This document shows positions 1 through 64,000 of a DNA stretch of 64,000 nucleotides, piece by piece (within the stretch, counting starts at the first letter, position 1; each line of letters starts with the position of its first letter). Location of the stretch: NCBI GenBank assembly GCA_963663225.1, contig OY760142.1:2208001-2272000 (forward strand), written 5' to 3'. This DNA is from Nitrospirota bacterium. GTDB taxonomy: Bacteria > Nitrospirota > UBA9217. Made by a program: the position numbers and the translations under genes. The notes beneath the pieces were generated by a model. The model had not been told where the DNA came from and ran no database searches. It was given only the letters and a program-made list of their open reading frames with translations.

Positions 1-1322
1 AGCAGCTTGCGGGCGGGACACGGTTTCCCAACCAGCGCGCGGTCGCGTCCGCCATTAACCGGAGATCGAAACGCGACCTCGATCTGCTTGACAGGATGCT
101 TGACGCGGTAAGGAACGAGACGCGCGCCGCGGGCATTCATGTGGTTTTTTCTCCGGTTGTGGATGTGAACAACAATCCTGCCAATCCGATAATCTGCACG
201 CGGGCTTTCGGCGATGAACCGGACGTCGTTGAATGGTATGCTTCCCGCTATATCGACCGTCTTCAGAAGCCGTTGCGGAAAGGCCGTTTGGCGGTCCTGG
301 CCTGCGCCAAACATTTTCCCGGCCATGGAGACACCGATCAGGATTCGCATACTGTGCTGCCGGTGATCCATGCAGGCAAACCCCGGTTGAACCGCATTGA
401 ATTGCCGCCGTTTCGGCAGGCGGTAAAAGACGGCGTCGGCATGGTCATGGTGGCGCACCTGCTGGTGCCCGCTCTTGAACCGGAAAAGCCGACGACATTT
501 TCGAAAAAAATCGTAACTGCTCTGCTTCGGGAAGGGATGGAATTTGACGGTCTGGTCGTTTCCGATGCTCTTGATATGGGGGCGCTGGCCGGCAGCTATT
601 CCCAGGAGGAAATTGCCGTGCGCTCCGTGGAAGCAGGGATGGACATACTGCTTCATCCGGTGGATGCAATCGAGACCATCAGTGCGGTTGTTTCGGCTGT
701 GGAGCAGGGGAGGTTGACCCGACAGCGAATCAGCGAATCCGTTGAACGCATTCTTGCCGCGAAGACAGCATTAGGGCTGTTCGAGAAAACGGAACCGGAA
801 ATCGGCCGGATAGACGTCCAAAAGCACCGCAGGATCGCGCGCGACATGAGCCGCAAAGCGGTCCGCATTGTGTCCGGAAACAAGAAAGCACTTCCTCTGA
901 ATCGCGATGGAGGAACGGCTTGTTTTATTCTCGATGACGACAATGTTCCCGAATCAGGAGACGTCTTCATCCATGCGATGAGAGAACAGTTCAAATTTTT
1001 GTCCATCATGACGCTGACCCCCGGGTCTGACATGCCCGAGTCTTTGGTGCTCGACAGCATCAATGCCGCCGAATCGGTTGTTATTGCGATTTACTCAAAG
1101 ATTTCCGCATCAAAAGGCCATTCCGGACTTACCGAGAAACTGCGCGGTCGGGCCATACAGATTCTCAAGGCGGCGCGATCAGTAAAAGCAAAGACCGCCG
1201 TAATCTCCTTCGACAGCCCGTATCTGCTGGATTTGTTCAGGGATGCAGACGTACGCATTGCAGCGTATGACCGGATGGATGAGATACAGCAGGCGGCTGG
1301 TAAACTGCTAGCGGGAGCGTAA
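1..1322 (+). CDS. nagZ: GH3 beta-N-acetylhexosaminidase (5' truncated by window edge)
   Basis: KHFPGHGDT..DSH motif, SPVVDVNNNPANPII, SDALDMGA. The frame is open from nt 3 (QLAGGTRFPNQRAV), so the true start lies upstream of the window. Confidence 0.85.
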   Translation, partial: QLAGGTRFPNQRAVASAINRRSKRDLDLLDRMLDAVRNETRAAGIHVVFSPVVDVNNNPANPIICTRAFGDEPDVVEWYASRYIDRLQKPLRKGRLAVLACAKHFPGHGDTDQDSHTVLPVIHAGKPRLNRIELPPFRQAVKDGVGMVMVAHLLVPALEPEKPTTFSKKIVTALLREGMEFDGLVVSDALDMGALAGSYSQEEIAVRSVEAGMDILLHPVDAIETISAVVSAVEQGRLTRQRISESVERILAAKTALGLFEKTEPEIGRIDVQKHRRIARDMSRKAVRIVSGNKKALPLNRDGGTACFILDDDNVPESGDVFIHAMREQFKFLSIMTLTPGSDMPESLVLDSINAAESVVIAIYSKISASKGHSGLTEKLRGRAIQILKAARSVKAKTAVISFDSPYLLDLFRDADVRIAAYDRMDEIQQAAGKLLAGA

Positions 1323-1347
1323 CGGCCTGACAGAGCGCCCAACTTTT

Positions 1348-1989
1348 ATGCTCACCCTGTTCCTCATCTTTTTTTCATTCGCGTTCATTCACAGCATTAC
1401 AACAGCGCCGGTGTTTAAGCGCGCTTGCGAAAAACGTGCCGGAAAAATTTTCATGCAGGCATTCTATCGGTTGCTCTATACCGTGGTCAGCGTTGTGACT
1501 GCAGCCGCGGCGTTCTCACTCATCTCCCGGCTCCCCGACCGGGAACTGTGGACGGCGCCGGAGTGGGCCGCGTGGCTCATGCAGGGCATCCGGGGAGGAG
1601 CGGTTGTTGCTGCGCTGTCTGCGTTCAGGCATCTGGACGGTTGGGAGTTTCTCGGCATTAAACAAGCGTGGAGATTTGCCACCCGGCATGAAACATCAGG
1701 AGACATCGACGGCCTGACGCAGCAAGAGCTGATTACGACCGGCGTGTATGGGCTTGTGCGCCATCCTCTGTATCTGGCCGGGATCATTTTTTTTACCATT
1801 GACCCGCGTATCACGGTTAACAGCCTTGCGGTTACTATTCTTGCGGATGCCTATTTTCTGTTCGGCATGTTCATCGAGGAACGAAGATTTCTCACAATTT
1901 TCGGTGAAGAATATGCACGATACATGAAGCGCGTCCCAAGAATGTTTCCAAGCATCTCCGGTGGTGCATTCGATGAAAAGAGGCGTTGA
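1348..1989 (+). CDS. Isoprenylcysteine carboxylmethyltransferase/NnrU-like membrane protein
   Basis: Hydrophobic helices; LITTGVYGLVRHPLY, EERRFL, FGEEYARYMKRVPRMFP. Confidence 0.8.
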   Translation: MLTLFLIFFSFAFIHSITTAPVFKRACEKRAGKIFMQAFYRLLYTVVSVVTAAAAFSLISRLPDRELWTAPEWAAWLMQGIRGGAVVAALSAFRHLDGWEFLGIKQAWRFATRHETSGDIDGLTQQELITTGVYGLVRHPLYLAGIIFFTIDPRITVNSLAVTILADAYFLFGMFIEERRFLTIFGEEYARYMKRVPRMFPSISGGAFDEKRR

Positions 1990-2184
1990 GCCGCGAAACT
2001 AAAAACGCAAGTACAGAGTTTTTTCTCGTGATGTTCACCCTGTATCTTCTTTTCGGGTGTATGCTACAATAGTGAAAAACATCATTTGTCCGGCATCAAT
2101 CCGCAGAATGAGAAGACCAGAAAGTAAAAGTAAGGCGAGATCCAGATAAAGGGTTCTGTTTGTTTTTCATAAGGAGGAAATGAA

Positions 2185-3252
2185 ATGACGAGAAAAATAT
2201 TTGAACCGTTTACCCTCCGCAGCGTGGAGTTCCGAAACCGGATTTTTGTTTCCCCGATGTGCCAATACTCCTGCGCAGACGGCGTTCCGAACGACTGGCA
2301 CCTTGTGCATCTGGGCAGCAGGGCGGTGGGCGGGGCGGGGTTGATAATTGCGGAAGCAACCGCGGTTGTTCCGGAGGGCCGGATATCCGCGAGCGACACC
2401 GGGATATGGAACGATGCGCAGGTCAGCGCCTTTCAAAGGATCACCGCGTTCATCGAATCCCAGGGTTCTGTTCCGGCCATCCAGCTTGCCCATGCAGGCA
2501 GGAAGGCATCAACAGCAGTCCCCTGGAAAGGCAGGCACCCCGTGGCCGGACGCGATGAGAGCTGGCAGCCGGTTGCGCCCAGCCCTCTTCCCTTCGAAAA
2601 GGGCCAGCCGCTGCCCCATGAACTATCTGCAGCAGAGATTGAACAGGTGATCAAGCTTTTTGCCGCCGGTGCTGAAAGAGCGCTGCGGGCCGGTTTCAAG
2701 GTCGCAGAAATTCATATGGCGCACGGCTACCTGCTGCATGAATTCCTGTCGCCGCTTACCAACCAACGGCAGGACGAATACGGAGGAAGCTTTGAGAACC
2801 GCACGAAAGTTCCGCTCAAAGTCGCGGAAGCGGTGCGTAGGGTCTGGCCTGATACTCTTCCGGTTTTTGTGCGCATTTCCGCCACGGACTGGAAGGAACA
2901 GGGATGGGACCTGGAACAGTCCATAGCATTCTGCCGGAAGCTGCGCGAGGCAGGCATCGATCTTATCGACTGCTCCAGCGGCGGCCTTGTTCCCGATGCC
3001 ATGATCCCCGCGGGGCCCGGCTACCAGGTTCCTTTTTCAGCCGCGATTCGGCGCGAATCGGGAATTCCCACAGCGGCAGTGGGATTGATTGTGAACGCGC
3101 AGCAGGCGGAGCAGATACTGGTCTGCGGCGAAGCCGATGCGGTTGTTCTGGCACGTGAAATGCTTCGGGATCCGTATTGGCCGCTGCATGCCGCGCGCGA
3201 GCTGGGAGCGGACATCCGGTGGCCTGTCCAGTACGAACGGGCGAAACCCTAG
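2185..3252 (+). CDS. namA: NADH:flavin oxidoreductase, Old Yellow Enzyme (YqjM/NamA-like)
   Basis: NRIFVSPMCQYS, IQLAHAGRKAS, EIHMAHGYLLHEFLSPLTNQRQDEYGGS; strong RBS AAGGAGG. Confidence 0.88.
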   Translation: MTRKIFEPFTLRSVEFRNRIFVSPMCQYSCADGVPNDWHLVHLGSRAVGGAGLIIAEATAVVPEGRISASDTGIWNDAQVSAFQRITAFIESQGSVPAIQLAHAGRKASTAVPWKGRHPVAGRDESWQPVAPSPLPFEKGQPLPHELSAAEIEQVIKLFAAGAERALRAGFKVAEIHMAHGYLLHEFLSPLTNQRQDEYGGSFENRTKVPLKVAEAVRRVWPDTLPVFVRISATDWKEQGWDLEQSIAFCRKLREAGIDLIDCSSGGLVPDAMIPAGPGYQVPFSAAIRRESGIPTAAVGLIVNAQQAEQILVCGEADAVVLAREMLRDPYWPLHAARELGADIRWPVQYERAKP

Positions 3253-3362
3253 CGTTTTCTACTGTAAAGCGTTTGCGGCGGGACTATATTATGAATTTGT
3301 CTGCATCAGCATAATCGTTCCTATAGTGAGAACGGGTATGCAGATGCGAAGTTGGAGGTTGC

Positions 3363-3803
3363 ATGTCTGATCTAATTTTACTGATACTGATGTTTTGCGC
3401 GGGTACGACAGTCGCGATACAGCCGTCCATTAACGCACGGCTGGCAGAGAAAGTCGGAATCGTGGAAAGCGCTTTTATCTCCTTTGCAGTAGGAACGCTC
3501 GCATTGCTGATGGTCCTGCTGGCAACCAGCGGCAGGCTGAACACAAAGGGCCTGGGCGAAACCGCTTGGTGGGAATGGACGGGTGGAATTCTCGGGGCGA
3601 TATTTGTCTCGGCCACGATTACGATTGTTCCGCGCATCGGAACCGCGGCTGCAATGGCGGCCACGATTGCCGCACAACTGATAACCGGCTTACTCCTCGA
3701 TCATTTCGGCGCATTCGGTTTCAAGGGCGCACCTCTTGACTTCAAGCGTGTTCTTGGTTGCTGTCTTCTTTTATGCGGCGTTGCGCTTGTCGGGAAACGC
3801 TGA
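3363..3803 (+). CDS. DMT family transporter (YdcZ/DUF606-like)
   Basis: AIQPSINARL, WWEWTGGILGA, LLLDHFGAFG; about 5 TM segments. Confidence 0.85.
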   Translation: MSDLILLILMFCAGTTVAIQPSINARLAEKVGIVESAFISFAVGTLALLMVLLATSGRLNTKGLGETAWWEWTGGILGAIFVSATITIVPRIGTAAAMAATIAAQLITGLLLDHFGAFGFKGAPLDFKRVLGCCLLLCGVALVGKR

Positions 3804-3897
3804 GCAAGTCGATTCTGAAAGATCGGAAAAGATCGGATGAAGCGGTGCGTGCCGAACATACAGTTCGGCGTTTTCATGGCCAGGAGCAGGAGACGGA

Positions 3898-4917
3898 ATG
3901 CCTAACCTTTGCAGATATTTTATTGCCGCCGCTATGCTGTTTTCCCTGACGGCCTGCCAGTCTCAATCGCGCGCGAATCTGCTGCGCCTGATTGATGAAA
4001 CACCGGCGAAGAAGCTCCAGTCGTATCATTTTGATCCGTCGTCACCGCTTCCGGCGCGGATAAAACCGGCCCCGGATTTCGTCGTAGCCTTCTGGAGCCA
4101 GACGGACAAGGCAACTGACTATGCTTCCTACACACCGACCGATGCCGAGAAGGGGATGATCGACGGTTACCTTTCCAAACTGCCGCGCCATTTCAAAGAC
4201 GTTCTGCAACAGCGGCTGGTAGCGGTCTATTTTATCGAAAACCTCCTCGGGAGCGGTGTCACCGATTATGTTCTGGACGACCGGGGGAACGTTTACGTCG
4301 TCATGCTGTTTAATCCGGCGGCACTCAGAACGGACCTCTCCACGTGGATGACTTTTCGCGAGAACTCCAGCTTTATCGCAGATGACCCTGCTGCGCAGAT
4401 AAAGATCAACTGCGGCACGCAATATACCGGTTTTCTATACTCGCTGGTCCACGAATCGACGCATGCCGTCGACTATGCTGAATTGTACACGCCGTATCCC
4501 GAAAAACAGATAAAAATCATAAAGCAGATCAAAAAAATCCGGACGCCTTTTACGGAAGACGTCTGGATCGACATGCACACTCCCCGGGCTTCTTACGATT
4601 TCAATGCCCGCAATAGTCTGTCGTTTTATGGGGCGGATGGTGGACCGAAAACCAGCATCAGAGATGCGCCTCAAAACTACAAACAGCTTTCAGAAACGCC
4701 GTTTGTTTCGCTTTACGGGAGCACGAGCTGGGCCGAGGATTTTGCAGACTTCGTGATGTTCTATCACCTGACGCAGGTGTTGAAGCAGCCGTACGAAATA
4801 CATGTAACGGAAAAATCGGGTCCCACCCGGATTTTTAGACCTATGGATTCTCCCTTGGTGCAAAAACGGTTTCCGATCGTTCAGAAGTTCTATGAGCGGA
4901 GAGCGGGCCTTAAGTGA
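3898..4917 (+). CDS. Hypothetical lipoprotein, putative zinc metallopeptidase
   Basis: Lipobox LTAC; HESTH (HExxH); downstream SLYGSTSWAEDFAD. Confidence 0.6.
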   Translation: MPNLCRYFIAAAMLFSLTACQSQSRANLLRLIDETPAKKLQSYHFDPSSPLPARIKPAPDFVVAFWSQTDKATDYASYTPTDAEKGMIDGYLSKLPRHFKDVLQQRLVAVYFIENLLGSGVTDYVLDDRGNVYVVMLFNPAALRTDLSTWMTFRENSSFIADDPAAQIKINCGTQYTGFLYSLVHESTHAVDYAELYTPYPEKQIKIIKQIKKIRTPFTEDVWIDMHTPRASYDFNARNSLSFYGADGGPKTSIRDAPQNYKQLSETPFVSLYGSTSWAEDFADFVMFYHLTQVLKQPYEIHVTEKSGPTRIFRPMDSPLVQKRFPIVQKFYERRAGLK

Positions 4918-4955
4918 ACGGAATCGCCACATGACAATGTGTTAAGGAGAGGAAA

Positions 4956-5741
4956 ATGATCTATCAGGACATCCAACGTATCCGCACCGAATCACCGCTG
5001 GTGCATAATATCACCAATTATGTGGTCATGAACAGCACGGCTAACGCACTGTTGGCCATCGGCGCGTCTCCTGTGATGGCCCATGCCATTGAGGAAGTCA
5101 CCGAGATGGTCAGCATTGCCCGGGCGCTGGTCATTAATATAGGGACCCTGAGTGCGCCATGGGTCGAGGCAATGATCAGAGCCGGACAGGAAGCCCGTGT
5201 GCGCAAGATTCCGATCATTTTGGATCCGGTCGGCTGCGGCGCCACGCAGTTCCGTACCGCCACCGCCCAAAGACTGATGCAGCAACTCCGCCCCACGATC
5301 ATCCGGGGCAATGCTTCAGAAATCCGATCTCTGCTTCGCGCGGACCGGGGAACCAGAGGAGTGGACAGCCAGCACTCGCCTGAGGAAGTCGCAGACGATG
5401 CCCGGGTTTTGTCCCGCTCCGCAGGATGTGTTGTGTCGATGAGCGGTCCGGTGGACATGATTGTTGAAGGTGATTCCATGATATTGGTCGAGAATGGACA
5501 TCCGATGATGGCGAAGGTCACCGGCATGGGCTGTACGGCCAGCGCCGTAACCGGAGCATTTGCAGCGATCAATCCTTCTCCGCTCAGGGCTGCTGCGCAT
5601 GCCATGGCGGTCATGGGCATTGCCGGAGAAATGGCTGCTGAGCGCTCCACCGGACCGGGAAGTTTTCAGGTAAATTTTCTGGATATTTTGCACTGCATTC
5701 AGGAAACCGATATCGCGCAGCGGCTTAAAATGAAGGATTAA
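4956..5741 (+). CDS. thiM: Hydroxyethylthiazole kinase
   Basis: PLVHNITNYVVMNSTANALLAIGASPVMAH, IRGNASEI, VTGMGCTASA. Confidence 0.95.
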   Translation: MIYQDIQRIRTESPLVHNITNYVVMNSTANALLAIGASPVMAHAIEEVTEMVSIARALVINIGTLSAPWVEAMIRAGQEARVRKIPIILDPVGCGATQFRTATAQRLMQQLRPTIIRGNASEIRSLLRADRGTRGVDSQHSPEEVADDARVLSRSAGCVVSMSGPVDMIVEGDSMILVENGHPMMAKVTGMGCTASAVTGAFAAINPSPLRAAAHAMAVMGIAGEMAAERSTGPGSFQVNFLDILHCIQETDIAQRLKMKD

Positions 5742-5753
5742 TACGGCAAAAAA

Positions 5754-6395
5754 ATGAACGATCTTGACATCCAGACAGCTTACTGGGATCGCGTTGCCGC
5801 ATCCAAAACATTTACCCACCCCATCCCGCTTTCAATATTGCATGATCTTTTACCGTCCTCGGCCAAAATACTAGATTATGGATGCGGCTATGGACGAACA
5901 TGCTCCGAATTATCCGACGCTGGATACCGCAACGTAGTTGGAATTGATATTTCCGGAGAAATGGTAAGGCGCGGCCAGCGTCTGTTCAAAAGCCTGGATC
6001 TCCGCACGTTCGACGGAATATCCACCGGATTCGATGATAATTCGTTTGACGCCTGCCTTTTAATGGCTGTCCTGACCTGCATACCGTCGGACAGGGGGCA
6101 GGAGCGCGCTATCGAGGAAATATGCAGATTGTTAAGGCCCGGCGGCATTCTGTTTGTCAGCGACTATCCTTTGCAGACTGATGCGAGAAACCTGAAGCGA
6201 TATCAGGAATTCGAAAAAGAGTTCGGCGGATTCGGCGTGTTTCGCACTGAGGATGCCGTGGTCCGGCATCATGACATGAAGCATATGCAAAGGTTATTGT
6301 TGTACTTTGACGTTTTATGGCAGGAGAATATAAGAGTCAGCACCATGAACGGCAATGAATCGGACGCGTTCCAGATCATAGCTCGAAAGAGCTAG
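5754..6395 (+). CDS. Class I SAM-dependent methyltransferase
   Basis: ILDYGCGYG motif I, GIDIS, LLRPGGILF. Confidence 0.88.
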   Translation: MNDLDIQTAYWDRVAASKTFTHPIPLSILHDLLPSSAKILDYGCGYGRTCSELSDAGYRNVVGIDISGEMVRRGQRLFKSLDLRTFDGISTGFDDNSFDACLLMAVLTCIPSDRGQERAIEEICRLLRPGGILFVSDYPLQTDARNLKRYQEFEKEFGGFGVFRTEDAVVRHHDMKHMQRLLLYFDVLWQENIRVSTMNGNESDAFQIIARKS

Positions 6396-6458
6396 AATAC
6401 GACAATGCTCCAACTTCGCTCTTAAATAGACAGCCTTATGACGCGCTGTGAGTGGCTG

Positions 6459-6532
6459 TTATTTGCTGTCGGTATTATTGTTCGCCTTCATCCCTTCCTC
6501 GAGCGTTTTGAGAAATATTGCGCGGGCCGGTT
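6459..6532 (-). pseudogene. Remnant of the 3' end of the alpha/beta-hydrolase gene at 12362-13714
   Basis: 6463-6532 matches 12369-12438 at 67/70 nt. The minus strand reads PARAIFLKTLEEGMKANNNTDSK* versus PARAIFLKTLEEGMKANNNADSKQ*. Confidence 0.8.
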
Positions 6533-6718
6533 TAACGCCGATAAAAAGACCGTGCGGCACAGAGAGCTATTTCCCCTGGATTGTCAAAAAGCCTTTGAGC
6601 TGAGGGCACGGCTCGTACGGGGTGGGAATGAAGGAGGAAGCCCCCCAGTCAGATTCATGATGCCGGCTGAGCAGCATTTCCAGTGGACGCCCGGCGGCCA
6701 TCGCGTGTATAGGAGAAG

Positions 6719-6734
6719 TGGAACATTGCTTGCA
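6719..6734 (+). promoter_or_regulatory. Possible sigma-54 (-24/-12) promoter upstream of the regulator gene
   Basis: TGGAAC-ATTGC-TTGCA with GG-N10-GC spacing, 124 nt before ATG 6859. Confidence 0.45.
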
Positions 6735-6858
6735 AGGGTTTTAATGGTTCAATTATTTGAAATCACGCTGCCTCGCTTGCAACGTTGCTGGACGATGAAT
6801 GTAAGATTGAATAAGTCTATTCTCAGGAAGCTGTTCCTCTATAGAAAAAGGTAAAAAT

Positions 6859-8724
6859 ATGAAGCCAATTTTGATAATAGTCCCGCACGAAAAGATAGAA
6901 TGTGTTGCAAAAACGGTATCGGCACATTATGACGATGTTGACGTCGAATTCGGTCTTCTAAAGGATTCAATCGAAATAGTCAAACGTGCAGAGATCGAAG
7001 GTGTTGAAGCCATAATATCAAGGGGCGGGACTGCAAAGATGATTATAGAGAACTTTCCGAACATGCCCGTTGTGGAGATGCCGGTTTCGCCATATGATAT
7101 GATTTCTGCCATCTATAATGCAAAACGGTACGGAAGAGATGTGTATGTGCTCGGTTTTGACAATATTATACGCGGAGTCGAAAACCTTGAATCGATTTTG
7201 GATATAAATATTCATTCGTATCTAATACAAAGTGAGGAAGATGGGGAAGCCTATATCAGCAGTATAATCGGATCGGGAGCCCGCATTGATGCTCTTCTCG
7301 GCGGTACGGCTGCCGAAAAGATTGCGCGAAAACACAGTATTAATACTGTGTTCCTGGAAACGAGTGCAGGTGCAATCGAATGCGGAATAAAAGAAGCCAG
7401 AAAAATGATCGAAATTGCCCGCAAGGAAAAACAAAAAACCGAGCAGGCCAAATCGATTCTGCATTATATAACCCAGGGCGTGATTTCTGTTGATAGCAGC
7501 AGCAGAATAGTGACATTCAACAACTCTGCCGAAAAGATGACGGGGCTTTCCTGTGAAGAGGCGATCGGAAAATCGATTAAGGACGTCATGCCCGAAATTG
7601 ACCTGTCAGGCGTGATGGCAAGCAATGTTCCCGAGCTCGGCCAGTTGCATCGTATCGGGAGGATGCAGGTTATGGTCAACAAAGGTCCAGTTATGATCAA
7701 GGGTAATACAGGCGGCGCAGTTGCTACATTTGAAGACGTTACGATAATACAGGAGTATGAACGGCAGATACGGGCAAAGCTCCTGAACAAAGGACATATC
7801 GCCAAATACAGTTTAAACGATATTCTAGGGGAGAGCGACGCTATTGTAAAAATGAAAGAGAAAGCAAAAAGATATGCCGCGATGGACAGCACCATATTAA
7901 TTGAGGGTAAGAGCGGCACCGGAAAAGAGATGTTTGCGCAGGGGGTTCATCTGGCCAGCAGCAGGCGGAAAGGGCCTTTCGTTGCGGTAAACTGCTCGAC
8001 AATTCCGCGTGATCTGATCGAAAGTGAACTTTTTGGATACGAGGAAGGAGCCTTCACCGGCGCGAGAAAGGTCGGCAAACAGGGGCTGTTTGTCGAAGCC
8101 CATTGCGGTACCATATTTCTTGATGAGATTGGAGAGGTTCCCCTGGAGCTTCAAAGCCGTCTTTTACGGGTCTTGCAGGAGAAAGAGATCCGTCCCTTGG
8201 GATCGAATAAAATAATACCTGTCGATGTCAGGATCATAGCTGCGACTAACAGAAATCTTCTTAAGGAAGTCAGGGACAATCGGTTCAGGGTCGATCTGTA
8301 TTACCGGCTCAATATCCTCAATCTGATGATTCCGACCCTCAATGAGAGGGGTGATGATATAAAATTACTAAGTCGCCATTTGCTGAAAAAAAAATCTACA
8401 AGATATAATAAGACCTTAACTGTAACAGATGATGCACTCAACAGACTGTATGACTATCACTGGCCGGGAAATATCCGCGAACTTGAAAATATCATAGAAA
8501 GGCTTATCGCAATGAATGATAGTTCGATATCATCTGCCGACGTTGATGAGCTGATCTGCGAGAATCTCCAAAATAGCGACGAAGCAGATGCCGAATCAAT
8601 GGAGGCTGTGAAAAAGAAGCATATTCTGCAAATTCTTTCTGAATGCAAGGGCAACCAGACACTGGCAGCAAAAAAACTAGGCATCAGCCGAACACACCTG
8701 TGGCGCATACTTCAAGACAGATAA
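6859..8724 (+). CDS. Sigma-54-dependent activator, PrpR-like (PrpR_N, PAS, AAA+, Fis-type HTH)
   Basis: IISRGGTA (PrpR N-terminus), GKSGTGKE, ESELFGYEEGAFTGA, FLDEIGE, WPGNIRELEN, AAKKLGISRTHLWR. Confidence 0.92.
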   Translation: MKPILIIVPHEKIECVAKTVSAHYDDVDVEFGLLKDSIEIVKRAEIEGVEAIISRGGTAKMIIENFPNMPVVEMPVSPYDMISAIYNAKRYGRDVYVLGFDNIIRGVENLESILDINIHSYLIQSEEDGEAYISSIIGSGARIDALLGGTAAEKIARKHSINTVFLETSAGAIECGIKEARKMIEIARKEKQKTEQAKSILHYITQGVISVDSSSRIVTFNNSAEKMTGLSCEEAIGKSIKDVMPEIDLSGVMASNVPELGQLHRIGRMQVMVNKGPVMIKGNTGGAVATFEDVTIIQEYERQIRAKLLNKGHIAKYSLNDILGESDAIVKMKEKAKRYAAMDSTILIEGKSGTGKEMFAQGVHLASSRRKGPFVAVNCSTIPRDLIESELFGYEEGAFTGARKVGKQGLFVEAHCGTIFLDEIGEVPLELQSRLLRVLQEKEIRPLGSNKIIPVDVRIIAATNRNLLKEVRDNRFRVDLYYRLNILNLMIPTLNERGDDIKLLSRHLLKKKSTRYNKTLTVTDDALNRLYDYHWPGNIRELENIIERLIAMNDSSISSADVDELICENLQNSDEADAESMEAVKKKHILQILSECKGNQTLAAKKLGISRTHLWRILQDR

Positions 8725-8737
8725 AATTGAGTGCGGG

Positions 8738-8775
8738 TGTTACATTATGTAATATGGCTGATAATTTTTGTAACA
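8738..8775. promoter_or_regulatory. Tandem imperfect palindromes, candidate enhancer (UAS) for the activator
   Basis: TGTTACA-TTA-TGTAATA (8738-8754) and TGATAAT-TTT-TGTAACA (8759-8775), about 170-200 nt upstream of the sigma-54 promoter. Confidence 0.5.
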
Positions 8776-8944
8776 CTGTTGTTCCTGTACTATGATCTTC
8801 GGCAAATACTCTATTCTGATATATTGTAATTCCGGCAGGTTAATTGCGTAGAATATGTTTCTCAGGCAGTTAATATTGCCGAACCTTTCCCTGTTCACCG
8901 TATAAAATCATACATTATTTCATATCTAATCTCTTCTACAGTTC

Positions 8945-8960
8945 TGGCACGGATGTTGCG
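8945..8960 (+). promoter_or_regulatory. Sigma-54 promoter
   Basis: TGGCAC-GGATG-TTGCG fits the TGGCAC-N5-TTGC consensus and lies directly downstream of a sigma-54 activator gene. Confidence 0.85.
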
Positions 8961-9036
8961 ATTCCCTTACCTGAAATTTAAACAGCCGGTACGAAAGGAC
9001 AGGTTTTAGCGGACCTGTCCGAGGAGAGAAGGGTTT

Positions 9037-10290
9037 ATGCACGCTCTAGAAAAAATCCTTGCGCGCGCTGCGGGCATGAATTGGGTCGCAACCGGAGAAA
9101 TAATAAATTGCAGTATTGATCTTGCGGGGATCAACGATCTTTATCTTCAGACAATAAAGTCTTTTTTTGAGGTTGGAGGTAAGAATGTATCATATCCCGA
9201 AAAAATAGTGATGTTTCTTGATCACTATGCCCCCCCTTCAACGATCATGCAGGCGGATAATCAAAAACAGTTCAGAGAATTCTGCTGGGACCAGGGCATA
9301 ACACATCTGATGGATATCGACCAGGGTGTCTGTCATCAGGTGCTTGCCGACAAGGGGATGTCGTATCCGGGAGAGATCATTGTTGTAACAGATTCCCACA
9401 CGACCACACACGGAGCTTTCGGCGCGTTCGGAACCGGGGTGGGCGCCACCGATCTAGCGATAATTATGGCAACGGGAAAGCTGTGGTTCCGTGTTCCGGA
9501 GATAATCAGAATAGATCTGACTGGCGAACTTTCCAAAGGAGTCTTCGCAAAAGATATTATTCTCCACATAATCGGGGATCTTGGCGCAGATTATGGTGTA
9601 TACAAGGCGATTGAGTTTACAGGCCCATTGCTCAAGAAATTGAGTGTATCGGAGCGCATGGTCCTGTGCAATATGACGATCGAAATGGGCGCCAAAACCA
9701 GTTATATTCAGCCTGATGAAATTACCCTGGATTTTTTGAGAGACAAAGTTAAGAAAAGTTACGAAATACCAACCACGGATCCGGATTATCGATACGCTGT
9801 CGAGTTCAATTACGATGTTACGCGACTTAAACCGCAGGTTGCAGCACCGCACAGCGTCGATAACGTATCGGACCTGGCAGAACACCTTGGAACCCCTATC
9901 AATCAGGCATTTCTCGGAACTTGCACAGGCGGTCGAGTGGAAGATCTCGCTATCGCTGCGCGTATACTGTACGGAAAGAAGATAAATCCCCGGACCCGTC
10001 TTATTGTCGTTCCTGCATCAAAAAAGGTTTTTATGGACGCGATCGAAAAAGGCTATATCCAGACGCTCATCGAATCCGGAGCTACTTTTGTAACGCCAGG
10101 ATGCGCCGCGTGTCTTGGCACACATCAGGGGATGATTGCATCAGGAGAGAAGTGCATCACGTCATCAAGCAGAAATTTCCCGGGACGTATGGGACACAAC
10201 AAGGGTGAAATATTTTTAGCTTCACCTGCCGCAGTAGCAGCTTCGGCTCTTGAAGGCCGAATAGCAGATCCGTCACGTTATATGGATTAA
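9037..10290 (+). CDS. LeuC/HacA/DmdA-family [4Fe-4S] hydratase large subunit
   Basis: DSHTTTHGAFGAFGTGVG, FLGTCTGGR, PGCAACLG, SSRNFPGRMG. Confidence 0.9.
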   Translation: MHALEKILARAAGMNWVATGEIINCSIDLAGINDLYLQTIKSFFEVGGKNVSYPEKIVMFLDHYAPPSTIMQADNQKQFREFCWDQGITHLMDIDQGVCHQVLADKGMSYPGEIIVVTDSHTTTHGAFGAFGTGVGATDLAIIMATGKLWFRVPEIIRIDLTGELSKGVFAKDIILHIIGDLGADYGVYKAIEFTGPLLKKLSVSERMVLCNMTIEMGAKTSYIQPDEITLDFLRDKVKKSYEIPTTDPDYRYAVEFNYDVTRLKPQVAAPHSVDNVSDLAEHLGTPINQAFLGTCTGGRVEDLAIAARILYGKKINPRTRLIVVPASKKVFMDAIEKGYIQTLIESGATFVTPGCAACLGTHQGMIASGEKCITSSSRNFPGRMGHNKGEIFLASPAAVAASALEGRIADPSRYMD

Positions 10291-10302
10291 GGAAAATCAA
10301 AT

Positions 10303-10812
10303 ATGAATACTATTGTCAAGGGAAGAGCTTTCGTATTCGGAGATAATATTTCGACCGATGAAATATATCCCGGTCAGTTTCTTGATCTTACAGATCCGCA
10401 GGACGTAGGTAAGCATGCGATGCAAGGATCTGATCCGAATTTTGTGAGCCAGTTTAAAACCGGAGATGTAATTGTGGCGGCAAGCAATTTCGGTTGCGGA
10501 TCAAGCCGCGAGCACGCTGTCGTGACACTGAAGGCTATCGGTGTCGGGGTAGTTATAGCGGAATCATTCGGGCGCATATTCTATCGAAATGCGATAAACC
10601 TCGGAATACCGTTAATCGTATGTCTTGGGATCAGTCAGGCTGTCAGAAACGGAGACGTGATAAGCGTAGATATAGCAAAAGGGGTTATCAAGAATGAAAC
10701 CACTCATTCTTCTGCCAAGGCTGAACCGCTCTCGGCCTATGTTATGGAAATATTGTCTCATGACGGAATAAAACCCATGGTCAAAAAACAGATGGAATCT
10801 GCTTCGGAATAA
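10303..10812 (+). CDS. LeuD/HacB/DmdB-family hydratase small subunit
   Basis: FGDNISTDEIYPG, NFGCGSSREHA, ESFGRIFYRNAINLG. Confidence 0.9.
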   Translation: MNTIVKGRAFVFGDNISTDEIYPGQFLDLTDPQDVGKHAMQGSDPNFVSQFKTGDVIVAASNFGCGSSREHAVVTLKAIGVGVVIAESFGRIFYRNAINLGIPLIVCLGISQAVRNGDVISVDIAKGVIKNETTHSSAKAEPLSAYVMEILSHDGIKPMVKKQMESASE

Positions 10813-10858
10813 AACCTTCGAGAATGAGGCTTCATAAACCAATAAAAAGGGGGAGTTC

Positions 10859-12193
10859 ATGGGGAATGGCGAGATTATTCTTAACAAAGCAAAATCCGGG
10901 TTCTTTCTGAAAATCACGGATTACAAGATCGGATTGATACCGATACCGCTGTTCATAATACTGGCTGTGATTGCAATTACTGCAGCGTATACGAAGAAAC
11001 TGCCGAGCGATCTGGTCGGCGGCTTTGCTATTACGCTGGTAATAGGAGGATTATTGTGGGATATCGGAACACGTGTTCCGATATTGCGAAACATCGGCGG
11101 CCCTGCAATCATGTGCGTTTTTGTACCCTCGGCCCTGGTCGGATACAACTTGCTGAATGATGATGTTGTAAGAGCTACGACGACGCTTATAAAAGGCACA
11201 AACTTCCTGTATCTCTATATTGCAATAGTTGTCGTAGGCAGCATACTTGGTATGAATAGGAAGGTCCTGATCCAGGGATTTTCAAGAATGTTCATACCGC
11301 TCCTGGTTGGGACAATTGCGGCTATAACAGTAGGTTGTCTCGTTGGACTGGTTTTCGGTTATGAATTGAAAAAAACATTTTTCTTTATTGTCATTCCGAT
11401 TATTGGAGGAGGTGTCGGTGAAGGCGTTCTTCCCTTGTCGATAGCGTATTCCGAGCTTCTCGGAAAGCCTCAAGCAGAGTTTATCTCTCAGTTGATCCCA
11501 GCTGCCATGCTTGGCAATGTATGTGCAGTGGTCGGTGCCGGATTGCTGAAGTGGATCGGTGAGAAAAAACCTGAGTATAATGGCAAGGGAATCCTCGTAA
11601 AGACCGGTGCAGATAGCGAATTGCTGGCTGAAGAGAAAAAAATGTCGGAAAAACCGGTTGAATTCGCACTTATGGGGGTCGGTATTCTGATCGCATGTGT
11701 TTTTTTTATTTTTGGAGGACTTACGACGAAACTGTTTTTCGGAATTCCCGGACCGATTATCATGATTCTTGTTGCGGCACTTGTAAAAATCCTTGATATT
11801 ATGCCTCCAAGAATGGAACAGGGCGCATATCATGTATACAAATTTTTTACCTCAAGTTTTACTTTTATAATACTTGCAGGGCTCGGAGTAATTTATGTAT
11901 CGTGGAACGACCTGCTAAAAGCGCTTACTCCAGGGTATTTATTGATATGTCTGTCGACAGTGACGGCTATGATGACTTCAGGCTGGTTTGTCGGTAAAAT
12001 CATGAAGATGTATCCTGTCGAGTCATCGATAGTCACAGGATGTCATAGCGGACTGGGAGGCACTGGTGATGTTGCAATACTTTCTGCGGCTGACAGAATG
12101 GGCCTTATGCCATTTGCGCAGATATCAACACGCATAGGGGGTGCCTGCATGGTTGTTCTTGCGGTGTTCCTCATGAAGATATTAGGCGGTTGA
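10859..12193 (+). CDS. 2-hydroxycarboxylate transporter (CitS/CimH/MleP family)
   Basis: PIIGGGVGEGVLPLS, GLGGTGDVAILSAADRMGLMPFAQISTRIGGA. Confidence 0.92.
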   Translation: MGNGEIILNKAKSGFFLKITDYKIGLIPIPLFIILAVIAITAAYTKKLPSDLVGGFAITLVIGGLLWDIGTRVPILRNIGGPAIMCVFVPSALVGYNLLNDDVVRATTTLIKGTNFLYLYIAIVVVGSILGMNRKVLIQGFSRMFIPLLVGTIAAITVGCLVGLVFGYELKKTFFFIVIPIIGGGVGEGVLPLSIAYSELLGKPQAEFISQLIPAAMLGNVCAVVGAGLLKWIGEKKPEYNGKGILVKTGADSELLAEEKKMSEKPVEFALMGVGILIACVFFIFGGLTTKLFFGIPGPIIMILVAALVKILDIMPPRMEQGAYHVYKFFTSSFTFIILAGLGVIYVSWNDLLKALTPGYLLICLSTVTAMMTSGWFVGKIMKMYPVESSIVTGCHSGLGGTGDVAILSAADRMGLMPFAQISTRIGGACMVVLAVFLMKILGG

Positions 12194-12210
12194 TGCCTCC
12201 CCAGTTCCTG

Positions 12211-12250
12211 GACGCACTTGAAATCTTTTACGGTTTCAGGTGCGTCTTTC
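12211..12250 (+). terminator. Stem-loop, probable intrinsic terminator between convergent genes
   Basis: GACGCACTTGAAATC-TTTTAC-GGTTTCAGGTGCGTC followed by TTTC. Confidence 0.6.
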
Positions 12251-12361
12251 ACTATAAGATTCTGCATCCACATTATTTATAAGCAGCCGCTTTGTATGCT
12301 GAATCAGATCCGTACCCAAAAAATCACGACGCCAGAAATCACAACCTAAGCGCCGTGGAAC

Positions 12362-13714
12362 TCACTGCTTGCTGTCGGCATTATTGTTCGCCTTCATCCC
12401 TTCCTCGAGCGTCTTGAGAAATATTGCGCGGGCTGGTTCGCTGTTCAGGATTCCCATATGGGTTTCATTGAAACCGACCACCCGCGTAGCGCTGGTCTGG
12501 AACCCCAACTCAAGCTGAGAACGAATGCTGACAGCGCCGTCGCTGTTTTCAGGTTGTTTGACGGTTGACGGGGTCTTGTACGAGAAAAAAAGATAGAAGG
12601 GCAGTTGGCCGGGAAGCGGCTTGCCGGTTAATGCCTGAACGAAATCGCTCTGGGACCGGACATCGAGCCACACCGGTATTTTGGCCGGCGCCTTTCCAGC
12701 CCATTCCTGCGCGATATCGCTGCCGCCGTACGGGGTGGAAAAAGAGCAGAACATTTTGAGGTACGAAGGAACGCCGTTTTGGGCAAGCTTGTTGATTGCG
12801 GACACTGCGACAAGCCCTCCCATACTGTGGGCCACCAGTATGATCTTCCGCGGGTGTCTGATGGAATTGTTGCTTCCGATATAATTCAATGTTTCTGCGA
12901 GCAGAGTGCCCAGCTTGTCAAGCTGGAGGCCGGAGGGATAGTAGAAGAAAAAAGGTTGATACCGGCTGCGATCAAGTCCCGCTGCTAAAAATTTCCAGTC
13001 CCGCGGCGTACCGGCCACGCCGTGGACAAACAGAACAGTAGTTTTGCGCGGATCATACTCTTCAAGTCCGAAAACAAATCCCTGGATATGGTAAATCAAT
13101 TCCGTTGGATAATAGAGGCCTGTTTTGCCGTGACTAGGGTCGAAGAAATCATCATCCAGCGATGTATACACGTAGCTTGACGGCTTGACCATCTCCCGTA
13201 CATGAAAACCTGCCCGGCCCGGATGTTCCATGTCCAGCGTGATTGAAGGCCCTTCGAGCACTGCCCCGGAGATGGATTGCGCAGGATCAACATGAACGGA
13301 GGCCCTGCCCACAACCTCCTCCGTCTCGAAATCCAGGCTCTTGTTCAAATCCGCAAGAATATAAAGATCATAGTTCCCCTTGGGAAGAAAAACCATGTAG
13401 AGCTCGTTCGATTGCTGAATTTGTATTGCAGCAACAATTTCGTTTTTCCGGTATTGATTGCTGACGGCAAGAAGCAGCAGCGGTTCTTGACGGTTACGGG
13501 GTTTGATGATCTGTCCAGCCACAACCAGCGAATCTTCTGGCGCAAGATTGTTCAGGGTAGACATACTCGGCATTCCTTTGAAGGTGATTCCCCAATGAGC
13601 TTTTCTCGCGGCAAAGTTCATATAGCTGCAACCGGAGAGGAAACAGATGCCGACAACCAGAGCAGCAGATATCAGAAAACGAATAAAGATCAGTCGGGAG
13701 TGTTTGGTATTCAT
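12362..13714 (-). CDS. Alpha/beta-hydrolase lipoprotein
   Basis: Lipobox LSGC; LFVHGVAG, AHSMGG nucleophile elbow, SDGAVS, THMGIL; ATG 13714 preferred over TTG 13759. Confidence 0.8.
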   Translation of the reverse strand: MNTKHSRLIFIRFLISAALVVGICFLSGCSYMNFAARKAHWGITFKGMPSMSTLNNLAPEDSLVVAGQIIKPRNRQEPLLLLAVSNQYRKNEIVAAIQIQQSNELYMVFLPKGNYDLYILADLNKSLDFETEEVVGRASVHVDPAQSISGAVLEGPSITLDMEHPGRAGFHVREMVKPSSYVYTSLDDDFFDPSHGKTGLYYPTELIYHIQGFVFGLEEYDPRKTTVLFVHGVAGTPRDWKFLAAGLDRSRYQPFFFYYPSGLQLDKLGTLLAETLNYIGSNNSIRHPRKIILVAHSMGGLVAVSAINKLAQNGVPSYLKMFCSFSTPYGGSDIAQEWAGKAPAKIPVWLDVRSQSDFVQALTGKPLPGQLPFYLFFSYKTPSTVKQPENSDGAVSIRSQLELGFQTSATRVVGFNETHMGILNSEPARAIFLKTLEEGMKANNNADSKQ

Positions 13715-14081
13715 TAGGCGGCAACCTCCGATAAACAGGTTGAAGAAAGCCGAAAACAAATGATTCTCTTCATGAGCAGATTAACGCATGATTTACGCTA
13801 TATGATGCGCTAACAAAATACTATATGATCAAGTAAGTCCTCTCGTCAAGGTCATTTTCAGGTAAAAAAATATCAGATGTTAATAATCTTTAATGGCAAA
13901 AGAATGCCGTAGCCTGTTTGAATGTTACAAAATGCATTAATTTGTACATACTTAAATTCGTTTTTGTATAGGTTTTGCTTGCAAATATTTTTTTGAAATG
14001 CTAAAATTTAATGGTTTTTGGTCATGCCACCATAATTTAGAATACAGATTCTGTAAATCCGAAATTTAAGGAGGGGAGTCA

Positions 14082-14942
14082 TTGAACAATAGATCTCTGA
14101 TATTCCTTTCGATGTTCCTTGCTGTGATAGCTGTTCTATTTAACATGTCAGCAAAGAAACAGCCTGCAGACGACGAGGCAAAAATGTTTGAGTTTATGAA
14201 TCAACCACTTCAGTGGCGGGGAAAACCTGCACCTGACTTTACTATTGATTGCCTGAATAACGAAAAATTCATTTTTTCGGAGCATGTAGGCAAAAAAGTA
14301 GTTATCCTTAATTTTTTTGCAACGTGGTGTAATCCGTGCAAAGAAGAAATGCACGAACTTGTCCGTTTCTATGAAATGCACAGAAAAGACCCGGTAGTTT
14401 TCATCGGTATCAACGCGAATGAATCAGAAAACGCAGTCAGCAGCTTTATTCGTGATTTCTCCATAACATACCCTGTCGCAATTGATAAGAAGAACAGGTT
14501 GCAGAAACTATTTTCAGTCAGGTCCTTTCCTACCACTATATTCATCGGCGCGGACGGCGTTGTCCATATTTATGAAGTTGGACAGATCAAGAATGCCGAC
14601 ATCGCTTTTGACGAACCGCTGAAAACAGGCATGGAAACAATAAAAGCCGGCGCAGGTATTACGAAGGAAGGTTTTTTGGTAAAGTTGGAAGCAGAGAAGA
14701 AAAAAAATGCGACAGAGACCACGCCGAGGGCGAATGAGGAATCAACTGAACCGTCGATCACCGGCCGGGCAAAAACCATAGTTGAAAAAATGCGCTGCCC
14801 CTGCGGATGTTCCCATACCGTCATGGACTGTACCTGTTCGACGGCAAAAGATATCAAAGAGCAACTTAAGAAACGCGACATCTCAAGCATGACAGATGCC
14901 GATCTCATCAAATCCCTTAATCAGGAGTTTTGCATGAAATGA
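14082..14942 (+). CDS. TlpA/ResA-like thiol-disulfide oxidoreductase with C-terminal Cys-rich CcmH-like extension
   Basis: N-terminal anchor; LNFFATWCNPC; FPTT cis-Pro loop; C-terminal RCPCGC..MDCTC. Confidence 0.8.
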   Translation: MNNRSLIFLSMFLAVIAVLFNMSAKKQPADDEAKMFEFMNQPLQWRGKPAPDFTIDCLNNEKFIFSEHVGKKVVILNFFATWCNPCKEEMHELVRFYEMHRKDPVVFIGINANESENAVSSFIRDFSITYPVAIDKKNRLQKLFSVRSFPTTIFIGADGVVHIYEVGQIKNADIAFDEPLKTGMETIKAGAGITKEGFLVKLEAEKKKNATETTPRANEESTEPSITGRAKTIVEKMRCPCGCSHTVMDCTCSTAKDIKEQLKKRDISSMTDADLIKSLNQEFCMK

Positions 14943-15841
14943 TACTACATGCCGAAAACGTTTTGGTGAATTTTAACAGGGGTGCTTTCAGAAAAAAAAT
15001 AAAAGCCCTGGACGACTTCTCCCTTTCCGTCCAAGAAGGAGATATCTTTGCCCTTCTCGGGCCCAACGGTGCGGGCAAATCAACAGCCATGTATTGTTTC
15101 CTCGGCCTTATCCGCCCGAACAATGGTGTCATATCGGTCCTTGGTAGACAACCTGAGCTCGGTTCCGACCTGTTTGGTAGGATAGCATACCTGCCGGAAG
15201 AGCCTCACTATCATCTCTACCTTACCGTAGAAGAAGCAGTTACGTATTATGTGCGGCTTTATGGAAATGGTCTGGACAGCAGGCGTGTGCGCATGGTGCT
15301 TGAACGCGTCGGCATGGCCGAGTTTCGAGATCTGAGGCTTTCGAAGTGCTCCAAAGGTATGAAACAGAAGGTCGGCATCGCTCAATGCCTTCTCAACGAA
15401 CCAGAACTTATTTTCCTTGATGAACCGACGCGGGGACTGGATCCCATCGCGGTCAAGGAGTTGAGGGCCATCCTTAGTGAAATGAATAAAAAAGGAACAA
15501 CGATTGTCTTTAATTCACATGTGCTTTCCGAAATTGAAATGATCTGCAACAGGGCGGCCATCATGAATCAGGGAAAAGTCATAGCACAGGACGAGATGAA
15601 CCGTTTGCGTGGCATGGGCCTCGAGACCTATCAAGTCGAATTTGATCAACTGGATCCCGTTCCGGACTATGTAAATATTATAGTCAAGTCTCCTACTACT
15701 ATTAAAGGTGAGATTCCGGCAGAAAGATTGAAAGACTTTGTACAGCTGGTGGATGGTTCAGGACACAAGCTGTATGAATGTTCGCTTAAAAAGATGTCGC
15801 TTGAGTATTCCTTTTTCAATATTTTAAAAGGAGGCGCTTGA
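14939..15841 (+). CDS. ABC transporter ATP-binding protein
   Basis: GPNGAGKST, CSKGMKQK, FLDEPT; ATG overlaps the upstream TGA (ATGA). Confidence 0.9.
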   Translation: MILHAENVLVNFNRGAFRKKIKALDDFSLSVQEGDIFALLGPNGAGKSTAMYCFLGLIRPNNGVISVLGRQPELGSDLFGRIAYLPEEPHYHLYLTVEEAVTYYVRLYGNGLDSRRVRMVLERVGMAEFRDLRLSKCSKGMKQKVGIAQCLLNEPELIFLDEPTRGLDPIAVKELRAILSEMNKKGTTIVFNSHVLSEIEMICNRAAIMNQGKVIAQDEMNRLRGMGLETYQVEFDQLDPVPDYVNIIVKSPTTIKGEIPAERLKDFVQLVDGSGHKLYECSLKKMSLEYSFFNILKGGA

Positions 15842-15842
15842 C

Positions 15843-16655
15843 GTGTATCAACAGCTTTTGGCAAATATGAGTACAAATCTTATTTTTTATCGGCGGAATA
15901 AACTCTTAATAGCCGCGTCGATTTTTGTCACACTTGTCCTTGGACTTACCGCGCTGCCCGCATTGTTCTTCTCATCACAAACACAGCACCTAGAGCAGCT
16001 AAACATGGTGTTCACGCATGTAAACCAGCTGGCGATGTGCATTGCCGCCGGGATCGGCCTGCTGATGGTCTCTCAGCATATTAAAGACCGTTCAATAAAA
16101 ATGGTTTTCACCAAACCCTGCCTTCCAGAAATATGGCTTTTATCAAGCTTCCTTTCTGCAGCGTTCCTTGCATTCCTGCTCTATTGTGGATCGATCCTGA
16201 TCGCGTCTGTTCTTGCTTCCGTCTGGAAGATGCCATTTCCCCTGGGAATTTTTTACATTACCCTCAACGAGTTTTTTCAGACCGTGAGCATCATTGCGTA
16301 TGTTACTTTTCTTTCAGTTATTTTCCATCCAGTTCTTGCTCTTATGTTCCTCTTTGTTTTTCATGAAAGTTTGTTTTACTGGCTCAAGATTCTGATTGCC
16401 AGCGGAATTAAAGCGGCCAGCGCGAATGCTTTCATTCCGTTGTTGAAATTTCTCAAGGTGCTTGTGGATACTATATATATGATTCTTCCCACCTTCAGTC
16501 CTTATGCAGAGAAGACACATCAGGTTTATTCAAGCCTTAGGGGTTCCGACGGAGACTGGAGCATCTTGCTGCTGAATATTAGCTATTCGCTGATTCTTAC
16601 AACGTTGTTTTACTTGCTAACAGTCTATGTGCTGAAAAAAAAGCGGTATGTTTAG
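15843..16655 (+). CDS. ABC-2 type permease
   Basis: About 6 TM segments, IKMVFTKP loop, adjacent to the ATPase. Confidence 0.75.
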   Translation: MYQQLLANMSTNLIFYRRNKLLIAASIFVTLVLGLTALPALFFSSQTQHLEQLNMVFTHVNQLAMCIAAGIGLLMVSQHIKDRSIKMVFTKPCLPEIWLLSSFLSAAFLAFLLYCGSILIASVLASVWKMPFPLGIFYITLNEFFQTVSIIAYVTFLSVIFHPVLALMFLFVFHESLFYWLKILIASGIKAASANAFIPLLKFLKVLVDTIYMILPTFSPYAEKTHQVYSSLRGSDGDWSILLLNISYSLILTTLFYLLTVYVLKKKRYV

Positions 16656-16810
16656 GAATATAGAAATTATTTGCTGTGAACACGTGTGTAAAGACAAAGT
16701 TCCTGAATATACTGATCTGCAATAAAACTAAAATTAGCAGCTTTGCTGTGAAGAGAGAACGTGCTGCAATTTGCACAAACAGGGAAACAATTTGATTGGA
16801 GAAAATGGAT

Positions 16811-18688
16811 ATGAAAACAATTATTGCAACAGTGTTGGCGGCAGTTCTCATTTCAACGAGTGCTCAGGCAGAAAGCGGCAAGGTTGTCCCTTACGCCGGC
16901 AATTATAAATATGAAAGATATCATGGCAATTATGACGTCAACGCCGATGGAACCCATACCGAAACACATGACATCATTATTGGCATACTTACAGAAGAGG
17001 GCGTAAAATCATCCAACCAGGCAAATATCAGCTACAGCGAGAGTCTGGAGGAGGCTGTCCTGCTTTCTGCTTATACGCTTAAAAAAGACGGTCGCCGTAT
17101 TGACGTCCCACCGGCAAATATTAAGGAACGTGAGGCTTATGCCGGAGGTGGTCCGATGTATAGTGATATAAAAACGAAAGTTATCATTTTCCCTGATGTC
17201 GCTGCTGGAGATAAAGTGGGTTACTCATACAAAATTATCCAGAAACAGGCATATTTCCCAGGGCACTTTTCTATAACCCAAACATATTCGAAGTTCATAG
17301 TCTATGATGACGTCCGGGTCAAGGTAACCGCTCCCGTAAATACCCTCAAGCTGCAAGTTTTTTCCGCCGGTGTCCAGGGGGGACGCACAAAAGATGAAAA
17401 TGGCAGAATGCAGTGGGTCTGGACTTATAGAAACAACGAAATCGCAACTCCTGAATATGGGTCAGTTGATCCGATAGATTATGGGCCCCGAGTTATCGTC
17501 TCTTCATTTAAAGATTATGGCGCTGTTGCGGCAGCATATGAAAAACGGGCCAGACCAAAGGCTGTCGTAACGGACAGAATCCGAGTCTTAGCCGAAGCAA
17601 TCACACACGGTATGAAGAGTCAGCGGGAACAGGCAAAAGCGCTTTATACCTGGGTTTCAAAAAATATCAACTATGCAGGGAATTGCATTGGGACCGGTTC
17701 TATTGTGCCGCATGACACTGACATGATTCTTGACAACAAACTGGGTGACTGCAAAGACCATGCGGTGTTATTGCAGGCGCTTCTTGCTGCCAAAGGTATA
17801 GAAAGTACGCAGGTTCTGATAAATGCCGGATCAAGCTTCAAGCTGCCCGAAGTTCCCTCAATGCATGTTCTTAATCATGTTATAAATTATATTCCCAGCC
17901 TTGATCTTTATGCAGACGCCACCTCCAAGCATATTCCTTTCGGATTATTACCCATGCATGAATCTGGAAAACCCGCAGTCCATACGGCCGATTTCACCGG
18001 TATTCACAAGACACCGTCTTCCAACTTCAAAATAAATACGTCAACCATGAAAATGATCATACACATTCACGAGGACGGTTCCGCGGACGGCGAGACAGTC
18101 AACGAGGAAACGGGCATATTATCGAGTGGTATGAAAGCATATATGGCTCACGTGGAGCCGAACATGGAGGATTATATAGTGCGGAGTATTATTGCACGAA
18201 GCGGGTTTACCGGAACCGGCACTCTGATCAAGGGAGATTTTCAGGACTTATCAGACCGATATATCTATGGCGCCAAATACCATATCACGAACATAGCAAA
18301 CATGCCCGGGCCGGGCGGCTTTCTTATTACGCCCATTTTTTCGCATGTTTTACCGCTCACCTATGCCACGGCCATACTTAGTACCCCGAAACAGACTATA
18401 GACAGCATTTGTTTCGGTGGTATTTCCTCCGAGGAATATGTTTTTGTTTTTCCGAAAAACGTCAAAATCCTTACTCTTCCCAAGGATGTGCATTTTGACA
18501 ATGGCGAAGAACGGTATGATTCAACTTATCGACAGGAAGGCAAAAAAATTACAGTCGTTCGCAAACTGGAAGACAGGACCCCGGGACCCGTCTGCACTCC
18601 GCAAGATGTGAACGGATTCCGGCTGTACGCTGAAAAAATTTTCAAGGATCTCCGGTCACAAATTATTTACCAGCCCGCATCGGAATAG
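16811..18688 (+). CDS. Secreted DUF3857 + transglutaminase-like protein
   Basis: Signal peptide ending AQA; FPDVAAGD; GDCKDHA catalytic Cys; NHVI; start could also be 16796 or 16805. Confidence 0.85.
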   Translation: MKTIIATVLAAVLISTSAQAESGKVVPYAGNYKYERYHGNYDVNADGTHTETHDIIIGILTEEGVKSSNQANISYSESLEEAVLLSAYTLKKDGRRIDVPPANIKEREAYAGGGPMYSDIKTKVIIFPDVAAGDKVGYSYKIIQKQAYFPGHFSITQTYSKFIVYDDVRVKVTAPVNTLKLQVFSAGVQGGRTKDENGRMQWVWTYRNNEIATPEYGSVDPIDYGPRVIVSSFKDYGAVAAAYEKRARPKAVVTDRIRVLAEAITHGMKSQREQAKALYTWVSKNINYAGNCIGTGSIVPHDTDMILDNKLGDCKDHAVLLQALLAAKGIESTQVLINAGSSFKLPEVPSMHVLNHVINYIPSLDLYADATSKHIPFGLLPMHESGKPAVHTADFTGIHKTPSSNFKINTSTMKMIIHIHEDGSADGETVNEETGILSSGMKAYMAHVEPNMEDYIVRSIIARSGFTGTGTLIKGDFQDLSDRYIYGAKYHITNIANMPGPGGFLITPIFSHVLPLTYATAILSTPKQTIDSICFGGISSEEYVFVFPKNVKILTLPKDVHFDNGEERYDSTYRQEGKKITVVRKLEDRTPGPVCTPQDVNGFRLYAEKIFKDLRSQIIYQPASE

Positions 18689-18864
18689 CCGATGATACCT
18701 AGCGCGTGTGGAGTACACCGTCGAACAATGTCATTCTAGTTGCCAATTTCGCCTTTAAGCGTTCTTCTCAACTGACACCCTTTGATATCAGTCAGACGGT
18801 TCTATACGATGTTGCAATAAAAACCGATTTCTAGTCTGTTAACTCTCATGGCAGGAGGAGAATC

Positions 18865-21800
18865 ATGAACAAGGCCGTGATGCTGATAAAAGCTTCTAAA
18901 CAAATTTTCCCAAAAGGCATTATTCAAGCAAGCAGATTTATTTTTCTTTTTCTATTACTTTCTACAGGCTGTTTTTCCGTACAGGAAGCATGGAGCGAAG
19001 AAGCCGAAAAACTGGTTGTTGATCTTGATGCCGCACAGGTAAATATATATGAGGGAAGTGATTCTAAATCCACTATTTTTACGTTTGGCGGGAGTTATTT
19101 TCGCGGATTCTATCCAACTCATGAGTGGGAAATGCAAACGCTTACTCCCGACCAGTATCAGCTTAGCCATAAAAGCTGGAAGAACTTTTTCTGGAAGATT
19201 GATCGTGTCCAGAAAAAAGTGTGGCGTGTGAAAGGGACTGATTTAAAAAAGCAGGGAAGCGAAACAACGCTTTTACAAAACATTGTCGTAATCGCTCCGA
19301 ACGACATGTCAAAAAAAAGCTGGCCTCCGAACGCAGCACCGATAAACGGAACAGAAACAAAACGAAATTTTTCAGAAAACAATATCCTTAAGGAACTTCA
19401 GAAAAATGATCCGGGTTGGGGGCATTCTCTCCTGATATCACTAAAGATGGAATCACCACAGATGGTTCTTGATCCAAATGATTCTTCCGTGGAGGTATTA
19501 TTCGAAGATGCGATTATATCCGGCAAAGACGCCTCTGAAGTACGACACGTGAACGCCGATGTTTTTCAATTCCGCTTTACGAATAACAGGCCATTATATT
19601 GGCAAATCAATGTCAAAAGCTTGAGACTGCTTGAGTCATGGCAGGGTAATTTTGGTTTTCTCGGCGGCCGTCTTTCCTCACTTCCAGAAAAAGTTCATTT
19701 GGAAGACCACAAAGCTAATGCTCCAAAGAACGGTGTCACAGGCGATCTTACGATGGCCCGCTATCGGGAAAAATCGTCGCAATCAACCTGGCAGGATTCC
19801 GAAAAAAAATTGAATGAAGCTATTCTACTGAAAAAATCCTACGATATACTGATTGTTCCGTTTCAAGTCAACGGTTACGCAATTGACCGCGTTGATCGCT
19901 CCTTGATGACAAGGTACCTGGATCAGGCTATTGTGTCATTGACGGATTACAAAACACCCAGCCCTACGCTGGTTACGCGGACTTTGGGTGAAGGCGCCCG
20001 CACATATAATGATTATGATATTTTCCAACTGGCCAATAAACTTGATGTTAAACAAATCATACGGGGCTATGTCGGGCACAATTTAAATCAACGAATGTCT
20101 GTAACACTCCTCGTCCAGACAAGAAACAACGGGGAATACTTTTCTCCCGCGACAAAAATCGTAAAATATGAATGGCGCGATATCCTAATCTCTGATGAGC
20201 GTACTCCGGCGGAAGCGTTTGAAAGCATACTACATGATGTGACCGAGCGCCTTTTGCCACAAAAAGCCCTCAAAAGAACGAAAAAAATTATCTCCGAAGA
20301 ACCCACCGTCACCTTGCCTCCGGACATCCTGAAGCTGTCGGCAGATTATCAATCACCGTTAATTCGCGCATACTATCTTCAATTGCTCGGCATGTTGCAT
20401 CCGGAACAATCTATCGCCAAGGAACAGCTTTTTGCGCGGTCATTGACCGCCCTGCGGGAACTGGCTCCGCAATCATCTGCGTTTAAAGTTCTCAAGGCGC
20501 GCGCATTATTCTATCTGTACCGGCGTCCGGCTGCAGTCGCCGCTCTAGGCAGTCCAAACAATGCCGAAGAACGTGCTTTTTTAGCGGTGCTGAACGGGGA
20601 TATCCTGTCGCTCAAACAGGGAATGAAAGACATTCATGATCCTTTGGCCGGACTTATAGCCCAGATTGAGCTGTCAGATCTGTACTGGTCCTACAGCCCT
20701 GACCAAGCACCGATATTGGACAAAGAATCTGTTGTTAAGACATACCCTGGATGGGAAAAGATACTAACTCGGCGTCTTCAGCATCGAGACGGATGGATCG
20801 TGCAGTCCAATCTGGAAACAAAACATGAACTGGATAGTTTATTCTCGATTAAAGACTTTACCGCACGGGACATTCTCAAGACCAAAATTGCAACCGGAGA
20901 ACTCCGGGAGTACGATGATGACATCGTTTTTTCAGTTTATAATCATTACCACCGCTTGATGGAGACCCAGCCTGAATTTCTTCTTGCGCATGAATCAACT
21001 TCGGTTGTACAACGGGACATCCTTGATTTAATGGTTGCAGTCGGAGAATCCAATCTTCTAAAAATAATAAGACTGCGGCGGATGCAAGCCCTGAATGAAG
21101 AGATTATAGCTTTGATTGACAGCTATAAAATGATCTACCAGGGGCATCCCGAAATGGCACACCAAAAAGCGCTTGCGCTGTATAGTATGGCGTATGCCAG
21201 GCAGGGGCAGGCCAAGGAGAATTTACAGAAAGAAGCGGCACAACTGCAACGTGACGCCTGCTTCTGGTCACAGGGGCAGACATGGATTGCTTCACAAAGC
21301 TGTTTTCCGAACAGTTCTTACGATGCAGATTTCCCCCGCCGGTCATATTGGAAATTTTCAAATGACCCCAAAACACTGGCGGACAGGAAGTACGCAGGGT
21401 CACGTGAACATACGCAGCGCGACAACCTAATCATAACGAGCTTCGACCGAAATGAACTTATCAATAAGGAGCTCGCTCTTCTTTATACACAGACCGATTT
21501 TTCAAAACTGGCTGATTACCATAAGAAACTGAAAGAGATACGAATGGATGAAGAAGCTGATAACCTGCTGAAGAAAAACAATCAACGGTTTCTGGGCAAC
21601 TCCAGCAGAATATATTTTTACGCGAAACTGGCGGAGGACGCCGGAAACGTGAACCAGGCGAGAACGCTTTTTGAAGAAGCTATTCTTCTTCAGCCAAATG
21701 ACTGGAGCCCTTATCAAGGCCTGAGCTCTTTGCTAATACGCTCAGGTGACTACAGGGCCGCATCAAAAGCAGCACTGAGGTATCCTTTATTTGCAGCTCC

Positions 21801-23118
21801 AAAAAGTGGAAAAGTTGATCAAAATACCGATACTGTTGCCCTATCCAATCATGCCTATCACATCGGAAGCGACCTTTGGTGGACCGGTGCGCCGGAAGAG
21901 GCCAAACCACTGTTTCTTCTGTCCGCAGGCTACCAAACCGGTTCTGGAGCGGGAATGATCAGCGAGGCTTCTTTGGCTCTTATGGAGAGTGATTATCAGA
22001 AGGCGGCTCAAATTTATTTAAAAACTGCGAAACGCTACAATCAGCCAAGAAATTACTACTGGTACGCCGAATTGCTGCATGTTATGGGATTTCATAATGA
22101 AGCATGGTCTGTATTCTCTCAAACACAAAGCCGTTCAAATAATAATCTTGCGTGGAGTCCGGTTCTGATCGGCCATAGAATCGAAGGCAAAACGTCGGCT
22201 GAGCAACTCCGCTGGCTGAACGAACAGCCGGCAAGTGTACAGGCGTCACACGATGCCTACGAGTTTATTTTTCTCATTCACGCGCTCGATCGAACCCCCG
22301 GTACGAATCTTTCAAACCTGCTGCAGGAACACAAGAACTCGATCGAGCAATCAAAGCAGCAGCAACAATCCCCTGCTGTCCAGAAAATGAATCAGCAAAA
22401 CCCTGAACCTGACTATTCCGTCGCGTTAAAAAAGAATCTTGCACAAAAATTTGGAGAACCAGCCATGCCTTTTTCGGAAGGTTATGCATATCTGAAAAAA
22501 CGCCGCTTTTCAGACGCCTATGCAGCGCTCAAGGAGAGATTCCTGAATACTTGGATAAGAAAGGATATGTTCAGTTATGCGATCCCGTATCTTGCGTGGA
22601 GCGGCGCGAAGAGCGGAGCTTCAGCGGAAGTGGAACCATATCTGGCTAAATATAAAAAAGAACTAAATGACGATTTTGATTATTATCTTGCCATGGCTTT
22701 TTTGACGGGAAGCAAAAAAGAATACAACGAGTCAATCAAAAACCTTAAATCGGCTCGCAACCACCTGTTGAACGCAAACGGGAAGCGGTTTATGCCCGCA
22801 TGGTATCAGCTAATGGAAACATGCGAATGGCTTTATAATGACACGGATGTTGAAACGTATCGGGAACTGCTTCTTGAATTGTCACGCGCATATCAAAAAA
22901 TCAGGTCGATGGATTCATGGGCGTATGCATTCGAGGCGAAATACACGAAAATCGCTGCTGACCGTATGCGGGCTTTAGCCATGACGCTTTATTTGGACAA
23001 ACGATCAGAGCGTATTTCCCGGTTTTCCAATTCCGAGAAAAAAAATGCCAAGGAGTGGCTTGAAACGAACAACCCATTTCTTCAGCAAATCCCCAGCATT
23101 CACAAAACAGAAACATGA
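18865..23118 (+). CDS. Large exported TPR-repeat-containing hypothetical protein (1417 aa)
   Basis: Long ORF, RBS GGAGGAG, signal-like N-terminus, TPR-like segments (ARTLFEEAILLQPNDWSPYQGLS). Confidence 0.7.
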   Translation: MNKAVMLIKASKQIFPKGIIQASRFIFLFLLLSTGCFSVQEAWSEEAEKLVVDLDAAQVNIYEGSDSKSTIFTFGGSYFRGFYPTHEWEMQTLTPDQYQLSHKSWKNFFWKIDRVQKKVWRVKGTDLKKQGSETTLLQNIVVIAPNDMSKKSWPPNAAPINGTETKRNFSENNILKELQKNDPGWGHSLLISLKMESPQMVLDPNDSSVEVLFEDAIISGKDASEVRHVNADVFQFRFTNNRPLYWQINVKSLRLLESWQGNFGFLGGRLSSLPEKVHLEDHKANAPKNGVTGDLTMARYREKSSQSTWQDSEKKLNEAILLKKSYDILIVPFQVNGYAIDRVDRSLMTRYLDQAIVSLTDYKTPSPTLVTRTLGEGARTYNDYDIFQLANKLDVKQIIRGYVGHNLNQRMSVTLLVQTRNNGEYFSPATKIVKYEWRDILISDERTPAEAFESILHDVTERLLPQKALKRTKKIISEEPTVTLPPDILKLSADYQSPLIRAYYLQLLGMLHPEQSIAKEQLFARSLTALRELAPQSSAFKVLKARALFYLYRRPAAVAALGSPNNAEERAFLAVLNGDILSLKQGMKDIHDPLAGLIAQIELSDLYWSYSPDQAPILDKESVVKTYPGWEKILTRRLQHRDGWIVQSNLETKHELDSLFSIKDFTARDILKTKIATGELREYDDDIVFSVYNHYHRLMETQPEFLLAHESTSVVQRDILDLMVAVGESNLLKIIRLRRMQALNEEIIALIDSYKMIYQGHPEMAHQKALALYSMAYARQGQAKENLQKEAAQLQRDACFWSQGQTWIASQSCFPNSSYDADFPRRSYWKFSNDPKTLADRKYAGSREHTQRDNLIITSFDRNELINKELALLYTQTDFSKLADYHKKLKEIRMDEEADNLLKKNNQRFLGNSSRIYFYAKLAEDAGNVNQARTLFEEAILLQPNDWSPYQGLSSLLIRSGDYRAASKAALRYPLFAAPKSGKVDQNTDTVALSNHAYHIGSDLWWTGAPEEAKPLFLLSAGYQTGSGAGMISEASLALMESDYQKAAQIYLKTAKRYNQPRNYYWYAELLHVMGFHNEAWSVFSQTQSRSNNNLAWSPVLIGHRIEGKTSAEQLRWLNEQPASVQASHDAYEFIFLIHALDRTPGTNLSNLLQEHKNSIEQSKQQQQSPAVQKMNQQNPEPDYSVALKKNLAQKFGEPAMPFSEGYAYLKKRRFSDAYAALKERFLNTWIRKDMFSYAIPYLAWSGAKSGASAEVEPYLAKYKKELNDDFDYYLAMAFLTGSKKEYNESIKNLKSARNHLLNANGKRFMPAWYQLMETCEWLYNDTDVETYRELLLELSRAYQKIRSMDSWAYAFEAKYTKIAADRMRALAMTLYLDKRSERISRFSNSEKKNAKEWLETNNPFLQQIPSIHKTET

Positions 23119-23330
23119 CTGAGTGCTGACTTCAATTGATGTATCAGTTTAGTTTCTGAAACCTTGTAATATAAGTCCCATCAGAACTGTTCTACTCACA
23201 CGGCAGGGTGTCCTTCGGTTTCTGTCTAGAAAAATATTCTGTAATATAAGAATTTTTTGCTTTTTAAAAATACCTTATCCTTCTTGACAGCGCTTGACAG
23301 TATATATAAAGTAGCATGAATAAATTCAAC

Positions 23331-23341
23331 GGGGGGGGGGG
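23331..23341 (+). repeat. G11 homopolymer at the RBS position
   Basis: AAC-GGGGGGGGGGG-TGGAAT-ATG. Confidence 0.85.
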
Positions 23342-23347
23342 TGGAAT

Positions 23348-23845
23348 ATGAAATATTTTTTATCAGTTATCGCTTTCAGTTTGGTTGTGTTCCTGGCTGT
23401 TCCCGCTTTTGCTGAAGAAAGTAATGCATCATTTGGAGCGAATCAGTTTAGAATCGGCGTCGGTGGCGGTATTCCCTATGGCGGCTGGGGTGTGAATGGT
23501 GAATATCGCTTCAATAAATATGTGTCCGCTTCCGCCGGACTCGGCGTTTGGAAACATGAATCGCCGGGTTTTGCCGTAGGCGCGATGTTCTACCCTTTTA
23601 AAAATGACGGATGGATCAGTCCGCGATTTTCCGCTTATTTTGGCAGAGTTTCGACGTATGATTGGGGTAATCCGACGGGACATACCTATCGAGCCGTATA
23701 TGGCGGCGCGGTGGGTCCCGGTTTTGAATGGCGCATCTATAAGAGGCTTACGTTTGGTTTGGATCTGTTCTATCTGGCAAAAAACGCACCTAACGGTTAC
23801 AGACACGGCATAGACGCTTCCGCAGGGTTTGGGATCACGTTCTAA
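23348..23845 (+). CDS. Small outer-membrane beta-barrel protein
   Basis: Signal peptide ending AFA, alternating amphipathic strands, C-terminal GFGITF. Confidence 0.7.
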   Translation: MKYFLSVIAFSLVVFLAVPAFAEESNASFGANQFRIGVGGGIPYGGWGVNGEYRFNKYVSASAGLGVWKHESPGFAVGAMFYPFKNDGWISPRFSAYFGRVSTYDWGNPTGHTYRAVYGGAVGPGFEWRIYKRLTFGLDLFYLAKNAPNGYRHGIDASAGFGITF

Positions 23846-23988
23846 ATATAGATTTAAACTTTTTTGGCTGATTGTTGTCCTGATCAAAATATTTATTGAC
23901 GGGAATACTTTCAGCCTTTTTTTGCTAGAACCACAGGGTATTAATATGGTAAAATTTATAAGTTTTTTCAGCCGAGGAGACACTATCA

Positions 23989-24612
23989 TTGGGAAACACA
24001 ACGTGGGAAGTCGGATTAACGTTTTCAATCGAGCTCTTCTACAAGAGCTATGTGCCTGCCAAACTGCTTGGATGGGAGGAAGGCGCATTTCTGATGACAA
24101 CGCCGGTCACCGCGCAAGGGGATCAGGCGGGTGTCAAGAGCAACGACACTATTAAAATGCGTTTTCTGAAAGAAGGGAACGCATACGGTTGCATAGCCGA
24201 AGTCATTCATATCCAGCACTATCCATTTCCTCTTATGTTCATCAAGTATCCCGCAAATATAGAGTGTGTGAAACTGAGAGTCTCACCGAGAATAAAAATC
24301 TATCTTCCCGCCATCTTGCATGACGCTTCGGGCGCTGTAGTCTCTCCTGACGCGACAATGCTTGATATCAGCGAAGGCGGCTGCAGGGTGGTAGTGCCGG
24401 CAAGGGAGGGGTTGAAGCTTTCCCCTGATGTTTCGTATGCGATCACGTTTCTGGCGCGCGACAAGGAATTCAAAGTGGCCTGCGACATGAAACAGCTGAA
24501 GGAGGAGACGGAATTTCACTCGCTTGGTTTGGAGTTCCGGAAAGATTCAGACCAGTTCAAACAGGAGCTGAGTTCGTTTCTCGACTTTCTGAGCAAATAT
24601 GCCCGGGCATAG
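23989..24612 (+). CDS. YcgR-like flagellar brake protein with PilZ domain
   Basis: YPFPLMFIKYP, RVSPR (RxxxR), DISEGG (DxSxxG). Confidence 0.82.
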   Translation: MGNTTWEVGLTFSIELFYKSYVPAKLLGWEEGAFLMTTPVTAQGDQAGVKSNDTIKMRFLKEGNAYGCIAEVIHIQHYPFPLMFIKYPANIECVKLRVSPRIKIYLPAILHDASGAVVSPDATMLDISEGGCRVVVPAREGLKLSPDVSYAITFLARDKEFKVACDMKQLKEETEFHSLGLEFRKDSDQFKQELSSFLDFLSKYARA

Positions 24613-24710
24613 TATGACGTGAGTTTGTTGCGTGGTTTCTTCAGAGAGGCGTCCCAAAATTCGGTACCATAAGCGGACGAGTAATAAAGGTGTCCAGGGT
24701 ATCGTGATTT

Positions 24711-25085
24711 CTAGAACTTGTATCTTAATACGACGCCGACATATGTGTTAATAACTATCGGCGAATTTAACTGCCTGCCCATGAGCGGACCTATGCTCAA
24801 GCTTTCCGAAATGGATTTTCCCAAATCAGAGAGATGCCTTACTTCTTCGGTGTTTTTCTTCAGCATAGCGACCGTTGCAGTTTTGTTATTCGATATAATT
24901 AAAATTTGTTTTGGCTCACTCATATGGTCATCGGTCGGTGTCTGCGGCTCTGACTGCGATGTTTTTGGAAAATCGGCCCCTGATTGATCCGATGATGCCT
25001 CGATGGCCGGAATAGAAGATAAATGAAAAACCGTAGAAAATATGATAATAAGTGCTATTTTATGCCAACCGTTAATCACATCCAT
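24711..25085 (-). CDS. Hypothetical exported protein
   Basis: Signal-like N-terminus, C-terminal VVLRYKF, RBS-like GAGGA upstream. Confidence 0.5.
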   Translation of the reverse strand: MDVINGWHKIALIIIFSTVFHLSSIPAIEASSDQSGADFPKTSQSEPQTPTDDHMSEPKQILIISNNKTATVAMLKKNTEEVRHLSDLGKSISESLSIGPLMGRQLNSPIVINTYVGVVLRYKF

Positions 25086-25353
25086 GAGCCGTCCTCATCG
25101 CACGTAAAGTATTAGAAGCAAAACCATGATCATATTCTACCCCTACATCTATTTGATTCCAGTGACGGATATCACAGGGATGAAAATATTTCAGGGTTCC
25201 AGTTTGGTATTACAAGTAAAAGTATTGAAAACATTTTTTGCGATATTGACCTCTAACCGTAGAGCCGAGCCTACTGGGGCATATCTTGCATTGATCGGTG
25301 CGTTAGGTGCGATTGGCATCCTCAGTCAGAACTGTTTATGGAAGGCAGGTGTG

Positions 25354-25817
25354 ATGAGAAAAAACGATACAATCAGTCCTGAGACCCGTTTCAGTTAAAC
25401 CGCTTCATAATCGCTCAGGAAAAAATTTATGATGTTGTTCTTGAGGAGTTGCGAGAGGGCCAGAAGCAGTCTCACTGGATGTGGTATATCTTTCCGCAAA
25501 TTGACGGACTGGCCCAGAGCGCAACTTCAAAATATTACACCATCAAAAGCGTTGAGGAAGCTCGGCAATATCTGGAGCATCCGGTTCTGGGTAAGCAGCT
25601 GGTGGAATGTGCTGAGTTGGTGCTTGCCGTTAAGGGGCGGTCTATTTCGCAGATTTTCGGCTACCCTGACGATATGAAATTCAAATCATGCATGACATTG
25701 TTTGCGCATGCAGCTCCTTCCCACGCGGTATTTGCGCAGGCCATTGATAAGTATTTTAACGGAGAGCAGGATGCGAAAACGCTTCAGATATTAGAAAAGG
25801 GTAAATTTAGAGACTAA
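25354..25817 (+). pseudogene. DUF1810 family protein with disrupted 5' end (frameshift near 25380)
   Basis: DPFQLNRFIIAQEKIYDVVLEELREGQKQSHWMWYIFPQ begins at 25383 behind an in-frame TGA; the likely start ATG 25354 is in another frame. Confidence 0.65.
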
Positions 25818-25898
25818 TAAGCTACTTTTTTATATTAGTGACAGGATAGATTATGCTCCATATGCTGTTATATTCTGCTAAGATAAGGGTGACCGAAA

Positions 25899-26087
25899 AT
25901 GAATATCACAGAACGAGATCGGAAAATGGCTAACTTCTGCCGCAACGCGTGTCCCGTATGTAAACACGCCAGAAAAAAACAGTCAGGAGTGGCATTTCAC
26001 TTTGTGAAAGAGGTTGAAGACAGGGTTTGCCCGTTTTGCAAAGCTTATGCACGGGTCTATGGAAAAAAATCGCATGAACCTGCGTGA
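25899..26087 (+). CDS. Small Cys-rich hypothetical protein
   Basis: CRNACPVC...CPFC in 62 aa. Confidence 0.65.
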   Translation: MNITERDRKMANFCRNACPVCKHARKKQSGVAFHFVKEVEDRVCPFCKAYARVYGKKSHEPA

Positions 26088-26141
26088 CGCAATACAGTAT
26101 TGTTTAGTTGATGTACATGGTTAAAAAGATGGGGAGGCAAA

Positions 26142-26861
26142 ATGAATCAGATAAGTCGTGGGTCAAAAGGAAAACAAAACTTTTGCTTTTTGATCGCGTT
26201 TTTTTTGTTTATGATTTCTGCCGCGCATGCTACAGAGCAAGCACAAACAAGTCCTCCGATTGGTTGTGATCCTTGCAAACATAACGACCTGATAGAACTA
26301 ACCAGGCTCGATTCGACAATCCACCTCGATATCCGTTACGCCACGGACAACAATTTTTTCGGCAGGGCGGTATATTCCGAGCCGCGCGCGTTTCTTCAAC
26401 GGCCTGCAGCGGAAGCGCTTGCTTCCGCCCACCGATGGCTAAAAGCGCAAGGTTATGGATTGGTGATTCATGATGCCTATCGACCCTGGTCAGTTACTAA
26501 ATTGTTTTGGGACATCACGCCGCCTGCTAAACGGATTTTCGTCGCAGATCCTTCTATCGGATCCGTGCACAACCGGGGATGCTCAGTGGATGTGGGGCTG
26601 TATGATCTCCGTACCGGCCGCGAAGTTGAAATGCCAAGCGACTATGATGAAATGACTGAGCGCGCATTCGTTACTTACACAGGCGGGACCGTTGAGCAAC
26701 GCACACGCCGGGATTTATTGCGAACAGCCATGAAGCGGGAAGGATACTTCTTCCCCTACCCGGAAGAATGGTGGCACTACGACTTCAAGGACTATCGTGA
26801 TTATAGAATTCTAGACATTCCCTTTTCAGCCATCGCACCCGCGGCAGGATCCAGGAAATAA
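26142..26861 (+). CDS. ddpX: D-alanyl-D-alanine dipeptidase (peptidase M15D, VanX/DdpX-like), exported
   Basis: DIRYATDNNFFG, DAYRP, SVHNRGCSVD, EEWWHY. Confidence 0.88.
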   Translation: MNQISRGSKGKQNFCFLIAFFLFMISAAHATEQAQTSPPIGCDPCKHNDLIELTRLDSTIHLDIRYATDNNFFGRAVYSEPRAFLQRPAAEALASAHRWLKAQGYGLVIHDAYRPWSVTKLFWDITPPAKRIFVADPSIGSVHNRGCSVDVGLYDLRTGREVEMPSDYDEMTERAFVTYTGGTVEQRTRRDLLRTAMKREGYFFPYPEEWWHYDFKDYRDYRILDIPFSAIAPAAGSRK

Positions 26862-27097
26862 GAACCGGATCAAGCGCGTTAAGCGCGGTATTGTCCCGCA
26901 CCTTATTTGTTCGAAGTTTAAAAAATGAAATGACGCAAAACGGTAATTTCTTTCTTCGTAACGGTTGCTGTGGATTTTTCTGGCAGGTTTGCGTGGAATG
27001 CGAATTATTGTTTAGGAAATTTCGCTGTCAGCATTCACGATGCACGGAGACTGTTGCGGCTTATGTTTAGCGCGTTCTGATGTAAAAAAACCTTTGT

Positions 27098-27511
27098 TTA
27101 CGCCTCTTCCCTGATCTCTTTCAATATGCTTTCAATATCAATGCCTGTTTTATTGAGCCATTTCAAAGCCGACTCCGCGTCACGGAACACATTTATTTGA
27201 ACAGGGGAATTGTCTTCGCTTATCAGCTGATGCATGCGACTCATTCCAAAAACGACATCATCCGGTGAAATAACCGCCAGCCTGCCGTTAGATGGATTTT
27301 TCTCCATTCTTCGTTCGGCTAACATGCGCATCTCTTCACTGGTATAGTGATGTTCAAGCCGGGTATTATCAAAAATTCCATCATAACTTGGAACAAAATC
27401 AGGATCGATTCTCAGGCGTTTGCTCATTTCCATGACGTCTTCCACAGGAGTTACTCCCCAGCTGCAAAATACGACGAGCTTGTATTCCGGAAGAATCCGA
27501 TATTTAATCAC
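27098..27511 (-). CDS. SpoIIAA-like (STAS/SEC14) hypothetical protein
   Basis: LAVISPDDVVFGMSRM, VFRDAESALKWL. Confidence 0.65.
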   Translation of the reverse strand: MIKYRILPEYKLVVFCSWGVTPVEDVMEMSKRLRIDPDFVPSYDGIFDNTRLEHHYTSEEMRMLAERRMEKNPSNGRLAVISPDDVVFGMSRMHQLISEDNSPVQINVFRDAESALKWLNKTGIDIESILKEIREEA

Positions 27512-27648
27512 TCTATCTCCTTGGTATTGGAGTCTGAAATGGGAGTATCTGTCCCAATTACATATGATATCATATTAGCAGTTTTCAACGCCGGTCGTCA
27601 ACAATGCGTGCCGGTCCCTTGATCTTAATGGTTTTTGAAATTTCTGTA

Positions 27649-28701
27649 TTAATTCTTCTGCTTTTTTACTGATTTAATGAACCGGCCAAAGGCTTTGTCC
27701 TTTTTTCGTTTGTCCAGATATGACATCCCGTGAAATTCCGACTCTTTTTTGAGCTTGATATAGTTTGCATAACGATCCTCGGACAAGTCACCATTCTCGA
27801 CCGCGGCGCGGACCGCGCAACCCGGCTCGTGTTCATGGATGCAATCCGTATAACGGCACTGCGCGGAAAGACCGAGAAATTCTTCGAAACCCATGTTGAC
27901 CCCATCGGTTGCACCAACAATGCCCAGTTCCCTCATGCCGGGCGTATCAATCAACATCGCGCCCTGGTTCAGAACAAGAAGGTGCCGTCGGGAAGTAGTA
28001 TGGGTGCCTTCTCCCGTGGCGCTGACAGCTTTTGTTTCGAAAGTTTCCCGGCCGATAAGGCGGTTGATGAGAGTCGTCTTCCCGACTCCCGAGGAACCAA
28101 GCAGACAGTACGTGTTTCCCGAGGAGAGAGTCTGTTGAAACTCATCAAAGCCGGTACCGGTGACATTGCTCAGAGCGATTACTCTGGCTTTGGTGGCAGA
28201 GCTGATGATTTCGATCTTCTGTTCCAATTCATCGAGGGATATCAAATCCGTTTTGGTGAGTATGACAACCGGTTCAACATGTCCATCGGCCGCCATTACA
28301 AGATACCGGTCCAAACGGCGCGGGTTGAAATCAAAATGGCATGATTGAACAATAAAAGCGGTGTCTATATTGGCGGCAATCATCTGGACATCGACGTTTT
28401 CACCAGCGGTCTTGCGCCGCAGGAACGTTTTTCGCGGAAGCACCAGGTGGATAAGAGCTGCCGTGTCATTGTTGTAATAGTTTGCCGTCACCCAATCTCC
28501 GACACACGGCAGTTCTACGGAACTTTCAATTTGATAAGAAAGCTTTCCTGTCAGTTCAGCCGGAACTTCTCCGGATTCGTTCTTTATGAGATATGAGCCG
28601 CGGTCAACCGCGGTTACGCGGGCAAAGCTGCATCCCTCTCGTCGGAACTCTGCGGAATGTGCGTCAAACCATTGGTCAAATCCCAGATCAGTTAATTTCA
28701 T
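27649..28701 (-). CDS. rsgA: Ribosome small subunit-dependent GTPase A
   Basis: TKTDL, GSSGVGKTT, HTTS, DTPGMRE, CRYTDCIHEHEPGC zinc finger. Confidence 0.95.
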   Translation of the reverse strand: MKLTDLGFDQWFDAHSAEFRREGCSFARVTAVDRGSYLIKNESGEVPAELTGKLSYQIESSVELPCVGDWVTANYYNNDTAALIHLVLPRKTFLRRKTAGENVDVQMIAANIDTAFIVQSCHFDFNPRRLDRYLVMAADGHVEPVVILTKTDLISLDELEQKIEIISSATKARVIALSNVTGTGFDEFQQTLSSGNTYCLLGSSGVGKTTLINRLIGRETFETKAVSATGEGTHTTSRRHLLVLNQGAMLIDTPGMRELGIVGATDGVNMGFEEFLGLSAQCRYTDCIHEHEPGCAVRAAVENGDLSEDRYANYIKLKKESEFHGMSYLDKRKKDKAFGRFIKSVKKQKN

Positions 28702-28802
28702 AGAAGCGTACCATCGAATGGGGGTATGAGTCGCACGTCATTGTGCGTTGGCTTCGAGTCGTTTGTTGATATTTTGGTTTATTTCGTTCAGCGCTATTAT
28801 AT

Positions 28803-28834
28803 CGGGGTTCGCTGCGCTCTACTACCCGACCTGC
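28803..28834. repeat. Degenerate REP-like element, copy 1
   Basis: CGGGGTTCGCTGCGCTCTACTACCCGACCTGC; similar to 29308-29338. Confidence 0.55.
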
Positions 28835-28867
28835 TGACTTATCTTGTCGATCCAGTTTATACGGTGA

Positions 28868-29284
28868 TTATGCATTGTCGTCTTTCGGCCCGGGCCAAAA
28901 ATGAGGGTTCCAGGCTACTTCCCATAGATGTCCATCGGGATCGGCGAAGTATCCCGAGTAGCCTCCCCAAAATACGGTTTGGGCCGGTTTGACAATTTTT
29001 CCGCCAGATCGCACAGCTTGATCTAGAACCTTCACGACTTCCTCTTTGCTCGATACAACGTGTGCTAAGGTAATCCCTCGAAAACCATTTCCGCTAGGAG
29101 CAACCATAGCATCTTCAGCAAGCGCATCCCAAGGATACAGTGACAGCCATGACCCGTTCAACGTGAAGAAAGCGGCGCCTCCTTCAAAAGGCATACGAGG
29201 AAGGCCAAGTCCTTTTTCGTAGAACCGAACTGACCTTTCCATATCTGTAACACCGAGTGTAATCATGCTGACACGTGGTTTCAT
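28868..29284 (-). CDS. VOC/glyoxalase family protein
   Basis: ITLGVTDMERSVRFY, FWGGYSGYFADPDGHLWEVAWNP. Confidence 0.92.
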   Translation of the reverse strand: MKPRVSMITLGVTDMERSVRFYEKGLGLPRMPFEGGAAFFTLNGSWLSLYPWDALAEDAMVAPSGNGFRGITLAHVVSSKEEVVKVLDQAVRSGGKIVKPAQTVFWGGYSGYFADPDGHLWEVAWNPHFWPGPKDDNA

Positions 29285-29307
29285 TTATCATTCCTTTCTA
29301 GATCGTA

Positions 29308-29338
29308 TGTCGGGTTTCGCTGTGCTCTACCACGACTG
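29308..29338. repeat. Degenerate REP-like element, copy 2
   Basis: TGTCGGGTTTCGCTGTGCTCTACCACGACTG. Confidence 0.55.
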
Positions 29339-29557
29339 TATCATGCAACACAACGCTAAAAGTCTATCATACTGAAGCATATTCGTAAATTGAAATTTCC
29401 TTAACAGGATAACACGCTACTGTAGTATCTTCATTAATATTGTACAATTGATAAATACACTACGACATAAATTCTACTCAATATTCTATCCGTTTAATTT
29501 ATGCACTAACTTTTTGGTTGTTTGCACCGACTGAAGAGCAGCAAAAGGGATATTTCC

Positions 29558-29585
29558 TTGACAAGAAAGGTGTTTTACGTATAAT
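29558..29585 (+). promoter_or_regulatory. Sigma-70 promoter of glyQS
   Basis: TTGACA-N16-TATAAT. Confidence 0.75.
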
Positions 29586-29619
29586 AACTATCTGTTTTTA
29601 AAATTCATTACAGGAGTTA

Positions 29620-30492
29620 TTGTTGACATTTCAAGAGCTTATACTGACTTTGCAAAATTTCTGGGCCTCAAAGGGCTGCGTTATTCAGCAGCCGTACGAT
29701 ACTGAGGTCGGAGCAGGAACATTTCATCCCGCAACCTTTCTTCGGGTCCTGGGGCCCGAGCCGTGGAGCGCGGCATACGTCCAGCCGTCCCGCAGACCGA
29801 CGGACGGCCGCTACGGTGAAAATCCGAACCGTCTGCAGCACTACTATCAGTTCCAGGTTGTTCTGAAACCCCATCCCGAAAATGTGCAAGAAATCTACCT
29901 TGAGAGTCTTGTGCAGCTGGGCATCAATCCGCTGAAGCATGATATACGTTTTGTGGAAGACGACTGGGAATCGCCGACGCTCGGAGCGTGGGGGCTCGGC
30001 TGGGAGGTCTGGCTCGACGGCATGGAAATCACGCAGTTTACCTATTTCCAGCAGGTCGGCGGCATTGACCTGAAGCCGATTACGGCCGAGTTGACGTACG
30101 GCGTGGAGCGCATTGCCATGTATCTCCAGGGAGTGAACAACGTCTACGATCTCGCGTGGACCAAAAATGTAAAGTACGGCGATGTGCACCATGAAACCGA
30201 AGTCCAGTTTTCGAAGTACAATTTCGAGCTTTCGGACAAAGAAATGCTGTTCCATCAGTTCGAATCGTACGAAAAGGAATGCGACCGTCTGGTGAAGGCG
30301 GGCGTTGTTCTTCCGGCATACGACTACTGCCTCAAGTGTTCGCATACCTTCAACCTTCTTGACGCGGCAGGAGCCATCAGCGTGACCGAGCGCACGGGCT
30401 ACATCGCGCGCGTGCGCAAACTGGCGAGGGCCTGCGCCCATGCATATCTCGCGAACCGCGAGGAAAAGGGCTTTCCGATGCTGAAAAAATAA
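29620..30492 (+). CDS. glyQ: Glycine--tRNA ligase alpha subunit
   Basis: [49 protein letters not shown]. Confidence 0.98.
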
Positions 30493-30568
30493 TTATTCTT
30501 TGCTGTAATGGGCACATCGTTTTTTGCGGTTGTCCGCCGTTACTATTTCTGGTTGTCAGGAGTTGTCT

Positions 30569-32653
30569 TTGTCAAAAGAATTTGTATTAGAGATTGGTAC
30601 CGAAGAAATTCCCTCCCGGTTTCTGAATCCGGCAATTGAGAAAATGCAGGAGCTGTTCGTCGCGCTTCTCGCCTCCGGCAGAATCGCCTCGTTCGGAGAG
30701 ATCAAGGCCTATGCCACTCCCCGCCGTCTTGCTCTGCATGCCCCCGAACTGGCCGAAAGCCAGGCAGACATTTCAAAGGAAGTGATCGGGCCTCCCAAAA
30801 AAGTCGCATACGATGCCGGAGGCAAGCCCACCAAAGCCGCCCTGGTTTTTGCTGAAAAGAACAAAGTGAGCGTGGACGCTCTTACCATCAAGGCCACGGA
30901 CAAGGGTGAATACCTTGTGGCAAAGGTGGACGAGCGGGGTGGTGATACGGCTGACTGGCTCAAACAAATGCTGCCCGGCTACATCCTGTCGATCCCGTTC
31001 CAGAAAACCATGCGCTGGATGGACAAGGACATTCGGTTTGCGCGGCCCATTCACTGGCTCCTTGCCGTGTGGGGAGGGGCGGTTATCGATTTCGAACTGA
31101 ACGGCATCAAAAGCAGCAATCTTTCGCGCGGCCACCGGTTTATGAGTCCCGGCGCATTCCTGGTCAAGGATTTCAAATCGTATCTTTCCCAGACGGAACC
31201 GAATTATATCACCGTCGACCCCGAAGTCCGCAAACAGCGGATCATAAAGCAGACGCAGGAGCTCGCGAAAGCAAAAAACGGCGTGGTGCTGGACGATCCG
31301 GGCCTGGTCGAGGAAACGGCGAATCTTGTGGAATATCCGGTGGCTGTGCTGGGGACCATTGACAAGGAATACCTCCGTATCCCCAAGGAAATACTGATCA
31401 CCGCCATGCGCGAGCATCAGCGGTATTTCAGCGTGGTTTCAGCGAACGATGGCGCGCTCCTGCCGTACTTTATCACCATCAGCAACACCCGCGCCCAGGA
31501 CATGGACGTCATCCAGGCGGGAAATGAGCGTGTGCTTGCCGCACGGCTTTCGGATGCCGCATACTTTTTCGACCATGATATAAAACAGCCGCTCGAAAGC
31601 AGGGTAGAGGGGCTCAAAAAAGTCACCTATCAGGAAAAACTCGGATCGCTGTTTGACAAAACCGAACGGGTAAAGAAAATGGCAGTGCATCTTGCCGGCC
31701 TTTTGAATGCCGACGCCTCAATTTCGGAACGCGCCGCTACCCTCTGCAAGGCGGACTTGATCACCGGAGTGGTGGGAGAGTTCCCCAAACTCCAGGGCGT
31801 CATGGGCAGGCAGTACGCGCTCCTTTCCGGAGAAGATCCGAAGACCGCGGACGCGGTCCTTGAACATTATCTGCCCCGGTTCGCCGGCGATACCCTGCCC
31901 GCGACACGGGAAGGCATGTGCGTGGGGATCGCAGACCGGATCGACACGATCGCCGGCTGTTTTTCGGTCGGGCTCATTCCGAGCGGATCAGAGGATCCGT
32001 ACGGCCTCCGCAGACAGTCCGTCGCCATTCTGAACATGCTGTTCGAGCAGGGCCAGCGGTTGTCGCTCGATGCCCTGATTGCGGAGGCATGCAAGACATA
32101 CGGTCTGGGAAAAAGTGATACACTGAAAGTAAAAACCGAAGTCCTCTCGTTCTTTGCGCAGCGGCTTGCCGGAATGCTTGCCTCCGAGGGACTTCGCTCG
32201 GATGTGGTGGATGCGGCGCTGTCCGTGGAATTCGATGATCCATTGATCGCGCGGGAAAAGGTGAAAGCGCTTGACGCGCTCAGGACGTCGGAGGATTATC
32301 AGCCTCTTGTTACCGCGCTGAAGCGGGCGGGCAATATTCTGCCGAAAGAATTTGAGGGCGCGGTGAAGAAGAGTCTTCTGAAACTGGACGCCGAGAAGGG
32401 GCTGTTTGCGGCCTATACCGAGATTGAAGGCCTTGTCAGAAAGAAAACGGCGGCGCTTGATTTCCGGGGAGCTCTTGCCGATATCGCGTCGCTCCGGAAA
32501 CCGGTTGATGCATTTTTTGAAACAGTCATGGTAATGGACAAGGACCCGGATGTGAAGGCGAACCGGCTCGCGCTTCTTGCCGCGATTACCGGTCTTTTTT
32601 CGCAGATTGCCGATTTTTCACGACTGGTTTTGAGCACCGAAGAAAAAGCATAA
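30569..32653 (+). CDS. glyS: Glycine--tRNA ligase beta subunit
   Basis: LEIGTEEIP, TPRRL, FARPIHW, GSEDPYGLRR, NRLALL; TTG 30569 follows an AGGAG RBS. Confidence 0.96.
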   Translation: MSKEFVLEIGTEEIPSRFLNPAIEKMQELFVALLASGRIASFGEIKAYATPRRLALHAPELAESQADISKEVIGPPKKVAYDAGGKPTKAALVFAEKNKVSVDALTIKATDKGEYLVAKVDERGGDTADWLKQMLPGYILSIPFQKTMRWMDKDIRFARPIHWLLAVWGGAVIDFELNGIKSSNLSRGHRFMSPGAFLVKDFKSYLSQTEPNYITVDPEVRKQRIIKQTQELAKAKNGVVLDDPGLVEETANLVEYPVAVLGTIDKEYLRIPKEILITAMREHQRYFSVVSANDGALLPYFITISNTRAQDMDVIQAGNERVLAARLSDAAYFFDHDIKQPLESRVEGLKKVTYQEKLGSLFDKTERVKKMAVHLAGLLNADASISERAATLCKADLITGVVGEFPKLQGVMGRQYALLSGEDPKTADAVLEHYLPRFAGDTLPATREGMCVGIADRIDTIAGCFSVGLIPSGSEDPYGLRRQSVAILNMLFEQGQRLSLDALIAEACKTYGLGKSDTLKVKTEVLSFFAQRLAGMLASEGLRSDVVDAALSVEFDDPLIAREKVKALDALRTSEDYQPLVTALKRAGNILPKEFEGAVKKSLLKLDAEKGLFAAYTEIEGLVRKKTAALDFRGALADIASLRKPVDAFFETVMVMDKDPDVKANRLALLAAITGLFSQIADFSRLVLSTEEKA

Positions 32654-32728
32654 GCACCTCTTTGCGGAGCGCGCGTTATGGATATTGTAAAAGTGTTTAA
32701 ACAGTTTTTTTCAAGGGAGGATCGCTCT

Positions 32729-35413
32729 ATGGGTATGGAGAAAAAATATATTTACTTCTTTGGCAGCGGCAAGGCGGACGGATCAGGCGGGATGAAAGAC
32801 CTGCTCGGCGGCAAGGGCGCCGGCCTCGCTGAGATGACGAATGCCGGCGTGCCGGTTCCTCCCGGTTTTACCATTACCACCGAAGTTTGCAACCTGTTCT
32901 ATGATCTTGGCAAACGCGTCCCTGACGGTCTGGATGATGCGATGCGCGAGTACATGCGCAAGATGGAAGACGCGCTGGGCGGCAGCTACCGATTTGCCGA
33001 CCCGGACCGCCCTTTGCTGGTTTCGGTGCGGTCGGGGTCTAAGTTCTCCATGCCCGGCATGATGGACACGGTTTTGAACCTCGGACTGAACGACACAACC
33101 GTCCAGGGACTCATCCGGCTGTCGAACAACGAGCGGTTTGCCTGGGACGCCTACCGGCGTTTTATTCAGATGTTCGGCAACGTGGTCATGAACATCGAGA
33201 AGGAAGTTTTTGAACATATTATTAACGACGTAAAGAAAAAAAAGAAGGTGAAGCTTGATCTTGCTTTGACTGCCGAAGACCTTGCCGGACTTGTAGACAA
33301 GTTTAAAGCCAAAGTGCGGCAGGTCGCGAAACGTGATTTTCCTCAGGATCCGTGGGAGCAGCTTGCCATGGCACGCGACGCGGTGTTCGGTTCCTGGAAC
33401 AATCCCCGCGCCATCACCTACCGGAAGCTGAACGATATTCCCGGCAACCTCGGCACGGCGGTGAACATCCAGGCGATGGTTTTCGGCAACATGGGAGACA
33501 ATTCGGCAACCGGTGTCGGCTTCACCCGGAACCCTTCAACCGGCGCCAAGGAATTCTACGGGGAGTATCTTACCAATGCCCAGGGTGAAGACGTTGTGGC
33601 GGGTATCCGCACCCCGCATCCCATCACGGACCTCGAAAAAGAAATGCCGCAGGTATACCAGCAGCTGCGCGGGATAACCGGGAGGCTTGAGCAGCATTAC
33701 CGCGATGTCCAGGACTTCGAATTCACCGTCCAGGAAGGCGTTTTGTATATGCTCCAGACCCGGACCGGAAAGCGCACCGCTTCCGCGGCGGTCAAGATTG
33801 CCGTGGACATGGTGTCTGAAGGGCTCATTTCCAGGGAGGAAGCCGTGCTGCGTGTCGAGCCCGCGTCTCTGGACCAGCTTCTGCACCCCATTATCGACTC
33901 CAAGGCGAGAATCAAGGTCATTGCCAGGGGGCTTCCGGCATCGCCCGGAGCTGCATCCGGAATAGTGGTATTCACCGCCGATGAAGCGGTAAAACAGTCA
34001 TTGACCAACAAAGTAATCCTTGTCCGCCCCGAAACCACGCCGGATGACATTCACGGCATGGATGCGGCAAAAGGAATTCTGACCGCCCGTGGCGGCATGA
34101 CCTCTCACGCTGCGGTCGTCGCGCGGGGCATGGGAAAACCCTGCGTATCGGGCTGCGAGTCCATTCGGGTCGATCTCAAAAACCAAAAGTTTACCATCGG
34201 ACGCCTGACCGTAAAAGCGGGAGAATATATTACCGTGGACGGAGGCACGGGCAGGGTCATGCTCGGGAAGGTGGCCACAGTCGACCCGGCAGTGAGCGGT
34301 GATTTCTCCACACTCATGAAATGGGCCGATGAGTTCCGTGCCCTGGGAGTCCGGGCCAATGCGGATACGCCGCGTGATGCCAAAACGGCAAAAAAATTCG
34401 GCGCTGAAGGCATCGGACTGTGCCGTACCGAGCATATGTTTTTTGCGGAAGACCGGATCCCCATTGTGCAGCAGATGATCATGTCCAGCACGGTGGAAGA
34501 CCGCGAGGACGCGCTTGTCAAGCTTCTTCCCATGCAGCGTTCGGATTTCAAGGGCCTCTTCGAAACCATGGACGGCCTGCCGGTTACCATCCGTCTTCTG
34601 GACCCGCCGCTGCATGAATTTCTGCCCAGCCGGGAAGAGCTTATGGTTGAAGTCGCCGTGATGAAGGCGAAAAAAACCCCCAAGGCGGTTATAGCGAAAA
34701 AAGAAAAGATTCTCCGGCGTGTGGAAGAGCTGCACGAATTCAACCCCATGCTTGGTTTGCGCGGATGCAGGCTTGGCATCATATATGCCGAGATCACCCG
34801 CATGCAGACGCGCGCCATCATCGAAGCCGCGTGCGATGTCGCCAAGCGCGGGAAGCAGGTGAAGCCGGAAATCATGGTCCCTCTTGTCGGAATCAGTCTG
34901 GAACTTTCGAACCAGAAGTCTATTATCGATGCCATAGCGCAGGAAGTGATGCAGAAGAAGGGCGTTCAGGTGGAGTATACCATCGGGACCATGATTGAGC
35001 TTCCCCGCGCTGCACTTATTGCCGATGAGATAGCGAGGGAGGCCGAGTTTTTCTCCTTCGGAACCAATGATCTGACCCAGACCACGTTCGGCTTCAGCCG
35101 CGACGATGCAGGCAAGTTTATCAACTATTACCTTGACAACGGCATTCTGGAGAAAGATCCTTTCCGGACCATGGACGACAAGGGAGTGGGGCAGCTCGTC
35201 AAGATGGGAATCGAGAAGGGTCGCTCCACACGCCCGAACCTGAAAGTCGGCATCTGCGGAGAGCATGGCGGCGATCCGGCGAGTGTTGAACAGTGCCACT
35301 GTCTCGGCCTTACCTATGTCAGTTGTTCTCCCTACCGCGTTCCGATTGCGCGTCTTTCTGCGGCCCACGCGAAACTGAAAGAAAAGGGCATAGGCGGTAC
35401 GGTGACGAAATAA
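32729..35413 (+). CDS. ppdK: Pyruvate, phosphate dikinase
   Basis: LLGGKGAGLAEM, SMPGMMDTVLNLG, GGMTSHAAVVARG, FSFGTNDLTQ, GICGEHGGDP; RBS GGGAGG before ATG 32729. Confidence 0.98.
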   Translation: MGMEKKYIYFFGSGKADGSGGMKDLLGGKGAGLAEMTNAGVPVPPGFTITTEVCNLFYDLGKRVPDGLDDAMREYMRKMEDALGGSYRFADPDRPLLVSVRSGSKFSMPGMMDTVLNLGLNDTTVQGLIRLSNNERFAWDAYRRFIQMFGNVVMNIEKEVFEHIINDVKKKKKVKLDLALTAEDLAGLVDKFKAKVRQVAKRDFPQDPWEQLAMARDAVFGSWNNPRAITYRKLNDIPGNLGTAVNIQAMVFGNMGDNSATGVGFTRNPSTGAKEFYGEYLTNAQGEDVVAGIRTPHPITDLEKEMPQVYQQLRGITGRLEQHYRDVQDFEFTVQEGVLYMLQTRTGKRTASAAVKIAVDMVSEGLISREEAVLRVEPASLDQLLHPIIDSKARIKVIARGLPASPGAASGIVVFTADEAVKQSLTNKVILVRPETTPDDIHGMDAAKGILTARGGMTSHAAVVARGMGKPCVSGCESIRVDLKNQKFTIGRLTVKAGEYITVDGGTGRVMLGKVATVDPAVSGDFSTLMKWADEFRALGVRANADTPRDAKTAKKFGAEGIGLCRTEHMFFAEDRIPIVQQMIMSSTVEDREDALVKLLPMQRSDFKGLFETMDGLPVTIRLLDPPLHEFLPSREELMVEVAVMKAKKTPKAVIAKKEKILRRVEELHEFNPMLGLRGCRLGIIYAEITRMQTRAIIEAACDVAKRGKQVKPEIMVPLVGISLELSNQKSIIDAIAQEVMQKKGVQVEYTIGTMIELPRAALIADEIAREAEFFSFGTNDLTQTTFGFSRDDAGKFINYYLDNGILEKDPFRTMDDKGVGQLVKMGIEKGRSTRPNLKVGICGEHGGDPASVEQCHCLGLTYVSCSPYRVPIARLSAAHAKLKEKGIGGTVTK

Positions 35414-35432
35414 CAGAGCTTGAACACAGAAT

Positions 35433-35461
35433 AAGGGCGGCGTAAGCCGCCCTTCCTGTTT
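35433..35461 (+). terminator. GC-rich hairpin after ppdK
   Basis: AAGGGCGGC-GTAA-GCCGCCCTT followed by CCTGTTT. Confidence 0.6.
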
Positions 35462-35525
35462 GCGGAACACGCAGTTTTTGCGGTTGCTGTACGGCACACA
35501 GGTTCTTTCCGGAAGGAGAAAAACG

Positions 35526-35849
35526 ATGGGATGGTTTTATCTGTTCTGGGCCATTATTTTTGAAGTATCGGGAACTACGTGCATGAAGCTGTCGCAAGGT
35601 TTTACCAAAATCCTGCCGTCCATCTTGATGTTTGTTTTTTACGCTCTCAGCTTTGTCTTTCTGACGTTTGTTCTCAAAAAAATCAACGTGAGTGTTGCCT
35701 ACGCAGTGTGGTCCGGTCTGGGGACCGCATTGATCGCCGTCATCGGCGCCATCTGGTTTAAGGAGCCCGTGCATGCAATAAAAATAGCCTCAATAGGGCT
35801 GATTATTCTGGGAGTAGTCGGCCTGAATCTGGTCGGTGAAATGCATTAG
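35526..35849 (+). CDS. SMR family multidrug efflux transporter (EmrE/QacE-like)
   Basis: AIIFEVSGTTCMKLSQGF, VAYAVWSGLG; RBS AAGGAG before ATG 35526. Confidence 0.9.
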   Translation: MGWFYLFWAIIFEVSGTTCMKLSQGFTKILPSILMFVFYALSFVFLTFVLKKINVSVAYAVWSGLGTALIAVIGAIWFKEPVHAIKIASIGLIILGVVGLNLVGEMH

Positions 35850-35869
35850 CGCAGGTAGAGGAGAGCACA

Positions 35870-36574
35870 ATGGATGATGCCATGCAGAAAAACGATCTCG
35901 AAGACCGTCTCCAAAAAGTTGAAAAACAGCTTGCCCGCATGGAGTCGAGTCAGACTGCCGTGGAAGTTCCCATGCTGCATCCGGCGCTGCTTTTTGCGCT
36001 CTCGGTGATATCCGTTTTTCTGGGCTATTTGGCGGTGGGATATCCGCAGCATCTGTATCAGTTTCTGTTCAGCGGTTTGCTGCTTCTTCTCTTGTATCAT
36101 CGCGGTTTTCTGCGCATGGCGCGTGGATACTGGCGCTGGCCGCAGGTCGCGCTGAATTTTCTCCTGCTGTGCCTTTTTTTTAAATTTCTGATCGGAGGCG
36201 GGGTGACGTTTCCGTTTGACTGGCTCAAACTGCCGGTGATCACGAAAAGTCCGCCTCCTGCAGACCCTTCGTGGTATTCTTCCTTTATTCCCGATTATAC
36301 GGTCCAATGGCAGGGAATTCCAAAAATCTCGGATTGGAGCATCGATATCACGAAGCTGCAAACCATCTTTCTGCTCGCAACATTTGCAGGAATGCTGTTT
36401 CGGTTCGAGCCGTTCACTTCTATTACGGCCATGACCCTTCTGGTCATTTCGGTTCCCGCCTATTTGCATTACAACTGGGACTGGATGGTCTTGTTTCTTA
36501 TCGTCGGCGCGGTTTCGCTCTATCTCCAGTCGGGGTCGAGGGCTGCTTCCCGAATGCTTTCAAACAGTATGTGA
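35870..36574 (+). CDS. Hypothetical membrane protein
   Basis: N-terminal coiled coil followed by multiple TM segments. Confidence 0.65.
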   Translation: MDDAMQKNDLEDRLQKVEKQLARMESSQTAVEVPMLHPALLFALSVISVFLGYLAVGYPQHLYQFLFSGLLLLLLYHRGFLRMARGYWRWPQVALNFLLLCLFFKFLIGGGVTFPFDWLKLPVITKSPPPADPSWYSSFIPDYTVQWQGIPKISDWSIDITKLQTIFLLATFAGMLFRFEPFTSITAMTLLVISVPAYLHYNWDWMVLFLIVGAVSLYLQSGSRAASRMLSNSM

Positions 36575-36674
36575 TACTTGATTAATCCATGGGTCGCTGC
36601 GGCGGTCGACACTCTAGTGCTCTGTTGTCATGCCGGAATATTCTGGTGCATGGGCCGGCGGACAGGAGGTACGT

Positions 36675-37220
36675 ATGCCAAAAGTTGCGATGATTCTTGC
36701 GGATGGATTTGAAGAAGTTGAAGCGATGGCCATCGTGGATGTTCTGCGGCGGGCCGGGATCGAAACAGTCATGGCGGGCCTGCACGACGGCCCGATTACC
36801 GGCAGCCGGAAGGTGCGCGTACTCTCCGATGCCCTGATTGATGCGGTACAGTCCGATGACTTTGATATGCTGGTCCTGCCGGGAGGACAGCCGGGAACGG
36901 ACAATATGAACGCGGATGGCCGTGTGGCAGACCTGATCAGGGACTTCTCGCGGAAGGGCAAGCTGATCGGCGCAATCTGCGCCGCCCCCATGGTTCTTGC
37001 CGATGCAGGAGTACTGCAGGGGAAGCATGCCACTTCATATCCTTCCTGCCGGGACAGGGTACACGGCGCCCTCTATGAGGAAAAAACCGTGGTCACGGAC
37101 GGAAACATTCTGACCAGCAGAGGACCCGGCACGGCGCTGCATTTCAGTCTTGCCCTTGTGGAGCGTCTTGCGGGCAGGGAGAGGGCACAAGCAATCAAAG
37201 AGGCGATGCTGGTAGTCTAG
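36675..37220 (+). CDS. DJ-1/PfpI (YajL/ThiJ) family protein
   Basis: GFEEVEA, LPGGQPG, GAICAAP, TSRGPGT; RBS AGGAGG before ATG 36675. Confidence 0.92.
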   Translation: MPKVAMILADGFEEVEAMAIVDVLRRAGIETVMAGLHDGPITGSRKVRVLSDALIDAVQSDDFDMLVLPGGQPGTDNMNADGRVADLIRDFSRKGKLIGAICAAPMVLADAGVLQGKHATSYPSCRDRVHGALYEEKTVVTDGNILTSRGPGTALHFSLALVERLAGRERAQAIKEAMLVV

Positions 37221-37394
37221 CATTCGGTTCAATACATCCGTTCCGATGTTCTGGTTCTGGATTGCAAATACGCGAAATTTCCCAAATCCGATCCAGCAGA
37301 CTGAGAACGCTGCACACGCTTCAAAGATCCCGAACGGAACCCCGATCGGGGAGACACCCTTGACAGGTTTCGCCGTCAATGATAAGGTTCATGC

Positions 37395-38897
37395 ATGCCG
37401 AAATACGGGCTCTTTTCTTATTTCCTTTCAACCATACTTTCACTTGTTTTGTTTTTGTTCAGCGCCTCCCTTGCAGCGGCCAAGTCAACCGTAGATGAAA
37501 TTAAATCGCGCGGCGTGCTGCTCTGGGGATCGGACTCCGAGGGCGGTGCGCCCTATGTGTTTCCGGACCCGAAGGCCCCCTCAAGACTCATCGGGTTTGA
37601 ACTCGATATTGCGGAAGCAGTGGCAAAAGAACTGGGCGTCAGGGCGCAACTCGTTCAAACGGCATGGGACAGCCTGATTCCGGCGCTTGAACGCGGGGAT
37701 TACGATCTGGCGATGAATGGCCTGGAGATCATTCCAGAAAGGGAAAAAAGAGTCCTTTTCTCCAGACCATACTATGTTTTTACGCTCCAACTGATGGTCC
37801 GGAATGAAGAGCAAAACATCAGAAGCATTCAGGACCTGCCGGGAAAGAAGGTAGGCACCCTTGCGGGTGCTGTCGCCCATGATATGTTGAAACAGATCGG
37901 CAACGTGGACGTCCGCTCCTATTCGGCGGCCTGGCCCTATGAAGATCTTGCCCTCGGAAGACTGGACGCTGTTTTTCTTGATACTCCCATCACGGTTTAT
38001 TATGGAAAACCGGATGCACGGCTCAAATACGCCGGTCCTCCGGAAGGGGAGGGATTTTACGGCATCGCAATCCGGAAACAAGACAGGGATCTTAAAGACG
38101 TTGTTGACAGGGTCATTGACCGGCTGCTTCGCACCGGTGAATTGAAGCGGATCTATGAAAAGTGGGGCCTGTGGGACAAGGCACAATCAAAACTTTCCTC
38201 CTACAATATGGCGACAACCGATGCGGGGCGGCAGTTTCGCTCCGAGAGTACGAACACTCCGCTGTATACGTTTTTCCCTTCGCTCCTGAAAGGAGCCGCA
38301 ATTACCGTCCTGATTTCTGCTGCGTCCATGGCGCTTGCAATGCTCTTCGGTGCTATGCTTGCCGTGGCCCGGGGATACGGACCACGGCCTGCTGGAATTG
38401 CCGCAACTGCCTATGTGGAAATTTACCGCGGTACGCCGCTTCTCATACAGCTCTTTATCCTGTACTACGGCCTGCCGAATGTCGGCATCACGCTGTCGCC
38501 GCTTGCCGCTGCCGTCATCGGTCTCGGAATGAACTACGCGGCCTATGAAGCCGAAGTTTACCGTGCGGGCATGGATGCCGTACCGCGGGGCCAGATGGAG
38601 GCCGCTCTCTCGCTCGGTATGGACCAATCTCTTGCATTGAGAAAAATAATTTTCCCCCAGGCTTTCAGGGTCAGTCTGCCTGGGGTAACGAATGATTTCA
38701 TCGCCCTGTTTAAGGATTCCTCCATTGTCTCGGTCATTGCCATGGTGGAGCTGACCAAAACATACGGCATCCTTGCGGCCACGACGCTTCGTTATTTTGA
38801 GCTTGGCGTCATCGTTGCAATTTTGTATTTCGGTATGAGCTATCCGTTGTCACTCCTCGCGAGAAGACTGGAGCGGAAATTAAAAGGCAAGCGTTAA
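37395..38897 (+). CDS. Polar amino acid ABC transporter, fused substrate-binding protein and permease
   Basis: SBP family 3 N-terminal half; YVEIYRGTPLLIQL, AAYEAEVYRAG, GQMEAALSLGM, KDSS. Confidence 0.9.
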   Translation: MPKYGLFSYFLSTILSLVLFLFSASLAAAKSTVDEIKSRGVLLWGSDSEGGAPYVFPDPKAPSRLIGFELDIAEAVAKELGVRAQLVQTAWDSLIPALERGDYDLAMNGLEIIPEREKRVLFSRPYYVFTLQLMVRNEEQNIRSIQDLPGKKVGTLAGAVAHDMLKQIGNVDVRSYSAAWPYEDLALGRLDAVFLDTPITVYYGKPDARLKYAGPPEGEGFYGIAIRKQDRDLKDVVDRVIDRLLRTGELKRIYEKWGLWDKAQSKLSSYNMATTDAGRQFRSESTNTPLYTFFPSLLKGAAITVLISAASMALAMLFGAMLAVARGYGPRPAGIAATAYVEIYRGTPLLIQLFILYYGLPNVGITLSPLAAAVIGLGMNYAAYEAEVYRAGMDAVPRGQMEAALSLGMDQSLALRKIIFPQAFRVSLPGVTNDFIALFKDSSIVSVIAMVELTKTYGILAATTLRYFELGVIVAILYFGMSYPLSLLARRLERKLKGKR

Positions 38898-38954
38898 AAA
38901 AGAGCATGTGTACAAGCACAGAATGGGCTTAATCCATCGCACAAGAAGATACGT

Positions 38955-39728
38955 ATGATTACCGTCAGCAACCTTCACAAGTCATTCGGAGAGCATCGGC
39001 TGTTTAAAGGGATCAGCCTCGATATTTCCCGCGGAGAGGTTGTCGTTCTGATCGGCCCTTCAGGCAGCGGCAAGAGCACGTTTTTGCGGTGCATCAACGG
39101 GCTTGAAACCTTTGACCAGGGCGAAATCGACATCGACTCGATAGCCCTGCATTCCATCAACCGGTCGGCGCCGTCTCGAAGAGACCGCGAAGCCATCAGG
39201 CAGGTCAGATTGAAAGTGGGGATGGTATTTCAGCAGTTTAACCTTTTCCCTCATCTGACGGTGATGGAGAATATTATAGAAGCGCCCGTGAATGTGCATG
39301 GCATTGACCGGGCAACAGCCGAAGCGGAAGCGCTTGTATTTCTGCACAGAGTCAATCTGGAGAAAAAAGCGGGGAGCATGCCGGAAACTCTTTCCGGCGG
39401 AGAGCAGCAGCGCGTGGCCATCGCACGCGCCCTTGCCATGAAGCCGCAGGCAATGCTTTTTGACGAGCCCACGGCATCACTGGATCCGGAGATGGTGGGG
39501 GAGGTTCTTGCAGTCGTCAAGGACCTTGTGTGCCGGGACAACATGACCACGCTTATCGCCACGCATGAAATGAGCTTTGCCCAAGAAATCGCGGACCGCA
39601 TCATCGTTTTTGACGACGGCGACATCATTGATGCAGGCACACCGGAAGAAATTTTTCTGAACCCTCGTCACGAAAGAACCAGGTCCTTCCTCAGCAGGGT
39701 CCGCACGGGTACGATGTCCTCTCCTTGA
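38955..39728 (+). CDS. Polar amino acid ABC transporter ATP-binding protein (GlnQ-like)
   Basis: GPSGSGKST, MVFQQFNLFPH, LSGGEQQR, FDEPTASLDPE. Confidence 0.92.
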   Translation: MITVSNLHKSFGEHRLFKGISLDISRGEVVVLIGPSGSGKSTFLRCINGLETFDQGEIDIDSIALHSINRSAPSRRDREAIRQVRLKVGMVFQQFNLFPHLTVMENIIEAPVNVHGIDRATAEAEALVFLHRVNLEKKAGSMPETLSGGEQQRVAIARALAMKPQAMLFDEPTASLDPEMVGEVLAVVKDLVCRDNMTTLIATHEMSFAQEIADRIIVFDDGDIIDAGTPEEIFLNPRHERTRSFLSRVRTGTMSSP

Positions 39729-39837
39729 CGACCACGGTATGCGATGCTACACTGATTACATGGCATGAGCAGCGTGTAGTCCGCAAGCACCGGCATCCCG
39801 AAGCGGGATGTTCAGTGCGGTCCTTTCCAATGTTCTT

Positions 39838-40782
39838 ATGAAATCCGGCGACGACCAGAAAAAAACAGAAAACACCAACCGCGTCCATGATTGCATCATT
39901 ATCGGCGCAGGCCCCGGCGGCCTGCAGGCGGCTATCTATCTGGGTCGCTACAACAGGGACGTCCTTGTCCTGGACCGGGGCGGAGGAAGGACCTGGCACG
40001 CGCAGCACATTGAAAACGTTCTGACTCATCCGGAAATCGCGGGACGGGAGATCATAGAGCTTGGAATTGAGCAGGCAAAACAGTTCAATGTGCAGGTTGA
40101 GCGCGTGCGCGTAACGACGGTGAAGAAGGATGAAGTATTCACCGTACTCACCGAAAGAACGGTATTTCGCTCGAAATTCATCATAGCAGCGTCCGGCGTG
40201 TACGACATTCTCCCACCCATCGAAAATGTGCATCGGTTTCTGGGGACAAGCTATTTCACCTGCATTGATTGCGATGGATACAAAACCAGGAATAAAAAGA
40301 CCATCGTCATCGGCAGTTCGCTCCATGCCTACAGCCTCGCGCTTATTGTAAAACGGATATTCACCAGTAATGTCACCTTCATTCCCTATCAATTCAACCT
40401 TGTGCAGTCATTTGCAGAGGTGCTGCGCGACGAAGGTGTTGCGCTGATTCTGAAAAAACCCGTGCGCATCATCGGCGGGAGCGCGATCGAGGCACTGGAG
40501 CTTGAGGACGGAGAACGCATCCCCTGCGAAGCCATCATGTCTCATTTCGGCTTCAGGCTGAACGATGATTATCTGGCAGGACTTAATTTGCAGAAGGACG
40601 CTGTTCGGTTTAAATACGTCACGAACAGCGCGTATGAGTCATCATTGGGCGGCCTTTACATCGTGGGGCCGCTCAATACCGGCCATGATCAGGTCATTAT
40701 TGCTGCCGGAGAAGGAGCGGTCGCGGCGCTGGACATCAACAAGCGGCTGCTGGAAGAGATGTGGGGGAAACGACATCCATGA
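39838..40782 (+). CDS. Thioredoxin reductase-like FAD/NAD(P) oxidoreductase
   Basis: IIGAGPGG, CIDCDG redox motif, QVIIAAGEGA. Confidence 0.85.
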   Translation: MKSGDDQKKTENTNRVHDCIIIGAGPGGLQAAIYLGRYNRDVLVLDRGGGRTWHAQHIENVLTHPEIAGREIIELGIEQAKQFNVQVERVRVTTVKKDEVFTVLTERTVFRSKFIIAASGVYDILPPIENVHRFLGTSYFTCIDCDGYKTRNKKTIVIGSSLHAYSLALIVKRIFTSNVTFIPYQFNLVQSFAEVLRDEGVALILKKPVRIIGGSAIEALELEDGERIPCEAIMSHFGFRLNDDYLAGLNLQKDAVRFKYVTNSAYESSLGGLYIVGPLNTGHDQVIIAAGEGAVAALDINKRLLEEMWGKRHP

Positions 40783-40853
40783 CCACGCAAAAGGCCATCG
40801 ATTATTTCCCCGGTCCTTTGCTCCGGATATCAGCGCGATGCATCATTTGCGAT

Positions 40854-43448
40854 TCAGGAATCCAGAACAGTTCGTATTTTTGACAGCAGGACCTTCGGCG
40901 GCACGGGCTTGTTGATCAAGGTTGTTTTCTCGGGGATTGTTCCACCCTGGACCAGCATCTGTGCTGTATATCCGCTCGAAAAAATGATTTTGATGTCCGG
41001 TCTGATTTTTCTGATTGCTTCGTAAGCTTCCCTGCCGCTTTTTTTAGGCATGATTACATCAAGAATTACCAGATTGATGGCTTCTTTGTGATCGCTGAAT
41101 TTTTGTATCGCGTCTTCCCCGTCGCGTGCGGTGATGACGGTATACCCCTGCTGGCTGAGTATAATCTCCGTAAGCTTGCTTACTTTTTCGTCATCTTCCG
41201 CCACGAGAATGGTTTCCGTTCCACCCACGGGCAGAGCCGCCTCTGTCTCTGTTTCGCGGGAAGCGTTTTTTTCCGAGTGCGCCACCGGAAGATATATATG
41301 AACGCAGGTGCCGTTTCCAGGCTCGCTGTAGAAGGTTATGTATCCTTCATGCTGCTTTATGATGCCGTATACCATGGCAAGTCCCAGGCCGGTTCCTTTT
41401 CCCGGTTCCTTGGTCGTGAAAAACGGGTCGAAGACTTTTTCCAGCGTTTCCTTTGTCATACCCGTTCCGGTATCGCATACTGAAATCAACGCGTAGATCC
41501 CCGGCTTACCGGTGCCGTGAGCGCGGATGAAGGCCTGGTCCAGTTCCACCAGTTTGGTACGGAAGTTAAGTTGCCCTCCCTGCGGCATGGCGTCCCGTGC
41601 ATTGGTCGCCAGATTCATGAGCACCTGCTCCATCTGGCTGGCGTCGGCCAGGGTGATGATTTCTTTGTCCGCAAGGTCGGTGGTCATTTCAATGTCTTCA
41701 CCGATGATCCGGGAAAGCAGTTTCTTGAATTTCAGGATAAGATCATTAATGTTCAGCAATGTGGGATTCATTACCTGCTTCCTGCTGAAGGCCAGGAGGC
41801 TCCGGGTGACTTCGGCAGCCCTGCCGCCGGCCGTCAGTATCTGTTCTGCATATTCCCTGGCTGTCGCATCAGTGCCGATTTTTCTCTTGAGAAGTTCTCC
41901 ATATCCCAGTATTGCCGACAGAACATTATTGAAATCGTGCGCGATGCCGCCGGCAAGCTGGCCGACCGCCTCCATTTTTTGCGCCTGCTTGAGCTGCTGC
42001 TCAAGTCTTTTGCGTTCGGTGATGTCATGGTTTATCCCGCGATATGCAATGATAACGCCTTCGTCGTTCCGCAGCGCGGTGACCGTGGAAAGGACCGTCA
42101 GCTTTTTCCCGTCTTTCCTCTTGAATTCCAATTCATAATCCTTGACAAAGCCTCTTTCTTCGAGGACTTGCATATAGGCTTTTCTGTCTTCGGGATTTAC
42201 GAAGATATCGGTATTGATGTCCAGGCGCAGCATTTCTTCCTTCGAGGCATAGCCAAGCAGGTCTATAGCCGCCGGGTTTACATCAAGATACCTTCCTTGC
42301 GGAGTGCTGATGAATATTGCGTCTTTCGATTCTTCGAAGAGTGTCCGGTAGTTTTTTTCCGATTTTTTGCGCTCTTCGTTCTGGCGTTCAAGTGCCTCCG
42401 CCATTCCGTTAAAACTGTCGCCCAGCTGGCTTATTTCGTCATGATGTCCGGCCACGTTCACCCGGACACCCAGATTCCCCTGCGAAAGATCTTCAGTGGC
42501 TTTTGTGAGTACTTTCATGCGGCGCAGGATGAAATAGCTCCCCCCGATCCACGCGAGGGCAAGGGTCAGCCCGGCTATAACCAACAGCGTCAGAAGGCTT
42601 TTCATCAGGGTCTGATTAATCTTGAAAAACGCCGCGGCGCGGGAGGTGCCGAACACAACATGCATACCGTTGTCCGTTCCCTGCACCGGAGTGAACGCAT
42701 AGATCCGCCACATATCGTCCACACCCCTGTCCACGCTAATGCCCTCGTTCTGCATAAGGATCGCCTGAGCGAGGCTATACCGGGCAACGCTTTTTCCCAT
42801 CCAGGCATCGGGGTCAGGATAGCGGTAGAGGAGAGTTCCACTGTGGTCCACGATGGTCAGAGTGGACTGGTCAGGCAGCTTTATTTTATTCAATTGTTCC
42901 TTGAACCAAGCGAGGTCAATGGCGACATATACAACGGCTTTCAGAACGTGCGTTTTATCAAGTACCGGCGACGCTAATAGAATTGTCGGCCTATTATCGA
43001 TCCTCGACAGTTGATACTCGCCGAGCGTCAATTGCTTTTTTTGAACCGCGGTTTGAAAATAAAGCCGATCAGAGACATTTACCTTTTTTTTGAGGGGAGT
43101 GGCGCTGCAAAAGATGTCACCTTTGAGGTCTATCGCCGCTATATTGCCGTACATGGGCAATTTCTTTTTGAAATCGGCGAAATAAGCGTTGCACGAGGCA
43201 GCATCATGGTTCTGGACGGCGGGCAGCTCCGAGAGGACTTCAAGAATCTGGTGGGCGCCTTCTAAAAGCTGTTCGATATTATTGGCGGCCAGTTTTGCCG
43301 TCCGCATTGTTTCAGCGCGTATCTCTATCTCTTTTTGGTTTCGCTGCTCCGAGGCGGTGTATACCAGAAGACCGAGGGTCGGAATAATTGCAAGAATGAC
43401 CAATATCAAGAGGCGGGCGCGAAGGCTTGAAGAAAAAAAAGCAGACAT
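40854..43448 (-). CDS. Hybrid sensor histidine kinase (Cache-HAMP-PAS-HisKA-HATPase-REC)
   Basis: GIAHDFNN H-box, NLATNARDAM, FFTTKEPGKGTGLGL, ILDVIMP. Confidence 0.93.
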   Translation of the reverse strand: MSAFFSSSLRARLLILVILAIIPTLGLLVYTASEQRNQKEIEIRAETMRTAKLAANNIEQLLEGAHQILEVLSELPAVQNHDAASCNAYFADFKKKLPMYGNIAAIDLKGDIFCSATPLKKKVNVSDRLYFQTAVQKKQLTLGEYQLSRIDNRPTILLASPVLDKTHVLKAVVYVAIDLAWFKEQLNKIKLPDQSTLTIVDHSGTLLYRYPDPDAWMGKSVARYSLAQAILMQNEGISVDRGVDDMWRIYAFTPVQGTDNGMHVVFGTSRAAAFFKINQTLMKSLLTLLVIAGLTLALAWIGGSYFILRRMKVLTKATEDLSQGNLGVRVNVAGHHDEISQLGDSFNGMAEALERQNEERKKSEKNYRTLFEESKDAIFISTPQGRYLDVNPAAIDLLGYASKEEMLRLDINTDIFVNPEDRKAYMQVLEERGFVKDYELEFKRKDGKKLTVLSTVTALRNDEGVIIAYRGINHDITERKRLEQQLKQAQKMEAVGQLAGGIAHDFNNVLSAILGYGELLKRKIGTDATAREYAEQILTAGGRAAEVTRSLLAFSRKQVMNPTLLNINDLILKFKKLLSRIIGEDIEMTTDLADKEIITLADASQMEQVLMNLATNARDAMPQGGQLNFRTKLVELDQAFIRAHGTGKPGIYALISVCDTGTGMTKETLEKVFDPFFTTKEPGKGTGLGLAMVYGIIKQHEGYITFYSEPGNGTCVHIYLPVAHSEKNASRETETEAALPVGGTETILVAEDDEKVSKLTEIILSQQGYTVITARDGEDAIQKFSDHKEAINLVILDVIMPKKSGREAYEAIRKIRPDIKIIFSSGYTAQMLVQGGTIPEKTTLINKPVPPKVLLSKIRTVLDS

Positions 43449-43764
43449 GTTGTTCTTTCACTACTCTGGTGGATAACGCAACACCAACCGGAAAAGAAAA
43501 GTGCTTACCCCCAGTCTTCTTTTTACTCCCAGAAATAATACTAATATACTACTCCACCTGCAAAAATAAATAAAGTAAAAAATATAAATTCAAATTTTCA
43601 TTGGCCATCAGCTGCAGAGGTAATCAGGCGGTTCACAGTCGTGTCTTGTCAGTTTTAGCTTTACGGCGACTTCGAAAAATATTTATGGCTTTAACTGTAC
43701 GGCAACTTGGAGCGTAAGCGTATGGCTTCCGTTTTTTACGATAATCTGCGCTTTGCCGGATCCG

Positions 43765-44772
43765 CTATTCCCATCGGAAAATCATGGAGCCAATGGAAAG
43801 GAAAATTGCCGTCATGATCACAAGAACCACCAGGTGAGGCGCAATGTCCGTAAAGCCGGCCCCTTCGGTCATGATCGCGCGGGCGCCGTCAACAACGTGG
43901 GTGAGCGGCAGAAACTGGGCGATTTTCTGGATAAGAGGATTTGTGCCTTCGAGCGAAAACCAGACGCCTGAAAGCAGCATCATGGGCCAGGTAAGAAGGT
44001 TCAGTATGCCGCCTGCCAACTCTTCACTTGACAACCGGGCGGCAACGAGCAGCCCGAGCGATATCAGGCAGATTGCTCCGATGACGGAGACGAGAAACAG
44101 GTTCACATACGAACCACGCATCTGGAAATGAATGAAATAATCACAGCCGACATAGACAGCTACGGTAATCGTCTGGATCAGGAGCAGCCGCGACATCATC
44201 TGGGCAAGCAGGAACTCAAACGGCCGGAGCGGAGTTGCTTTCAGGCGTTTTAAAAATCCATTCTTGCGGTACCGTACGATCACATATCCTACTCCGAAAA
44301 GACAGCTGAACATCATGTTCATGGCAAGGATGCCCGGAACAACCCAGTCTACGTATCGGATCTCGCGCCCCTGGACCGTCAGCCGTTCATAATCCGTATT
44401 CGCGGATCCTTTGAGCAGGCGTTCTAGTACGTATCCGTTCGGTGCGTTTTCATTGATCCAGTAACGCTTTCCGGAACGCAGATCGATCAGCATGTCGAGC
44501 TGAAAATGTTCAACCTTATCGACGGCCTTGTCCGGATCTTCAACCGGAATGAACTGAACGTACTTCATCTCGAAAAAAACGGTTTCTGCCGGTTGCAGGG
44601 CGGCGATATCGCCCATGACGCCGACCTTGAACATCGGCTTGGGTTCTCCGGAAAAGACGACGGCAAACCCGAGAACAAGCAGAAGCGGAAAAAAGATATT
44701 CCAGCCGAACGACGACTTGTCTCTGATAAACTCCATGTTCCTGGCATGCAGGATGGCCAAAAAACGTTTCAT
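43765..44772 (-). CDS. ABC-2 type permease
   Basis: YVDWVVPGILAM, LKRLKATP, LSGVWF, LPLTH. Confidence 0.9.
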   Translation of the reverse strand: MKRFLAILHARNMEFIRDKSSFGWNIFFPLLLVLGFAVVFSGEPKPMFKVGVMGDIAALQPAETVFFEMKYVQFIPVEDPDKAVDKVEHFQLDMLIDLRSGKRYWINENAPNGYVLERLLKGSANTDYERLTVQGREIRYVDWVVPGILAMNMMFSCLFGVGYVIVRYRKNGFLKRLKATPLRPFEFLLAQMMSRLLLIQTITVAVYVGCDYFIHFQMRGSYVNLFLVSVIGAICLISLGLLVAARLSSEELAGGILNLLTWPMMLLSGVWFSLEGTNPLIQKIAQFLPLTHVVDGARAIMTEGAGFTDIAPHLVVLVIMTAIFLSIGSMIFRWE

Positions 44773-44793
44773 AATTTCTGTTTTCCGATGTGC

Positions 44794-45678
44794 TCAGCTC
44801 CGCAGCTGTTTGCCGGTGAGCGCAATAAACAAGTCTTCCAGGCTCCATGACCGCATGTTCATGCGAGACAGTGAAACCCCGTTGTCCAGCAGCTTTCTGA
44901 TCGTGCCGTCGATATCGTGTGTTTGTATCTCCCGCCAGCCGGGCTGGTTTGAAGCGCGAAATTCCATCCAACCATTGTTGCCGGTCAGATCTTCCTCCGG
45001 GATCTGCAGCACAACATCGCCGAAGTGCTCTTTCAGCAACTGTTCCGGTGTCCCCTGTGCAATGATTTTTCCCTTGTCCATGAAGGCGATTTCGTCGCAG
45101 AGCGTATATGCTTCCTCCATATAGTGCGTTGTAAGAACAATGGTTTTATTACGTGACTTGATAAGATTGATCAAGTCCCAGAAATTCCGGCGGGACTGCG
45201 GGTCGAGTCCGGTCGTGGGTTCATCGAGGAAAAGCACTTCCGGGTCGTTGATCAGCGCGAGGGCCATAAGCAGCCGCTGGCGCTGTCCGCCCGAAAGCTT
45301 GCGCGTGTCGCGGTCAAGAAACTCATCAAGACTGCAAAGCCGGATGATTTCTTCCAGAGGCATGGAATGGGGGTACAGTTCTCTGAACAGTTTCAGCGTT
45401 TCTTTGACAGTCAGAAATTCCTGGAGCGAGGTCACCTGAAACTGGATTCCGGCTTCCTTGCGGAATGTTTGGCCTGCAGGCGCGCCTTTGTAGAGTGTAA
45501 ATCCGGAATCCGCCGGTTTAATGCCCTCGATTATCTCAATGAGCGTTGTTTTGCCGGCTCCGTTCGGGCCCAGCAGTCCAAAGCAGATGCCTTGCATGAT
45601 GGAGAGGGTCACGCCGTCCACGGCCCGGACGCCGGGATAGATTTTTGTGAGGTTGTGTGTTTCGATTATCGGTGCCAT
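44794..45678 (-). CDS. ABC transporter ATP-binding protein
   Basis: GPNGAGKTT, LSGGQRQR, FLDEPTTGLDP, TTHYMEEA; start set at ATG 45678, downstream of the promoter. Confidence 0.92.
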   Translation of the reverse strand: MAPIIETHNLTKIYPGVRAVDGVTLSIMQGICFGLLGPNGAGKTTLIEIIEGIKPADSGFTLYKGAPAGQTFRKEAGIQFQVTSLQEFLTVKETLKLFRELYPHSMPLEEIIRLCSLDEFLDRDTRKLSGGQRQRLLMALALINDPEVLFLDEPTTGLDPQSRRNFWDLINLIKSRNKTIVLTTHYMEEAYTLCDEIAFMDKGKIIAQGTPEQLLKEHFGDVVLQIPEEDLTGNNGWMEFRASNQPGWREIQTHDIDGTIRKLLDNGVSLSRMNMRSWSLEDLFIALTGKQLRS

Positions 45679-45700
45679 ACTGTTCCTAATCCATAAAAGT

Positions 45701-45729
45701 ACAGTAACATGCTGTTTTTTTACTGTCAA
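45701..45729 (-). promoter_or_regulatory. Sigma-70 promoter of the ABC operon
   Basis: Minus strand TTGACA-N17-TACTGT with TGn extended -10. Confidence 0.6.
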
Positions 45730-45863
45730 GTACACCTGAAATATCCGTCAATCCCTGCGAGAGAGAATCTTCCGCTCCTGTCAGAAGAGGACTCCACTTC
45801 TTGATTTATGCCGCGAAGTAGGATATCGTATATATAACAGGTTCCCCAAAAGGAGCGAACGGA

Positions 45864-46661
45864 ATGGGTATGAAAATGCCGGTACTCTTTATCGGGCATG
45901 GTTCGCCGATGAATATTATTCTGACGAACAGCTATACCAGACGTCTTGTCTCACTGGGGAAGCGCATTCCGCGGCCCCGGGCGATTCTGGTTGTCTCAGC
46001 ACACTGGCTTACGCAAGGAAGTTTCGTGGCATGCACGGACCGTCCCCGGACGATCCATGATTTTTACGGGTTTCCGGAAGAGCTTTACCAGATGCGCTAC
46101 CTTTGCTCCGGCTCTCCTGCTGATGCGCGGTTTGTTGCGGAATCGGCTCGGGCTGCACCGGTCGTCTGTGATGGGGGCTGGGGACTTGACCATGCGGCAT
46201 GGGCTGTGCTGAAACATATGTATCCGGCGGCGGATATTCCCGTGTTCGAGATGAGCCTTGATTATACCTACAATGAATGGCATCCAAAACCGATCCGGTA
46301 TCACTACGAACTCGCGAAAGAACTCAGGACGCTTCGCGAAACGGGTGTGCTGATAATCGGGAGCGGTAATATCGTGCACAACCTCTCGTTGATTGATTTT
46401 GGTGATATGGACGCGGAGCCGTTTCCGTGGGCGCAGGAATTCGACGAACAGGTGAAGGCAAACCTCCTTGCCGGAAATCATCATGATTTGATCAACTACC
46501 GGAATCTGGGAAAAGCTTCGGAGCTTGCCGTTCCGAGTCTGGATCATTATCTTCCGATGATTTATGCGATCGCACTTCAGGACAAAAATGAACCGCTTAC
46601 CTTCATCCACGAAGGATTTCAAAACGCCTCCATATCCATGAGATGTTTTCAAATCGGCTGA
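45864..46661 (+). CDS. ygiD: 4,5-DOPA dioxygenase extradiol (LigB family)
   Basis: LFIGHGSPMN, VSAHW, TIHDFYGFP, WGLDH, GSGNIVHNL, DHYLP. Confidence 0.88.
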   Translation: MGMKMPVLFIGHGSPMNIILTNSYTRRLVSLGKRIPRPRAILVVSAHWLTQGSFVACTDRPRTIHDFYGFPEELYQMRYLCSGSPADARFVAESARAAPVVCDGGWGLDHAAWAVLKHMYPAADIPVFEMSLDYTYNEWHPKPIRYHYELAKELRTLRETGVLIIGSGNIVHNLSLIDFGDMDAEPFPWAQEFDEQVKANLLAGNHHDLINYRNLGKASELAVPSLDHYLPMIYAIALQDKNEPLTFIHEGFQNASISMRCFQIG

Positions 46662-46734
46662 TCCGAAGTCCGCTTCCCAGAACAAGGGTATGATAGTGAC
46701 AAGCGTAAAATTCAGAATTAATGAATGAGAAAAG

Positions 46735-47976
46735 GTGCGTGCAGTGCGGGAAAACAACGGAAAAATCGAATATCGCGCATGGGTGGTTTTTGCAACGGCA
46801 ATCTGCATCAATCTGACCCTCGGGGTCAACTATTCCTGGAGCGTCTTTAAAAAAGCACTGGTCAATGACTGGCATTGGACAAACGTGCAGGCGTCATTGC
46901 CGTATACGGTTTACGCGACCATTTTTTCGCTTGTTATGGTTTTTGCAGGAAGAATGCAGGACAAAGTGGGACCGCGGAAAGTGGCCACACTGGGGGGGAT
47001 CATCGTCGGAATAGGATTGATCTCCTGCAGTTTCACCACAACGCCGTTGCTTATGGGATGTGCTTACGGACTGACCGGAATCGGTTACAGCCTTGCTTTT
47101 TCTACGACAATGCCCGCAAGCGTCAAATGGTTTCCTCCCGGGAAAAAAGGCTTGATTACCGGCATTGTAGTCAGCGGCTCGGCATTGGCTTCGGCCTATT
47201 TCTCTCCTCTTGTCAACTGGCTGGTAGGTCTCTACGGCATTGCCCACGCCTTTTTGGTGCTGGGAATCGGGGTCTCTCTGGTTATTACGGTGATGGCGCA
47301 GTTTTTAACGAATCCTCCCCCGGACCATCAGCTGCAATACGGAAGCAGCGATGCAGCAGCACACGGAGCATCAGCCGCCGCTGCACGGGAAGTTGACTGG
47401 CGAGGAATGATCAGAACGGAAGTGTTTTACAAGCTGTGGCTTATGTATTTTTTTACCGCTTCAGCGGGTTTGATGATCATCGGACATATTGCCACGATTG
47501 CGCAGACGCAGGCGTTCTGGGAAAACGGGTTCTATCTCATTATCGTGTTCGCCGTGTTGAACACGATCGGCAGGTTGATCTCGGGCTATGTTTCCGACAC
47601 GTATGGACGGCCGAAAATACTGATGGTCGTGTTCTTGCTGCAGGCTGCCAACCTGATTTCTTTCGAAAGCTACACGACTCCGGCCCTCCTCGTGCTCGGG
47701 ACGGTAGTGACCGGTATCTGCTACGGCGCGTCTTTTGCGCTGTTTCCGCTCGCGACTGCGGATTACTACGGCCTGAAACATCTCGGCGGCAATTATGGCC
47801 TGGTGTTTACAGCCTGGGGTTTTGCCGGTCTTCTTGGCCCTCTGGCGGCCGGCTGGGCAGTTGACCTGACCGGGACATATTCCATCGCGTATATGCTCTC
47901 GGCCGCAACGCTCTTTATCGCTCTTGCGCTGCTCATGACGATGAAATCAAAGACCGGCGGGCAAGGGCGTACGTGA
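46735..47976 (+). CDS. OFA-family MFS transporter (oxalate/formate antiporter-like)
   Basis: YSWSVF, GRMQDKVGPR, KWFPPGKKGLITG, NYGLVFTAWG. Confidence 0.88.
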   Translation: MRAVRENNGKIEYRAWVVFATAICINLTLGVNYSWSVFKKALVNDWHWTNVQASLPYTVYATIFSLVMVFAGRMQDKVGPRKVATLGGIIVGIGLISCSFTTTPLLMGCAYGLTGIGYSLAFSTTMPASVKWFPPGKKGLITGIVVSGSALASAYFSPLVNWLVGLYGIAHAFLVLGIGVSLVITVMAQFLTNPPPDHQLQYGSSDAAAHGASAAAAREVDWRGMIRTEVFYKLWLMYFFTASAGLMIIGHIATIAQTQAFWENGFYLIIVFAVLNTIGRLISGYVSDTYGRPKILMVVFLLQAANLISFESYTTPALLVLGTVVTGICYGASFALFPLATADYYGLKHLGGNYGLVFTAWGFAGLLGPLAAGWAVDLTGTYSIAYMLSAATLFIALALLMTMKSKTGGQGRT

Positions 47977-48022
47977 ATCCGCAGGCTTGGCTGTTTTATA
48001 CGCTGGAAAAAGAGTGGGGAGT

Positions 48023-49063
48023 TTACCCGGACCGTGGCATTGCCCTGAGCTGACCACAGGCCGCATGGATGTCCCGGCCGCGGCTGCTTCTGACCACGGC
48101 CACGAAACCATGATTGAGCAAAAAGTTGCGGAAGGCGTAGACGCGGCTTTCGTCGGGCCGCTCGAACGCAGCGCCTGGAAACGGGTTGAACATGAGGATG
48201 TTGATCATGCAGGGTATTCCGCTCAGAAGTTTCATAAGCCTGATCGCGTCTCTGTCCGAATCATTGATTCCTTTGAAAAGGACGTACTCGATTGTGACGG
48301 TGTTGCCCGTGCGCTCGCTGTAAGAGCGAAGCGCAGCCATCAGGCGGGCAAGGGGATACGTTCTGTTGATGGGCATGATGCTGTCCCGTATTTCGTCCGT
48401 TGCCGCATTCAATGAGACGGCAAGGCTCGCGTCAATTTCACCGGGCATGCGTTCTATCGCGGGCGCGAGCCCGCACGTGGAGAGGGTGACCTTTTTGGGA
48501 GAGTAGCCCATTCCGTCCCGGTCAATGAGTATTCTGATAAATGACTTCACTGCCTGGTAGTTGCTGAGCGGCTCTCCGGTCCCCATGAGCACAATGTTGG
48601 TCAGGGGAAGGTTGGAAAGTTTTTGGGCCGCGAAGACCTGGTTCACCATTTCAGCCACGGTCAGGTTTCTTGTCAGGCCACCGGAGCCGGTAAGGCAGAA
48701 AGTACAGCCGGATGAGCAGCCTACCTGTGTTGAAACACAGAGTGTGACCCGGTCTCCGGTACCGGGAATAATGACCCCTTCCACGGTGTTGCCGTCATCC
48801 AGTGCATACAGAAGTTTTCGGGTGCCGTCCGATGAAACGATCTGGTCTTGGACGGTAAGTGACGATATTGTACAATGTCGCGTCAACTGTCCCCGAAAGG
48901 GCAGATTCAAATCCGCCATGCCTTCTATTTCTTCAATCTTCTTCCGGAACAACTGAATTGCTACGCGGGTTCCCTGACCGGGTTTTTGGGACAGATTTTG
49001 CGTGCAGTACTGCTCGATTTCGTCAGGAGTGCAGCCTTTAAGGTCAATACGATTGGTATGCAT
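48023..49063 (-). CDS. rlmN: RlmN-family radical SAM RNA methyltransferase
   Basis: CVSTQVGCSSGCTFC, MGTGEP, AVSLNA, DIHAACGQL; start at ATG 49063 because the longer ORF overlaps dtd. Confidence 0.9.
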   Translation of the reverse strand: MHTNRIDLKGCTPDEIEQYCTQNLSQKPGQGTRVAIQLFRKKIEEIEGMADLNLPFRGQLTRHCTISSLTVQDQIVSSDGTRKLLYALDDGNTVEGVIIPGTGDRVTLCVSTQVGCSSGCTFCLTGSGGLTRNLTVAEMVNQVFAAQKLSNLPLTNIVLMGTGEPLSNYQAVKSFIRILIDRDGMGYSPKKVTLSTCGLAPAIERMPGEIDASLAVSLNAATDEIRDSIMPINRTYPLARLMAALRSYSERTGNTVTIEYVLFKGINDSDRDAIRLMKLLSGIPCMINILMFNPFPGAAFERPDESRVYAFRNFLLNHGFVAVVRSSRGRDIHAACGQLRAMPRSG

Positions 49064-49197
49064 ATGGTTTATGATTGGGGCGTCGGCAATATGCTTTGTG
49101 CCGTACCGGGATATTAATCCGGATCGCCTTGCTTTGCAAGCAGATAGTATGAAAATCCATTGACGCTGCACGGGGAACATGCTAAGAATATGTCCAT

Positions 49198-49668
49198 ATG
49201 AAAGTACTGCTCCAAAGAGTGTCGTCCGCGCAAGTTTCGGTTGGCGGCAGGGTGATCGGTGAAATAGGGCAGGGACTGCTGGTTTTTTTCTGCGCGGTAA
49301 AGGGTGACTCGGACCGCGACCTGGATTATCTTGCAAAAAAAGTTCTGCAGCTCAGAATATTCGAGGACGAGCAGGGAAAGATGAACCTCTCGGTCATGGA
49401 TATCAAAGGAGCCGTGCTCGTTGTTTCTCAATTTACCCTGGCCGCTTCCACGATCAAGGGCAATCGTCCGTCATTCGATGCCGCGGAACTGCCGGAGCGC
49501 GCGCGGAACATGTATGAAGCATTTGTGAATAAATTACAAGCGGCGGGAGCGGATGTCCGGACAGGGGAATTTGCAGCCACTATGGCCGTTTATCTGGTGA
49601 ATGACGGGCCGGTGACTATTTCTCTCGATTCACGCGAGAGAGACCGGCCACTGGAAAAACATCCTTGA
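49198..49668 (+). CDS. dtd: D-aminoacyl-tRNA deacylase
   Basis: LQRVSSA, LRIFED, VSQFTL, KGNRPSF, NDGPVT. Confidence 0.96.
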
Positions 49669-49693
49669 CAATTTCCGGCTTTCTCTTTATTAT
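49665..49693 (+). promoter_or_regulatory. Sigma-70 promoter of tRNA-Leu
   Basis: TTGACA-N17-TATTAT, 14 nt before the tRNA. Confidence 0.7.
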
Positions 49694-49707
49694 GTCAACT
49701 CACGCGT

Positions 49708-49794
49708 GCCGAAGTGGTGGAACTGGTAGACGCGCTGCGTTCAGGGCGCAGTGGGAGCAATCCCGTGGGGGTTCGAGTCCCCCCTTCGGCACCA
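49708..49794 (+). tRNA. tRNA-Leu (anticodon CAG)
   Basis: GCCGAAG/CTTCGGC acceptor stem, TGGTAGA D-loop, CTGCG-TTCAGGG-CGCAG anticodon arm, long variable arm, GTTCGAG T-loop, encoded CCA. Confidence 0.97.
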
Positions 49795-50164
49795 AATTAT
49801 AACCCATCTTTTTCCTATCTCCCGGACAATTTCTTTTTGCTTTTCTCTTATAAAGTCATTTCTATAACTCAATGTCTGTTCAATTAGTAAATTTGTTCTG
49901 AATTAAATATTAATAATTTAGAATGTATCAAAATGCATTTTATTGTACGAATGTGCTTAGTTTTTTTTCTTGTAATATTTGCCATTTTTCGATAATCTCT
50001 ATGCGAATAGAATCCTTTAATACAAATTCCTACGACGATTTAATGCACTCTCCCGTGAGTATTTGTGATCTCTTTTCAGCCGTAGAAAACAGCGAATGAT
50101 GCATGTAGATTCCAAGCCTTATCAAAAAGTGAAAACCGGACAATACTATGGAAGGAGCATAAAC

Positions 50165-50524
50165 ATGTGGCAAGAGAGAAGGTGCAAAATTCTGTTCACG
50201 ATAGTCTTTTGTTTATTCATAACATCTTTGCAGGCCTGTCATACCATAAAATTTGAAGTAGAGAGTGTTCCGCATGAAAAGGTAGTCGAGGATACGAACT
50301 GGTTTTTTGTTGAAGGATTGTTCCCGACCCGCGATATTGATGTGTCCTTGAAATGCCCATCTGGAACCGCAGCAATTAAAGAACAAACGACGTTTCGTGA
50401 TGGTTTTATAAGTTTTATATCCCTTGGTATAGCTACTCCAAGGTCTGTATGGTATTACTGCCTTCCTGAAAAACGCCTTGAGAATAAGCCAGTTGTAAGG
50501 CAATTAAAGGAGGGAACGCTATGA
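50165..50524 (+). CDS. Bor/Iss-family lipoprotein
   Basis: Lipobox LQAC; WFFVEGL..IDVSLKC..EQTTFRDGFISFISLGIATPRSV..YC; RBS AAGGAG before ATG 50165. Confidence 0.7.
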   Translation: MWQERRCKILFTIVFCLFITSLQACHTIKFEVESVPHEKVVEDTNWFFVEGLFPTRDIDVSLKCPSGTAAIKEQTTFRDGFISFISLGIATPRSVWYYCLPEKRLENKPVVRQLKEGTL

Positions 50525-50883
50525 GAAAAATAATTCTAGTGCTTATCGTCATGCTATCCATCTCCGGTTGTTATCGAACCGTTTACTTGAACGTTCAAGG
50601 AGATAAGAATCCAACTAAGGTGACTCTTGAGCAGATAGAAAAACTTCCTGACTATGAGAATTCAGATTGGCTGCATTACTTTGTAAATGGATTAGCGCCT
50701 GACGAAAGAATTATTAACGCGGCACAAACGTGTGGTGGTGCTGAACATATCACAGGAATCACTACACGACAGACCTTCCTTCAAGGATTGGTTCACGGAG
50801 CTACCACATACTATGTGGTGAGCATCTACACCCCCTACGATGGTCATGTGGTGTGCGACAACACTAAAATATCCAAGCAGTAA
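50521..50883 (+). CDS. Bor/Iss-family lipoprotein
   Basis: Lipobox ISGC; HYFVNGL..INAAQTCGGAE..TRQTFLQGLV..IYTP..VC. Confidence 0.72.
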   Translation: MRKIILVLIVMLSISGCYRTVYLNVQGDKNPTKVTLEQIEKLPDYENSDWLHYFVNGLAPDERIINAAQTCGGAEHITGITTRQTFLQGLVHGATTYYVVSIYTPYDGHVVCDNTKISKQ

Positions 50884-50992
50884 ATTGTTTAAATGAAAAT
50901 TATTACCTAATCTTTTTAAGCAAGTATCTTTGGCTTGTATTCAGTTCAAATGTTGCAAGACTGCAATTTAATGAAAATTTAGGGGGTATCTT

Positions 50993-51688
50993 ATGAAGAT
51001 CAAAACCATCCATACTGCATTTATTTTGTTTATTTTCAGCACTATACTATTGACAAGTGCCTGCGTTAGCCGAACTATTCATGAAAATGTCGAAGACAAA
51101 GGACCGCAAGTAGTCGCAGCGCCTTTGCCGGCTGCGGAGCGCATGACAATTGGCATCGGCAGGTTCACCAATGAATCAGTCTATGGAAGCGGGTTGTTCA
51201 CCGACGAATCCGGCGACCGAATCGGCAAACAGGCTTCAGATATGCTGGTCCGGCACCTGCTGGAAACGCAACGATTTAATGTAGTGGAACGACCGGATAT
51301 CAGTAAACTGCGTTCCGAGGCTTCTCTGATGGGAAAAAACGAAGAGCAGTTTAAGCGAAACCTGAAAGGCGTGGATGCATTGATTCTTGGTTCCGTTGTT
51401 GAACTGGGCCGGGAAACCACCGGAGGAATCTGGCTGCTGGGCAAGGAAAAGACGCAACGCGCCCGTGCACGCGTGGTGTTGAGGATGGTTGACCCGAAAA
51501 CAGGAGAATTATTTTACAGCCAGGAGGGGAGCGGTGATGCCACCATCAGCAGCAGTTCAACCCTTGGTTTTGGAGGAACGACCGGTTTTGACTCAACCCT
51601 GGAAGGGAAAGCCATCGATGCCGCCATTGTAAATCTTATGAATAATGTCGTTAAGACGCTGGATGCTCGCCGCTCTTCCCTTAAATAA
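50993..51688 (+). CDS. CsgG/HfaB-family lipoprotein
   Basis: Lipobox TSAC; IGRFTNES.YG, GKQASDML, RFNVVERPD, LILGSV. Confidence 0.82.
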   Translation: MKIKTIHTAFILFIFSTILLTSACVSRTIHENVEDKGPQVVAAPLPAAERMTIGIGRFTNESVYGSGLFTDESGDRIGKQASDMLVRHLLETQRFNVVERPDISKLRSEASLMGKNEEQFKRNLKGVDALILGSVVELGRETTGGIWLLGKEKTQRARARVVLRMVDPKTGELFYSQEGSGDATISSSSTLGFGGTTGFDSTLEGKAIDAAIVNLMNNVVKTLDARRSSLK

Positions 51689-51709
51689 TGCTGCATACGG
51701 AGGCATATC

Positions 51710-52135
51710 GTGAAAAAGTGTTGTCTGGTCTTGCGCCGACAGATTTTGAGTACGGCTCCGGTGATCCGTTTCTGCCTGCTCGCTGGAGTCCTTCTTTTGG
51801 CCGGTTGTGCGCCGACTTTATATTATTGGGGTGATTACAACGAAAGTCTGGAGCAGCGCTATGAGAAAGAAAATCCGAATCGAGCCGAACAACTTCTGCG
51901 CGAGCAAATGACCGAATACAACACAGGGAATAAGGTGCCGCCCGGGATTTATGCTGATTATGGTTTTCTCCTGTATCGCCGGGGTGATACCGGTGGTGCA
52001 ATTGCATTTTTTGAAAAAGAAAAAAAGACTTTTCCAGAGTCTGCCCTTTTGATGGACAAACTGATTAACCGCATTAAACAGAAAACGGCGCAGGATTCTT
52101 CTAAAACATCATCAGCGGGAGAAAACAAGCCATGA
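51710..52135 (+). CDS. DUF4810-like lipoprotein
   Basis: LAGC lipobox; LYYWGDY, VPPGIYADYG, EKKTFPES. Confidence 0.8.
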   Translation: MKKCCLVLRRQILSTAPVIRFCLLAGVLLLAGCAPTLYYWGDYNESLEQRYEKENPNRAEQLLREQMTEYNTGNKVPPGIYADYGFLLYRRGDTGGAIAFFEKEKKTFPESALLMDKLINRIKQKTAQDSSKTSSAGENKP

Positions 52136-52773
52136 AAAAGATAATATTTCTCTTGGCTGTTCCGCTGATTTTATTGTCCGGTTGTGCTTTATCGACAAAA
52201 CCCGATCTTGCGGCCTTCTACGCTCATCAGCCGCGGTCTATCGTGGTGGTGCCAGTTGCCAATGACTCGCCGGAAATTACTGCGCCGGCTGTTTTTACCC
52301 CATCACTTACCATGCCGTTGGCGGAACGAGGCTATTATGTTTTTCCCATCTACTTGACGGAAATGCTGCTGCGCGATCTGGGTTTGAGCGAAGCAGGACA
52401 CATCCATCAGATGCCACCCCAGCGTTTTCTGGAACTGTTTGGAGCAGATGCAGTGCTGCTGATAACCATTAAAGACTGGAGCACAAAGTATATTGTAATA
52501 TCCTCATCCATCGTGGTGGCGGCGGACTATGTACTGAAGGACACCCGCACCGGCATGATTTTGTGGCGGGGCAATCGGAGCATTATTAAACAACCGAACA
52601 GTGGCGGAGGAGGTTTGATCGGAATGCTGGTATCTTCAGTTGTCCATGCACTAATTACGGACTACAGGCCTCTGGCTCGAGAGGCCAACAATACAGCATT
52701 TCTCCCTCCGCATGGCCTGCCCGCAGGGCCCTATCATCCGGAGTTCGGAAAGGACAAAAATCGTTTTGAATAG
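52132..52773 (+). CDS. DUF799/GNA1162-like lipoprotein
   Basis: LSGC lipobox; PRSIVVVP, PLAERGYYVFP, FGADAVL, LPAGPY. Confidence 0.82.
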   Translation: MKKIIFLLAVPLILLSGCALSTKPDLAAFYAHQPRSIVVVPVANDSPEITAPAVFTPSLTMPLAERGYYVFPIYLTEMLLRDLGLSEAGHIHQMPPQRFLELFGADAVLLITIKDWSTKYIVISSSIVVAADYVLKDTRTGMILWRGNRSIIKQPNSGGGGLIGMLVSSVVHALITDYRPLAREANNTAFLPPHGLPAGPYHPEFGKDKNRFE

Positions 52774-52967
52774 AATCTTTCGGGTTTTTATTTTTTCCGT
52801 ATTTTAGAAGACTGGACAAATTACTGTAAAAAGCAGCAAGAAACAACCGGGAGGATTTCAAGAACAGCATACGGGAACATGCATTTTATTATTTTCATGA
52901 CCTAAACACGCCCATTAAACAGCATCATTCATTTTACCGCACACCCAACCCTTTAATCGCATCAACA

Positions 52968-53102
52968 TCATCTTGTCTTTGAAACGCCCATCTTATCGTC
53001 AAGCACTTCTCGGATTTTGCCGACCAGCGCGAGAGGGGAAAAGGGCTTTGAAATTAATACGATGTCTTTATGAAGAATATAATCCCTTCTGTGGTCTGCC
53101 AT
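52968..53102 (-). pseudogene. Fragment resembling the C-terminus of a receiver domain
   Basis: MADHRRDYILHKDIVLISKPFSPLALVGKIREVLDDKMGVSKTR*; has the KP motif and final helix of REC but no N-terminal part. Confidence 0.5.
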
Positions 53103-53589
53103 GTTTTTTTGCTTTCTGTTTGTGTCCCGTTGTCATCTGATATGACGTCAACTGATTTTTTATAGAGCTCGCCAAGAAAAAAACATTATGGTCGTTCAGA
53201 AGAAAGTATTCGTTTTGTTAATAATTTATGCAGATTATTTCATAAAAATGCATAATTGCGCAAAAAGGTGAGGTTGAGTGTGTAAAAAGTCGTATAAAAT
53301 TGGAATATTAAAATTCGCAAATTAATCGCACATATGTTATCTTATTCATGATTAATAAAAAACTTTGCATGCACATGTCAGTGATTGCAAAATTAATTAT
53401 CACGGGCAAGCGAAAGCTCGTTAAGCCTATTCGTTAAAGTTTAGAATAATATGTCGATATATGGGTTGGACGTAGCGGATTTGGATGGTTGCGAGTGCTA
53501 AAAGCGACAACAGAAAATGAATAGCAATGAAGGGCGAGTGCATACGATACGTTTAATATTTTGGATGCATGGCAATCAGGAGGAAACGC

Positions 53590-53955
53590 ATGCCAAAAAA
53601 ATTATTAATTGTCGATGATTCCGCATCTATAAGAGAGTTGGTGGCGTTTACGCTTAAAGATGCAGGATATGATGTTCTTGTTGCTGAGCATGGGAAAAAG
53701 GCTCTTGCAAAACTGGCAGACACGCCGGTCGATATGATTATCACCGATCTGAATATGCCGGAAATGGATGGGAACGAACTAATCAGGCACGTGCGGGGAA
53801 TGGGACCTTACAAGTTTACACCGATAGTCATGCTGACAACGGAAGCACAGGAAAAAAAGAAGATAGAAGGGAAGAATGCTGGAGCAAACGGATGGATCGT
53901 GAAGCCATTTAAACCGGAACAGCTTGCCGAGATTGTGCGAAAATTTATAGAATAA
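53590..53955 (+). CDS. cheY: Single-domain response regulator (CheY-like)
   Basis: LIVDDS, ITDLNMPEMDG, YKFTPIVMLTTE, WIVKPF; RBS AGGAGG. Confidence 0.85.
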   Translation: MPKKLLIVDDSASIRELVAFTLKDAGYDVLVAEHGKKALAKLADTPVDMIITDLNMPEMDGNELIRHVRGMGPYKFTPIVMLTTEAQEKKKIEGKNAGANGWIVKPFKPEQLAEIVRKFIE

Positions 53956-54211
53956 CATCTTAATCTCAATAGCAATTTAGCCAAGCAATAAACAAAAAAA
54001 TATCCTGAACATTCAAAATCGCATACAGTGTTCCAGAACTGCGAACATATCCCACCGCTAAACATATCAGATACAGATTGCCTGCGTAGTGCCCGGCGAC
54101 AAACAAACACTGCTGTAAAAAACAAAAGAACTTGATGGGAAATATCTATAAAGCGGACACATATCTGCTCTTTTCGAGTACAGAACATTGTCAACTAAAC
54201 AAAAGACATCA

Positions 54212-56770
54212 TCAGGACGCCACCCTTGATGCTTTACGGAGTTTTATTATCTCAAACCATACTATGCTTACAATTCCGGCGGAGAAGCAGAGCGCGAGGT
54301 CTATTCCATGCAGCGTATTGAACTGGAAGAGTGTGTGCATGAACGGGGTGTAGAGCACAATGCCCAGAAACAGAACCGCTCCGCCCAGGACCATCCAAAG
54401 CGCGGGATTGGGATACCGGAATGTCCTGAGGATGCTGCGGGTCCATGATCTGTTTGTCAGGATCAGTCCGAGATTCGCTATGATGAGCGTCGTAAAGCAG
54501 AGGGTCCTCGCTTCAGATTCACCTTGATTGCGATACAGCGCTGTAACATATACCAGGAAAACAACGAGCAGTACAGCGGCCCCTTGCAGCAGACTGAACG
54601 CAATCATGCTGTGGCCGAAGAGCGGAACCCCGAGACTGCGGGGCGGACGCTTCATGATGTCCGACTCCTCCGTCTCCGCTTCGAATACGATTGAGCAGGC
54701 CGGATCGATGATCAATTCAAGAAATACGATATGCACCGGCAGCAGCACCAGCGGCCAGTGGAGCAGTACCGGCAGCAGCGACATCCCGGCTATCGGTACG
54801 TGGACGGCAAAAATATACACCATGGCTTTTTTGAGATTGTCGAATATCCTTCTGCCCATTCTGACAGCCTGAACGATCGACGTGAAATCGTCATCCAGCA
54901 GCACGATTGCCGAAGCCTCGCGGGCAACGTCCGTCCCCCGTCCACCCATCGCGATTCCGATATGGGCCGCCTTGAGCGCCGCCGCGTCATTCACGCCGTC
55001 GCCGGTCATGGCCACGACCTCGCCGTTTGCCTTCAATGCGTTGACGATGAACAGCTTCTGTTCAGGAGCAACTCTCGCAAAAATATCAACGTTGCCGATC
55101 TTTTGCCGGAGCTCCGCCGCGCTCATCTTCTCAATTTCTGGACCCGTGATGACCTCGGCGCGGTTCTTCAGCCCGACTTCCGCGGCGATATTCTGTGCCG
55201 TGACCGGATAGTCTCCGGTTATCATCACGACTCGTATCCCGGCCTCGGAGCACTCCTTGACGGCCTCCGTCACACCCGGCCGGACAGGATCCGCCAGACC
55301 TATCAGCCCCATGAAATCAAAAACAAAGTCATGCTGCCCAGCCGGAAGCGAACCTTTTGAGAAAACAGACCGTGCTATACCGATGACCCTGAGCCCTTCG
55401 ACCGCCATTGTGTCGATGGCGCGGGTAATCTGCTCTTTCAGGGTTTCGTCCAGATGACAGATGTCGGCAATGGCTTCGGGAGACCCCTTTGCGGCAATAA
55501 TGAAGTCCTTGCTGTCAGGTGATTTCCAGACGCGGGACATGGCCAGCAGTTCTGGGGAGAGGGGATATTCCTCCACCAGGACCCAATCGTCGTGAAGATG
55601 GCCGGTATCGGCAAGCGTCCTGTTTCCGAGTTCACGCAGGGCCATTTCCATCGGGTCGAACGGAGCCGCCTGGCTCGCGAGAATACTGAATTCGACGAGC
55701 TCATGGATATTTTCATTGATTGTTTCGGCATCGTACGCCAGATCATAGAACGTGTTTCCAGAAAATACTTTTTTTACGGACATCCGGTTCAGCGTAAGCG
55801 TGCCGGTTTTATCAACACAGAGAACAGTTGCGGAACCGAGCGTTTCCACCGCCGGAACACGCCGCGTCAGAACTCTTTTTTGCGATATCCGCCACGCGCC
55901 GAGAGCAAGGAAAATGGTCAGTACTACCGGAAACTCCTCCGGAAGCATTGCCATGGCGAGGGTTATTCCGGCAAGCAGCCCGTTCAACCAGTTGCCGCGT
56001 GTGAGACCGTAGGCGACAACAACAAGAACAAAAAGTGCCAGTCCGATGAGCGCAAGATTCCGGACCAGCTTCGCGGTTTCTTTCTGCAGACGCGTCCGCT
56101 CGTGCACGATGGTGTTGAGAGACGTGCCTATTTTTCCTATCTCCGTGTCCTCGCCGATCGCTTTGCTTTCCGCGACGCCGAAGCCCTGCACAACCAGTGT
56201 TCCGGAAAATACGCACGGCAGGCAATCACCGCCCGGGCGGGACATTGCAGTAGAGCTTTCCGCGGGTGTTTTTCTTACCGGGATTGATTCGCCGGTAAGC
56301 AATGACTCATCCACGAAGAGATTGACGCAGGAAAGAACGATTGCGTCGGCAGGCACGCGGTCTCCCTCTGCCAGAACGATGATATCGCCCCGCACCACGT
56401 CACGGCCCGGTATCCGTTTCGGGGCTCCGTCTCTGATGACGAGGGCACGGGGGCTTGCGAGGTCCCGCAATGCCTCAAGAGCGCGCTCGGTCTTGCGTTC
56501 CTGATACAGTGTTATGCCTATGACCAGAAACACGAAGCAGAGCAGCAGAAGAGCTTCGACAACATCCCCGAGTAGCAGGTAAATGCCGCCCCCGGAAATC
56601 AGAAGCAAAAACATGGGTTCCTTTATGACCTCGAAGGCTATTGTGGCGGTGCTTTTCTGTTTGGACGCAGGAAGCTCGTTATGCCCGTCTCTGGCAAGTC
56701 TTATCCCGGCTTCCGTCTCGGAAAGCCCCGGAAAGTTCTGAATATTTGTAGCTGTTTTTATCATCAGCAC
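54212..56770 (-). CDS. Cation-translocating P-type ATPase (type II-like)
   Basis: LTGES, PEEFP, DKTGTLT, KGSPE, TGDGVNDA, DDDFTSIV. Confidence 0.93.
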   Translation of the reverse strand: MLMIKTATNIQNFPGLSETEAGIRLARDGHNELPASKQKSTATIAFEVIKEPMFLLLISGGGIYLLLGDVVEALLLLCFVFLVIGITLYQERKTERALEALRDLASPRALVIRDGAPKRIPGRDVVRGDIIVLAEGDRVPADAIVLSCVNLFVDESLLTGESIPVRKTPAESSTAMSRPGGDCLPCVFSGTLVVQGFGVAESKAIGEDTEIGKIGTSLNTIVHERTRLQKETAKLVRNLALIGLALFVLVVVAYGLTRGNWLNGLLAGITLAMAMLPEEFPVVLTIFLALGAWRISQKRVLTRRVPAVETLGSATVLCVDKTGTLTLNRMSVKKVFSGNTFYDLAYDAETINENIHELVEFSILASQAAPFDPMEMALRELGNRTLADTGHLHDDWVLVEEYPLSPELLAMSRVWKSPDSKDFIIAAKGSPEAIADICHLDETLKEQITRAIDTMAVEGLRVIGIARSVFSKGSLPAGQHDFVFDFMGLIGLADPVRPGVTEAVKECSEAGIRVVMITGDYPVTAQNIAAEVGLKNRAEVITGPEIEKMSAAELRQKIGNVDIFARVAPEQKLFIVNALKANGEVVAMTGDGVNDAAALKAAHIGIAMGGRGTDVAREASAIVLLDDDFTSIVQAVRMGRRIFDNLKKAMVYIFAVHVPIAGMSLLPVLLHWPLVLLPVHIVFLELIIDPACSIVFEAETEESDIMKRPPRSLGVPLFGHSMIAFSLLQGAAVLLVVFLVYVTALYRNQGESEARTLCFTTLIIANLGLILTNRSWTRSILRTFRYPNPALWMVLGGAVLFLGIVLYTPFMHTLFQFNTLHGIDLALCFSAGIVSIVWFEIIKLRKASRVAS

Positions 56771-57063
56771 CTTAAATCTATAAAACCATAATCTTGACTT
56801 TTATTATTATTGTATCAAACCTGCGACGGGATGTGGATACTGATGAATCTGCACTGAAGCCGATCAAGTTGGCTGGTATTAGCTTAATGTCTTATCGGTA
56901 GTATGTATATTATTATATATTCTTTAAAATATAATTTTCTTCCTGTTGTCGACACTTGGAACGATTGATCCTAGTATACAATTATGAAGTAGCATAGGTG
57001 GATGGAGAAGAGGTGTAAAAAAAATATCGCAGGCACCGTCGTGGGTGTTTTATTAACCGTCGG

Positions 57064-57127
57064 GCTGCAGTATCAATCCTTCAGCTCTGCAGCATCGCAT
57101 GCGACTTGTCGCCATTGATTCTGCAGC
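57064..57127. repeat. Inverted repeat (13/14 nt arms) enclosing a small hairpin
   Basis: GCTGCAGTATCAAT...ATTGATTCTGCAGC with internal GCGAC-TT-GTCGC. Confidence 0.55.
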
Positions 57128-57192
57128 TGCGTTTCTCTGTAAAGGCTTCTCAATTCTGCTTGAAATATGCACAGATGATACGCAGAATGCTC

Positions 57193-57239
57193 TTGACAAA
57201 AAGGCCTTCTCGCTTTATCATATTAGTAATAACTCATAT
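57193..57239 (+). promoter_or_regulatory. Sigma-70 promoter with overlapping ArsR/SmtB-type operator palindrome
   Basis: TTGACA(57193)-N17-TATCAT(57216); ATATTAGT-AATA-ACTCATAT (57220-57239). Confidence 0.7.
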
Positions 57240-57241
57240 AA

Positions 57242-57601
57242 GTGAAGGCTAATGTTATGACATCTAAAATAGAAAAACTGGCAAAAATATTCAAAGTGCT
57301 AGGCGACCCGAACCGACTCACTATCGTTATGTCGATCGGCAAAAGCTCTCGATCGGTGACCGAAATCATTAATACTACAGACTTGTCTCAAACCTTGGTA
57401 TCCTTTCACTTGAAAGCGCTCCGAAATGCCTCAATAGTCAAAACAGACCGCAGTGGGCCATTTATTTATTACAGCCTCACAGAGCCGTCACTCATGGATA
57501 TTCTGGGTGAACTCACGCGCACGGTTTCTTCCATAGATTTAATAGGATCGAAGATACAGGTGGCAACCAACGGGCGGGGCTCTGACAGGAGAAGGAGGTA
57601 A
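57242..57601 (+). CDS. ArsR/SmtB family transcriptional repressor
   Basis: FKVLGDPNRLTI, SVTEI, LSQTLVSFHLKALR, GPFIYYSL; start may be ATG 57257. Confidence 0.9.
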   Translation: MKANVMTSKIEKLAKIFKVLGDPNRLTIVMSIGKSSRSVTEIINTTDLSQTLVSFHLKALRNASIVKTDRSGPFIYYSLTEPSLMDILGELTRTVSSIDLIGSKIQVATNGRGSDRRRR

Positions 57602-57603
57602 CT

Positions 57604-57849
57604 ATGTGGTGGAACGGACCGGGTCCAGGATGGGGGCCGATGTACGGCTGGTGGATCATGCCGATATTCGGGATTATTTTCCTGCTGATCATTCTTTTCA
57701 TCGTCAGCCGTTTTTTCGGCAGCGGGAACGGCTTCTGCGGCAAGCGAGAACGGCGGGATGATGACGGCATACTTGAACTGAAAAAAGAGATACAGGAACT
57801 TAAGGAAGAAATCAGGGAATTAAAGAACGCACAGGGCGGAGGCAAATAA
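57604..57849 (+). CDS. Small single-TM protein with G/W/P-rich N-terminus and coiled-coil C-terminus
   Basis: MWWNGPGPGWGPMYGWW, TM helix, ELKKEIQELKEEIRELK; RBS AAGGAGG. Confidence 0.75.
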   Translation: MWWNGPGPGWGPMYGWWIMPIFGIIFLLIILFIVSRFFGSGNGFCGKRERRDDDGILELKKEIQELKEEIRELKNAQGGGK

Positions 57850-58329
57850 ATGGAAAAGGATAAAATCGGCGACATGTTGTCGCAGGTAAGCCCCGTTCAC
57901 AAAAAAGAAATACTCAATAACCTTATTGCCACCCTACTTAAAGACCTGAACGAAACTGATAAAAAAGAAGTATTTCAAGCGATTCTGACAGGAAGAAAAA
58001 ATTCAGGTCAAGTCATCGATATGGTTGAGCGCTGAATACAGGAATGCACGGATTCCGGCGTGAATCCTGTGGAGATGAGTAAAGAGGTTATTTCGGCCAT
58101 CAGCCATTCTTATGAACTTGCCACCTATTCTACACCTGAGCTACGGGGGCTTTTCAACGACTGGTTAGGAGAAATCGAACGAGAAATCATAGAATTTCTT
58201 TCGGAGAAAGATACGGTAGATCCAGACGAGGTTTCAAAGCATTTCAGGCTTGAACGCGAAAGTGCCATATTTATATTAAGCAGGCTAGCCCGTGAGGGCA
58301 AAATCAACCTTCAGGCATCGGGTACCTGA
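57850..58329 (+). CDS. Putative selenoprotein of unknown function (159 aa; UGA 58033-58035, UxxxC), helical with winged-helix-like C-terminus
   Basis: ORFs 57850-58035 and 58060-58329 are in the same frame, joined as MVER-U-IQECTDSGVNPVEM; hairpin at 58038-58070. Confidence 0.68.
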
Positions 58330-58355
58330 TGCACAGATCCGAGATAGAAGGGAGC

Positions 58356-58619
58356 ATGGACAATAAAATACTGAATACTGGAGCTATTACATCAGCGCTG
58401 GCCTATACGTTTTGCTGACAACTTGTTACAGTCCTAGCCGGTTTTGGGTTGGGAGGCTTCACCCCGGCAGTTTGGATAGATAAATACCGTTGGCTGTTTC
58501 TGGCGGTAGCGGTTGTGCTCCTTGCATTCGCCTTTTACCGGGCGTACAGGGACCGCGAAAAGACAAGCCCATGGGGATCAGGCTTTTGTAAGGAGCTTCT
58601 ATTCTCTGCCTTGTCCTGA
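58356..58619 (+). CDS. MerT-like membrane transporter, putative selenoprotein (CU motif, UGA 58416-58418); C-terminus possibly degenerate
   Basis: RBS GGGAG; MDNKILNTGAITSALAYTFC-U-QLVTVLAGFGLGGFTPAVWIDKYRWLFLAVAVVLLAFAFYRAYR; hairpin at 58432-58454. Confidence 0.72.
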
Positions 58620-58657
58620 TATTTTATTCCCTGCTGTAGAAGACAAAGGAGTTTACC

Positions 58658-60082
58658 ATGACAGACGATCTTAAAAAGAAAAGCGGCGGTGCTTCCTGCT
58701 GACCCCCCGATACTGATGCCGGTCGGCAGCAGAGCACTTGTACAAATGACGTAGAGCAGAAGCAGTCTAATACCGAGCACTGCATGGTTTGTGGCTCATC
58801 CCTGGAATACCTTGACCAGACAAGGCATATAACATGTTCATATTGCGGAAAGATCGAGGGCGGCCATATCATGTGCCCCAACGGTCACTATATCTGCGAC
58901 CATTGCCACAACCGGGGCGCAATGGAGATTATTCAAGATATTTCGCATATGTCAAACTCTAAAGACCCATTTGAGATTGCGGAATTGATGATGAGCTATC
59001 CAGGGCTTCCCATGCTCGGGTGCCAGCATGCCTACATCGCGAGCGGTGCGCTCATGGCCGCGATAAAAAATGAGGGTTCGCGGAGCATCACAAACAACGA
59101 TATGGATGAGGTCTTCAAACGCACCGAGAAACAAGCTCATGGCGGGTACTGCGGTCTTTCAGGCGTATGCGGCATCGCTCCAGCCATTGGGGCTTGCTTT
59201 TCAGTTCTTACCGGCTCAAAATGCGGCACCACCCAAGAGCAGCAGATCACCATGGAGGCTGTAACGCGTGTATCACGCGTTATCACCGACCTTACCGGCC
59301 CAAGCTGCTGCAAAGCATATGTGCGGGGTGCCCTGGAGGTTTCGGTATCGCTTTTGAAGGATAGTTTAAATATCATCCTGCCTTCGCCTAAAGAGAAAGC
59401 GACCTGCACTTACTCAAGCAAACATCCCCATGGCTGCCGAGAAGGACAGTGTCCGTATTTTGCTGTAACTGTAGAACCCACAAGAGCAGCCTTGAACATG
59501 AGTAAAGTACCTGTCTCACTAATCATAAGAAAAGTGGCTTCAACAGATAGCAAGATGAAAGAGTTATTAAAACGAGCTTTGGAGTTAGGCGCGGATAATG
59601 CAAAAATAATCTCCACTGATTCGGTTGTGGTAGAGGAGTGGGCCCGGTGGAAGTGCCAGTACGGATGCGCACTCTATGAAAAGGATGGCTGCCATCCACC
59701 CAATGCTCCTGATGCTGAAAGTACGAAGAAACTTATGAGAGAATACAGCACGGCCGTGCTCCTTAAGGGATCCAAGGGAAAAGCACTCACAGAAATTGCA
59801 GTTCGGCTTGAAGGAGAAGCTTACCATCAGGGCTACTATAAGGCATTTGCTTTAACGGCGCTTTCAAGCGGCGGCGGAAGCGGATCGACCTGACCCTCCG
59901 GCGATAAAGAGACTCCGGGTGAGTCTCAAAATATGGAACAGCAAAACATGAGAATCCGGCCTCTTATGGAAGCCTGCGGCATTGATGTTTTTAAGACAGC
60001 AAGAAACAACGGTTTTGAAATAGACACTAAAAAAGAAACATACGGTGGTTGGAATTACTTTGCACTTATTTTGGTGGAATAA
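58658..60082 (+). CDS. Cys-rich DUF5714-like + DUF2284-like fusion, putative selenoprotein with two Sec (UGA 58700-58702 and 59891-59893), 474 aa
   Basis: RBS AAGGAG; SGGASC-U-PP leads in frame into ORF 58784; after the second UGA the frame continues with RPLMEACGIDVFKTARNNGF..NYFALILVE*; hairpins follow both UGAs. Confidence 0.82.
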
Positions 60083-60388
60083 ATGAAGATTGAATGTTAC
60101 CTATCACAAGGTTGCTCTTCTCTTGAAGAGCTAAAAGCAAATATCGAACAGGCGCTTAACATGTCCGGTATTAAAGCGGAGATGTATTATTATCAAATAG
60201 GCGATGAAGAAGCCGCCGAATTAAAACTGGCCGGTTCTCCAACGGTCTTGATAGACGGCAAAGACATTGCCCCGGGTGCAGCGCCGGGATTTTCCTGAAG
60301 AACATACCGTGACGAGTCTGGCAGGCTCGGCAATGTTCCTACGGTTGAAATGCTTTTAAAAGCACTTCTTGTTAGCAAAAAGCAATGA
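60083..60388 (+). CDS. Thioredoxin-fold (DUF2703-like) putative selenoprotein, 101 aa (UGA 60296-60298)
   Basis: MKIECYLSQGC..GSPTVLIDGKD..PGFS-U-RTYRDESGRLGNVPTVEML; the family has an SCRxY motif at this position; hairpin at 60313-60329. Confidence 0.82.
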
Positions 60389-61034
60389 AGTGAGCAGCGA
60401 ATCTCGGTGTCCCATAACTGCTTTATAGTAGAGCAGAGACATCATAAGTTGATCGGCATCAGCAAGGCCCAAGACGTAGTTTGTACATGATACAAATCGT
60501 ATTTAATGATACTTGCGCGTGATCAAAATTGCGGAAAAGCAGGTGAAGTCCGTATCGCATCTTTTTGAATTACAGTGTATTATACGCAGTTTGTAAATAA
60601 GCTACAAGCTGAGTAACTGATTCGTGAAGCGAGTAATGGTTGAAAATTGCAACAAGCAAGCCGGCGACAAGGCAGCCTCCTGCGACCAATCCGAGAAATC
60701 GCGCAATCATCAGCATCATTTGAACATACAGTACCATCATACTAGTGTCCTCCTTGCCGGTCGAATATGCGTTTTTTGTTGTTGACCGGTGTGTGCTCCA
60801 GCATTTGTTATTTCACTGTTGATTAAAACATACGTCCTTTGGTCTTCTTTGTAAATGTGGAAGATACTGATGATGTCTCAGGTAAATCCGAAAGCTGTCC
60901 AAAAAAAATTTTATTGGGATCAGAAATGAGGATTGAGCAATGGAAATAGACTACAATGTAACGCGGGAGGAGGGCCTCATGTATTTTCGTTAGAATGAGG
61001 ACCGTGAGGGATGCGTGAAAATCGGGCATTCTCA

Positions 61035-61064
61035 TTGACAGCCCGGAAACAATTGTGATATAGT
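61035..61064 (+). promoter_or_regulatory. Sigma-70 promoter of bamD
   Basis: TTGACA-N18-TATAGT with TGn extended -10. Confidence 0.55.
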
Positions 61065-61104
61065 GCAACGGCTTGAGCAGGATTTTCCCCTCGCCATGAC
61101 CTCT

Positions 61105-61839
61105 ATGAAAAAACTATTCATTATAATAATATTGCTGGCGCTTTTTGCCGGATGCGCTCCGAAAGAACCGCCTTTCAATGCTGCAGCCACGTTCAGCAAG
61201 GGCGAAGAAAACATGCAGAGTGGAGAATTTGAAGACGCGCGCAAAGAGTACCAGGCAATCCAGGAAAAATCACCGGACAGAACCTATGATCCCGTGTTGA
61301 TGCTCAGGATCGCGGATACCTATTTCGGGGAAAAAAATTACAGCGAGGCGCAGGTCGAATATCAGGCTTTTCTCAATTATCATCCCGTGCACAAGGACGC
61401 TGCGTACGCCCAGTTCCAGATTGCCATGTGCAGCTACAGGGAATTGACCAGCATTGACCGTGATCCGGTGCTCAACCAGATTGTGATCAGGGAACTGCGC
61501 AAGCTGAAGGAAAAATATCCACGGAGCAGCTACTCGGAGGACGCGGACACCTATATTGCAAACTGTCTTGACCGCCTTGCGCAGCATGAGTTTTACGTTG
61601 CGAAGTTTTATTACAAGAAGGACGCTTACAAGGCGGCAGCAGGCAGATGTGAAAAGATATTGAAATCCTACCCTGCGTCGTCCGTTGAAAAGGACGCGCT
61701 TTATTATGCTGGTTTGGCCTATGCGGAACTGGGAGAACGGGACCAGGCACGCGTCAAGTTCGAGGCGCTCGCGCAACAGTATCCTGAAATGAAGAAGACC
61801 GCTCAGAGCCACCTGCACAAACTTCAGCAAAATCCTTGA
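61105..61839 (+). CDS. bamD: Outer membrane protein assembly factor BamD
   Basis: Lipobox FAGC; TPRs; YQAFLNYHP, AYAQFQIAMC, SIDRD, LAQHEFYVAKFYY. Confidence 0.88.
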   Translation: MKKLFIIIILLALFAGCAPKEPPFNAAATFSKGEENMQSGEFEDARKEYQAIQEKSPDRTYDPVLMLRIADTYFGEKNYSEAQVEYQAFLNYHPVHKDAAYAQFQIAMCSYRELTSIDRDPVLNQIVIRELRKLKEKYPRSSYSEDADTYIANCLDRLAQHEFYVAKFYYKKDAYKAAAGRCEKILKSYPASSVEKDALYYAGLAYAELGERDQARVKFEALAQQYPEMKKTAQSHLHKLQQNP

Positions 61840-61852
61840 AGTCCGGTCAGAT

Positions 61853-63532
61853 TCATTTTCTCAAGCCATTTTCCCCCTTATTATTATCAATTTCCCGCTG
61901 CAACAGAGTGTACATTTCTTTTGTGCGACTGCCCGGCTTTGCCGGGCGTTTTTGCTCCCATACAACCTGCCATTCGGGGCCGATCGGCGGTTCCACCTTT
62001 GTGCGGCCGCTTACTGCCAGCACGAGATCACAGTCAGAGACGCCGTTTCGTTCAATCCGACGGGGAATCACTCCGGCATAGTATTCAAGAAGAGCGCGTT
62101 CCGACTCGCCGAGCCCCCAGGACATAATGGATTGGCAGTGCGGCGGGATTTTCTCCTTGAGCGATGTGAACATTGCGCGGTATCCTGATCCGGATTCAAA
62201 CCAGGGAAGCCAGAGGGTCATGAGCAGTCCCCAGACCAGCACGATTCCTGAGGTCCAGGCGGCAAGATAGGAATGATTGTATCGCAACGAACGCGCGGCA
62301 ACAAACAGCCAGAGTGCGGTATACAGACAGGCAACAATGAAATGCAGTCCGATAAACACAGGTACGTAGTCAGGCTGCTGCGAATAGAGACGATTGGCAA
62401 AAGAAGGGGGAAAACCGCTGAGCATCGAGATCCACCCGGCCCAGAGCAGGCAGGTGGCTGCCCCGAATAAGCAGAGAACGGCCCATGTGAGCACTTTTTC
62501 CATGCGAGGAGAAACAGAAGCCGTGCCTGCCGCGGCGAGCAGCGCCAGAGGCAGCAACATGGGGAGCGCGTAGATGTCCCGTATGCTGGACGCGAAACTG
62601 AGAACAATAAGCATTACCAGGAACGCGGTGAGTGAAAGCTGTACTCCTGCGTGCTCACGCCAGGAACGCCGGTTGCTCCAGACAGCCCAGAGCGCAAGAG
62701 GCAGGCTGGGCAGCGCGAAATAGGGGAGTTGGGTCAGATAATACGCCGGTGAATGCCTTTGTCCCACAAGAGAGTTGGTCAGGAACCGGCCGATGTTCTG
62801 CGTCCAGAACCACTCATGAAACAGTTCCGGTGAACGCAGATATAATGCCAGCGGCCACGTTATAAACCAGGGGAGTGAAGCGGCAAGGGCGATGCCCAAT
62901 GCCTGAGCATAGCTTTTTGTGCGCCATGTGTCGAAAACAACCGGTAGAACAAGCGCAACAATGCCGAGCATGCCGGGTGCGAGCAGTCCCTTGGACATAA
63001 AGCCGATGCCCGCTCCCGTTCCGATCAGAATTCCCCCCCATGCGGATTTCCGTCTGCTCACGGCAAAACCGTACAGGGCAATGGAAATGCCCGCAAGCAT
63101 GGCAATGTCCGTGATCAGTTTATGTGCGGTTTCCTGCAGGCCTGCGCTCCCGATCAGAATGATTATGGTGATTCCGAAGAAACCTTTCCCCAGAAGTTCC
63201 CGCGCGGCAAGGCCCAGAAAGAGCGCACACAGGAGCATGTAAAAAGCAGTGGCAAGCCGGGAAGCGTCGTGGGGGGCCAGGCTGGGAGAGAATAGCCGGA
63301 CGAAGCCTGCCGCCGTGATATATAAAAGCGGCGGTTTTTCCATGAATGGTTCTCCCGCAAGGGTGGGAACGACCCAGTCGCCTGTTTTGACGATATGGTT
63401 CACCATGCCGAAGCTGTACGGTTCATCGGCTTTCCAGAGATCGCGTCCCACGAGGCCGGGTGTGATCCATAAAAGAAAGAAAATAAGCACGATGCTGATC
63501 GGTATGGTTTTTTTGACTGTGCTGGAGGTCAT
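61853..63532 (-). CDS. ArnT-like (GT39/GT83) membrane glycosyltransferase
   Basis: LWKADEPY, GDWVVPTLAGEPFMEKPPL, FMSKG, many TM segments. Confidence 0.88.
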   Translation of the reverse strand: MTSSTVKKTIPISIVLIFFLLWITPGLVGRDLWKADEPYSFGMVNHIVKTGDWVVPTLAGEPFMEKPPLLYITAAGFVRLFSPSLAPHDASRLATAFYMLLCALFLGLAARELLGKGFFGITIIILIGSAGLQETAHKLITDIAMLAGISIALYGFAVSRRKSAWGGILIGTGAGIGFMSKGLLAPGMLGIVALVLPVVFDTWRTKSYAQALGIALAASLPWFITWPLALYLRSPELFHEWFWTQNIGRFLTNSLVGQRHSPAYYLTQLPYFALPSLPLALWAVWSNRRSWREHAGVQLSLTAFLVMLIVLSFASSIRDIYALPMLLPLALLAAAGTASVSPRMEKVLTWAVLCLFGAATCLLWAGWISMLSGFPPSFANRLYSQQPDYVPVFIGLHFIVACLYTALWLFVAARSLRYNHSYLAAWTSGIVLVWGLLMTLWLPWFESGSGYRAMFTSLKEKIPPHCQSIMSWGLGESERALLEYYAGVIPRRIERNGVSDCDLVLAVSGRTKVEPPIGPEWQVVWEQKRPAKPGSRTKEMYTLLQREIDNNKGENGLRK

Positions 63533-63738
63533 ATTTTTTGATTAGAGGTAGAGCGCAACCCAGGATAGGTTGCCTGATTTAATTCAAAACTATACCCGAA
63601 TTTTTAAAGTGGTTCAAGCTTATAATGGCCGGGTGCGGCCTGCTGGTTAAAAAGAAAAGCCCACCTGCTGCAAGCAGGTCGCTTGTTTGCTAAGGTTCAT
63701 TGTGTCAGAGAATCAGAAAGGGATCACACTCATGATGA

Positions 63739-64000
63739 TTATTTTGAGAATGATCGGAACAGATTTTGATCCAACCAGTCTTCAAGCACAATATTCTGGC
63801 GGGGAGCACCGTCGAAACGGTTGATCTGGACGCCGTTGTGGTAGAGTATGAATGTTGGCGTTGCTTTAATGGTAAATCGGCGGGAAAGATCCGGTTCCGC
63901 GTCCACATCGATTTTAATGATTTTGAGGCGTCCGGCGCGTTTTTTCGCGAGTTCTGTTATAAACGGCTCCATCATTCGGCAGTAGCCGCACCATTTTGCC
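63739..64000 (-). CDS. Thioredoxin (5' truncated by window edge)
   Basis: Minus strand reads AKWCGYCRMMEP..KIDVD..ATPTF. Confidence 0.88.
   Translation of the reverse strand, partial: AKWCGYCRMMEPFITELAKKRAGRLKIIKIDVDAEPDLSRRFTIKATPTFILYHNGVQINRFDGAPRQNIVLEDWLDQNLFRSFSK

What the first reader, a model, noticed from the sequence alone, without database searches (positions are those of the whole stretch)
57193..60388. Hidden selenoprotein-dense, ArsR-regulated operon: five in-frame UGA codons across four consecutive genes
Seen in sequence: fragments in the ORF track join into complete genes if UGA is read through at 58033, 58416, 58700, 59891 and 60296. Three of these UGAs sit next to or near Cys (UxxxC, CU, CU). 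Two sit where the families normally carry Cys (the DUF2284 Cys loop and SCRxY). Each is followed by a stem-loop. Genes are tightly coupled (TAA-ATG at 57849/57850 and 60082/60083) behind one promoter/operator. Established: bacterial Sec insertion needs a UGA with an immediately downstream SECIS; ArsR/SmtB repressors and MerT-type transporters act in metal(loid) responses. Inference: an uncharacterised selenol-based system for sensing, importing and processing a thiophilic metal or organometal (Hg, As or similar), which standard gene callers would miss. I cannot verify from here whether this gene combination has been described.
Basis: partly seen in the sequence, partly recalled or inferred. 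Interest (0 to 1): 0.93.

Follow-up and report, generated by a model that had tools for sequence, protein, structure and literature searches.

The report
ArsR-led operon of four selenoproteins
This is a real operon in which four consecutive genes carry five selenocysteine codons, but the protein families are already catalogued and what the system does, probably handling a soft metal or metalloid, is still only inferred.

Summary
The five in-frame TGAs at 58033, 58416, 58700, 59891 and 60296 join fragments into four complete genes. These follow an ArsR-type regulator gene and a small membrane-protein gene, with gaps of at most 38 nt. The genome has selA, selB, selD and tRNA-Sec. Each TGA is followed by a hairpin with a G-rich loop. 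Four of the five TGAs are conserved as TGA in every orthologue examined (43 of 43, 15 of 15, 12 of 12, 15 of 15). The fifth has one TGA orthologue and one Cys homologue.

It is not an unknown kind of system. NCBIfam already has models for MbdU (met: 750 bits, cut-off 600), TsoA, TsoR and the DF family (all three below cut-off here). A 2026 review lists them, citing Haft and Tolstoy 2025, which I could not read.

Three points go beyond the finding. The ArsR plus TsoA-like pair is a conserved cassette, seen in 31 of 40 loci, and it sits in front of varying selenoprotein cargo. It lies behind a conserved palindromic operator. The ArsR has no Cys, so it probably cannot sense metal itself.

A role in metal or metalloid handling is an inference from family resemblance. 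I rate it a new variant of a known kind, of moderate interest.

The parts
57193..57221 (+). Promoter-like site, TTGACA-17 nt-TATCAT
   Evidence: 11 of 12 matches, the best + strand site in 56770-60800. The same TTGACA ... TAT(A/C)AT arrangement is visible upstream of most ArsR orthologues (read by eye).
57220..57239 (.). Imperfect palindrome ATATTAGTAATAACTCATAT, the putative operator, overlapping the -10 hexamer
   Evidence: The pattern TATGAGTA-N2-4-TACTCATA (at most 1 mismatch per half) occurs once in the 64-kb window, here. It occurs once in each of 14 of 40 related loci, always 19-120 nt upstream of the ArsR orthologue. It occurs twice in the 3.26-Mb genome.
57257..57601 (+). ArsR/SmtB-family regulator (114 aa), TsoR-like, with no Cys
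   Evidence: PF01022 44.2 bits (cut-off 22); NF033788 75.7 (cut-off 55); TsoR NF045707 83.4 (below cut-off 115). It has 0 Cys and 1 His. 28 of 32 orthologues have 0 Cys.
57604..57849 (+). Small protein (81 aa) with one hydrophobic segment and a charged helical tail; no family match
   Evidence: A homologue lies between the ArsR and TsoA-like genes in 15 of 40 loci.
57850..58329 (+). TsoA-like selenoprotein (159 aa): helical N-terminal part with invariant U62-x3-C66, and a C-terminal winged-helix-like domain. Sec-TGA at 58033-58035; conserved hairpin at 58050-58067.
   Evidence: (NF045695 99.7 bits, below cut-off 170).
58329..58619 (+). MerT-like membrane selenoprotein with two hydrophobic segments and a CU pair in the first. 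Sec-TGA at 58416-58418; hairpin at 58432-58454. The likelier start is the ATG at 58356, behind GAAGGGAG.
   Evidence: (PF02411 26.1 bits, below cut-off 32.9).
58658..60082 (+). MbdU, metal-binding double selenoprotein (474 aa; DUF5714 + DUF2284). Sec-TGAs at 58700-58702 (hairpin 58713-58732) and 59891-59893 (hairpin 59909-59927).
   Evidence: (NF045648 750.4 bits, cut-off 600).
60083..60388 (+). DF-family thioredoxin-like selenoprotein (101 aa). Sec-TGA at 60296-60298; hairpin at 60313-60329.
   Evidence: PF13192 28 bits, cut-off 24.8; NF049942 63.9, below cut-off 70.

Best explanation
This is one transcription unit, 57193-60388 on the + strand. It encodes an ArsR/SmtB-type repressor, a small membrane protein and four selenoproteins carrying five selenocysteines. 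The five UGAs are read as Sec by the genome's own selA/selB/selC/selD system, directed by a hairpin 17-25 nt downstream of each UGA (shown up to translation itself, about 0.93).

The repressor most likely binds the palindrome that overlaps the -10 hexamer and autoregulates the operon (inferred from conserved position, about 0.8). Because the repressor has no Cys, the signal is probably received elsewhere. The best candidate is the TsoA-like protein that always follows it. That protein has an invariant selenol-thiol pair (U-x3-C) on a helix and an acidic winged-helix-like domain (inference, about 0.3).

The cargo probably moves and binds a soft metal or metalloid. The two-helix MerT-like protein carries a Cys-Sec pair where MerT has its Cys-Cys pair. 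It would pass the ligand to the Cys-Sec pair on the disordered, Lys-rich N-terminal tail of MbdU. The tail would deliver it to the Cys-rich DUF5714/DUF2284 body, which has a second Sec in a flexible loop. The thioredoxin-like DF protein would reduce or reset the selenenyl-sulfide bonds (inference by analogy to MerT/MerA hand-off, about 0.5).

Arsenic or another methylatable metalloid is the leading guess for the substrate. DUF2284 is fused to arsenite methyltransferase in a sister family, and ArsM-like selenoproteins take MbdU's place in some loci. No call identifies the substrate.
For: Sec decoding:
- selA 597 bits, selB 376 bits, selD 372 bits (itself with 1 TGA) and tRNA-Sec 62.8 bits with anticodon tca.
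- Hairpins with loops CGGCGU, GGUUUUG, GGUC, CGGGU and GGC follow the five UGAs.
- The first hairpin forms in 91.6% of cells over 37 distinct sequences. It has one compensatory pair (UA to CG in 2 sequences), and the third base of the loop codon varies freely.
- The U15 hairpin keeps its shape with a different sequence in Desulfobulbaceae-labelled loci.
- UGA is conserved in 43 of 43, 15 of 15, 12 of 12 and 15 of 15 orthologues.
- Cys stands at the same positions in paralogues.
- TGA is also the ordinary stop of three genes in the operon, so no code change is involved.
- Contigs of two studies carry the stretch without a difference, and one piece covers 59891.

Operon and regulation:
- Gaps are at most 38 nt, with one strong promoter-like site and a palindrome specific to this position in 14 of 40 loci and in the window.
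- An ArsR orthologue lies upstream of the TsoA-like gene in 31 of 40 loci. In 8 of the other 9 the contig ends within 1 kb.

Function:
- MbdU is a member of its family.
- The MerT-family similarity is weak, but the CC-to-CU correspondence is clear.
- MbdU residues 1-40 and 402-436 are predicted to be disordered.
- ArsM/DUF2284 fusion family NF041536 gives 308 bits over residues 290-474.
- ArsM-like double selenoproteins sit behind the same cassette in L081 and L082.
Against: - No experiment or RNA data: no RNA run was available.
- Four of the five hairpins are no more stable than shuffled sequence.
- Covariation in the first hairpin is thin: 1 pair and 2 cells, and 104 of 500 shuffles reach the same pair count.
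- The MerT match is below Pfam's cut-off (26.1 against 32.9), and the protein has two hydrophobic segments, not MerT's three.
- No MerA, MerP, MerB, ArsB/Acr3 or ArsC homologue was seen in the operon.
- The MbdU model is poor (mean pLDDT 58.5) and matches no solved fold, so the hand-off model has no structural support.
- The cassette also precedes cargo with no obvious metal link: an FGE/SenA-like protein, a DsrE-like protein and a TsoX-thioredoxin reductase. This fits a redox or selenium theme equally well.
- The DF gene accompanies MbdU in only 1 other locus (L027).
Confidence: 0.6

Rival explanations
1. The ArsR plus TsoA-like pair is a selenium-linked switch and the operon serves selenium handling rather than metal detoxification. 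Full-length TsoA-like can only be made when Sec insertion works. It would then relieve, or help, the Cys-free repressor, so that Sec-rich cargo is expressed only when selenium supply is adequate. The cargo would traffic selenide or selenium species.
For: The cassette is constant while the cargo varies, and the cargo consists almost entirely of selenoproteins. The TsoA-like Sec is invariant and no Cys form exists among 43 loci. The protein is acidic (pI 4.9) and the ArsR is basic (pI 10.3). In L052 an MbdU gene lies a few kb from a SelD-like ORF (read by eye only).
Against: No known precedent turned up in the literature I could search. The MerT-like and ArsM-like neighbours point to metal(loid)s.
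Confidence: 0.2
2. The operon is a thiol/selenol redox or reactive-sulfur stress system regulated by a non-metal ArsR (like BigR, HlyU or SdpR), with no metal involved.
For: The ArsR has no metal ligands. It gives weak hits to SdpR and BigR models, 54 and 51 bits, both below cut-off. DF is thioredoxin-like. Alternative cargo includes DsrE-like, TlpA-like and TsoX-thioredoxin reductase proteins.
Against: BigR-type sensing needs a Cys pair in the regulator, and none is present. The CU pair inside a membrane helix and NCBIfam's metal-binding label for MbdU fit ligand transfer better. The link of DUF2284 to ArsM also argues against it.
Confidence: 0.12
3. The TGAs are not Sec codons. They would be stops in decaying genes, assembly errors, or read as Trp or Cys.
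For: Three database relatives (P0007-P0009, JGI gene calls on 1-2 kb contigs) show W at the position of U62. A selC*-type tRNA exists in the genome.
Against: Wherever DNA could be read, the codon is TGA (43 of 43). The W forms are most simply gene calls made under a TGA=Trp code (inference; their DNA was not retrieved). Conservation on both sides extends across two phyla. TGA also ends three genes of the same operon. The selC*-type tRNA has a GCA anticodon, not UCA. Contigs of two studies agree with the sequence.
Confidence: 0.02

Closest known systems
Tso ('three selenoprotein operon') neighbourhoods, Haft and Tolstoy 2025, as summarised in review PMC13188914 and in NCBIfam models TsoR/TsoA/TsoB/TsoC/TsoX/TsoY
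   Same: An ArsR-type regulator is followed by a small selenoprotein with U-x3-C, then further selenoprotein genes, some otherwise unrelated to each other. A canonical TsoA (185.8 bits, motif LULAEC) with its own ArsR lies beside a TsoA-like cassette in L114.
   Different: The TsoA and TsoR scores here are below cut-off (99.7 against 170; 83.4 against 115). The motif is [RHY]UI[QK]EC. No TsoB is found in the genome (best 66.8 bits against 805). No canonical TsoA is found in 401 genomes of the phylum. The cargo is MerT-like + MbdU + DF.
MbdU, metal-binding double selenoprotein (NF045648)
   Same: Full-length match above cut-off, with both Sec positions (CU and UxxG) present.
   Different: Nothing; the protein is a member. 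Its biochemical function is untested anywhere that I could find.
mer operon transport chain (MerT, then the MerA N-terminal domain or C-terminal Cys pair)
   Same: A small inner-membrane protein has a vicinal thiol(ate) pair in its first helix. A soluble partner carries a vicinal pair on a flexible tail.
   Different: The regulator is ArsR-type, not MerR. No MerP, MerA or MerB is present. The protein has two hydrophobic segments, not three. Sec replaces the second Cys. The Pfam score is below the gathering cut-off. My description of the mer mechanism is recalled, not taken from a call.
SAO (Sec-assisted organometallic) system, Haft and Gwadz 2023 (seen only through review PMC13188914)
   Same: A multi-selenoprotein operon with CU motifs, proposed to handle metal or organometal.
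   Different: None of the Sao family models matched these proteins at E <= 0.1. No ABC transporter or MerB-like lyase is present.
ars operons and ArsM/DUF2284 fusion selenoproteins (NF041536)
   Same: An ArsR-family regulator. The DUF2284 half of MbdU scores 308 bits against the fusion family. ArsM-like selenoproteins replace MbdU behind the same cassette in L081 and L082.
   Different: The ArsR lacks the As(III)-binding cysteines. The operon has no methyltransferase domain and no ArsB/Acr3/ArsC.

Membership tests
Bacterial selenoprotein gene (Sec-UGA) | In-frame UGA with an open, conserved frame on both sides | tested here: met
Bacterial selenoprotein gene (Sec-UGA) | Hairpin (bSECIS) shortly downstream of the UGA with G in the apical loop | tested here: met
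   for all five UGAs; conserved in orthologues for four. Stability alone is not above shuffles for four of five. No bSECISearch program or Rfam model was available (one search found none).
Bacterial selenoprotein gene (Sec-UGA) | selA, selB, selC and selD in the genome | tested here: met
Bacterial selenoprotein gene (Sec-UGA) | UGA aligns with Sec or Cys in homologues | tested here: met
   For the TsoA-like protein only UGA forms were found, and no Cys form.
Bacterial selenoprotein gene (Sec-UGA) | Sec actually incorporated | not testable with these tools
   Needs 75Se labelling or mass spectrometry.
MbdU (NF045648) | Score at or above the curated cut-off of 600 bits over the full length | tested here: met
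   750.4 bits, residues 12-474; 740.6 bits with 2 TGA in the genome search.
TsoA (NF045695) | Score at or above the curated cut-off of 170 bits | tested here: not met
   99.7 bits; 93.2 bits in the genome search.
TsoA (NF045695) | LULAxC motif | tested here: not met
   The motif here is ERUIQEC. Only the U-x3-C spacing is shared.
TsoA (NF045695) | Operon partners TsoB and TsoC | tested here: not met
   TsoB best hit 66.8 bits against cut-off 805. TsoC was not searched.
TsoR (NF045707) | Score at or above the curated cut-off of 115 bits | tested here: not met
   83.4 bits.
ArsR/SmtB metalloregulators | HTH_5 domain; NF033788 subfamily model | tested here: met
   44.2 bits (cut-off 22) and 75.7 bits (cut-off 55).
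ArsR/SmtB metalloregulators | Metal-ligand residues (Cys in or near helix 3, or His/Asp/Glu set on helix 5; recalled definition) | tested here: not met
   0 Cys and 1 His, the His lying in the recognition helix. 28 of 32 orthologues have 0 Cys.
MerT (PF02411) | Score at or above the gathering cut-off of 32.9 bits | tested here: not met
   26.1 bits. NCBIfam MerT models give 28-34 bits against cut-offs of 130-180.
MerT (PF02411) | Vicinal Cys pair in the first membrane helix | tested here: met
   Present as C-U. The Cys homologue in L118 has CC.
DF family (NF049942) | Score at or above the cut-off of 70 bits | tested here: not met
   63.9 bits; 56.1 bits. Thioredoxin_3 PF13192 is met, 28.0 against 24.8.

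The most novel reading that the evidence does not exclude
The Cys-free ArsR and the Sec-containing, acidic, winged-helix TsoA-like protein form a two-protein switch. The selenoprotein would be the sensing subunit, either for a soft ligand through its U-x3-C pair or for selenium supply through its own need for Sec insertion. This portable cassette, with its TATGAGTA-N-TACTCATA operator, would gate whole sets of selenoprotein genes in Nitrospirota- and Desulfobulbaceae-labelled genomes. That would make it the first selenocysteine-dependent transcriptional regulator module.
Probability: 0.2. Interest if true: 0.75.

Novelty: new variant of a known kind. Interest (0 to 1): 0.45.

Why it matters
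Operons this dense in selenocysteine are rare. They are where the chemical advantage of selenol over thiol can be tested in a defined pathway.

This locus offers a compact unit in a complete genome: regulator, candidate sensor, membrane carrier, Cys/Sec-rich binding protein and reductant. It also comes with a predicted promoter and operator and clear orthologue sets.

The regulator cannot bind metal through Cys, and it is always followed by an obligate selenoprotein. That gives a concrete hypothesis about how such operons are controlled, testable by EMSA, pull-down and reporter assays.

For annotation, the locus shows that a TsoA-like subfamily and a MerT-like CU subfamily still fall below current family cut-offs. 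In public protein sets they are present only as fragments, or not at all.

Tried and rejected
- **Primary papers not held.** Haft and Tolstoy 2025 and Haft and Gwadz 2023 were asked for by PMC id and DOI and are not held. Whether this exact gene order is already in print is therefore open. I saw only passages of the review PMC13188914, passages of deep-Sep PMC12013277 and passages of Mukai et al. PMC5389517. Searches for 'TsoA'+'selenoprotein', 'DUF2284'+'selenocysteine', 'selenoprotein neighborhoods' and 'three selenoprotein operon' found only that review and a database paper. Supplements were not opened.
- **Structure of the TsoA-like protein.** Mean pLDDT was 69.3 and only the C-terminal 40-50 residues were confident. 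Foldseek against PDB gave no match at E <= 0.001; weak winged-helix matches had TM 0.66-0.80 on the target over about 50 residues.
- **Structure of MbdU.** Mean pLDDT was 58.5. Foldseek against PDB found nothing meaningful, and a sequence search of PDB found nothing.
- **Rfam.** The scan of 57000-60700 gave no SECIS family, only a chance-level sRNA hit at E 0.12.
- **Inverted repeats.** The repeat finder with seed 6 missed the imperfect palindrome. A script found it.
- **Database relatives of the MerT-like protein.** None found.
- **Paralogues in the own genome.** The four selenoproteins have none at E <= 1e-3.
- **Sequencing runs.** No RNA holder was listed. Run X6 (raw reads, about 4 in 100 read) laid nothing, so it is no test.
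- **P0007's own contig.** The metagenome scan did not return it, so the 'W' residues in P0007-P0009 could not be checked on DNA.
- **One consensus hairpin for the U15 site.** Abandoned because the hairpin is shifted by one codon between the two lineages.


Full report
**What is there**

On the + strand, six genes follow one another between 57193 and 60388 with gaps of 0-38 nt:
- an ArsR-family gene (57257-57601);
- an 81-aa membrane protein gene (57604-57849);
- a 159-aa gene with TGA at 58033;
- a 96-aa gene with TGA at 58416;
- a 474-aa gene with TGAs at 58700 and 59891;
- a 101-aa gene with TGA at 60296.

TGA is also the ordinary stop of three of these genes (58327, 58617, 60386). A change of genetic code therefore cannot explain the read-through.

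**Are the TGAs Sec codons?**

The genome (one contig, 3.26 Mb) has the Sec machinery:
- selA (597 bits) and selB (376 bits), side by side;
- selD (372 bits, itself with one in-frame TGA);
- a tRNA-Sec with anticodon tca (62.8 bits).

Each TGA is followed by a hairpin whose loop starts 21-25 nt after the U and contains GG. On their own these hairpins are weak evidence. Only the first is clearly more stable than shuffled sequence (z -2.17; the others +1.06, +0.37, -0.98, -0.39). One of the three true stops also has a hairpin.

Comparison with orthologues decides the matter. For the first gene, the codon is TGA in 39 of 39 loci from species-representative genomes and in 4 of 4 metagenome loci. 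Its hairpin (GGAUUC-loop-GAAUCC) forms in 91.6% of cells over 37 distinct sequences. There is one compensatory UA-to-CG change, the synonymous positions in the stem are fixed, and the third base of the loop codon varies freely.

For the MerT-like gene, TGA is kept in 13 of 13 plus 2 of 2 loci. For MbdU, the CU motif is kept in 12 of 12 and the TUPSG motif in 15 of 15 sequences. The U15 hairpin has a different sequence but the same shape and a GGUC loop in Desulfobulbaceae-labelled loci.

Cys stands at the equivalent position in DUF2284 paralogues, in a DF homologue and in a MerT-like homologue with CC.

Three JGI database proteins show W at position 62. Their DNA could not be fetched. Every relative whose DNA was read has TGA, so I take these W residues to be gene calls made under a TGA=Trp code (inference).

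Contigs from two studies carry the stretch without a difference. One of those studies is probably the source of the genome. I put Sec decoding at about 0.93.

**What the proteins are**

NCBIfam and Pfam gave the following:
- The 474-aa protein is a full member of MbdU, 'metal-binding double selenoprotein' (750 bits, cut-off 600; DUF5714 + DUF2284).
- The 159-aa protein is related to TsoA (99.7 bits, cut-off 170).
- The regulator is related to TsoR (83.4 bits, cut-off 115) and is a clear ArsR/SmtB member.
- The 101-aa protein is thioredoxin-like and just under the DF-family cut-off (63.9 against 70).
- The 96-aa protein resembles MerT weakly (26.1 against 32.9).

The review PMC13188914 (passages read) lists MbdU, TsoA, DF and a 'putative mercuric transport protein' as known selenoprotein families. 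It also describes the Tso and SAO multi-selenoprotein operons, citing Haft and Tolstoy 2025 and Haft and Gwadz 2023, which are not held here. According to deep-Sep (passages), DF had no TGA-containing homologue outside one Desulfosediminicola species. The window and L027 add two.

So the kind of system is known. The finding is not a hidden new class.

**What is new relative to those labels**

1. The genome has no canonical Tso operon. There is no TsoB and only this one TsoA-family gene. No canonical TsoA was found in 401 genomes of the phylum.

2. The TsoA-like subfamily is distinct. Its motif is [RHY]UI[QK]EC, and it is 31-33% identical to a canonical TsoA that lies on the same contig in L114 and scores 185.8 bits.

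3. In the 401-genome sample, the five genomes with a TsoA-like gene are five of the seven with a full MbdU. In all five the two genes are adjacent.

4. Across the 40 loci, an ArsR orthologue lies just upstream in 31. In 8 of the other 9 the contig ends within 1 kb, and L112 is the one exception. The small membrane protein is present in 15 loci. A MerT-like Sec gene follows in 13. A DUF5714-containing gene follows in 26: 13 fused to DUF2284 as here, 12 DUF5714-only, and 1 cut by the contig end.

5. In eight loci the cargo is different. It includes ArsM-like double selenoproteins with a similar Lys-rich 'NUP' N-terminus (L081, L082), FGE/SenA-like selenoproteins (L087, L088), and a DsrE-like selenoprotein plus a TsoX-thioredoxin reductase fusion (L089).

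The ArsR plus TsoA-like pair is therefore a portable head placed in front of varying selenoprotein cargo.

**Regulation**

The best promoter-like site of the region (TTGACA-17-TATCAT) is at 57193-57221. Overlapping its -10 hexamer is the imperfect palindrome ATATTAGTAATAACTCATAT. Orthologous loci carry a cleaner version at the same place, such as ATATGAGTAATTACTCATAT.

The pattern TATGAGTA-N2-4-TACTCATA, with at most one mismatch per half, behaves as follows:
- It occurs exactly once in the 64-kb window.
- It occurs once in each of 14 of 40 loci, always 19-120 nt upstream of the ArsR gene.
- It occurs twice in the whole genome.

This supports autoregulation by the ArsR. But the ArsR has no Cys and a single His, which lies in the recognition helix. 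28 of 32 orthologues have no Cys, and the other four have one Cys each at non-conserved positions. The regulator thus lacks the usual ligands for thiophilic metals.

The TsoA-like protein has an invariant U62 and C66 one helical turn apart. It has a confidently predicted C-terminal winged-helix-like domain. Some homologues carry a precomputed FeoC-like Pfam hit, and one is named a winged helix-turn-helix protein by NCBI. It is acidic (pI 4.9) while the ArsR has pI 10.3.

I infer that it may be the sensing partner of the repressor.

**Function of the cargo**

The MerT-like protein has two hydrophobic segments. Its C-U pair aligns with the C-C pair of a Cys homologue.

MbdU has a disordered N-terminal tail bearing CU and a low-confidence loop bearing the second Sec. 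It has 20 or more invariant Cys/His residues. Its DUF2284 half scores 308 bits against the ArsM/DUF2284 fusion selenoprotein family.

By analogy with the mer hand-off chain (recalled), I propose the path membrane CU, then tail CU, then Cys/Sec-rich body, with the DF thioredoxin-like protein as reductant. A methylatable metalloid such as arsenic is the leading guess for the substrate.

This is inference. The fold searches gave nothing. No RNA data exist. The varied cargo fits a selenium-handling or redox role nearly as well.

**Verdict**

- Observation: confirmed.
- Interpretation: partly supported.
- Novelty: a new variant of a known kind. It is a Tso-like, ArsR-headed selenoprotein operon with MerT-like, MbdU and DF cargo, and with a defined operator and a Cys-free regulator.
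- Interest: moderate (0.45). It would rise to about 0.75 if the ArsR/TsoA-like pair proves to be a selenocysteine-dependent switch, which I put at about 0.2.

Noticed in passing
L014:1501-1644 (- strand; = G000:C1:522308-522451), directly 3' of selD: A second tRNA-Sec-like gene (RF01852, 48.9 bits, cut-off 47). Its anticodon loop is CUGCAAA (anticodon GCA, Cys codons), and it has a 55-nt insertion in the variable arm. ARAGORN does not call it. It fits the selC*-type tRNA-Cys that Mukai et al. 2016 (PMC5389517, passages) described, including in Thermodesulfovibrio and Nitrospirae. The very long arm and the position next to selD may be worth a look.
   Followed up: partly
L010 (G000:C1:522565-523479, - strand): The genome's selD itself has one in-frame TGA, so selenophosphate synthetase is a selenoprotein here.
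   Followed up: no
L114:2527-3326 (- strand) and L114:5036-7015 (+ strand): A canonical ArsR + TsoA pair (TsoA 185.8 bits, motif LULAEC) lies divergently beside an ArsR + small protein + TsoA-like + DUF5714 cassette on one Desulfocapsa-labelled contig. The two subfamilies therefore coexist. A second, divergent ArsR-like hit also lies beside the cassette in L086, L088 and L103.
   Followed up: partly
L081:2811-3725, L082:2521-3531, L087:3087-4085, L088:1398-2471, L089:6200-7922: The same ArsR + TsoA-like head precedes other selenoproteins. These are an ArsM-like methyltransferase with two Sec and a 'KNUPSS' N-terminus, an FGE/SenA/EgtB-like protein with C-terminal HFNUFSFRC, and a DsrE-like protein with GVUPPC followed by a TsoX-thioredoxin reductase fusion.
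   Followed up: partly
L052:4975-10444 (G385): Here MbdU follows an ArsR-like ORF directly, with no TsoA-like gene. A few kb downstream lie a second ArsR-like ORF, TauE-like membrane ORFs and a SelD-like ORF. All were read by eye from the ORF listing and were not tested against family models.
   Followed up: no
L054:5114-5380 and L053:3-275: In two loci a Met-rich 90-aa protein (MMKKIMGGMMKPEDMPEMM...) with no NCBIfam match takes the place of the small membrane protein just upstream of the TsoA-like gene.
   Followed up: no
proteins P0007, P0008, P0009 (JGI metagenome gene calls): These are full-length TsoA-like proteins printed with W at the Sec position. They are probably products of gene calling under a TGA=Trp code on short contigs. 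Such entries could mislead a check of whether homologues have Trp at the site.
   Followed up: partly

Follow-up and report, generated by a model that had tools for sequence, protein, structure and literature searches.

In a 64,000-nucleotide stretch of DNA from a Nitrospirota bacterium (the window: contig OY760142.1 of assembly GCA_963663225.1, positions 2,208,001 to 2,272,000, with coordinates below counted from its first letter), the frame at 57850-58329 is almost certainly one gene, as judged from its own sequence and those of its relatives, in which the TGA at 58033-58035 is read as selenocysteine (Sec). It is very likely that UGA62 of this single gene is decoded by the host Sec system with the help of a hairpin, and that the product is an acidic, all-helical protein of 18 kDa belonging to a sister clade within the TsoA superfamily. 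The explanation that we find best as a whole, which joins this Sec gene to a proposed role as sensing partner of a neighbouring ArsR regulator, comes close to an even chance of being right. The features of the gene are as follows.

57850-58329, forward strand: TsoA-like selenoprotein gene, 159 codons and a stop (read-through translation; NF045695 match; kept in 36 genome loci).
58033-58035, forward strand: UGA codon for the predicted Sec, U62 (TGA in 35/35 clade loci and 80/80 TsoA loci).
58045-58047, forward strand: codon of Cys66, partner in the U-x-x-x-C motif (invariant in 21/21 clade rows and 19/19 TsoA rows of the alignment).
58050-58067, forward strand: conserved SECIS-like hairpin, with arms at 58050-58055 and 58062-58067 and a loop at 58056-58061 (RNAalifold).
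58147-58326, forward strand: predicted winged-helix domain, about residues 100-159 (AF2 pLDDT above 94; VIA-align).

The initial annotation had described two small ORFs that share a frame and are separated by TGA plus eight sense codons (IQECTDSG), and the ORF list confirmed this layout: ORF1 (57850-58035, 61 aa) has GGAGG 8 nt ahead of its ATG and is terminated by the TGA at 58033-58035, and ORF2 (58060-58329, 89 aa) has a GTG start. Inspection by eye agreed that this GTG has no evident ribosome-binding site, an AGGAGG-like stretch being absent from the 5-10 nt before it. Read-through translation gives a protein of 159 aa with a pI of 4.9 and a computed mass of 18.0 kDa with Cys replacing Sec, in line with the product of about 18 kDa that had been anticipated, and places U62 four residues from the sole Cys, C66, in the motif R-U-I-Q-E-C, again as described. 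The selenoprotein call itself is supported by the conserved TGA, coding constraint, the hairpin and the Sec machinery of the genome, all of which point to a probable Sec codon.

A scan of one genome per species recovered 36 homologous loci, 35 of which reach the junction. As labelled, 17 of the loci belong to Nitrospirota, 17 to Desulfobulbaceae or other Desulfobacterota/'Deltaproteobacteria', and one each to Deferribacteres and Anaerolineales, the Anaerolineales-labelled locus being identical to one of the Desulfobulbaceae loci. Junction-spanning homologues with TGA or Cys aligned had been proposed as a check on the initial reading, and TGA does occupy one column in all 35 of these clade loci, as well as the homologous column in all 80 metagenomic TsoA loci, with no Cys version found. 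Nor is the stop ever TAA or TAG in these 115 loci, which is the pattern that had been put forward as the sign of two separate genes. Following the TGA, the clade loci encode [I/L]-x-[E/A]-C-x-D-S-G-V-[N/S]-P. Change between loci is concentrated at third codon positions: for positions 1, 2 and 3, the pairwise values are 0.42, 0.29 and 0.63 upstream of the TGA, 0.28, 0.16 and 0.57 downstream, and 0.09, 0.05 and 0.41 in the eight codons that would be 'intergenic'. No stop interrupts any of the 29 upstream blocks. With so little change in these eight codons, the stretch that a two-gene reading takes as non-coding is the most conserved peptide of the protein.

Database entries mirror the interruption. 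A protein search returned 173 matches, and among the 120 listed, 117 are proteins of 88-104 aa that cover only the C-terminal 51-58% of the query; these C-terminal halves are the product of gene callers halting at UGA. Full-length entries among the same 120 (P0004, P0005 and P0006) have W at the U column, as does the TsoA protein P0181, and we read this as TGA called under translation table 4. Cys is absent from the Sec column among the 120 matches listed of 173, among 150 relatives listed of 371 from a profile search of 1.84 billion representatives, and in the 115 loci; with no Cys-for-Sec homologue, the classical argument from Cys/Sec pairs fails for this family. Fragments of 61 aa that correspond to the N-terminal part (P0229, P0242 and P0245) also occur among the relatives listed.

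The genome, a single contig of 3.26 Mb, was searched for the Sec machinery and encodes SelB (375.9 bits; cut-off 242), SelA (597.1 bits; cut-off 268) and SelD (372.2 bits; cut-off 125), the selD gene itself carrying an in-frame TGA, together with a tRNA-Sec with anticodon tca that was detected by both Rfam and ARAGORN. Beside selD there is a second Rfam match to tRNA-Sec (locus L046, G000:C1:522308-522451, minus strand, 144 nt, 48.9 bits), in which ARAGORN finds no tRNA. We also considered that TGA might be read as Trp through an alternative code, and rejected this because TGA also terminates the same gene and its neighbours, and because a complete Sec machinery is encoded in the genome.

The region downstream of the TGA contains a conserved SECIS-like hairpin. 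Across 33 distinct sequences, RNAalifold recovered one helix of six pairs (GGAUUC/GAAUCC) with the loop NGGNGU and a consensus energy of -7.59; in the window this is GGAUUC-N6-GAAUCC, which starts 17 nt past the U of the UGA and has its loop starting 20 nt after the UGA. The stem has 6 bp, extended to 8 bp in two loci (L003 and L015), and shows a compensatory GAC/AGU change in L035 and U-G pairs in L003 and L004. Third codon positions within the stem are fixed despite changes of residue (ACG, TCG, GCG and CTG all end in G, 30/30; GAT 29/30; GTG 30/30; AAT or AGT with final T, 30/30), and those of the loop (TCN, GGN) and of the flanks vary freely. The initial annotation had drawn a hairpin with an ACAGGA/TCCTGT lower stem; this lower stem does occur within a minimum-energy fold (-19.8 kcal/mol, z -2.5), but it is not kept in relatives, in which the conserved register is that of 58050-58067. 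The covariation analysis that had been suggested for the hairpin came out in favour of the 58050-58067 stem, with one compensatory and two G-U changes, and not of the register as drawn. Taken alone in the window, the bare 6-bp stem reaches only -6.9 kcal/mol, or -10.4 with its extension, and the minimum-energy fold at -15.0 is another hairpin than the conserved stem. A permissive Rfam scan of 57000-60600 gave no SECIS family and only three chance-level matches. The bacterial SECIS constraints set out in a 2026 review (PMC13188914) agree with the hairpin in loop size, loop G-G, stem length, spacing and energy.

The initial annotation did not recognise the protein as a member of a described selenoprotein family, and this view has to be abandoned: along its whole length it is homologous to TsoA (NF045695, 'LULAXC motif selenoprotein TsoA'), which was described in 2025, and because the TsoA family is already catalogued it does not represent a new selenoprotein family. 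A table of the same 2026 review credits TsoA to Haft & Tolstoy 2025 (mSystems 10:e0141724). The window protein scores 99.7 bits on NF045695 (E 1.8e-28), with residues 8-150 aligned collinearly and over the full length to positions 3-144 of the 144 in the model; this is below the equivalog cut-off of 170 bits, as is its 93.2 bits in the genome search, in which it is the sole match. P0181, a true TsoA, reaches 201.7 bits and shares 33% identity with the window protein across 126 residues. By alignment and phylogeny, the window protein is thus placed in a separate sister clade beside canonical TsoA within the TsoA superfamily. In a quick maximum-likelihood tree of 62 rows (21 of the window clade, 21 of TsoA and 20 of Met-rich relatives described below), SH-aLRT values were 97, 100 and 90 for the three groups, respectively, with 90 at the branch that unites the two Sec clades. 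The window clade is caught by no curated model at cut-off, and both its motif and its partners are particular to it; nothing in Pfam matches the window protein above cut-off.

Common to the two Sec clades are the Sec column itself and a Cys four residues beyond it, a similarly placed hairpin whose loop is of the AGGUG type, a winged helix at the C-terminus, a gene position after an ArsR that is TsoR or resembles it, and the lack of any known Cys variant. They differ in stem sequence, which in TsoA is GGGCGA/UCG(A)CCC, and in the motif around Sec, which is [H/Y/R/E]-U-[I/L]-x-[E/A]-C-x-DSGV[N/S]P in the window clade and L-U-L-A-x-C-MGEGVDP in TsoA, where the 80 loci read L-V-H-L-U-L-A-E-C-M-G-E-G-V-D-P. 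Of the L-U-L-A-x-C signature, the window protein therefore keeps the U-x3-C spacing but not the flanking L, L and A. At position 77, all 21 of 21 clade rows have Ser, whereas Cys occurs there in 19/19 TsoA rows and in 18/19 rows of the Met-rich relatives. The partners also differ: MbdU, a MerT-like selenoprotein and a small membrane protein accompany the window clade, and TsoB and TsoC accompany canonical TsoA. In the window operon TsoB and TsoC are absent, and MerT-like, MbdU and DF-family genes occur instead.

More distant are Met-rich relatives without Sec (such as P0128, P0135 and P0153), found among the 150 listed of 371, which score 41-72 bits on the TsoA model. They share length and architecture with the window protein, along with P73, M76, F102 and W105 and a TPELR-LF-W helix followed by the winged helix, but they have neither Sec nor Cys at the U and C66 columns, contain runs of Met and a P-x-x-M-C motif, and are encoded by single uninterrupted ORFs across both halves. 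In one locus (L062, 1150-1776, genome G028), such a relative has, going by ORF translations, two OsmC-like ORFs on one side and a CcdA/DsbD-like membrane ORF on the other; it is followed by a small membrane protein that carries a SHOCT-like tail and is similar to the 81-aa protein of the window. FeoC-like and other small winged helices share the fold of the C-terminal 50-60 residues, with weak sequence matches below the Pfam cut-offs (FeoC, PF09012, 13.6 bits against a threshold of 21; DUF2582, PF10771, 12.2 against 24.2), but these domains have no counterpart of the N-terminal Sec-bearing part.

Structure prediction was consistent with a helical protein that is not thioredoxin-like, as had been proposed. 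We built two AF2 models, from 21 and from 59 sequences; the first was poor (pLDDT 62.7), and the second, with a mean of 75.5, was better only at the ends, with residues 96-155 above 94, helices 15-47 near 79 and residues 48-95 at 51-59. U62 and C66 fall in one predicted helix (residues 53-69), as the initial annotation had envisaged, though this helix lies inside the low-pLDDT region 48-95 and has a pLDDT of about 55. The C-terminal winged helix-turn-helix that it had also suggested is supported by fold comparison of the model, as a three-helix bundle with a wing: residues 100-159 match 4kmf_A with a VIA-align Z of 9.0 and an rmsd of 1.1 A over 55 residues. Z values to solved winged helices, 4kmf_A among them, include 9.0, 9.0 and 8.5 at rmsd 1.1-2.1 A; many regulators match as well, and the SelB winged helix reaches Z 8.1; since these matches are effectively tied, nothing beyond the fold follows from them. 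With the first model, Foldseek found no PDB structure at an E of 0.001 or below and listed just local winged-helix matches, and a profile search of PDB sequences gave a best E of 0.02, to winged helices only, with no solved relative by sequence. The net charge of the winged-helix domain is about -1, and because the domain is not basic this may speak against direct DNA binding, though only as a hint.

The gene lies third in a set of six co-directional genes, four of which together contain five UGA codons.

57193-57221, forward strand: promoter-like site TTGACA-17-TATCAT ahead of the operon (consensus scan, 11/12 matches; a pattern match only).
57242-57601, forward strand: TsoR-like regulator of ArsR/SmtB type without any Cys (NF033788, 75.6 bits; cut-off 55).
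57604-57849, forward strand: small membrane protein of 81 aa with a coiled C-terminal tail (ORF list).
58356-58619, forward strand: MerT-like membrane selenoprotein with a C-U dipeptide (F-C-U), U21 at 58416-58418 (translation).
58658-60082, forward strand: MbdU, metal-binding double selenoprotein, U15 (S-C-U) and U412 (NF045648, 750.4 bits; cut-off 600).
60083-60388, forward strand: DF-family thioredoxin-like selenoprotein, U72 at 60296-60298 (NF049942, 63.7 bits; cut-off 70).

The TsoA-like gene thus follows the ArsR and membrane-protein genes and precedes those of the MerT-like protein, MbdU and the DF-family protein. On the TsoR model itself (NF045707, cut-off 115), the ArsR scores 83.2 bits, compared with 152-158 bits for canonical TsoR, and an alignment of 27 homologues has no conserved Cys column. 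The stop of the 81-aa membrane protein, which matches no family above cut-off, abuts the TsoA-like start. The MerT-like protein is a predicted two-helix membrane protein with an in-frame TGA directly after a Cys, and its scores are all below cut-off (Pfam MerT 25.7 bits; NCBIfam MerT models 28-34.4 bits). MbdU attains its 750.4 bits only with an N-terminal extension and the read-through tail, the table-11 ORF at 58784-59893 alone scoring 592.8, below 600. The DF-family gene starts on the base after the MbdU stop, and its product scores 27.9 bits on Pfam Thioredoxin_3.

Across the 36 loci, ArsR is found upstream in 28, and in the remaining eight the DNA on the upstream side is shorter than 1 kb; MbdU occurs in 26, a MerT-like gene in 14 and a homologue of the 81-aa membrane protein in 15. 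In L003 (2811-3725), an ArsM-type selenoprotein (NF041537, 299 bits, below cut-off) and a rhodanese replace MbdU, and an FGE/EgtB-like gene is found downstream in L009. ArsM-type cargo after the TsoR-like/TsoA-like pair was observed in some Nitrospirota loci. In Desulfobulbaceae loci L020 (about 1516-1900), L021, L025 and L030, an extra Met-rich ORF with MMxxMM-type repeats lies between the membrane-protein and TsoA-like genes. Canonical loci are arranged as TsoR-TsoA-(x)-TsoB-TsoC, or as TsoR-TsoA with DsrE/TusC-like genes. In a sample of 401 genomes of the phylum, the clade was found in five genomes including that of the window, all five with a full MbdU adjoining, and MbdU scored above cut-off in seven genomes; one of these (G385) has no TsoA-like, ArsR or MerT-like gene within 3 kb upstream of MbdU.

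The TsoR/TsoA module is therefore not tied to the 'three selenoprotein operon', as it also heads operons of MbdU and of ArsM-type selenoproteins. This changing cargo would point to a shared regulatory or ligand-handling role, in proteins in which Sec is apparently never swapped for Cys. Public gene calls split the TsoA-like gene at the UGA, with the halves named, where they are named, 'hypothetical' or 'winged helix-turn-helix domain-containing', and TsoA, the one curated model to pick the gene up, scores it well below its cut-off; as a result, the clade is missing from counts of the selenoproteomes of Nitrospirota and Desulfobacterota.

We tentatively propose, at somewhat less than an even chance, that the protein is a selenol/thiol ligand-binding partner of the Cys-less ArsR with a sensing or co-regulatory role. 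The U62/C66 pair would bind a soft ligand, which could be a metal(loid), for example Hg or As, or else a reactive sulfur or selenium species, and the protein would act as the sensing partner of the upstream TsoR-type repressor; together the two would switch on the downstream MerT-like, MbdU and DF-family selenoprotein genes, with the winged helix used for protein contact rather than DNA contact. The initial annotation had raised a metal sensor or co-regulator of the operon, and such a role appears plausible in view of an adjacent ArsR without conserved Cys and of the conservation of the ArsR/TsoA-like pair. A complex prediction for two ArsR copies with the table-11 C-terminal half of the TsoA-like protein gave a score of 0.00 and a mark of 0.32.

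The same residues might instead serve transport, with the U-x3-C motif taking a metal(loid) or a selenium or sulfur species from the MerT-like protein and handing it to MbdU or other cytoplasmic selenoproteins, and the winged helix docking; we regard a carrier or chaperone of this kind as rather unlikely. Such a function would suit a gene that sits among a membrane protein, a MerT-like C-U protein and the metal-binding MbdU, as well as the adjoining MbdU in all five clade genomes of the phylum sample, a winged-helix charge unlike that of typical DNA binders, and Sec-free relatives whose Met-rich composition with P-x-x-M-C is typical of soft-metal binding. The invariant neighbour is nevertheless ArsR, with the MerT-like gene in only 14/36 loci and MbdU missing from 10/36, and the cargo of canonical TsoA, TsoB and TsoC, is quite different. 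Given that the ArsR/TsoA pair is invariant in both Sec clades while the cargo varies, sensing is favoured over a pure carrier. The neighbours of canonical TsoA, namely TsoB (a rhodanese/DsbD fusion) and DsrE/TusC-like genes, along with the OsmC-like and CcdA-like ORF translations that flank the Met-rich relative in L062, would agree with yet another chemistry, in which U62 and C66 cycle between selenol/thiol and selenenylsulfide in an electron or persulfide relay with partners of the DsbD or rhodanese type. We consider this redox function improbable: the operon of the window clade has neither rhodanese nor DsbD, the predicted fold is not thioredoxin-like, and an i/i+4 pair within one helix is an unusual redox geometry.

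Two further readings turn on the UGA itself. Synthesis of the winged-helix half depends on the decoding of UGA62, so the full-length protein could report the supply of Sec-tRNA and license the four later UGA codons, with the 61-aa peptide or termination keeping the operon off. That no other selenoprotein gene precedes it in an operon where four genes hold five UGA codons, that the ArsR/TsoA(-like) pair precedes differing selenoprotein cargoes, and that Cys never replaces Sec in the 115 loci would all be in keeping with such a selenium checkpoint, which is nonetheless quite improbable, since it leaves the invariant Cys, the conserved DSGVNP stretch and the Met-rich non-Sec relatives unexplained and no recognised selenoprotein gene follows the pair in L007 and L009. 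Were the UGA a true stop, separate proteins of 61 and 89 aa would be produced, the second by re-initiation at the GTG. Gene callers annotate the locus in this way, with 117 of the 120 listed matches being C-terminal halves and 61-aa fragments existing as entries, and the GTG is invariant in 30/30 sequences; but the last base of that GTG is a stem base, no Shine-Dalgarno sequence precedes it by eye, the eight codons between TGA and GTG are the best-conserved peptide yet vary at synonymous sites, the non-Sec relatives are one polypeptide, and the stop is constant as TGA across the 115 loci. Two genes are on these grounds extremely improbable, and a single Sec-containing protein, as proposed above, is the reading that we retain.

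An extension of the sensing proposal would make the ArsR/TsoA(-like) pair a general two-part switch for selenoprotein-rich operons, consisting of an ArsR without sensing cysteines of its own and a small partner with a selenol ligand site, whose DNA- or repressor-contacting half is made only upon Sec insertion. We give this broader idea little chance of being right; if it held, one protein would integrate a chemical signal, from a soft metal(loid) or a reactive S/Se species, with the selenium supply of the cell ahead of four more UGA codons. Divergent from the operon lies a gene for an 852-aa P-type ATPase (54212-56770, minus strand), which by its sequence looks like a type-II (Ca/Mg-like) pump and not a heavy-metal pump.

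What the first reader, a model, noticed from the sequence alone, without database searches (positions are those of the whole stretch)
58658..60082. Two-selenocysteine fusion of DUF5714-like and DUF2284-like Cys-rich domains
Seen: a strong RBS (AAGGAG) precedes ATG 58658. The leader MTDDLKKKSGGASC-U-PP runs in frame into CMVC..CSYC..CPNGHYICDHCH..GGYCGLSGVCG..GPSCCK. A second domain (WKCQYGC..CHPP) is interrupted by SSGGGSGST-U-PS and resumes with 62 more codons ending RPLMEACGIDVFKTARNNGF..NYFALILVE. Both Sec follow a Gly/Ser linker and precede Pro. From memory, DUF2284 proteins carry a CxxCxxC-type cluster at this point, so it appears to be replaced by a single Sec on a flexible loop. Inference: two flexible selenol arms that capture or shuttle a metal or alkyl-metal to multi-Cys sites.
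Basis: partly seen in the sequence, partly recalled or inferred. Interest (0 to 1): 0.85.

Follow-up and report, generated by a model that had tools for sequence, protein, structure and literature searches.

The report
Known double-selenocysteine protein MbdU
This gene encodes a real protein with two selenocysteines that belongs to an already catalogued family (MbdU) of untested function. It sits in a small operon with three other selenoprotein genes that probably handles a toxic metal or metalloid.

Summary
ORF 58658-60082 (+) has in-frame TGA at 58700 (U15) and 59891 (U412) and reads through to 474 aa with DUF5714 and DUF2284 domains.

It is not new. It scores 750 bits (cut-off 600) on NCBIfam NF045648, 'metal-binding double selenoprotein MbdU'. 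A 2026 review table lists this family and credits Haft & Tolstoy 2025.

Both TGAs are conserved in orthologs:
- U2 in 22 of 23 species loci.
- A Cys-Sec pair ('CU') in 19 of 23, and U-D-U in 1.
- No Cys form at either site in these loci.

UGA1 is followed by a hairpin with covariation. The genome has tRNA-Sec, SelA, SelB and SelD.

At least 87 of 149 DUF2284 representatives carry CxxCxxC where MbdU has the Gly/Ser loop with Sec. Both Sec lie on low-confidence stretches of the model.

The gene lies in an ArsR-type operon with TsoA-like, MerT-like (CU) and DF-family selenoprotein genes, five Sec codons in all. Function is untested. My best guess is mobile selenol arms in soft-metal(loid) handling or its redox regeneration.

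Interest is modest.

The parts
57193..57221 (+). sigma-70-like promoter match (TTGACA-17-TATCAT, 11 of 12) ahead of the operon
   Evidence: This is a consensus match only, not evidence of function.
57242..57601 (+). ArsR/SmtB-type metalloregulator gene (TsoR-like)
   Evidence: Pfam HTH_5 at 2e-11. NCBIfam HTH_metalloreg 75.6 bits (cut-off 55). TsoR NF045707 83.2 bits, below its cut-off of 115.
57604..57849 (+). 81-aa ORF with one hydrophobic stretch and a charged tail; no family found
   Evidence: It starts 3 nt after the arsR stop, and its stop abuts the next ATG.
57850..58329 (+). TsoA-like selenoprotein gene with in-frame TGA at 58033-58035 (motif VER-U-IQEC)
   Evidence: NF045695 TsoA 99.6 bits over profile positions 3-144 of 144, below the cut-off of 170. 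A hairpin follows the TGA (-15 kcal/mol, z -2.8). The same gene with the TGA lies just upstream of MbdU in 4 of 5 other genomes, and by motif in 14 of 21 species loci that have upstream DNA.
58356..58619 (+). MerT-like small membrane selenoprotein gene with in-frame TGA at 58416-58418 (motif F-C-U-Q in the first hydrophobic stretch)
   Evidence: MerT scores 25.7 bits on Pfam (cut-off 32.9) and 34.5 bits on NF033560 (cut-off 130), so it is MerT-like and not a member. A hairpin with a GGU loop follows the TGA.
58646..58651 (+). Shine-Dalgarno AAGGAG, 6 nt before the MbdU start
58658..60082 (+). mbdU: 474-codon ORF with two Sec codons and a TAA stop
   Evidence: NF045648 scores 750.4 bits (cut-off 600), aligned 12-474. 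It is the only copy in the genome.
58658..58780 (+). N-terminal leader (residues 1-41) with vicinal Cys14-Sec15; TGA at 58700-58702
   Evidence: The 'CU' pair is conserved in orthologs. Model confidence is low.
58713..58732 (+). SECIS-like hairpin 1: CUGAUGCC-GGUC-GGCAGCAG, 13 nt after UGA1; it also encodes D-A-G-R-Q-Q
   Evidence: In 13 sequences, 93.6% of cells pair and 3 of 6 pairs change on both sides. 0 of 500 shuffles reach the covariation score, and slid controls pair at 59% or less.
58781..58915 (+). Cys/His zinc-ribbon-like module (C42, C45, C60, C63, C73, C80, C83, H84)
   Evidence: The Cys are invariant or nearly so in 14 sequences. Pfam zinc-ribbon and RING hits are weak and below threshold. 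Two beta hairpins appear in the model.
58931..59461 (+). DUF5714 helical Cys-rich core (residues 92-268; invariant C122, C165, C171, C189, C217, C218, C250, C260, C265)
   Evidence: pLDDT is mostly 80-98.
59603..60073 (+). DUF2284 domain, variant form (residues 316-472). It keeps C333, C337, C345 and C440 and lacks the family's CxxCxxC...C motif.
   Evidence: The model resembles the nitroreductase fold, with VIA Z scores of 6 to 8.4.
59873..59923 (+). Gly/Ser-rich loop with Sec412 (TGA 59891-59893), at the place of the lost Cys motif
   Evidence: pLDDT is under 50 for residues 406-422. The motif x-x-U-P-S-G-E is found in 22 of 23 species loci.
59909..59927 (+). SECIS-like hairpin 2: GAGACUC-CGGGU-GAGUCUC, 18 nt after UGA2; it also encodes E-T-P-G-E-S
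   Evidence: The hairpin is kept in 5 of 7 orthologs in this register. Covariation is not significant with 7 sequences.
60083..60388 (+). DF-family thioredoxin-like selenoprotein gene with in-frame TGA at 60296-60298; its ATG abuts the MbdU stop
   Evidence: NF049942 scores 63.8 bits, just below the cut-off of 70. Thioredoxin_3 scores 28 bits (cut-off 24.8). A hairpin follows the TGA.

Best explanation
Shown: this is an ortholog of the curated double selenoprotein MbdU, translated as one 474-aa chain with Sec at positions 15 and 412.

Anatomy:
1. A disordered N-terminal arm with a vicinal Cys14-Sec15 pair.
2. A Cys/His zinc-ribbon-like module.
3. A helical DUF5714 core with nine invariant Cys.
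4. A DUF2284 domain with a nitroreductase-like fold. The family's ferredoxin-type CxxCxxC...C motif has been replaced by a disordered loop carrying Sec412. Four other Cys (333, 337, 345, 440) remain.

It is the fifth of six tightly packed genes behind an ArsR/SmtB-type regulator. Three of the others are also selenoprotein genes: TsoA-like (U-x3-C), MerT-like (C-U in a membrane helix) and DF-family (thioredoxin-like).

Inferred: the operon is a selenol-based system for a thiophilic metal or metalloid.
- The MerT-like C-U pair passes the species by ligand exchange to the mobile N-terminal C-U arm of MbdU.
- That arm delivers it to the Cys-rich DUF5714 core.
- The Sec412 loop, beside the remaining Cys quartet of the DUF2284 domain (probably a metal or Fe-S site), acts as a second mobile selenol. 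It either takes the ligand on or resolves the Se-S or S-S bond left behind.
- The two arms need not do the same job.

Odds: about 0.97 that it is a real two-Sec MbdU member, and about 0.45 for the metal(loid)-handling arm mechanism.
For: Identity
- NF045648 scores 750 bits against a cut-off of 600 and 740.6 bits in the genome search.
- Pfam finds DUF5714 and DUF2284.
- 7 of 401 genomes of the phylum, this one included, score over the cut-off. Six have 2 TGA and one, on a cut contig, has 1.
- In 23 species loci with the DUF2284 half, U2 is TGA in 22. The leader has C-U in 19 (18, plus L083) and U-D-U in 1. Two are cut at the contig start and one is degraded. None of these loci has Cys at either site.
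- The best 120 database relatives all cover 82% or less of the query. This fits gene calls truncated at the two UGAs.

Decoding
- Hairpin 1 shows covariation.
- Hairpins follow all five internal UGAs of the operon. The terminal TGAs at 58327 and 58617 have none (-5.1 and -4.3 kcal/mol).
- The genome has tRNA-Sec at 62.8 bits, SelB at 375.9, SelD at 372.2 and SelA at 597.1.

Arms
- Low pLDDT at residues 1-33 and 406-422 in a model with mean pLDDT 82.
- Among 53 DUF5714-only relatives, 28 have an N-terminal C-U or U-x-U leader and 26 have a C-terminal C-x-x-U or C-U tail. Three have both and only 2 have neither by regex.
- 16 of 16 inspected tails are followed by a CCGUCC-GGUC-GGACGG hairpin.

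Metal context
- An ArsR/SmtB regulator, a MerT-like protein with C-U where MerT has C-C, and an MTH895/ArsE-like thioredoxin fold.
- A sister architecture, ArsM/DUF2284, shares the Sec-loop domain (303.7 bits over profile positions 271-459).
- From general knowledge, not tested here: MerA and MerT use vicinal Cys pairs on mobile segments for Hg(II) hand-off.
Against: - No protein was tested; everything functional is inference.
- The six-gene cluster holds no recognised reductase, lyase, methyltransferase or efflux pump.
- The MerT, TsoR, TsoA and DF-family hits are all below the curated cut-offs of those specific families.
- Neighbours differ among orthologs. One genome has ArsR, MbdU and a UXX-star glutaredoxin-like selenoprotein, then rhodanese(U) and SelD(U). 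That looks redox or selenium-related rather than metal-related. The TsoA-like gene is missing by motif in 7 of 21 loci.
- A relative replaces the DUF2284 half with an AhpD-like CxxU redox module, and the DUF2284 fold resembles flavin or cobalamin redox enzymes. Both fit a redox role better than a carrier role.
- One 78-aa database fragment has Cys at the U2 position, so Sec there is not absolute.
- I could not read the primary paper. Its authors may have evidence or arguments that I have not seen.
Confidence: 0.45

Rival explanations
1. Redox enzyme. The two Sec are redox-active and cycle through selenenylsulfide. They relay electrons between a thioredoxin-like partner (DF-family or UXX-star protein), a cofactor or Fe-S site in the nitroreductase-like DUF2284 domain, and a Cys-rich catalytic DUF5714 core. 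The core acts on an unknown small molecule. Metals are at most structural.
For: - The DUF2284 domain model matches the nitroreductase superfamily in most of the 50 rows listed: reductive dehalogenase Z 8.4, FMN nitroreductases about Z 7, QueG Z 6.7.
- Canonical DUF2284 carries a ferredoxin-type motif.
- In a relative the DUF2284 half is swapped for an AhpD-like CxxU module. That module also occurs behind ArsM and MduS methyltransferases.
- Thioredoxin-fold selenoproteins sit directly downstream in the window and in G385.
- From general knowledge: a C-terminal Cys/Sec pair on a flexible tail is how mammalian thioredoxin reductase moves electrons.
Against: - No nucleotide-binding domain was found.
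- The fold Z scores are middling by the tool's own note.
- The ArsR-type regulator and the MerT-like membrane protein are unexplained by this reading.
- The electron-transfer motif is exactly what MbdU has lost.
Confidence: 0.3
2. Sulfur or selenium trafficking. The arms carry persulfide or perselenide (or selenide) between carriers, for example for detoxifying or using selenium or sulfur species.
For: - In G385 the MbdU locus lies within about 4 kb of a rhodanese with Sec at the active-site position, SelD and TauE/SafE-like permease ORFs.
- The regulator also scores weakly on the sulfite sensor BigR (51 bits, cut-off 155).
- The TsoA-like and TsoR-like genes resemble a system whose TsoB is a rhodanese/DsbD-like fusion. 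I saw only that name, in the review table.
Against: - The window's operon has no rhodanese and no SelD. The genome has no TsoB over cut-off (best 66.8 bits against 805).
- This context was seen in one ortholog locus only.
Confidence: 0.1
3. Not one protein. The TGAs are ordinary stops, giving a 14-aa peptide, a 369-aa protein from Met43 and a 49-aa ORF, or a decaying gene.
For: - Standard gene calling gives ORFs 58784-59893 and 59933-60082.
- Nearly all database entries are such fragments.
- Many DUF5714 relatives start near Met43 without a leader.
Against: - Both TGAs, the reading frame across them and the flanking residues are conserved in up to 22 of 23 species loci.
- SECIS-like hairpins follow them, with covariation at UGA1.
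- The DUF2284 profile runs contiguously across UGA2.
- A strong SD precedes ATG 58658.
- The genome has the full Sec machinery.
- The curated family model is met.
Confidence: 0.02

Closest known systems
MbdU, metal-binding double selenoprotein (NCBIfam NF045648). Listed in the table of review PMC13188914 with motif 'CU' and 2 Sec, credited to Haft & Tolstoy 2025, mSystems 10:e0141724.
   Same: Everything tested: a score above the cut-off over residues 12-474, the domain order, the C-U leader and the Sec loop.
   Different: Nothing of substance. It is 59-73% identical to the orthologs compared. In this window it has a MerT-like CU gene and a DF-family gene as neighbours. My simple motif scan did not find these at the other loci, and that scan is weak.
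Arsenite methyltransferase/DUF2284 double selenoprotein (NF041536)
   Same: The C-terminal DUF2284 variant, including its Sec: 308 bits over profile positions 271-459 and 303.7 bits.
   Different: The N-terminal half is an ArsM methyltransferase, not a zinc ribbon plus DUF5714. The whole-protein cut-off of 575 is not met. No member over cut-off was found in 301 genomes of the phylum.
Canonical DUF2284 proteins (Pfam PF10050, 'predicted metal-binding protein')
   Same: The domain, its fold and the first Cys group (C-x3-C-x7/8-C-P-P).
   Different: They have G-P-C-x2-C-x2-C...C where MbdU has the Sec loop (at least 87 of 149). Many are fused to a methyltransferase.
DUF5714-only selenoproteins with a C-terminal C-x-[ST]-U-K-P tail, or with a C-U leader (no NCBIfam model above cut-off)
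   Same: The zinc ribbon and DUF5714 core (about 50-72% identical), with a Cys/Sec pair on a terminal extension.
   Different: They have no DUF2284 half, and in the tail type the arm sits at the other end of the chain.
MerT/MerA mercury hand-off and the thioredoxin reductase C-terminal Gly-Cys-Sec-Gly arm (general knowledge, not tested here)
   Same: They work alike in that vicinal Cys or Cys/Sec pairs on mobile segments pass a soft metal or electrons to a buried Cys site.
   Different: No homology to MerA or thioredoxin reductase was found, and there is no flavin or NAD(P)H domain. The MerT-like neighbour is below MerT thresholds.
Tso selenoprotein system (TsoA NF045695, TsoR NF045707). I saw the names only, in the review table.
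   Same: The upstream neighbour matches TsoA end to end and has U-x3-C like 'LULAxC'. The regulator matches TsoR.
   Different: Both are below cut-off (99.6 against 170; 83.2 against 115). The genome has no TsoB.

Membership tests
MbdU (NF045648) | whole-protein HMM score at or above the curated cut-off of 600 bits | tested here: met
   750.4 bits, aligned 12-474 to profile positions 6-468 of 468. 740.6 bits in the six-frame genome search with 2 TGA inside.
MbdU (NF045648) | two selenocysteine codons, one in a 'CU' pair | tested here: met
   TGA at residues 15 (after Cys14) and 412. The same positions are TGA in orthologs. The 'CU, 2 Sec' description comes from the review table.
MbdU (NF045648) | the host can insert selenocysteine | tested here: met
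   tRNA-Sec, SelB, SelD and SelA all score over their cut-offs.
MbdU (NF045648) | metal binding, as in the family name | not testable with these tools
   This needs purified protein. The basis for the name is in a paper I could not open.
Bacterial SECIS element | a stem-loop a short distance 3' of the UGA with G in the apical loop, kept by compensatory changes | tested here: met
   UGA1: the hairpin starts 13-15 nt after the UGA with a GGUC loop. 93.6% of cells pair, 7 cells change on both sides, and 0 of 500 shuffles reach the covariation score.
Bacterial SECIS element | the same, for UGA2 | tested here: inconclusive
   A 7-bp hairpin with a CGGGU loop lies 18 nt after the UGA in the window and in 4 others. 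Two orthologs fold differently. With 7 sequences, 97-148 of 500 shuffles do as well. Rfam has no match at gathering threshold.
DUF5714 (PF18978) | score above Pfam's gathering threshold | tested here: met
   156.4 bits against 26.2, covering profile positions 1-173 of 173.
DUF2284 (PF10050) | score above Pfam's gathering threshold over the whole domain | tested here: met
   98.3 bits against 25, covering profile positions 1-160 of 161 in one stretch across the TGA.
DUF2284 (PF10050) | the ferredoxin-like C-x2-C-x2-C...C motif typical of most members | tested here: not met
   The motif is absent and replaced by the Gly/Ser-rich Sec loop. It is present in at least 87 of 149 representatives. The window's domain is therefore a variant form of DUF2284.
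ArsM/DUF2284 double selenoprotein (NF041536) | whole-protein score of 575 bits or more, and an ArsM domain | tested here: not met
   308.4 bits, on the C-terminal part only. No methyltransferase domain was found.
Nitroreductase-like fold superfamily (for the DUF2284 domain) | structural match of the domain | tested here: inconclusive
   VIA-align over model residues 292-474 gives NpRdhA 6zxu_A Z 8.4 (rmsd 3.5, 125 aligned) and many FMN nitroreductases at Z 6-7.7. Foldseek finds nothing at E of 0.001 or better. By the tool's note, Z under 8 is middling.
MerT (PF02411 / NF033560), for the neighbour 58356-58619 | score above threshold | tested here: not met
   25.7 bits against 32.9, and 34.5 bits against 130. 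It is MerT-like in topology and has the paired Cys position as C-U.
TsoA (NF045695), for the neighbour 57850-58329 | score of 170 bits or more | tested here: not met
   99.6 bits over the full profile and 93.2 bits in the genome search. It has the U-x3-C motif but is a different subfamily.

The most novel reading that the evidence does not exclude
The DUF5714 core is an obligate 'selenol swinging-arm' module. Nearly every relative found carries a Cys/Sec pair on a disordered terminal extension, either an N-terminal C-U or a C-terminal C-x-x-U, each with its own SECIS.

The core is combined in a modular way with Sec-bearing helper domains. These are DUF2284 that has traded an Fe-S motif for a Sec loop, or AhpD-like CxxU plus a U-x-P-K tail.

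In this window the module would sit at the centre of an all-selenol counterpart of a mer/ars-type pathway (ArsR-type sensor, TsoA-like U-x3-C protein, MerT-like C-U importer, MbdU, thioredoxin-like selenoprotein). Such a pathway would process a soft metal(loid) by chemistry not yet described. The tail-type and the triple-Sec DUF5714-AhpD forms may be uncatalogued families.
Probability: 0.25. Interest if true: 0.7.

Novelty: already known. Interest (0 to 1): 0.35.

Why it matters
- MbdU is one of few bacterial proteins with two selenocysteines, and no member has been studied at the bench as far as my searches show.
- This window offers a complete, single-contig genome context. Five Sec codons lie in four adjacent genes under one ArsR-type regulator, which gives a compact system to clone, induce and assay.
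- If the arms are metal(loid) ligands, this would be a selenium-based detoxification or trafficking route in Nitrospirota-type anaerobes. That bears on mercury and arsenic cycling.
- If the arms are redox relays, it would show how an Fe-S motif can be replaced by one Sec.
- For annotation, the gene is usually miscalled as three ORFs. Nearly all database entries are fragments cut at the UGAs.

Tried and rejected
Literature
- 'MbdU' as a free-text term hits 186 papers. The 20 listed are unrelated.
- 'DUF2284' or 'DUF5714' hits 2 papers. One is the review. The other (PMC7883539) shows DUF2284 only as a table row, in the one passage I saw.
- Haft & Tolstoy 2025 is not held under either its PMC id or its DOI. 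I saw only its citation and the review's table rows.
- Supplements were not consulted.

Sequence and structure searches
- PDB by sequence gave only chance-level hits to LUC7, E about 0.5.
- Rfam at gathering threshold found only a tRNA-Leu in the window.
- The first AlphaFold2 run, with 14 sequences, was too poor to use (pLDDT 56). The second, with 113 sequences, was used.
- Foldseek against PDB gave nothing at E of 0.001 or better.
- The DUF5714 core's VIA matches are CyuA Z 6.8, PrpD/MmgE-type Z 6.1 and 5.4, and L-serine dehydratase Z 5.8. These are helical and below the tool's caution line, so I draw no fold assignment from them.
- ESM Atlas gave no usable hit for the DUF5714 part.
- Pfam at E up to 10 gave only weak zinc-ribbon and RING hits.

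Expression and reads
- No RNA holder was listed for the operon, so nothing can be said about expression.
- Run X6 laid no reads.

Other checks
- Neighbours of tail-type DUF5714 genes show no consistent context.
- Considered and rejected: a pseudogene or three separate ORFs (see the rivals), and membership in ArsM/DUF2284, MerT or TsoA (cut-offs not met).
- A binding prediction between MbdU and the TsoA-like neighbour could not be run, so I make no claim of binding.
Full report
**1. Observation**

The region reads exactly as described.
- AAGGAG (58646-58651) lies 6 nt before ATG 58658.
- The frame runs to TAA 60080 with two in-frame TGA, at 58700 (residue 15, GGASC-U-PP) and 59891 (residue 412, GGGSGST-U-PS).
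- The product is 474 aa with 23 Cys and 2 Sec.
- Standard ORF calling splits it into 58784-59893 and 59933-60082.
- Pfam finds DUF5714 (residues 92-268, 6.9e-46) and DUF2284 (residues 316-472, profile positions 1-160 of 161 in one stretch, 5.1e-28). The part after the second TGA is therefore a contiguous DUF2284 C-terminus.

**2. It is a known family**

- NCBIfam NF045648, '2X_seleno_MbdU, metal-binding double selenoprotein MbdU', matches residues 12-474 at 750.4 bits (cut-off 600). The genome holds one copy.
[quoted passage not shown] It credits reference 64, Haft & Tolstoy 2025, mSystems 10:e0141724.
- That paper is not held, so I do not know what function or context its authors propose.

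**3. Are the UGAs decoded?**

The genome has the machinery: tRNA-Sec (62.8 bits), SelB (375.9), SelD (372.2, itself with one TGA) and SelA (597.1), all over cut-off.

Distribution and conservation:
- In 401 genomes of the phylum, 7 (this one included) score over the MbdU cut-off. Six show 2 TGA inside, and one on a 5'-cut contig shows 1.
- In the species collection, 153 of 178 candidate stretches encode relatives and the best 80 were kept. 76 of these have the core motif and 23 carry the DUF2284 half.
- Of those 23, the x-x-U-P-S-G-E loop has TGA in 22. The other (L108) did not match my regex and I did not resolve it.
- The leader has C-U in 19 (18, plus L083 seen) and U-D-U in 1 (L104). Two are cut at the contig start and one (L102) looks degraded.
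- No Cys replaces Sec at either site in these loci.
- Six of the 23 are the same contigs as the G-handle loci, so the two counts are not independent.
- Among the best 120 of 257 database relatives, none covers more than 82% of the query. Lengths are 270-411 aa, as expected for gene calls cut at the UGAs.
- One 78-aa fragment (P0171) has Cys at the U2 position.

Hairpins:
- After UGA1 lies the hairpin CUGAUGCC-GGUC-GGCAGCAG. In 13 sequences, 93.6% of cells pair and 3 of 6 pairs change on both sides (7 cells). 0 of 500 shuffles reach the covariation score, and slid registers pair at 59% or less.
- After UGA2 lies GAGACUC-CGGGU-GAGUCUC. It is kept in 5 of 7 orthologs, but with 7 sequences covariation is not significant.
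- As an internal control, the two other internal UGAs of the operon are followed by hairpins (-15.0 and -12.6 kcal/mol). The terminal TGAs at 58327 and 58617 are not (-5.1 and -4.3).

Sequencing support:
- Contigs of two runs of one sample, which may be the source of the window, are identical over 57200-60400.
- A piece from another study covers 59836-59971 with 0 differences, so UGA2 is not an assembly slip. Nothing from that study covers UGA1.

Their conservation is probably RNA-level. This is inference.

**4. Anatomy**

The leader (residues 1-41) carries Cys14-Sec15.

A Cys/His module follows (C42, C45, C60, C63, C73, C80, C83, H84). These residues are invariant or nearly so in 14 sequences. 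Only weak zinc-ribbon and RING hits support the assignment.

The DUF5714 core has invariant C122, C165, C171, C189, C217, C218, C250, C260 and C265.

The DUF2284 domain keeps C333, C337, C345 and C440. In 4 of 7 orthologs the third Cys sits four residues later, after H-P-P instead of before it.

- All 8 canonical loci I fetched have G-P-C-x2-C-x2-C...C just before R-P-S-M-E-x-x-G-I-D-V.
- So do at least 87 of 149 representatives. The regex on the segment end misbinned some more, so 87 is a lower bound.
- MbdU has LSSGGGSGST-U-PSGDKETPGES... at that place.
- About ten representatives end right at '...G-x-T', that is, at the UGA.

With 113 sequences, AlphaFold2 gives mean pLDDT 82 and pTM 0.57. 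Confidence is under 50 at residues 1-3, 8-13, 18-33, 274-293 and 406-422. Both Sec therefore lie on stretches modelled as disordered, and the relative placement of the domains is uncertain.

Fold comparison:
- VIA-align places residues 292-474 with the nitroreductase superfamily: NpRdhA Z 8.4, FMN nitroreductases about Z 7, QueG Z 6.7.
- The consistency of the list is suggestive, but the Z values are middling by the tool's own note, and Foldseek finds nothing significant.
- From general knowledge, reductive dehalogenases and QueG combine this fold with ferredoxin-type clusters. Canonical DUF2284 resembles that combination, and MbdU has lost the cluster motif.

**5. Context**

Six genes are packed with 0-38 nt between them, behind a promoter-like site at 57193.

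| Coordinates | Gene | Evidence |
|---|---|---|
| 57242-57601 | ArsR/SmtB regulator | TsoR-like, 83 bits, cut-off 115 |
| 57604-57849 | 81-aa membrane ORF | no family found |
| 57850-58329 | TsoA-like selenoprotein | VER-U-IQEC; 99.6 bits, cut-off 170 |
| 58356-58619 | MerT-like selenoprotein | F-C-U-Q in the first hydrophobic stretch; below MerT cut-offs |
| 58658-60082 | MbdU | 750.4 bits, cut-off 600 |
| 60083-60388 | DF-family thioredoxin-like selenoprotein | 63.8 bits, cut-off 70 |

The operon holds five Sec codons in four adjacent genes.

The TsoA-like gene, with its TGA, lies just upstream of MbdU in 4 of 5 other genomes tested. By motif it is present in 14 of 21 species loci that have upstream DNA, and absent by motif in 7.

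In G385 the neighbours are instead an ArsR gene, a UXX-star glutaredoxin-like selenoprotein (90.3 bits, cut-off 72), a second ArsR gene, permease ORFs, a rhodanese with Sec, and SelD.

The genome has no TsoB or other TsoA and no ArsM/DUF2284 protein.

**6. Relatives of the parts**

The C-terminal half matches the ArsM/DUF2284 double selenoprotein model over its DUF2284 part (303.7-308 bits). The Sec-loop domain is therefore a module used behind two different N-terminal halves.

DUF5714 without DUF2284 is much commoner, for example in 43 of 63 genomes of the same family. Of 53 such loci:
- 28 have the C-U or U-x-U leader.
- 26 have a C-terminal C-x-[ST]-U-[KR]-P or C-U tail.
- 3 have both by regex.
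- 2 have neither. One of these, L114, ends C-U-T-P after an AhpD-like part.

All 16 tails inspected are followed by a strong CCGUCC-GGUC-GGACGG hairpin that spans the real stop.

One relative (L025) is DUF5714 with the C-U leader, an AhpD-like C-Q-P-U and a G-S-T-U-T-P-K end, three Sec in all. Its C-terminal part matches the ArsM/AhpD and MduS models below cut-off.

NCBIfam gives these forms only sub-cutoff MbdU hits. I could not check whether they are in print.

**7. Mechanism**

Shown: a two-Sec chain with each Sec on a disordered Gly/Ser-rich segment, a Cys-rich core, and a DUF2284 domain that has lost its ferredoxin-type motif at the very place of the Sec loop.

Inferred:
- The Cys/Sec pair can sit at either end of the DUF5714 core in different relatives. 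It must then reach the core through space, as a swinging arm.
- With an ArsR-type sensor and a MerT-like C-U protein next door, the simplest reading is ligand-exchange hand-off of a thiophilic metal(loid) from membrane to arm to core. From general knowledge this is how MerT and MerA work. The Sec412 loop would be a second mobile selenol beside the remaining Cys quartet.
- The AhpD swap and the nitroreductase-like fold argue that the C-terminal module may instead, or also, regenerate the core by redox chemistry.
- I put about 0.45 on the metal(loid) arm model, 0.3 on a purely redox enzyme, 0.1 on sulfur or selenium trafficking, and 0.02 on 'not one protein'.

**8. Verdict**

The finding is real and well observed, and its interpretation is reasonable but untested. 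The protein family is already curated and published. Novelty is therefore 'already known' and interest is modest. The side observations are the parts most worth a specialist's look: the five-Sec operon, the TsoA-like pairing, the tail-type forms and the triple-Sec DUF5714 forms.

Noticed in passing
window 57850-58329 (+): A TsoA-like selenoprotein gene with in-frame TGA at 58033 (VER-U-IQEC-TDSGVNP). The 'TDSGVNP' codons form the hairpin after the UGA. The C-terminal half looks like a small winged-helix domain (weak FeoC and ORF80 hits). It is a frequent upstream partner of MbdU and scores below the TsoA cut-off.
   Followed up: yes
window 58356-58619 (+): A MerT-like 87-aa membrane protein gene with C-U (TGA 58416) where MerT has its Cys pair. 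Gene callers would start it at 58449 and miss the first helix.
   Followed up: partly
window 60083-60388 (+): A DF-family thioredoxin-like selenoprotein gene (TGA 60296), scoring 63.8 bits against a cut-off of 70. A similar 'MKIEC...' ORF follows MbdU in G355 (L018).
   Followed up: partly
L029-L046 and L128-L161 (for example L034:1501-2285): Leaderless DUF5714 proteins end C-x-[ST]-TGA-[KR]-P-(x)-TGA, with a strong CCGUCC-GGUC-GGACGG hairpin just after. They are probable selenoproteins with a C-terminal CxxU arm. No NCBIfam model scores above cut-off for them.
   Followed up: partly
L025:1477-2622 (G359); also L114: DUF5714 with a C-U leader is fused to an AhpD-like C-Q-P-U domain and a G-S-T-U-T-P-K end, three in-frame TGA in all. 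L114 ends ...C-U-T-P.
   Followed up: partly
L104 and L117, leader region: The leader reads A-G-U-D-U-E-P-G-D-D-A-G-G-H-Q. It has two TGA and no Cys in place of the C-U pair.
   Followed up: no
L051-L058 (for example L056, L054): Canonical DUF2284 is fused behind a SAM-methyltransferase-like domain. After a TGA it is followed in frame by an ORF that looks like the N-terminus of a B12-binding radical SAM enzyme. That last assignment is from reading the sequence only and was not scanned.
   Followed up: no
L047 (G385) about 10000-14200: Next to MbdU lie a UXX-star glutaredoxin-like selenoprotein (SS-U-PFS ... GGS-U-AL-stop), a rhodanese with U at the active-site position, and SelD with U, which runs on after a TGA into a TauE/SafE-like permease frame.
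   Followed up: partly
G000:C1:522308-522451 (-), outside the window: A second match to the tRNA-Sec model (48.9 bits, just over cut-off, spread over 144 nt) lies directly beside selD (522565-523479, which has an in-frame TGA). The main tRNA-Sec is at 3214210.
   Followed up: no
window 54212-56770 (-): A divergently placed 852-aa P-type ATPase of the Ca/Mg (type II/III) kind. Its best NCBIfam hit is PMR1-type at 510 bits, below the cut-off of 798. It is not a heavy-metal P1B pump.
   Followed up: partly
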